Assembly: GCA_964447495.1 (NCBI GenBank)
Contig: CAYUTF010000010.1
Span: forward strand, 46,474-62,101
Reading direction: 5' to 3'
DNA: 15,628 nt
Origin: an uncultured archaeon
GTDB taxonomy: Archaea > Asgardarchaeota > Lokiarchaeia > Sigyniarchaeales > SOKP01
Shown here: positions 1 through 15,628 of the stretch, in pieces
Numbering within the stretch: position 1 is the stretch's first letter
Layout: every line of letters starts with the position of its first letter
Program-made: the position numbers and the translations under genes
Notes under the pieces: model-generated
Databases searched by the model: none
Told to the model about the DNA's origin: nothing
The model's input: the letters and a program-made list of their open reading frames with translations, nothing else

Positions 1-1
1 A

Positions 2-511
2 ACTCCATATATTTACTTTATAATAGGGTTTACTCCACTTCCAATAGCAGCTTATATTTGGAGCATCGCTTTCAAAAAATTAGTTTATCAAGAAAAGAGG
101 AAAATTTTTACTACTATTTTTATTGTTATGGGTGTTATTGTAGAAATAATTTTCATTATTTTGCTTGTGATTGATCCAGGATTAATTGGTTAAGTAATAA
201 GTCCTATTGATGCAGATTACAATCTTTTGATTACAATTTATCAATTTTTTCTTGTAATATACATGTTAATTACAGGAATTCTGTTTGGTAGGGCATCTCT
301 AAGAGATGATAACCCAGAAATTCGATTAAAGGGTAAGTTACTGATAATTGCATTTGTTTCTTTCGTCATAGGCGCAGTTTTAGAAATATTAAGCGGAATT
401 TCAATAGTAATAATGATAATCGCTAGACTAATTTTAATATCTAGTTCGATTGAATTTTATGGCGGATTCATGCTCCCTGAGTGGATGAAAAAGCTTTTTT
501 TAAAAAAATGA
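2..511 (+). pseudogene. Multi-pass membrane protein (5' end outside window) interrupted by an in-frame TAA at 191-193; pseudogene or sequencing error
   Basis: Frame 2 is open from base 2 (TPYIYFIIGFTPLPIAAYIWSIAFKKLVYQEKRKIFTTIFIVMGVIVEIIFIILLVIDPGLIG*), then continues after TAA (VISPIDADYNLLITIYQFFLV...) into the listed 227..511 ORF. Hydrophobic helices lie on both sides of the stop. Confidence 0.75.
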
Positions 512-527
512 AAGAAAAAAGGTATAA

Positions 528-1406
528 TTACTTTTTATCTTTATTAAAGTTTCCAATATCAGTAGTTTGATACACCAATACAATAATGAATCCTGATGCG
601 ACTATAATTGCTGTCATGAAAAGAATCAAAAACAAAATAAAATCTCCTGATGGAGCGATATAAACTGAGAATGTATCAATTAACCAGTGACAAATTATGG
701 AAGGGAGGAGACTTCCTGTGCCAACAGCAATATAACCAAATGCGATGCCTATAATGGATGCATATACAACTTGAGTTAATATGTATATTGGATTAGAAAT
801 CAAGATTGGAACGCTCAACATGTGGGAACATCCAAAGATTATTCCTCCAATTATTATCGCTTTACGCTGACGACCCTGTTCCTTGGGATATAGTCTTAAT
901 AATACTGCCAATACAAGACCTCTGGCATAAACTTCCTCCCAAACTCCTGGAATAAGATGATGAATAATTCCAAACCATCCCATCGTTTCATCACGTATCG
1001 GTGGTCCAAAGACATTTTGAGGAATAAGAATTAGATTTCCAGGTATGCTTGTAAGAAACAAGGAAAAAAAAAGTACGAAAACTGTTCCTGTTACTCCAAT
1101 AAATAACAATTTATCAACTGGTTTATGGTTGGAGAGACGTATTACTTGAAGAAAATCCTTATAAGGCTTAAGTTCTTTTGGTGTCTTTAATAAAAATGGT
1201 ATCATAAACAAACAGGCAAAACCAGCAAAAACAAATTGAATAGAAAATGATATAAATAGTTCAGGTAGATAATCTAATCCAAGAGGAATTATTAGGTATG
1301 TGGAAATTAACTGAGAAATAATAACCATGAATCCAAATACCAATGTTATAAGAATAGAGGTCCAAATAGCATTTTTAGGATTTTGAAGTTTTTCATAAAA
1401 TGACAT
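528..1406 (-). CDS. CPBP family (Abi / type II CAAX-like) intramembrane glutamic endopeptidase
   Basis: 292 aa with many TM segments and the three CPBP motifs: EExxxR (WEEVYARG), FxxxH (FGCSH) and HxxxD/N (HWLID). Confidence 0.88.
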   Translation of the reverse strand: MSFYEKLQNPKNAIWTSILITLVFGFMVIISQLISTYLIIPLGLDYLPELFISFSIQFVFAGFACLFMIPFLLKTPKELKPYKDFLQVIRLSNHKPVDKLLFIGVTGTVFVLFFSLFLTSIPGNLILIPQNVFGPPIRDETMGWFGIIHHLIPGVWEEVYARGLVLAVLLRLYPKEQGRQRKAIIIGGIIFGCSHMLSVPILISNPIYILTQVVYASIIGIAFGYIAVGTGSLLPSIICHWLIDTFSVYIAPSGDFILFLILFMTAIIVASGFIIVLVYQTTDIGNFNKDKK

Positions 1407-1649
1407 ACGATTAAAGAAGATTGATCTTTAAAAAAATTTTTTCCCTAGAAAGCTATCTCATTCTATGATCTTACCAATCTAGAAATCCTATCACGGCTCT
1501 AAGAGAATAGAACTCTAATGATAGAGCATTTGGTTTTTAATAGAAATTTTATTGAAATCAGACTCTGAATTTACATTTCCAAAACTTGATAATATCATCA
1601 ATAAACATCATCATCATTAAATTTTTCCTCTGTAGAGGGATCCAGACTA

Positions 1650-1925
1650 TCATCCCAGCTCTAGCCATATCTTCCCATTATACAAGGAAAAAATTTTATA
1701 TTCATCATAAATAAATGGATCAATCCTTTCCACGTAAATCTTAATGACCCACTCGTAATCATGGTAATCTTCTTTAATTGTAGCATGCTTCCAAACAAAT
1801 TCTTCATGATAGTCCTCGATCTCTTCTAATTTGACCTTGATATTATTATTAACTAAGCATTCTTTATACACATTAAGTATTCTAGCACAAATTAGTTCCT
1901 CATCTTCATCATTCTCAAGATACTT
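1650..1925 (-). pseudogene. Probable gene remnant / short acidic hypothetical protein
   Basis: The 73-aa ORF (GTG at 1871) is open for 18 more codons upstream (KYLENDEDEELICARILN) with no ATG, up to a TAA at 1926-1928 inside the tandem repeat. Composition is protein-like, but no family was recognised. Confidence 0.4.
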
Positions 1926-1988
1926 TTAACAAATTTGTAAATATTTAAGTGTTATGTTTAACAAATTTGTAAATATTTAAGTGTTATG
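1925..1988. repeat. Exact tandem duplication, 2 x 32 bp (TTTAACAAATTTGTAAATATTTAAGTGTTATG)
   Basis: 1925-1956 is identical to 1957-1988, read directly. Each unit contains the palindromes ACAAATTTGT and TAAATATTTA. Confidence 0.95.
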
Positions 1989-2056
1989 TTAATGAATTTA
2001 TCCTTGGTTCAAAAACCAATTTTTAAAAAAATCTAAGTATTAAAGAGGTATAATTT

Positions 2057-2380
2057 ATGCCATATATTGTTTTAACTGCCCGGTTCCCCCTTAATAAGGC
2101 AACTGAGGTTGCTGAAAAATATATTGAGGAGAGAAAATCGTTTCCTCCAGATAGATCCCTAGTAAAAGAACTAGTACCAAATGCAATAAAGGTAGATAAA
2201 GATAAGATAAAATCTATATATATTGCTGAAGTAAAGGAAGGTAAACTGAATGAAGCTCTCATCCGACAACAAAATGCTATGATTATGTATCATGACATCG
2301 AAGGATACGAATATACCATTGATTTTTATTTCAATGTAGTAGAAGCAATGGGAATGATTGGAATGAAAGCACCTGAATAA
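2057..2380 (+). CDS. Hypothetical protein (107 aa, soluble, alpha/beta pattern)
   Basis: ATG start with SD-like GAGGT at 2045-2049, protein-like composition, and a T-rich tract at about 2418-2426. Function unknown. Confidence 0.8.
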   Translation: MPYIVLTARFPLNKATEVAEKYIEERKSFPPDRSLVKELVPNAIKVDKDKIKSIYIAEVKEGKLNEALIRQQNAMIMYHDIEGYEYTIDFYFNVVEAMGMIGMKAPE

Positions 2381-2432
2381 GGATGTCCTATTCAATTCAG
2401 GTTTAATAATTAATATCTTTTTTTTACATTAT

Positions 2433-2807
2433 TTAATCTTCTTTCTTGGAATTTAATTTGAACCACTCCTTAATTTCATCAAAATTTTTTAATCCTTGGG
2501 CAACTTCAATGGTGGTTTGATAAATCTCTCCTTTAGGTGGAGAAAATACATACCCCTTTTTGTATAAGAATATATAAGCTACTAAAGAACCAATTCTTTT
2601 ATTACCATCCGAAAAATAGTGATTCTCAATGATTTCTTTATACAAAATTGTGACCTGATCCCAGATTGATGGAGTGTCATGAAAAGGAATACCCCATTTA
2701 ACTTTATCAAAAGTAGAGATCAATCCCTGTCGATTTATTAAATATCCAATATTAATCTGATCTTTAAATAAAATCTCAATATAGTCTATTGAGGGAATCC
2801 ATACCAT
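2433..2807 (-). CDS. doc: Fic/Doc family toxin (death-on-curing type)
   Basis: 124 aa stand-alone domain with HYFSDGNKR, matching the Doc-type HxFxDGNKR motif. Its start overlaps the upstream stop (TAATG). Confidence 0.88.
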   Translation of the reverse strand: MVWIPSIDYIEILFKDQINIGYLINRQGLISTFDKVKWGIPFHDTPSIWDQVTILYKEIIENHYFSDGNKRIGSLVAYIFLYKKGYVFSPPKGEIYQTTIEVAQGLKNFDEIKEWFKLNSKKED

Positions 2808-3070
2808 TATTCTTCACCAAGCTTTCTCCATTCTTCGCCATATTTTTCCATAAATTTTTTAATTAATTCTCGATCTTCTTCTAAACCTTCCCGAGCTATT
2901 ACTTTTTCTCCTTCTAAGTATTCTTTGTAGTAGTTTTGAATTAGGTATCGAACAACTTCTGCATCATTTTGTATTCCTAATGAGGATTTAATAATTTCAA
3001 AACGATTTGATAGATTACCTTTTAACTCAGTATGTAATACTTTTGGTTTTTCTTTTTCCATAAAAATCAT
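2807..3070 (-). CDS. Putative antitoxin (ribbon-helix-helix-like N-terminus, charged C-terminal helix)
   Basis: 87 aa, directly upstream of and translationally coupled to the Doc gene. Strand-helix-helix pattern (VLHTELK / NRFEIIKSSLG / DAEVVRYLIQNYY). The tail KFMEKYGEEWRKLGE resembles Doc-partner antidote C-termini. Confidence 0.7.
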   Translation of the reverse strand: MIFMEKEKPKVLHTELKGNLSNRFEIIKSSLGIQNDAEVVRYLIQNYYKEYLEGEKVIAREGLEEDRELIKKFMEKYGEEWRKLGEE

Positions 3071-3309
3071 TGATAATATAATTTGTTAGTTTTAATTATT
3101 ACAAAATATTATAAGTTATATTAAATTATAATTTTTTATAGTAAATAGTTTTATTGTATTTCTTTGAATTTTAAAATATAGTTATTATTCTCTTTATTAT
3201 TCCATTTATTTCTTCTTTAATATAAATATTAAAAATTTAAACTCCTCATCCTTTTTTATAATAAATATCTATATTTGAATTATATAAATATGAAATAGGC
3301 AGTGAAACC

Positions 3310-4620
3310 TTGGTTCGGCCTCCAACAGAAAAGAACATCTGTCTTCGCTGTAAAGGTGCTCGATTGTTATGTGGTAAGAAAACTTGCCCTATTTTATTAA
3401 AGAAATCTGTCTTAAAGTCTCTTATACCTTTTGAATTAGATAAAACGAAGAGGAATGTGGAGATTTTTGGAGCGAGTCCGCCTGGTTTTTTTGTAGGGCA
3501 TTTTAATTATCCTAATGTATATCTTGGTCCTCTCGTCCCTTTTCAAGACTTCAAATTAGATTTAAAAATTGCAGATAATTATATTCTTGATGCTCCCGAA
3601 TTATGGTTTGGAAAAGATATGGTTGAGGTAATTAAATATAGAAGTAGTTTGGTTAGAAATAATTTTAAAACGAATGTGAGAATAGGGAAGGTACCAAGGA
3701 AAGCTACCCCTTCAATCAAAACTCAAAAGTTATTGGATTCCTCACAAGAGTTAGCGATGGCGGCTCGTCCTGTAGATACGGAAACAAAATTGGATAAAAT
3801 GAACCTTCGAATGATGTTAGATAATCATACTCCACCATTAGGGCCTACTGGAATGACAGAGAGTATACGGATCACCGAAAATGTGAAAGTCCATCCAAAA
3901 GTTGAATATTGTGTATCCGATACTGACCTAAAAGCTGCAGATGCGGTTTCAGAGTATCTTTTCTTTAAGGGTCATGTGCCTCAATCAACAATTAAACGTG
4001 TGTTCTCTGCTGGATTACTCGGTCAAAAAGATAACAGGCGCTTAGTTCCAACTCGCTGGAGCATTACAGCTGTAGATGATATCATCTCTAAAGCTCTCAT
4101 TAAAGAAATAAAAAAGTTTCCTGAAATTAATGAATATCAAATATTCCAGAGTAGTTATCTTGATAATCATTTTAAAATACTTCTCTTTCCTGGTAAGTTT
4201 ATTTATGAAATGAATGAAGTATGGAATGCTCATTCACTTTGGAACCCAACATATGAACCTCAAATCGCTACTGATTTTGAATTCTATCAAGGTCGGAAAA
4301 ACTATGCAAGTAACATTACAGGGGCATATTATGCGGCTCGCAAGGAGATATGTGAATACTTATACAAAATTGGAAGACAAGCAAGAGTTTTAATTTTTCG
4401 CGAAGTAAGAGGCGGATATGTGGTTCCACTTGGAGTATGGGTAATTCGAGAAACGGTAAAAAATGCAATGAATTCAACTCAACCTTCAGTTATCGATAAT
4501 TTTGATGATGCTATTACAAAGATGATGGATGGATTTACCGTTGACTTGAAGTACTGGAAAAAAAGTAGTAAAATTATTAATTTCATTAAAACCCAAAGAA
4601 CTATCGATAATTTTTTATAA
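3310..4620 (+). CDS. nreA: Nre family archaeal DNA repair protein
   Basis: N-terminal Cys cluster CLRCKG..LCGKKTCP; motifs SPPGFFVG..NYP.V.LGP, RRLVPTRWSITAVDD, GAYYAAR and YVVPLGVWVIRE; C-terminal PIP box QRTIDNFL. TTG start. Confidence 0.92.
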   Translation: MVRPPTEKNICLRCKGARLLCGKKTCPILLKKSVLKSLIPFELDKTKRNVEIFGASPPGFFVGHFNYPNVYLGPLVPFQDFKLDLKIADNYILDAPELWFGKDMVEVIKYRSSLVRNNFKTNVRIGKVPRKATPSIKTQKLLDSSQELAMAARPVDTETKLDKMNLRMMLDNHTPPLGPTGMTESIRITENVKVHPKVEYCVSDTDLKAADAVSEYLFFKGHVPQSTIKRVFSAGLLGQKDNRRLVPTRWSITAVDDIISKALIKEIKKFPEINEYQIFQSSYLDNHFKILLFPGKFIYEMNEVWNAHSLWNPTYEPQIATDFEFYQGRKNYASNITGAYYAARKEICEYLYKIGRQARVLIFREVRGGYVVPLGVWVIRETVKNAMNSTQPSVIDNFDDAITKMMDGFTVDLKYWKKSSKIINFIKTQRTIDNFL

Positions 4621-4681
4621 TTAACTCAATTTGATTACTTAAATTTATTATAATTACATATTTGCTTAATGAGGGATTATT

Positions 4682-5539
4682 CTGATAATTGATATGCATA
4701 TTCATCCTTTCTGTAAAGAAGCCTATTGGGGTGATGATCTCGAATTTGTTGCGCACTCTTTATTAGGTGACAATAAGAGGGGGAGGCGTTTGATGGAAAA
4801 GTTCTTCGATGTAATGCGAACTAAGGTTTCAATTAAAGATTATATAGAACAAATGGATAAATGGGGTATAGATAAGGCAGTTATTGTATCCTATAACCTT
4901 ACAACGGCTTATAGTGTCTGTATCGTTACTAACGATGATATTGCTAATTTTGTAAATCAATATCCTAACAGATTTATTGGATACGCATGTGTGGACATTC
5001 CTGCTCCTGATGCGATGAAACAACTTGAATATGCTATTGAATCATTAGATCTCAAAGGAGTTAAAGTACTCCCTCCGGGACAAAAATTTGATATCTCTGA
5101 TAAAAAATATGACCCTCTCTGGAAAAAAATGATTGATCTTAATGTCCCACTTTGGACTCATACCGCTCAATTGAAAAGTATTATAAATCCTATAACTAAA
5201 TATGGACATCCCTTACTTGTTGACGAGCTAGCAATCCGACATCCCGAATTAACAATAATCATGGGACATATGGGAGTTCCTTGGATGTGGGAAGCATGGT
5301 CAGTGGTGGAAAGAAATCCAAACGTGTATGTTGACATCTCTGCTTACCCAAAATTATATTCATGGTTTCCATTTGACGTTTTTTCAAAGTATAATCTTGA
5401 AGATAGAGTATTATTTGCGTCGGACCACCCTCTTGTCCATTGGAATGAGATTATCCCTGCTGTTAAAGAACTTCCCATCTCGGATGAATTTAAAAATAAA
5501 ATTCTTTATAAAAACGCTTTTAAATTGTTAAAACTTTGA
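4682..5539 (+). CDS. Amidohydrolase family 2 (metal-dependent TIM-barrel) protein
   Basis: IIDMHIH metal-binding motif when extended 4 codons upstream of ATG 4694; also LKGVK, WTHT, IMGHMG, NVYVDISA and VLFASDHP. The start at 4682 is inferred. Confidence 0.88.
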   Translation: MIIDMHIHPFCKEAYWGDDLEFVAHSLLGDNKRGRRLMEKFFDVMRTKVSIKDYIEQMDKWGIDKAVIVSYNLTTAYSVCIVTNDDIANFVNQYPNRFIGYACVDIPAPDAMKQLEYAIESLDLKGVKVLPPGQKFDISDKKYDPLWKKMIDLNVPLWTHTAQLKSIINPITKYGHPLLVDELAIRHPELTIIMGHMGVPWMWEAWSVVERNPNVYVDISAYPKLYSWFPFDVFSKYNLEDRVLFASDHPLVHWNEIIPAVKELPISDEFKNKILYKNAFKLLKL

Positions 5540-5700
5540 ATCATTCTTTAAGAAAATTAGAAGTAATCTTAAAATAGTGATTCAGTATAATATTCATTAA
5601 TTAATTTTAACTGAAAATGTTTTAAAAATTTAAGGTGAATTTCTAAATATGATAATATATAATTTGAAATGTAATGATTTAAGACTTCGAGGTGATGATA

Positions 5701-6939
5701 TTGGCTCTTGCCGGTGAAAAAGTGGGCATTCCTACTGCTGATGAGGCTCCAATGGTTGTAATGGCTCGATACAAACAACCTCTTGCGGGTTTTCTCTCAA
5801 TAATAATAGTATTCATAATAAGTTATGTAACATGGCTTATTTTCTTTGATCCTCGTTGGCATAACCCTTATCCATCGCAAACCATGGAAATTACCGCATG
5901 GGCAACTGTTATCGGTGGATTTGGATTAATTGGGGTAGTCTGGGCGATTTGGTTCGAAAATTGGCCTTATTATAATTGGTTTCGAAAACCTTGGAAAGTA
6001 GGGATAGTAGGTACGGTGATTAATGCGGGGATAATCTTGTTATTTACTCTTATTTTACTTCCATTATTCAATTCTTTTTATGGAACTGAAACTACTGGTC
6101 CATTTAGTGAATATATTAGCTGGTACTTGGGTGCATCTATTTTTGGTGCTTTAAGTGGATCATGCTTTTCCTTTGCTGTTTTATGGGTTGCTGGTACCAT
6201 GTATTGGCCGTTTTTTAAAATTAAACAACCTAAACGTGGGATCATTGTTTGGATTATTGGAAATGCCATAACAATATTAGTGTGGTTTCTGTTATTTTTA
6301 CCTACAGGAGAAAGGACAGCAGGGACAGAAGTAGATGCTGTCAAGCCAATTACAGAATTCCCTAGTTATGCATTTTCTCTTGGATGGACACAGTGGTTAA
6401 TCTTTTTCTCATTATTAACATTGATGGTATTTGAGTATTGGCCGTGGAGTAAATTAGGAAGGAAACAACCATTTATAGGGATGATTGCATTTGTATCTTG
6501 TATTTTATTAGGACTACTTGTCTCATATTATTTCCCTACTATTGTTCAGTTAATTTTCGATCCATTCTTTATTGCAATTGGTGGAGTACCTCCAGGTGGT
6601 GTTGATATAATATCTGTTACTAGATTTAAAGGATGGTATATGATGAGTATTACATATGCAATCTTTCTTATATGTGCGGTTGTGCTTGTATCTCTCTTTT
6701 TTGATAATTGGCCAAAGAAATATTCACAATGGAAGAATTTCATTATCCGCTTTCTACTGGTTATTGGAATTGGAACCTTAACATATCTTGCATATTATAT
6801 TTTATCCCCAATATTGTTTGGAGACGATCCAAATTACTGGCAGATGAATCCCACACCTTTCATTCTCTGGTTTCTGTGGATCGAGATCCTATTTGCCTAT
6901 GTATGGAGAAAATGGCCTATCTATAGAGCAGTTGGGTGA
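5701..6939 (+). CDS. Polytopic membrane protein, putative transporter, built of internal repeats
   Basis: About 10-11 hydrophobic segments with recurring xxxWP and (K/Q)PxxG motifs. SD GAGGTGA at 5689-5695 favours TTG 5701 as start over the ORF-track GTG at 5692. Confidence 0.75.
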   Translation: MALAGEKVGIPTADEAPMVVMARYKQPLAGFLSIIIVFIISYVTWLIFFDPRWHNPYPSQTMEITAWATVIGGFGLIGVVWAIWFENWPYYNWFRKPWKVGIVGTVINAGIILLFTLILLPLFNSFYGTETTGPFSEYISWYLGASIFGALSGSCFSFAVLWVAGTMYWPFFKIKQPKRGIIVWIIGNAITILVWFLLFLPTGERTAGTEVDAVKPITEFPSYAFSLGWTQWLIFFSLLTLMVFEYWPWSKLGRKQPFIGMIAFVSCILLGLLVSYYFPTIVQLIFDPFFIAIGGVPPGGVDIISVTRFKGWYMMSITYAIFLICAVVLVSLFFDNWPKKYSQWKNFIIRFLLVIGIGTLTYLAYYILSPILFGDDPNYWQMNPTPFILWFLWIEILFAYVWRKWPIYRAVG

Positions 6940-6948
6940 TTGATAAGT

Positions 6949-8499
6949 ATGTTTAAAGCTGGGGATTTCTCGATTCCATATGATTTATCTTGGATTGGTG
7001 ATTGGGGTGGCCGAAGAGCCCTTTTAACCCCTCATAGAGAGGCATTTTATGATAACATGGAAAATAAACGGTATACTTACGAGGATTTAAATAATCGTGC
7101 AAATAAATTAGCAAGAATTCTGTTAAATTATGGTGTTTCAAAAGGTGATCGAGTAGCTTTATTCTCAAGCAATAGAATTGAGTGTGTTGATTTATTTTTA
7201 GCAACAGGCAAGATTGGTGCGATTTTAGTACCTTATAACATTCGATTATCCATTGAAGAATTGGAATATTTGATGAAGAAAATTTCACCCTCCATTCTTT
7301 TCTATGAAGATAAACTCGAAACTAAAGCCCTTGAGATAAATAAAAAGTCAAATATTAAGGATTTTGTAGTTTTGAGCAAAAAAGCAGGAGAGCTTGGTAC
7401 TCCTTACTATGATCTTATGCAAAAGGCTTCCGGACATAATATTGAAAAGCCAATATTAAATATTGAGGATCCACATCTCATACTATTTACGGGGGGAACT
7501 ACAGGTCTTCCTAAAGGTGCTATAATCTCACATAGACTTATCTTTTGGAATTCATTAAATACTATTCTCTCTTGGAGTTTAACTCCCAATGATATTCAAC
7601 CATTATTATTTCCACTATTTCATACAGGGGGATGGAATGTACTGCTTGTGCCATTCTATCATCTCGGAGCGAAAACAATTCTCATGGGAGATTTTAATCC
7701 CGAGGAAACGATTAAAGTTATTGAACAAGAAAAGTGTACCATTGTTATTGGAGTACCTACGATGTTTCATATGATTGCGAATACACCAGAATTCACTTCA
7801 ACTCAATTTTCATCAGTAAAAATCTTCATCTCTGGAGGTGCTCCTTGCCCAGTGGCAATAATGGAACCCTATTGGAATAAAGGAAAATTGTTTAAAATGG
7901 GGTATGGATTAACAGAAGTTGGACCAAATAACTTTTACTTGCCAGAAGATAAAATTAAACAAAAACCTACCTCTGTTGGGTTACCTGTATTTCATTGTGA
8001 TATGAAAATCATTAATACAAAAACAGATAAAGTCGTTTCTCAAGGAGAAGTTGGAGAGCTATTACTTAAGGGACCTCATATTTTCTCTGGATATTGGGAT
8101 GAACCCGAAGAGACAAAAAAGACCATTGAGCCCGATGGATGGGTCCATACTGGAGATTTAGCAATGCAAGATGAAGAAGGATTTTATTATATTGTAGGTC
8201 GCAGAAAAGAGATGTTTATTAGTGGTGGGGAAAATGTATTTCCTGTCGAAATTGAAGAAATATTATTTAAACATCCTGCAATTGACCTTGCTGCCGTAAT
8301 TGGCGTTCCTGATGAAAAATGGGGTGAAGTTGGAAAAGCATTTTTAACTCTTAAAAAAGGAAAATCAATTAATAAAGAAGAAATACAGGAGTATTTACTT
8401 TCGAAATTAGCAAAATTTAAGGTTCCCAAATACTACGAAATAAGAGATTCCTTACCTACTAGTGCTACGGGAAAAATTTTAAAAAAAGACCTAAAATAA
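6949..8499 (+). CDS. AMP-forming acyl-CoA synthetase (fatty-acid-CoA ligase / MenE-like, ANL superfamily)
   Basis: Motifs LFTGGTTGLPKGA, PLFHTGG, GYGLTE, GELLLKGP, GWVHTGD, GRRKEMFISGGENVFP and terminal TGKILK. ATG 6949 follows SD-like GGGTGA at the end of the upstream gene; the ORF track starts at TTG 6940. Confidence 0.92.
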   Translation: MFKAGDFSIPYDLSWIGDWGGRRALLTPHREAFYDNMENKRYTYEDLNNRANKLARILLNYGVSKGDRVALFSSNRIECVDLFLATGKIGAILVPYNIRLSIEELEYLMKKISPSILFYEDKLETKALEINKKSNIKDFVVLSKKAGELGTPYYDLMQKASGHNIEKPILNIEDPHLILFTGGTTGLPKGAIISHRLIFWNSLNTILSWSLTPNDIQPLLFPLFHTGGWNVLLVPFYHLGAKTILMGDFNPEETIKVIEQEKCTIVIGVPTMFHMIANTPEFTSTQFSSVKIFISGGAPCPVAIMEPYWNKGKLFKMGYGLTEVGPNNFYLPEDKIKQKPTSVGLPVFHCDMKIINTKTDKVVSQGEVGELLLKGPHIFSGYWDEPEETKKTIEPDGWVHTGDLAMQDEEGFYYIVGRRKEMFISGGENVFPVEIEEILFKHPAIDLAAVIGVPDEKWGEVGKAFLTLKKGKSINKEEIQEYLLSKLAKFKVPKYYEIRDSLPTSATGKILKKDLK

Positions 8500-8504
8500 T
8501 TAAA

Positions 8505-8510
8505 GGAGGT
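8505..8510 (+). promoter_or_regulatory. Shine-Dalgarno site GGAGGT
   Basis: Consensus GGAGGT 7 nt upstream of ATG 8518, within an 18-nt intergenic gap. Confidence 0.8.
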
Positions 8511-8517
8511 ACAGGGA

Positions 8518-9537
8518 ATGAAGAATCGCACTGTTGGGTTGGAATCATGGGGGATTTATTTGCCAAGTGAAAAGCATACCTCTAAATATATTTCACAAGA
8601 AACAGGAATACCAATTGAAGTTATAGAGGATAAATTTGGTCTTAAGAGTAAAACTGTTCCTGGAAAAGAAGACCACACCGTAGCAATGGGAGCTAAAGCA
8701 AGTTATCAAGCATTAGAAAGAGCTAATATAACCACAAATGATATTGATCTCATTATTTGGGCGGGGGAAGTATATGCTGAAAGACCTATGATGACTTATG
8801 GAATAAAATTGCAACAACTCTTAGGAAATCCTAAAAATGCTTGGGCTTTCGATATTAATCAAAGATGCGGTACTTTCTTAGTTGGGATGTTATTGGCAAA
8901 AAGTCTGATTCAGACCGATCCTCAAATTAACCGTGTACTAGTTGCAAGCGGTTATAGAAACTCGGATTTAATCAATTATAAAAATCCGAGATCTAGATTC
9001 ATGATTAGTTTAGCAGCGAGTGGTGTGGCAGCAGTTATTCGTGCTGATTATAATAAGAATGAGATTTTAGGCATCTCTGCGATCTCCGATGGTCGGTTTG
9101 CTGATGATGTGTATGTTCCAGCAGGGGGTACTGTTCTACCAATCTCTGTTAAAGCAATAGAAGAAGATCTTATATATCTTGATGTACCTGATCCTGAAGG
9201 ATTAAAAGAACGTCTTGACCAATTCTCAATGGATTCCTTTGTTAAGGTTATTGATAATGCTTTAGGGCTCTCTGGTTATACTCGTAAGGATATAGATTAT
9301 TTAGCATTGTTACATATGAAGCGAAGTGCTTTCGAATACGTAGCGAAAGCTGTTGGAGTAAATCCATATTCTCAAGCTACTTATTTGGAAAATATTGGTC
9401 ATAATGGTCAGAATGATGGAATAATCTCGTTAGAATATGGGTTAAAAGAAGGAAAAATAAAGAATGGTGATATTGTCGTTCTTACAGCCGCAGGAATAGG
9501 GTGGGCATGGAATGCGGGAGTTATAAAGTGGGGTTAA
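8518..9537 (+). CDS. 3-oxoacyl-ACP synthase III-like (FabH/OleA-like, thiolase fold) condensing enzyme
   Basis: Motifs GIYLP, IDLII, AFDINQRCGTF (catalytic Cys), LLHMK (His), IGHNG (His at the usual FabH Asn position) and GDIVVLTAAGIGWAW. Confidence 0.9.
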   Translation: MKNRTVGLESWGIYLPSEKHTSKYISQETGIPIEVIEDKFGLKSKTVPGKEDHTVAMGAKASYQALERANITTNDIDLIIWAGEVYAERPMMTYGIKLQQLLGNPKNAWAFDINQRCGTFLVGMLLAKSLIQTDPQINRVLVASGYRNSDLINYKNPRSRFMISLAASGVAAVIRADYNKNEILGISAISDGRFADDVYVPAGGTVLPISVKAIEEDLIYLDVPDPEGLKERLDQFSMDSFVKVIDNALGLSGYTRKDIDYLALLHMKRSAFEYVAKAVGVNPYSQATYLENIGHNGQNDGIISLEYGLKEGKIKNGDIVVLTAAGIGWAWNAGVIKWG

Positions 9538-9549
9538 ATTTTTAAATTA

Positions 9550-9572
9550 ATTTTTTCTTTTCTTTTATTTTT
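9550..9572 (+). terminator. Putative archaeal oligo-T terminator
   Basis: Long T-rich run (TTTTTTTCTTTTCTTTTATTTTT) just after the last gene of the operon, at a convergent gene junction. Confidence 0.45.
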
Positions 9573-10341
9573 GCCAGAATGAATAGGCAAGTTCATTAAA
9601 TTCATTTGGATGATCTAATATCGTTAAATGACCAGCATCGGGCATGATAATTAACTCAGACTGAGGAAGCCATTCATGTATCATTTCACTAGCCCATACT
9701 GGCGTAGTGATATCTCTTTTGCCCACTAAAACTAATGTGGGAATCTTCAAAGATTTGAGATGCTCACAGATATTAAAGCCCGCTGAAGCTGCCGTTGCAC
9801 GCAAACAATCCTTCTTAGTCATATGATCAGTTACTGTCTTTGCAAGAAATTCCGCCACCTCCTCATTATAGGGCATTAATCCTCTCACACTAATTCCAAG
9901 CGCAAATTTCTCAAGTTTACTACTATTAACCCTTCCTAATACATCTGTAATAGCTTCTTGGCTTATAAAGCAGAAACTATCTGCAACCACCATTTTCTTG
10001 ACGTGTGATGGATTTTCTAACCCATATACAAGCGCAATCATCCCTCCTAAAGAATGTCCTACTAAGTATAAATTATCTGTCCATTTCAAATGGGTCAATA
10101 ATGCATGCATATCATTAACATAATTTCGAATGGTGAACTGGTTCTTTGGTTTAGTTGATCTTCCGTGCCCTCGAAGGTCAAATCTAAGAATTTGGAACTT
10201 ATCTTCGAAAAATTGGAGTTGAAACTTCCAACAATCACTATTTAAAAAAAGTCCATGGATCAATACTAATTTTGGACCGTCACTCAAACCACTGATTTGA
10301 TAATAGATTTCAATATTTTTTTCTGGTGAAAAAGTATCCAT
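9565..10341 (-). CDS. Alpha/beta-fold serine hydrolase (PcaD / enol-lactonase-like)
   Basis: LIHG oxyanion motif, DLRGHGRS, nucleophile elbow GHSLGG, acid residue in VGKRD, and His in AGH. Confidence 0.9.
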   Translation of the reverse strand: MDTFSPEKNIEIYYQISGLSDGPKLVLIHGLFLNSDCWKFQLQFFEDKFQILRFDLRGHGRSTKPKNQFTIRNYVNDMHALLTHLKWTDNLYLVGHSLGGMIALVYGLENPSHVKKMVVADSFCFISQEAITDVLGRVNSSKLEKFALGISVRGLMPYNEEVAEFLAKTVTDHMTKKDCLRATAASAGFNICEHLKSLKIPTLVLVGKRDITTPVWASEMIHEWLPQSELIIMPDAGHLTILDHPNEFNELAYSFWQK

Positions 10342-10525
10342 TTTAATTAACCCATAATTGATATTTTAATTGCTATATATTCATATATCATATTTTTATA
10401 TAATCTTTTTGAGTTTTTACTTTTATTTTTATCTCTTAATTTATGTGAGTAATATTTATATAGCTAATTGGTAAATATTAGATTAACTCAAATTCTAATT
10501 TAAAAACTTTAATAGGTTACAACAA

Positions 10526-11359
10526 ATGAAAAAATCGAGATATTTTTTAACGTTCGTGGTGTTTCTAAGTATAATGTTTGCGATAGTTCCGCCTGTTGTA
10601 CCTCAAATCGGCACGTATCAATTTCATGGAGCTGCTGGAAATGTAAAAACCTTGGTGGTAAGGACAGCAAACAATGATAGTCTAAAAGCAGTCTTCGGGG
10701 AGCCAGAATATATAACTGTATTAGAAACTTCTTTTGGAGTAGGAGCCTTACAAGTAGGTGCCAAGAAAAAATCCCTTGTAACCGCAGTTGATTTTGCAGC
10801 AACAGATTCATTAACCGGATTTCCCGCTACAAATTATACAACAGATAATTGGAAATGGACCACTGGGGATTTTCCAAGTGCACCTGACGATTTAAGTGGT
10901 ATTAATGTTACCAGTTTATATAATCCTCTTAATATAACTTGGTTTGTTAATTTAATTTTTCATCAAAATGTGACAGTACAGAATGGGGCTATTTATTTAG
11001 CTCAATTACCCACTCCGGTTGCTCAATATTTAGGGGCTATAGTATGGGAGCCAAAATGGGAAAATATAGGAAATACGGTTGTGCATCATGCTGAATATTT
11101 AGATGTAGGTCTTCTTGCAGTTCCTCCTTACTATTTTATCTATTATCATAATTGTACTGAGACGTGGACATATGATGGGACGTATGGATCATGGATTGGA
11201 TATAAGTTACAAGCTAATAGTACCACGATATATGAATTTTCAATTGAATTACCTACCACTGCCGCAATTCCTGGATTTGAATTTCCCATCCTTTTAGGAG
11301 TAAGCGGATTTAGTGCTATTGGATTAATATACTTGGTAATGAAAAAAAGAAATAAATAA
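10526..11359 (+). CDS. Secreted cell-surface glycoprotein with PGF-CTERM-like C-terminal sorting signal
   Basis: Signal peptide MKKSRYFLTFVVFLSIMFAIV; seven N-x-S/T sequons (NDS, NYT, NVT, NIT, NVT, NCT, NST); C-terminal IPGF + TM helix + KKRNK. Confidence 0.82.
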   Translation: MKKSRYFLTFVVFLSIMFAIVPPVVPQIGTYQFHGAAGNVKTLVVRTANNDSLKAVFGEPEYITVLETSFGVGALQVGAKKKSLVTAVDFAATDSLTGFPATNYTTDNWKWTTGDFPSAPDDLSGINVTSLYNPLNITWFVNLIFHQNVTVQNGAIYLAQLPTPVAQYLGAIVWEPKWENIGNTVVHHAEYLDVGLLAVPPYYFIYYHNCTETWTYDGTYGSWIGYKLQANSTTIYEFSIELPTTAAIPGFEFPILLGVSGFSAIGLIYLVMKKRNK

Positions 11360-11376
11360 CAACATCATCAAAATCC

Positions 11377-11392
11377 TTTTTTTTCTTTTCTT
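11377..11392 (+). terminator. Putative archaeal oligo-T terminator
   Basis: TTTTTTTTCTTTTCTT begins 18 nt after the stop of the surface protein gene. Confidence 0.5.
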
Positions 11393-11480
11393 AAATTTTA
11401 TTTAAACCATAAACTTTTTTACAAATTCATTTAATTTGTTAGTTATAGGTTTGTAAATATACAATTATTGGGGCAACGCT

Positions 11481-12005
11481 ATGACTGATGAGATAAGAAC
11501 CGATGAAAAAAAAGTCCTCTCATTTGAAGAACGAAGCATTAGTTTGAAAATTGCACTAACTTCTATTACCGCAGCATTATATGTTGCTTTAGGATTTATC
11601 AGTATCCCTATAGGGTTTTTAGATATTCAATTCCGAATTGCTGAAATTGTAGTAGGAATGTGTCTTATTTTTCCATATGAAGGCTTAATTGGAAAAGTAA
11701 TAGGTGTCTTTATTGTTAACCTTTTTTCCCCACTAGGGCTTATCGACTTAATTAGTTGTGTAGTGAACATTCCCGCTTTATATTGTATAATTTTATTCAG
11801 AGGAAGTTCTAAATTAAGATATCTTGGAGCAATATTATATGCAAATATAATTTCACTATATGTAGCGATCATCTTATACATCAGTATAGGGATTCAGCCT
11901 GTATGGTTGTCATTTATTAAGGTTTTATTTTCAGAAGTTATCCTGGCAATTTTGGGAGTTGCGGTCTTTACTTATATAGATAATAAATATATTTTAAATC
12001 GGTAA
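11481..12005 (+). CDS. queT: QueT family membrane transporter (ECF S-component-like)
   Basis: 174 aa, about 5 TM, with QueT-typical motifs AALYVAL, IQFRIAE and G.FIVNLFSPLGLID. Confidence 0.78.
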   Translation: MTDEIRTDEKKVLSFEERSISLKIALTSITAALYVALGFISIPIGFLDIQFRIAEIVVGMCLIFPYEGLIGKVIGVFIVNLFSPLGLIDLISCVVNIPALYCIILFRGSSKLRYLGAILYANIISLYVAIILYISIGIQPVWLSFIKVLFSEVILAILGVAVFTYIDNKYILNR

Positions 12006-12026
12006 AGCTTATTATCAGATTGTGGG

Positions 12027-13349
12027 TTGTTTTATATCATAGATTTAAAATCATTAGAAATTCTCTTAAAGGGTTTATCCGATTTCATTGATGGGAAATC
12101 AAGACTATTGAAAGAAAAGCATAGGAAAAATGCCACTGTTTTTCATTATTATCAAGAAATTGTGAGAAATTGGAATAAATTAAATTTTATTATAAATAAA
12201 ACTACGAGATCTCTGAAAACTAAAGTTGATTTAGACTCTCATTTAAAAGCTCATCTCTATTATTCTACATATCGTATATTCCAGGAAAAAGTCCCAATTA
12301 GAATCATAATCCAAGAGTTAAAGCCATCAGATAAGTTGTTAGAACTCTTAAAGAAGTTAACCTCCTTTTCATGGTCTCGTGCTTTAGAAGGTAAATCATT
12401 TAATGAAAGTTTAAGCTTGGAAGAAGCCATACCTACTTTTTTTATAGAACGATTAACACCAGTATTTTCAAAAGAATTTTTGATTGAGACTATCAAATCT
12501 ATGAACTATACACCTACCAGTTTGGACGTATCTTTTCGAATTAATGATCTACGGTTTAAAAATGATAGAAATACTACTTGTAAATTTATTATAGATGATT
12601 TAAGAAAAGAAGGAATTAAATCTCATCAAGATAAAGAGGTACCTTTCATTTATTATACAAAAAATGAGTTTAAAAGCAAATTATTATCAAGTGAGTGGTA
12701 TAAAAAAGGATATATTATATTACATGATAAAGCCTCATTTCTAATCTCTCAATTACTACTTCCCAAATCAAATGAATTAATTTGTGATATGTGTGCAGCT
12801 CCTGGAATTAAAACAAGTATTATTGCGCAACTCTCAAATAATGAATCCAAACTAATAGCTTGTGAGTTTAATTTTAAAAGATTAATGCAATTGAAAAAGT
12901 TATTAAAAAAATTGGCAGTCTCAAATTCATTTTTATTAAATGTCGATAGTACAATTATTAACAATTACTTCCATAATTCATTTGACAAAATCTTAATTGA
13001 TGCTCCTTGCACAGGGAGTGGAACTTTCTTGAATCATCCCGAATTAAAATGGCGTCAGAATTATGAATTTCTTAATCAAAATTTATTATTACAAAGTAAG
13101 ATGATTGAATCAAGTTTAAAGTTATTAAAACCAGGTGGTATTTTGGTCTACGTAACGTGTAGTCTCTACCCCGAGGAAGGAGAAAATCAAATCAAAAATA
13201 TTTTAGATTATGTAGATCCTTTAGATTTACCGCATTATTTTTCTCCTAGTTATAAGATTGATGGGGAACCTTTAAAGGGAACAGGTAGACTATTTCCTTC
13301 CATTCACAACACCCAAGGTTTTTTTGTAAGTAAGTTAAAAAAGAAATAA
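12027..13349 (+). CDS. RsmB/NOP2/NSUN family RNA cytosine-C5 methyltransferase
   Basis: SAM motif DMCAAPGIKT, motif IV ILIDAPCTGSG, motif VI LVYVTCS, EEGE and C-terminal GFFVSKL, plus a helical N-terminal extension. Exact start uncertain (TTG 12027). Confidence 0.92.
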   Translation: MFYIIDLKSLEILLKGLSDFIDGKSRLLKEKHRKNATVFHYYQEIVRNWNKLNFIINKTTRSLKTKVDLDSHLKAHLYYSTYRIFQEKVPIRIIIQELKPSDKLLELLKKLTSFSWSRALEGKSFNESLSLEEAIPTFFIERLTPVFSKEFLIETIKSMNYTPTSLDVSFRINDLRFKNDRNTTCKFIIDDLRKEGIKSHQDKEVPFIYYTKNEFKSKLLSSEWYKKGYIILHDKASFLISQLLLPKSNELICDMCAAPGIKTSIIAQLSNNESKLIACEFNFKRLMQLKKLLKKLAVSNSFLLNVDSTIINNYFHNSFDKILIDAPCTGSGTFLNHPELKWRQNYEFLNQNLLLQSKMIESSLKLLKPGGILVYVTCSLYPEEGENQIKNILDYVDPLDLPHYFSPSYKIDGEPLKGTGRLFPSIHNTQGFFVSKLKKK

Positions 13350-13395
13350 AAACTAATTAAGACTTTAATTGTTAATAATATTGAATCTGAATATT

Positions 13396-14208
13396 ATGGA
13401 TAATAATAAAATTAAATTATGGACTGTTGGCCAAATCGATGCAACCGGTTTGCGTGGTCCTCATGAAGTTGAGCTCCAAAATATTAGTAATAATAAGTAC
13501 CCTTTATTTATTGACATTGACCTAAATACATTGGAAAAGATCGTTGTAGATAATTTAGGAGGAAAGGTAGACAATATTGGGGTAAATGAGGATTGGACAA
13601 TAACTATAGAGATGTTTCCTGAAGTAAAAATTCATTTTGCCTATTCGTATTTCGGCGATGAGTTTGGGGATGAGATTGAGGCAGAAATTAAATTCTATTT
13701 CTCAGGTGAACGCGTATATTGGGTTCCCGGGGAGGATATTGCAACATACATCGATATCGTAATGGATTTTATAGAGCGTCTTTTAAAAAGCAAAGAACCT
13801 TTTGAAAAATCCTATAATCAGAAAACAGAGCTAATGGAAAAAATACTCATTCAACGTTCTGGACCATTCAAATATTTGAAAGAAAACGATAAAGAAAAGT
13901 TAGCAGAATTCATTGGAGCGAAAGTGTGGAAAACTTCTGATGGATGGAGAATTAAAAAAGAGTTCTTTCCTCAAATGTTTGCTGAAATTATATGGAGTAA
14001 AGATAATGATTTAGATATAGAGTTTTCAGGTGAAAATCTTGAAGTTATGAGTAGTTATCATGCTGAATTGATTGGGATTTTTATAATTAACCATATCTTA
14101 CGCTATATTACAATTCATAATGAAGAAAAACCCCTTCCTGACATCTGTCAGATAATGTTTTCAAGAATGTTTACAAAGCAAAAGGGTTGGGAGCATAGAA
14201 CAAGATAA
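13396..14208 (+). CDS. Hypothetical protein with two internal repeats (DUF3786-like, tentative)
   Basis: ATG 13396 is in frame with the listed ORF (TTG 13369). Duplicated pattern G.KV....W.I..E.FP.....FSGE. The segment MFPEVKIHFAYSYFGDEF..EAEIKFYF recalls DUF3786. Confidence 0.7.
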   Translation: MDNNKIKLWTVGQIDATGLRGPHEVELQNISNNKYPLFIDIDLNTLEKIVVDNLGGKVDNIGVNEDWTITIEMFPEVKIHFAYSYFGDEFGDEIEAEIKFYFSGERVYWVPGEDIATYIDIVMDFIERLLKSKEPFEKSYNQKTELMEKILIQRSGPFKYLKENDKEKLAEFIGAKVWKTSDGWRIKKEFFPQMFAEIIWSKDNDLDIEFSGENLEVMSSYHAELIGIFIINHILRYITIHNEEKPLPDICQIMFSRMFTKQKGWEHRTR

Positions 14209-14283
14209 AGTAATTTGAGTAGTCTATAACATTTTTGAGTATTAATATAAAAAATTATTAAAAATATTGGAAAATTTAGTTTT

Positions 14284-14844
14284 CTAACAAGTTGTCCAGA
14301 ATACAGCTCTTCCTTTTTTTCTAGTTCTTTGGATTTTATGTGCGTTTTCTAAATCCGACATGATTTTCCAAATTTCCGCATTACTTAGTTTAAAGTATTT
14401 CCTTAACTCAGGAGTAGACATTTCCGTACCGTTTAATAGATTTTCAACTAATCTTTTTACTTCTTCCATGGTATCCTCATCAGAATTGTCAACAATATCA
14501 TTTCCCTCATTTTCGTCATCTGATTCCATTTCAAACATAATTCTAGAAGCAACTTTATTTAATTGCTTGAGATTATTTTCAATTCCTTGAGGTTTCATAA
14601 AAAGACAGCAGAGTTCTAAATCTTTTGGAAACGCTACGATGTAAAATTTGTCATATAAGATTGCTCTTGGTTTTTTCCCTGCATTTCCTCCTCGAAACGC
14701 TAAATAAAAATTCATCGCGAAATCATCTAAATTCATCATATCATCCGATTTCTCATATTCTCGCTTCCACTTTAAAAACGGGCCATCTATCATATCAAAA
14801 CCGATTAGAGCGGCCCCAAATAGTTCCTTTTCATTAAAATTCAT
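14284..14844 (-). CDS. Putative longin/uDENN-like domain + acidic linker + C-terminal winged helix-turn-helix protein
   Basis: N-terminal hairpin GAALIGFDMIDGPFLKW (FDxxxGP), linker ESDDENEGNDIVDNSDED, and a C-terminal wHTH pattern (MSTPELRKYFKLSNAEIWKIMSDLENAHKIQRTRKKGRAVFW). The CDS is solid; domain calls are by pattern. Confidence 0.68.
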   Translation of the reverse strand: MNFNEKELFGAALIGFDMIDGPFLKWKREYEKSDDMMNLDDFAMNFYLAFRGGNAGKKPRAILYDKFYIVAFPKDLELCCLFMKPQGIENNLKQLNKVASRIMFEMESDDENEGNDIVDNSDEDTMEEVKRLVENLLNGTEMSTPELRKYFKLSNAEIWKIMSDLENAHKIQRTRKKGRAVFWTTC

Positions 14845-14845
14845 T

Positions 14846-15370
14846 TTATCGCATACCTCTTTTTATTGCTACTTGCTCTAATTCTTTTCTAATAATATTT
14901 ATAAGATTTATACGTTCCGCTGGATTAATTGCGGTGAGCCCATATGTCTGTACTTTAAGAATCTCCCTTACTCTTTCAGGATCCATACGTCCATCCGTTC
15001 TTTGTAAATCCTGCTTGTTTGCTATAGCGATTATTGGACACTCTTTTTCAACAAAGTGAGTTGCGTAATTAATTAACTCTCTTGATCTTAAAACGTTTCG
15101 TGGAGTGGAATCCGTAACTACTATAACAATATCAGATCCTAAGAGATGGTCCTTGCTATAAGCCTTTAAATAACTGCTTTGACCTGCTAGATCCCAAATC
15201 TTAAGTGTAAAACTTTCAATTTTTACAGTTTTCAAGTCAAATCCATGAGTAGGTAAATATATACGATCTATAGTATTTTTTGAGAGTAGTTTGAGCATGC
15301 TTGTCTTTCCAACAGCAGGATGGCCAATAAAACTGATTTTCACTAATTTATTTAATTCAGTACTCAACAT
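14846..15370 (-). CDS. Ras-superfamily small GTPase (Arf/Rab-like)
   Basis: G1 GHPAVGKTS, G2 YLPTHG, G3 WDLAGQ, G4 NKQD, G5-like TA; 174 aa. Confidence 0.93.
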   Translation of the reverse strand: MLSTELNKLVKISFIGHPAVGKTSMLKLLSKNTIDRIYLPTHGFDLKTVKIESFTLKIWDLAGQSSYLKAYSKDHLLGSDIVIVVTDSTPRNVLRSRELINYATHFVEKECPIIAIANKQDLQRTDGRMDPERVREILKVQTYGLTAINPAERINLINIIRKELEQVAIKRGMR

Positions 15371-15505
15371 GCAAAATTCAATTGAAAAGAATTTATTAAC
15401 ACAAAAGGAGCCATTTGTTTATATGAATCTGCATGATATCCGTATAATATTAGGGTAATACATTATCTTCTTTTTTTATTGATTCATTAGTAACATCAAT
15501 ATATC

Positions 15506-15628
15506 TCAGAATAAATTAAAAATATCTGTGATTTGATAGAAAAAGAAGAGTAATATTAACGAAAAGAAGGTAGGTAATATTAAACTAAGAGTAAATAATC
15601 TTTGTGAAATTCTAATACATTCTTGGAG
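15506..15628 (-). CDS. Possible 3' end of a membrane-protein gene entering from the right edge
   Basis: 40 open codons from the window edge (LQECIRISQRLFTLSLILPTFFSLILLFFFYQITDIFNLF*) with a hydrophobic stretch. Too short to assign. Confidence 0.4.
   Translation of the reverse strand, partial: LQECIRISQRLFTLSLILPTFFSLILLFFFYQITDIFNLF

Follow-up and report, generated by a model that had tools for sequence, protein, structure and literature searches.

A conserved gene pair of an Arf-like GTPase and a longin/winged-helix protein in Loki-type Asgard archaea, a possible switch with DNA binding as its output

The locus and its Arf-like GTPase

As listed in Table 1, it was found that the gene of an Arf-like small GTPase and the gene of a 186-residue protein (hereafter the partner) lie in tandem in the window, i.e. 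the whole 15,628-nucleotide stretch of DNA that was analyzed, which comes from an uncultured archaeon of the Lokiarchaeia (contig CAYUTF010000010.1). One nucleotide (14845) separates the stop codon of the GTPase gene from the start codon of the partner gene (...cga TAA a ATG aat...), in agreement with the original prediction, whose description of the gene layout, the motifs, the linker, and the C-terminus was confirmed as a whole.

Table 1. Features of the locus, with positions in the window
Feature	Positions	Strand	Basis or remark
Gene of the 279-aa neighbor, convergent, downstream, distantly DUF3786-like	13369-14208	+	Pfam DUF3786 E 0.0023 (below cut-off), Atlas score 0.87
Partner gene, 186 aa	14284-14844	-	ORF list
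Partner residues 125-186 and stop codon, winged helix-turn-helix	14284-14472	-	AlphaFold, structural matches
Partner residues 106-124, acidic disordered linker after the end of helix a2 (MESDDENEGNDIVDNSDED)	14473-14529	-	AlphaFold, charge
Partner residues 1-105, longin-order platform domain	14530-14844	-	AlphaFold models, structural matches
Arf-like small GTPase gene, 174 aa	14846-15370	-	ORF list, Pfam
Conserved box TTAATAAAT, candidate TATA/BRE	15391-15399	-	Alignment consensus; 29 nt before the ATG
Conserved box AGATTCATAT, candidate TATA/BRE	15421-15430	-	Alignment consensus
Palindromic element ATATTAT-ACGG-ATATCAT, candidate operator	15433-15450	-	2 mismatches to the family consensus
DUF2070 membrane-protein gene, last 40 codons (rest cut off by the contig end)	15509-15628	-	Upstream neighbor on the same strand

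The GTPase belongs to the Arf family by its motifs and its Pfam score and, as judged from its sequence, lacks the Arf membrane-binding N-terminus. In an alignment of 25 orthologues, the full set of motifs named in the original prediction is invariant or nearly so, namely G1 (G16-x4-G21-K22-T23), G2 (T41), G3 (W59-D60-x-x-G63-Q64, with the catalytic Gln64 kept), G4 (N118-K119-Q120-D121), and G5 (T146-A147). Pfam Arf (PF00025) is matched with 67 bits (1.8e-18; cut-off 22.3), while the Pfam SRPRB score of 18.9 bits is under the cut-off of 25. The closest solved relatives are Arl3/Arl2 (57 bits). Leu stands at position 2 in place of Gly, and there is no Cys at the C-terminus (...KRGMR); thus neither lipidation motif is present, as had been noted earlier. 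No N-terminal amphipathic helix was found, only about nine residues lying ahead of strand b1 and G1 (G16), and the sequence has no hydrophobic N-terminus or membrane anchor. Such an N-terminal helix was reported for only 19 of 210 Asgard Arfs in the part of Zhu et al. (PMC11914678) that was available.

The DUF2070 fragment is 95% identical to residues 599-638 of a protein from a related locus (L004), which has a DUF2070 match in Pfam (8.6e-87). Of the 65 loci having more than 2.5 kb of upstream sequence, 54 have a DUF2070 gene on the same strand upstream, and 35 encode a multi-pass membrane protein of 241 aa between it and the GTPase. The 279-aa neighbor is present in 75 of 80 related loci and absent from all of 14 distant loci, being a conserved neighbor only inside the window's own family. 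An Asgard operon of LAMTOR1-like, Rab-like, and DENN genes appears in the text available of Liu et al. (bioRxiv 10.1101/2020.10.19.343400). The 279-aa protein was considered as the DENN member of that operon and rejected, being distantly DUF3786-like and not DENN-like. A metatranscriptome-library contig of 181 nt is 100% identical to positions 14641-14821 inside the partner gene, which amounts to presence in an RNA library and not to proof of transcription. None of the RNA-library contigs bridges both genes, and none covers the stretch outside positions 14641-14821.

The two domains of the partner

According to the AlphaFold models, the N-terminal domain of the partner has a fold of the roadblock/longin superfamily in longin order. 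Two models gave strands and helices b1 (8-17), b2 (21-29), a1 (39-51), b3 (61-63), b4 (68-74), b5 (77-83), and a2 (89-111), the last of which runs past residue 105 into the linker part; the domain-only model has a pLDDT of 83.5. The order is therefore beta-beta-alpha-beta-beta-beta-alpha with 7 residues and no helix before b1, and longins were defined here as b-b-a-b-b-b-a(-a) with no helix ahead of b1 (PMC10933270). Longin chains align to the domain from their residues 1-6 and roadblock chains from their residues 10-25. The matching solved structures are almost all GTPase platforms (TRAPP, COPI zeta, LAMTOR, MglB, NPRL, DENND1A, and C9orf72-SMCR8), while PAS has 1 entry among the 50 structural matches listed. 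Their Z-scores (5.6-8.8) do not separate longins from roadblocks, as the TRAPP longin (8.8), COPI zeta (8.5), LAMTOR and the dynein roadblock (both 8.3), and MglB (8.0) tie within 1 Z; NPRL chains reach 7.2-7.5. With the whole partner model, Foldseek aligned the GATOR1 chains 9o5d_C/D and 9o5a_H over 194-197 columns at an rmsd of 15.6-16.7 Å.

A longin/uDENN fold had been predicted from the sequence. The models bear out the superfamily and the longin order, but not uDENN specifically. Separate searches with the two domains had been proposed together with that prediction; the winged helix came out as expected, while the longin half drew no profile match. Namely, residues 1-110 have no Pfam or NCBIfam match, the PDB profile searches with the partner gave matches on the winged helix only, and Foldseek with the platform domain alone gave no E-value of 1e-3 or better.

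The predicted FDxxxGP hairpin is present as F16-D17-x3-G21-P22, and D17, G21, and P22 are invariant in all 29 aligned family rows, including the remote ones; in the models G21-P22 sits between the strands 8-17 and 21-29, i.e. in the b1-b2 hairpin. A Gly-rich basic loop after helix a1 (G52-G53...K57-K58-P59-R60) is conserved, and its P59 is also invariant. No Arg is invariant among the 29 rows: at position 60, 16 rows have R, 5 have K, 4 have M, 3 have L, and one has Q, and R51 gives way to another residue in 17 rows (K in 3, non-basic residues in 14). No second longin paralogue was found in the 98% complete genome, where the partner is single-copy (next-best E = 0.03); a homodimer may form.

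The linker has a median net charge of -8 (range -13 to -3) over about 17 residues in 80 orthologues, so the highly acidic linker of the original prediction is real. Its residues 110-121 are the sole stretch of the partner model with pLDDT below 50. Beyond it, the models show a helix-helix-helix-beta-hairpin winged helix (helices 122-137 and 144-151, recognition helix 155-167, wing 171-185 with the basic RTRKKGR), and the median net charge of this domain is +6 in the 80 orthologues. The best structural matches are ArsR-like PH1932 (Z 10.9, rmsd 2.6 Å, 63 residues aligned), DNA-bound NolR (10.7), and MarR (10.0-10.1); HlyU and Z-alpha were also matched. Protein-binding winged helices come near as high, with the Rpa2 WH at 9.9, the cullin WHB at 9.2, and ESCRT-II at 8.8. 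Profile matches were Lrs14, AdcR, and Lrp-type PH0140 (E 1e-3 to 5e-3). The window protein itself reaches only 12.1 bits with Pfam HTH_11, below the cut-off of 25, while its orthologues exceed such cut-offs: P0133 has 32.6 bits with HTH_11 and 32 with HTH_5 (cut-off 22), P0129 and P0131 have 31.7 and 29.9 with HTH_DeoR (cut-off 21), and L091 has 23.7 with HTH_5. The HTH_24 cut-off is also exceeded among these four. Thus, the C-terminal winged helix with its basic wing, claimed at the outset, is borne out by the model, the structural matches, and the Pfam membership of orthologues; it is of the prokaryotic DNA-binding type, and DNA binding itself is predicted.

Some lineages have replaced this domain. 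P0145 and L088 carry a poly-Arg tail instead, which fits a polyanion-binding C-terminus. Since the L088 lineage has kept the GTPase pair without a winged helix, DNA binding is not essential to the pairing. P0141, P0142, L086, and L087 have an alternative C-terminal domain with a GLGPKR-type motif, which could be a helix-hairpin-helix (HhH); the Pfam matches to IMS_HHH (E = 0.07) and PolX (E = 0.52) are not significant.

Conservation of the pair, its upstream region, and its predicted complex

Is the adjacency of the two genes a matter of chance? The GTPase gene lies directly upstream of the partner gene in 79 of the 80 related loci, and the sole exception is a locus with just 51 nt upstream. 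In 75 of the 78 loci with both genes called, the reading frames overlap, by 4 nt in 40 loci, 11 nt in 28, 1 nt in 4, and 14 nt in 3. Among the 14 distant loci, whose flanking genes are all different, 8 keep the GTPase directly upstream, while 6 have remote longin-only relatives with no adjoining GTPase. Each protein has hundreds of conserved homologues; together with the adjacency in 79 of 80 loci, this indicates that the pairing is more than chance. Adjacency, like the N-terminal fold, had been named beforehand as a point on which the original prediction could fail; neither check refuted it, and the adjacency proved to be strongly conserved.

Both genes are single orthologues in the genome: in the orthologue search the GTPase scored 313 bits and the next of the 48 GTPase-like matches 112. 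The pairwise identities of the GTPase and the partner correlate across 74 loci (r = 0.72), to which shared ancestry contributes. The family was found only in Asgard archaea in the searches made; nearly all of the window's class has it, and its occurrence in the rest of the phylum is patchy. Homologues that are 72-75% identical and bear Thor-, Odin-, Hermod-, or Hodarchaeota source names were left out of the evidence for conservation across the phylum, because a genome-taxonomy sample puts such high scores within one family. No fused GTPase-longin-winged-helix protein was found among the proteins of 327-2000 aa, which is weak evidence. Judged by gene order and homology, the GTPase and the partner are a conserved two-gene unit of Loki-type Asgard archaea.

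The upstream regions share a palindrome with the family consensus ATAATAT-N4-ATATTAT (7-4-7). With at most 2 mismatches it occurs in 51 of 76 upstream regions at a median start of -82, compared with 5.1 on average and 13 at most in shuffles and with 54 of 2667 other 200-nt windows of the same loci; the pattern was derived from the same, related sequences in which it was later counted, and it is rich in AT, as the GC content of the genome is about 31%. Within the window alone the palindrome is not significant, as its 4 matches compare with 1.24 expected and 11 of 200 shuffles give at least as many. Variants of the recognition helix (SNSQ versus [ST]N[AS]E) and of the half-site (ATATTA versus ATATCA) do not co-vary cleanly; some loci are suggestive, there are exceptions on both sides, and the comparison was left out of the evidence. 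The sequence ATTCATAT was found in the upstream regions of 42 of the 76 loci, and either of the two conserved boxes in Table 1 may be the TATA box.

Modeling of the complex had also been proposed with the original prediction. The GTPase with GTP and Mg was modeled with the partner, each protein having its own alignment. The median ipSAE of the pair is 0.45 (runs 0.33, 0.55, and 0.45), while the controls gave 0.00-0.01 (best 0.01); the pLDDT of the partner is at least 71, and the contacts agree between runs in at least 14%. In a benchmark, 58 of 80 solved complexes and 2 of 110 mismatched pairs passed the mark, while the passes at 0.60 or less comprised only 7 of the 80 solved complexes and both of these mismatched pairs. 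The tool itself rates the band in which this pair scored as wrong in most cases, except where the pairing was already probable. Longin/roadblock-GTPase complexes have already been solved, and any pass could partly reflect the memory of the predictor. The prediction thus lends weak support to physical binding of the GTPase and the partner, and the partner offers no invariant Arg finger to go with it.

Possible DNA output, alternatives, and known systems

MglA/MglB is a bacterial and archaeal pair of a Ras-like GTPase and a roadblock-domain GAP encoded as an operon. The present pair resembles it in that a small GTPase gene adjoins the gene of a roadblock/longin-superfamily platform (79 of 80 and 8 of 14 loci here), in that MglB chains are among the best structural matches of the partner (Z 7.7-8.0, 78-81 residues aligned), and in that the platform would be expected to dock on the switch regions. 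In contrast to MglB, whose chain has 20-24 extra N-terminal residues, the partner begins at b1 and adds the D-x3-GP hairpin and the winged helix, while the GTPase is Arf-like with a canonical DxxGQ and not MglA-like. The partner shares with ArsR/DeoR/MarR/Lrs14-type regulators the C-terminal fold, the Pfam membership of its orthologues, and a palindromic candidate operator at its own promoter. It differs from them in having a GTPase-platform fold in the sensor position, and its conserved candidate "ligand" is a protein, the co-encoded GTPase.

Eukaryotic longin GAPs are the other point of comparison, and one of them, C9orf72-SMCR8, acts on an Arf-family GTPase. NPRL2/NPRL3, FLCN, and SMCR8/C9orf72 likewise have an N-terminal longin with a GP motif before b2 (PMC12290439), GATOR1 chains appear among the structural matches of the partner, and Npr2/Npr3 join a longin to winged-helix domains, a parallel that was drawn in the original prediction and is already in print, as the available part of PMC3521125 shows. 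A GP motif that closes the b1-b2 loop is described in the accessible text of PMC12290439 (Traffic 2025) as specific to FLCN, NPRL2, SMCR8, C9orf72, and some Asgard longins; for the latter, a common origin with the eukaryotic GAP longins, and perhaps a common GAP activity, is proposed. Liu et al. place 3 roadblock/longin and 2 small-GTPase families in the Asgard core and list NPRL2-like longin asCOGs, again in the text available. The partner resembles the Asgard longins of these two papers as an Asgard longin with a GP motif; the operon, the winged-helix fusion, and the upstream palindrome are not described in their available text, and the family may figure in their supplementary sequence lists. 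No description of a GTPase with a longin-winged-helix partner was found in the literature searched. Unlike the eukaryotic proteins, the partner lacks DENN and TINI modules, a paralogous heterodimer mate (FNIP, NPRL3, C9orf72), and an invariant Arg finger, and it has one winged helix, of prokaryotic DNA-binding families, instead of three. At the sequence level (Pfam and PDB profile searches), no similarity of the partner to eukaryotic GAP longins was found.

With about an even chance (roughly 0.5), the pair serves Loki-type Asgard archaea as a cognate two-gene switch with DNA binding as its output. One promoter would serve both genes, and translational coupling would make the GTPase and the partner together. 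The longin platform would dock on the GTPase as in MglB, Ragulator, TRAPP, NPRL2, and FLCN, and, as the C-terminal winged helix is probably a DNA-binding domain of bacterial/archaeal type, DNA binding would thereby be coupled to whether the GTPase holds GTP or GDP. The most likely target would be the 7-4-7 palindrome just ahead of the operon, to which the partner would bind as a dimer formed through its longin domain. Speculatively, the acidic linker may mask the basic winged helix until the GTPase engages. I infer here that the two proteins bind each other in a nucleotide-dependent manner and that the partner binds DNA; the choice of the operator and the direction in which it is regulated are likewise inferred. 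The original interpretation is thus partly supported, by the fold, the adjacency, and the winged helix, while binding received weak support and an invariant Arg finger was not found.

The partner might instead be a minimal regulator of the NPRL2/FLCN type, in which the GP-motif longin is a GAP (or GEF) for the adjacent GTPase and the winged helix serves dimerization or scaffolding with no DNA output. The invariant G21-P22 at the GP position of GAP longins (PMC12290439), the conserved basic loop, the alignment of GATOR1 chains to the whole model, the NPRL Z-scores on the domain, and the published architecture of Npr2/Npr3 (PMC3521125) all speak for it, as do the nearly equal scores of protein-binding winged helices, for which Npr2/Npr3, ESCRT-II, and cullins are models. 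However, the GATOR1 alignments have an rmsd of 15.6-16.7 Å, no Arg is invariant, the paralogous longin for the heterodimer used by all three eukaryotic GAP complexes is missing, the partner has one winged helix where the eukaryotic proteins have three, and the winged helices of orthologues match prokaryotic DNA-binding families in sequence. I regard this reading as unlikely, and between a regulator and a relay to DNA the comparative evidence leans toward DNA output without separating the two rigorously. A GAP activity of the partner (speeding GTP hydrolysis) may exist besides a DNA output.

Two other readings do without a GTPase-controlled DNA output. A sensor domain joined to a winged helix is the commonest prokaryotic regulator design, and the partner could be an ordinary one-component transcription factor whose PAS-like or roadblock-like domain senses a small molecule, the GTPase being merely co-expressed without contact. 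The PAS-likeness of the longin/roadblock fold (PMC3521125), the longin-only relatives in 6 of the 14 distant loci, and automatic homologue names such as "biotin operon repressor" and "Mor family transcriptional regulator" would suit it, but the adjacency, overlap included, persists where all other neighbors changed, the structural neighbors are mostly GTPase platforms with a single PAS entry among the 50 listed, and the complex prediction set the pair (0.33-0.55) apart from the controls; this is improbable. SR-alpha carries a longin-like domain, SRX, and SR-beta is an Arf-like GTPase; the pair could also be a membrane-linked module like SR-beta/SRX or Rag/Ragulator that acts on the DUF2070 protein, with or without the 241-aa protein, its basic C-terminus binding acidic lipids. 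The DUF2070 gene upstream of the pair in most loci and in the window, the 241-aa protein between them, and the poly-Arg tails in place of the winged helix in one lineage are in line with this. However, none of the 14 distant loci has DUF2070, the 241-aa or 279-aa protein, or RsmB, so that the DUF2070 linkage looks like family-level synteny; besides, the SRPRB score is under the cut-off, the GTPase has no membrane anchor, and the winged helix falls in DNA-binding families, all of which make such a module very improbable.

Returning to the switch with DNA output, a bolder form of it can be proposed, in which the GTP/GDP state of the Arf-like GTPase decides the occupancy of the palindromic operator by a longin-winged-helix dimer, and the longin and winged-helix architecture of NPRL2/NPRL3 (GATOR1) then either goes back to a DNA-binding GTPase sensor of archaea or arose in parallel to one. 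This form is tentative and rather doubtful. Small GTPases and roadblock/longin proteins each number in the dozens in Asgard genomes. Gene order cannot match partners, since in MK-D1 the genes of GTPases generally lie outside the operons of roadblock/longin genes (PMC10933270, text available), and the GTPase partners of GP-motif Asgard longins are stated to be unknown in the accessible text of PMC12290439. The present locus offers one specific GTPase-longin pair, single-copy, conserved, and translationally coupled, that can be tested for binding, for GAP/GEF activity, and by structure. If the winged helix binds the palindrome, a Ras-superfamily switch would be wired directly to transcription, of which no characterized example was found in the searches made. 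If true, this would give a prokaryotic context to the longin and winged helix of GATOR1 subunits, and the pair would be an archaeal forerunner of the eukaryotic control of transcription by Rag GTPases and longin GAPs.

Conservation and range of the gene pair

A 174-aa Arf-like GTPase is encoded next to its partner, a 186-aa protein of longin element order with a C-terminal winged helix (wHTH). The coordinates confirm the original observation that the GTPase ORF ends 1 nt before the partner gene. Is this adjacency common? The GTPase is directly upstream of the partner in 79 of 80 loci taken from species-representative genomes; in the remaining locus the available upstream sequence is 51 nt long. 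The ORFs overlap by 1-14 nt in 75 of the 78 loci with both genes called, most commonly in the 4-nt ATGA type (40 loci) or by 11 nt (28 loci).

Features of the locus in the window
Feature	Position	Strand	Remarks
GTPase ORF, 174 aa	14846-15370	-	ORF listing
Partner ORF, 186 aa	14284-14844	-	ORF listing; 1 nt from the GTPase ORF
DUF2070 membrane-protein gene, final 40 residues	15509-15628	-	Same strand as the pair; cut by contig end
Convergent 279-aa gene	13369-14208	+	Faces the pair; distantly DUF3786-like (Pfam E 0.0023, Atlas score 0.87)
RsmB/NOP2-type methyltransferase	12027-13349	+	Pfam 5.6e-48
7-4-7 element, ATATTATACGGATATCAT	15433-15450

Partner homologues number 490 at E <=1e-3 in a set of 5.8 billion proteins, with 28 representatives at 50% clustering. 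The family is narrow, every named member being Asgard archaeal. A match was found in 115 of 301 sampled genomes of the phylum: 83 of 91 genomes of the window's family had one, as did all 10 others of its order and all 5 others of its class. Outside the class, matches are confined to seven families (16 of 19 genomes); the sampled genomes of the other 17 families gave none, including 0/71, 0/27, 0/19 and 0/14. Source names are unfit for judging this range. Partner proteins at 72-75% identity are named Thor-, Odin-, Hermod-, Hod- or Lokiarchaeota, and by the genome-taxonomy sample scores of this size fall within a single family. Locus L011 bears the title Nanopelagicaceae bacterium; its contig is probably mis-binned.

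In 8 of 14 divergent loci, a GTPase of the same family lies directly upstream of the partner and overlaps it, and none of the eight has DUF2070, the 279-aa gene or RsmB. The other six have just a 112-150-aa longin protein with no GTPase nearby. The pair thus persists in these eight divergent loci too. In the related loci, DUF2070 is linked in 54 of 65 with room, a 241-aa multi-pass membrane protein in 35 of 65 and the 279-aa gene in 75 of 80. In 37 of the 80, the 241-aa protein separates DUF2070 from the GTPase.

The window ends with its contig; the source genome is 3.8 Mb and 98% complete. The DUF2070 fragment is 95% identical to the last 40 residues of the protein in a related locus (L004). 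A search of the genome gave no second copy, so the remainder of the gene is probably missing from the assembly. From its strand and position, the local order is DUF2070 > GTPase > partner. The 279-aa protein matches an Atlas cluster with DUF3786 in 45% of its members; since homologues align from residue 18, its translation probably begins downstream of the TTG listed. At 2-511 (+), 14 kb from the pair, a homologue of the 241-aa protein (46% identity over 162 aa) is split by a stop into two ORFs of the same frame, 2..193 and 227..511, which could reflect a pseudogene, a misassembly or a different start. The whole stretch is covered by DNA-library contigs from several coded runs. A salt-marsh metatranscriptome library (coded run X18) yielded a 181-nt contig that matches 14641-14821, within the partner gene, at 100% identity; this indicates presence in an RNA library only.

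Upstream of the pair, 76 loci share a block with the consensus ATAaTAt-nta-GATATTATc-n-AGATTcATaT, then CtTTTTTt..TTAA.(T)AAAT; the block opens with a 7-4-7 inverted repeat. Allowing up to two mismatches, this repeat is found in 51 of the 76 regions (median 82 nt before the start codon), the pattern having been derived from these sequences and then counted in related loci, and being AT-rich. After mononucleotide shuffling it turned up in 5.1 loci on average (at most 13), and among 2667 200-nt windows taken elsewhere in these loci, 54 had it. Within the window alone, the element is not significant.

Domains of the GTPase and its partner

The best Pfam family of the GTPase is Arf (67 bits), followed by Roc and Ras, and among solved proteins it is closest to Arl3 and Arl2. 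Across 25 aligned orthologues, G1 (GxPAVGKT), T41, WDxxGQ, NKQD and TA(I) vary hardly or not at all. The GTPase sequence lacks Gly2 and a C-terminal Cys, as originally noted, and also an N-terminal amphipathic helix. Among 48 GTPase-like matches of the family profile in the genome, it scores 313 bits and the runner-up 112. Orthologues carry the source names 'ADP-ribosylation factor-like protein', 'Rab family GTPase' and 'small GTP-binding protein'. Two distant loci have a second, remoter small-GTPase-like ORF close to the pair: L092:3562-4140 (-) and L095:31-1002 (-), with profile E-values of 2.5e-13 and 2.7e-11.

The partner belongs to no Pfam or NCBIfam family, its HTH matches being sub-threshold. 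AlphaFold models of the full length (26-row alignment, pLDDT 75.8) and of residues 1-112 (29 rows, pLDDT 83.5, pTM 0.69) concur on strands 8-17 and 21-29, helix 39-51, strands 61-63, 68-74 and 77-83, and helix 89-111. In the model, residues 110-121 are disordered, followed by three helices and a beta-hairpin. This C-terminal domain is modelled as a clear winged helix, in line with the original prediction: it matches PH1932, an ArsR homologue of Pyrococcus, with Z 10.9 and rmsd 2.6 A over 63 residues, and NolR, MarR, HlyU and Z-alpha at Z about 10. Four divergent orthologues exceed Pfam cut-offs for HTH_DeoR, HTH_11, HTH_5 (ArsR) and HTH_24, which points to the prokaryotic DNA-binding class for the domain, beyond a generic winged helix. 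Median net charges are -8 for the linker, acidic throughout the family, and +6 for the basic wHTH.

Structural matches of the N-terminal domain are almost all roadblock/longin-superfamily proteins that serve as GTPase platforms: TRAPP small subunits (Z 8.8), COPI zeta (8.5), LAMTOR and dynein LC7 (8.3), MglB (8.0), GATOR1 NPRL chains (7.2-7.5) and C9orf72-SMCR8 (6.3), with AP sigma/mu, MON1-CCZ1, BLOC-3 and solved Asgard roadblocks as further matches. These Z-values are middling and tied between longin and roadblock, so the superfamily alone is fixed. By the element-order definition in PMC10933270, the modelled order, with no helix before b1 and a helix after b5, favours longin over roadblock. 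Longin chains align from their first residues, and roadblock chains have 10-25 extra N-terminal residues. Thus, the predicted longin domain stands at superfamily level and is favoured by element order.

In a 29-row alignment including remote longin-only relatives, the sole invariant positions are D17, G21, P22 and P59; Y47, F50 and G53 are near-invariant. The C-terminal module varies. In one lineage, P0145 and L088:2956-3351 (-), a poly-Arg tail (a run of 9-12 Arg/Lys) replaces the wHTH, and L088 keeps the GTPase directly upstream. A second lineage, P0141, P0142, L086:2983-3552 (-) and L087:1343-1933 (-), has another C-terminal domain with an HhH-like GLGPKR motif, and the GTPase adjoins the partner homologue in L086 and L087. 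Assignment of this domain to an HhH family was not significant (Pfam IMS_HHH E 0.07, PolX E 0.52). Such swapping would fit a polyanion-binding role of the C-terminus.

Possible functions of the pair

The components and the principle of a GTPase plus a platform are already known. An Asgard core of three roadblock/longin and two GTPase families, and also NPRL2-like longin families, is described by Liu et al. (bioRxiv 10.1101/2020.10.19.343400). The present families may well be in its supplementary tables and in Data S1 of the Traffic paper (PMC12290439). No description of a GTPase/longin-wHTH operon, or of an archaeal longin-wHTH protein, was found in the literature searched, which includes portions of PMC10933270, PMC12290439, PMC11914678, PMC3521125 and bioRxiv 10.1101/2020.10.19.343400, 10.1101/2024.02.28.582541 and 10.64898/2026.10.28.762692. 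Within the reach of the searches, none of the following has been described: the conserved operon, the fusion to a single DNA-binding-type wHTH, the acidic linker and the palindrome upstream of the pair.

It was originally proposed that the partner is either a GTPase regulator or a GTPase-controlled transcription factor. This is partly supported, by the folds and the conserved adjacency. The complex prediction for GTPase and partner gave 'weak support' and no interface (median 0.45; runs 0.33, 0.55 and 0.45; best control 0.01), and in its calibration passes <=0.60 are more often wrong than right unless pairing is likely beforehand; it is not decisive. A pure NPRL2/FLCN-like regulator, with the wHTH as a protein-interaction module, is a tentative possibility. 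It is favoured by the basic loop and by G21-P22 at the end of the b1-b2 hairpin, where PMC12290439 places a 'GP motif' confined to the GAP longins FLCN, NPRL2, SMCR8 and C9orf72 and some Asgard longins. However, no Arg is invariant in the 29 rows (position 60 is R/K in 21, R51 is variable), a heterodimer partner is lacking and the wHTH is of the DNA-binding type. An unrelated one-component regulator is improbable. Since the eight divergent loci keep the GTPase beside the partner but none of the other neighbours, the GTPase-partner link outlasts general synteny, unlike the links to DUF2070, the 241-aa protein and the 279-aa gene; a membrane module with DUF2070 is very improbable.

I consider a cognate pair with DNA output most likely (probability about 0.5), and it is compatible with an NPRL2/FLCN-like regulator. 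The longin platform would dock the GTPase, and the wHTH would bind DNA as a dimer, probably at the operon's own candidate palindrome. The state of the GTPase would thereby be coupled to transcription.
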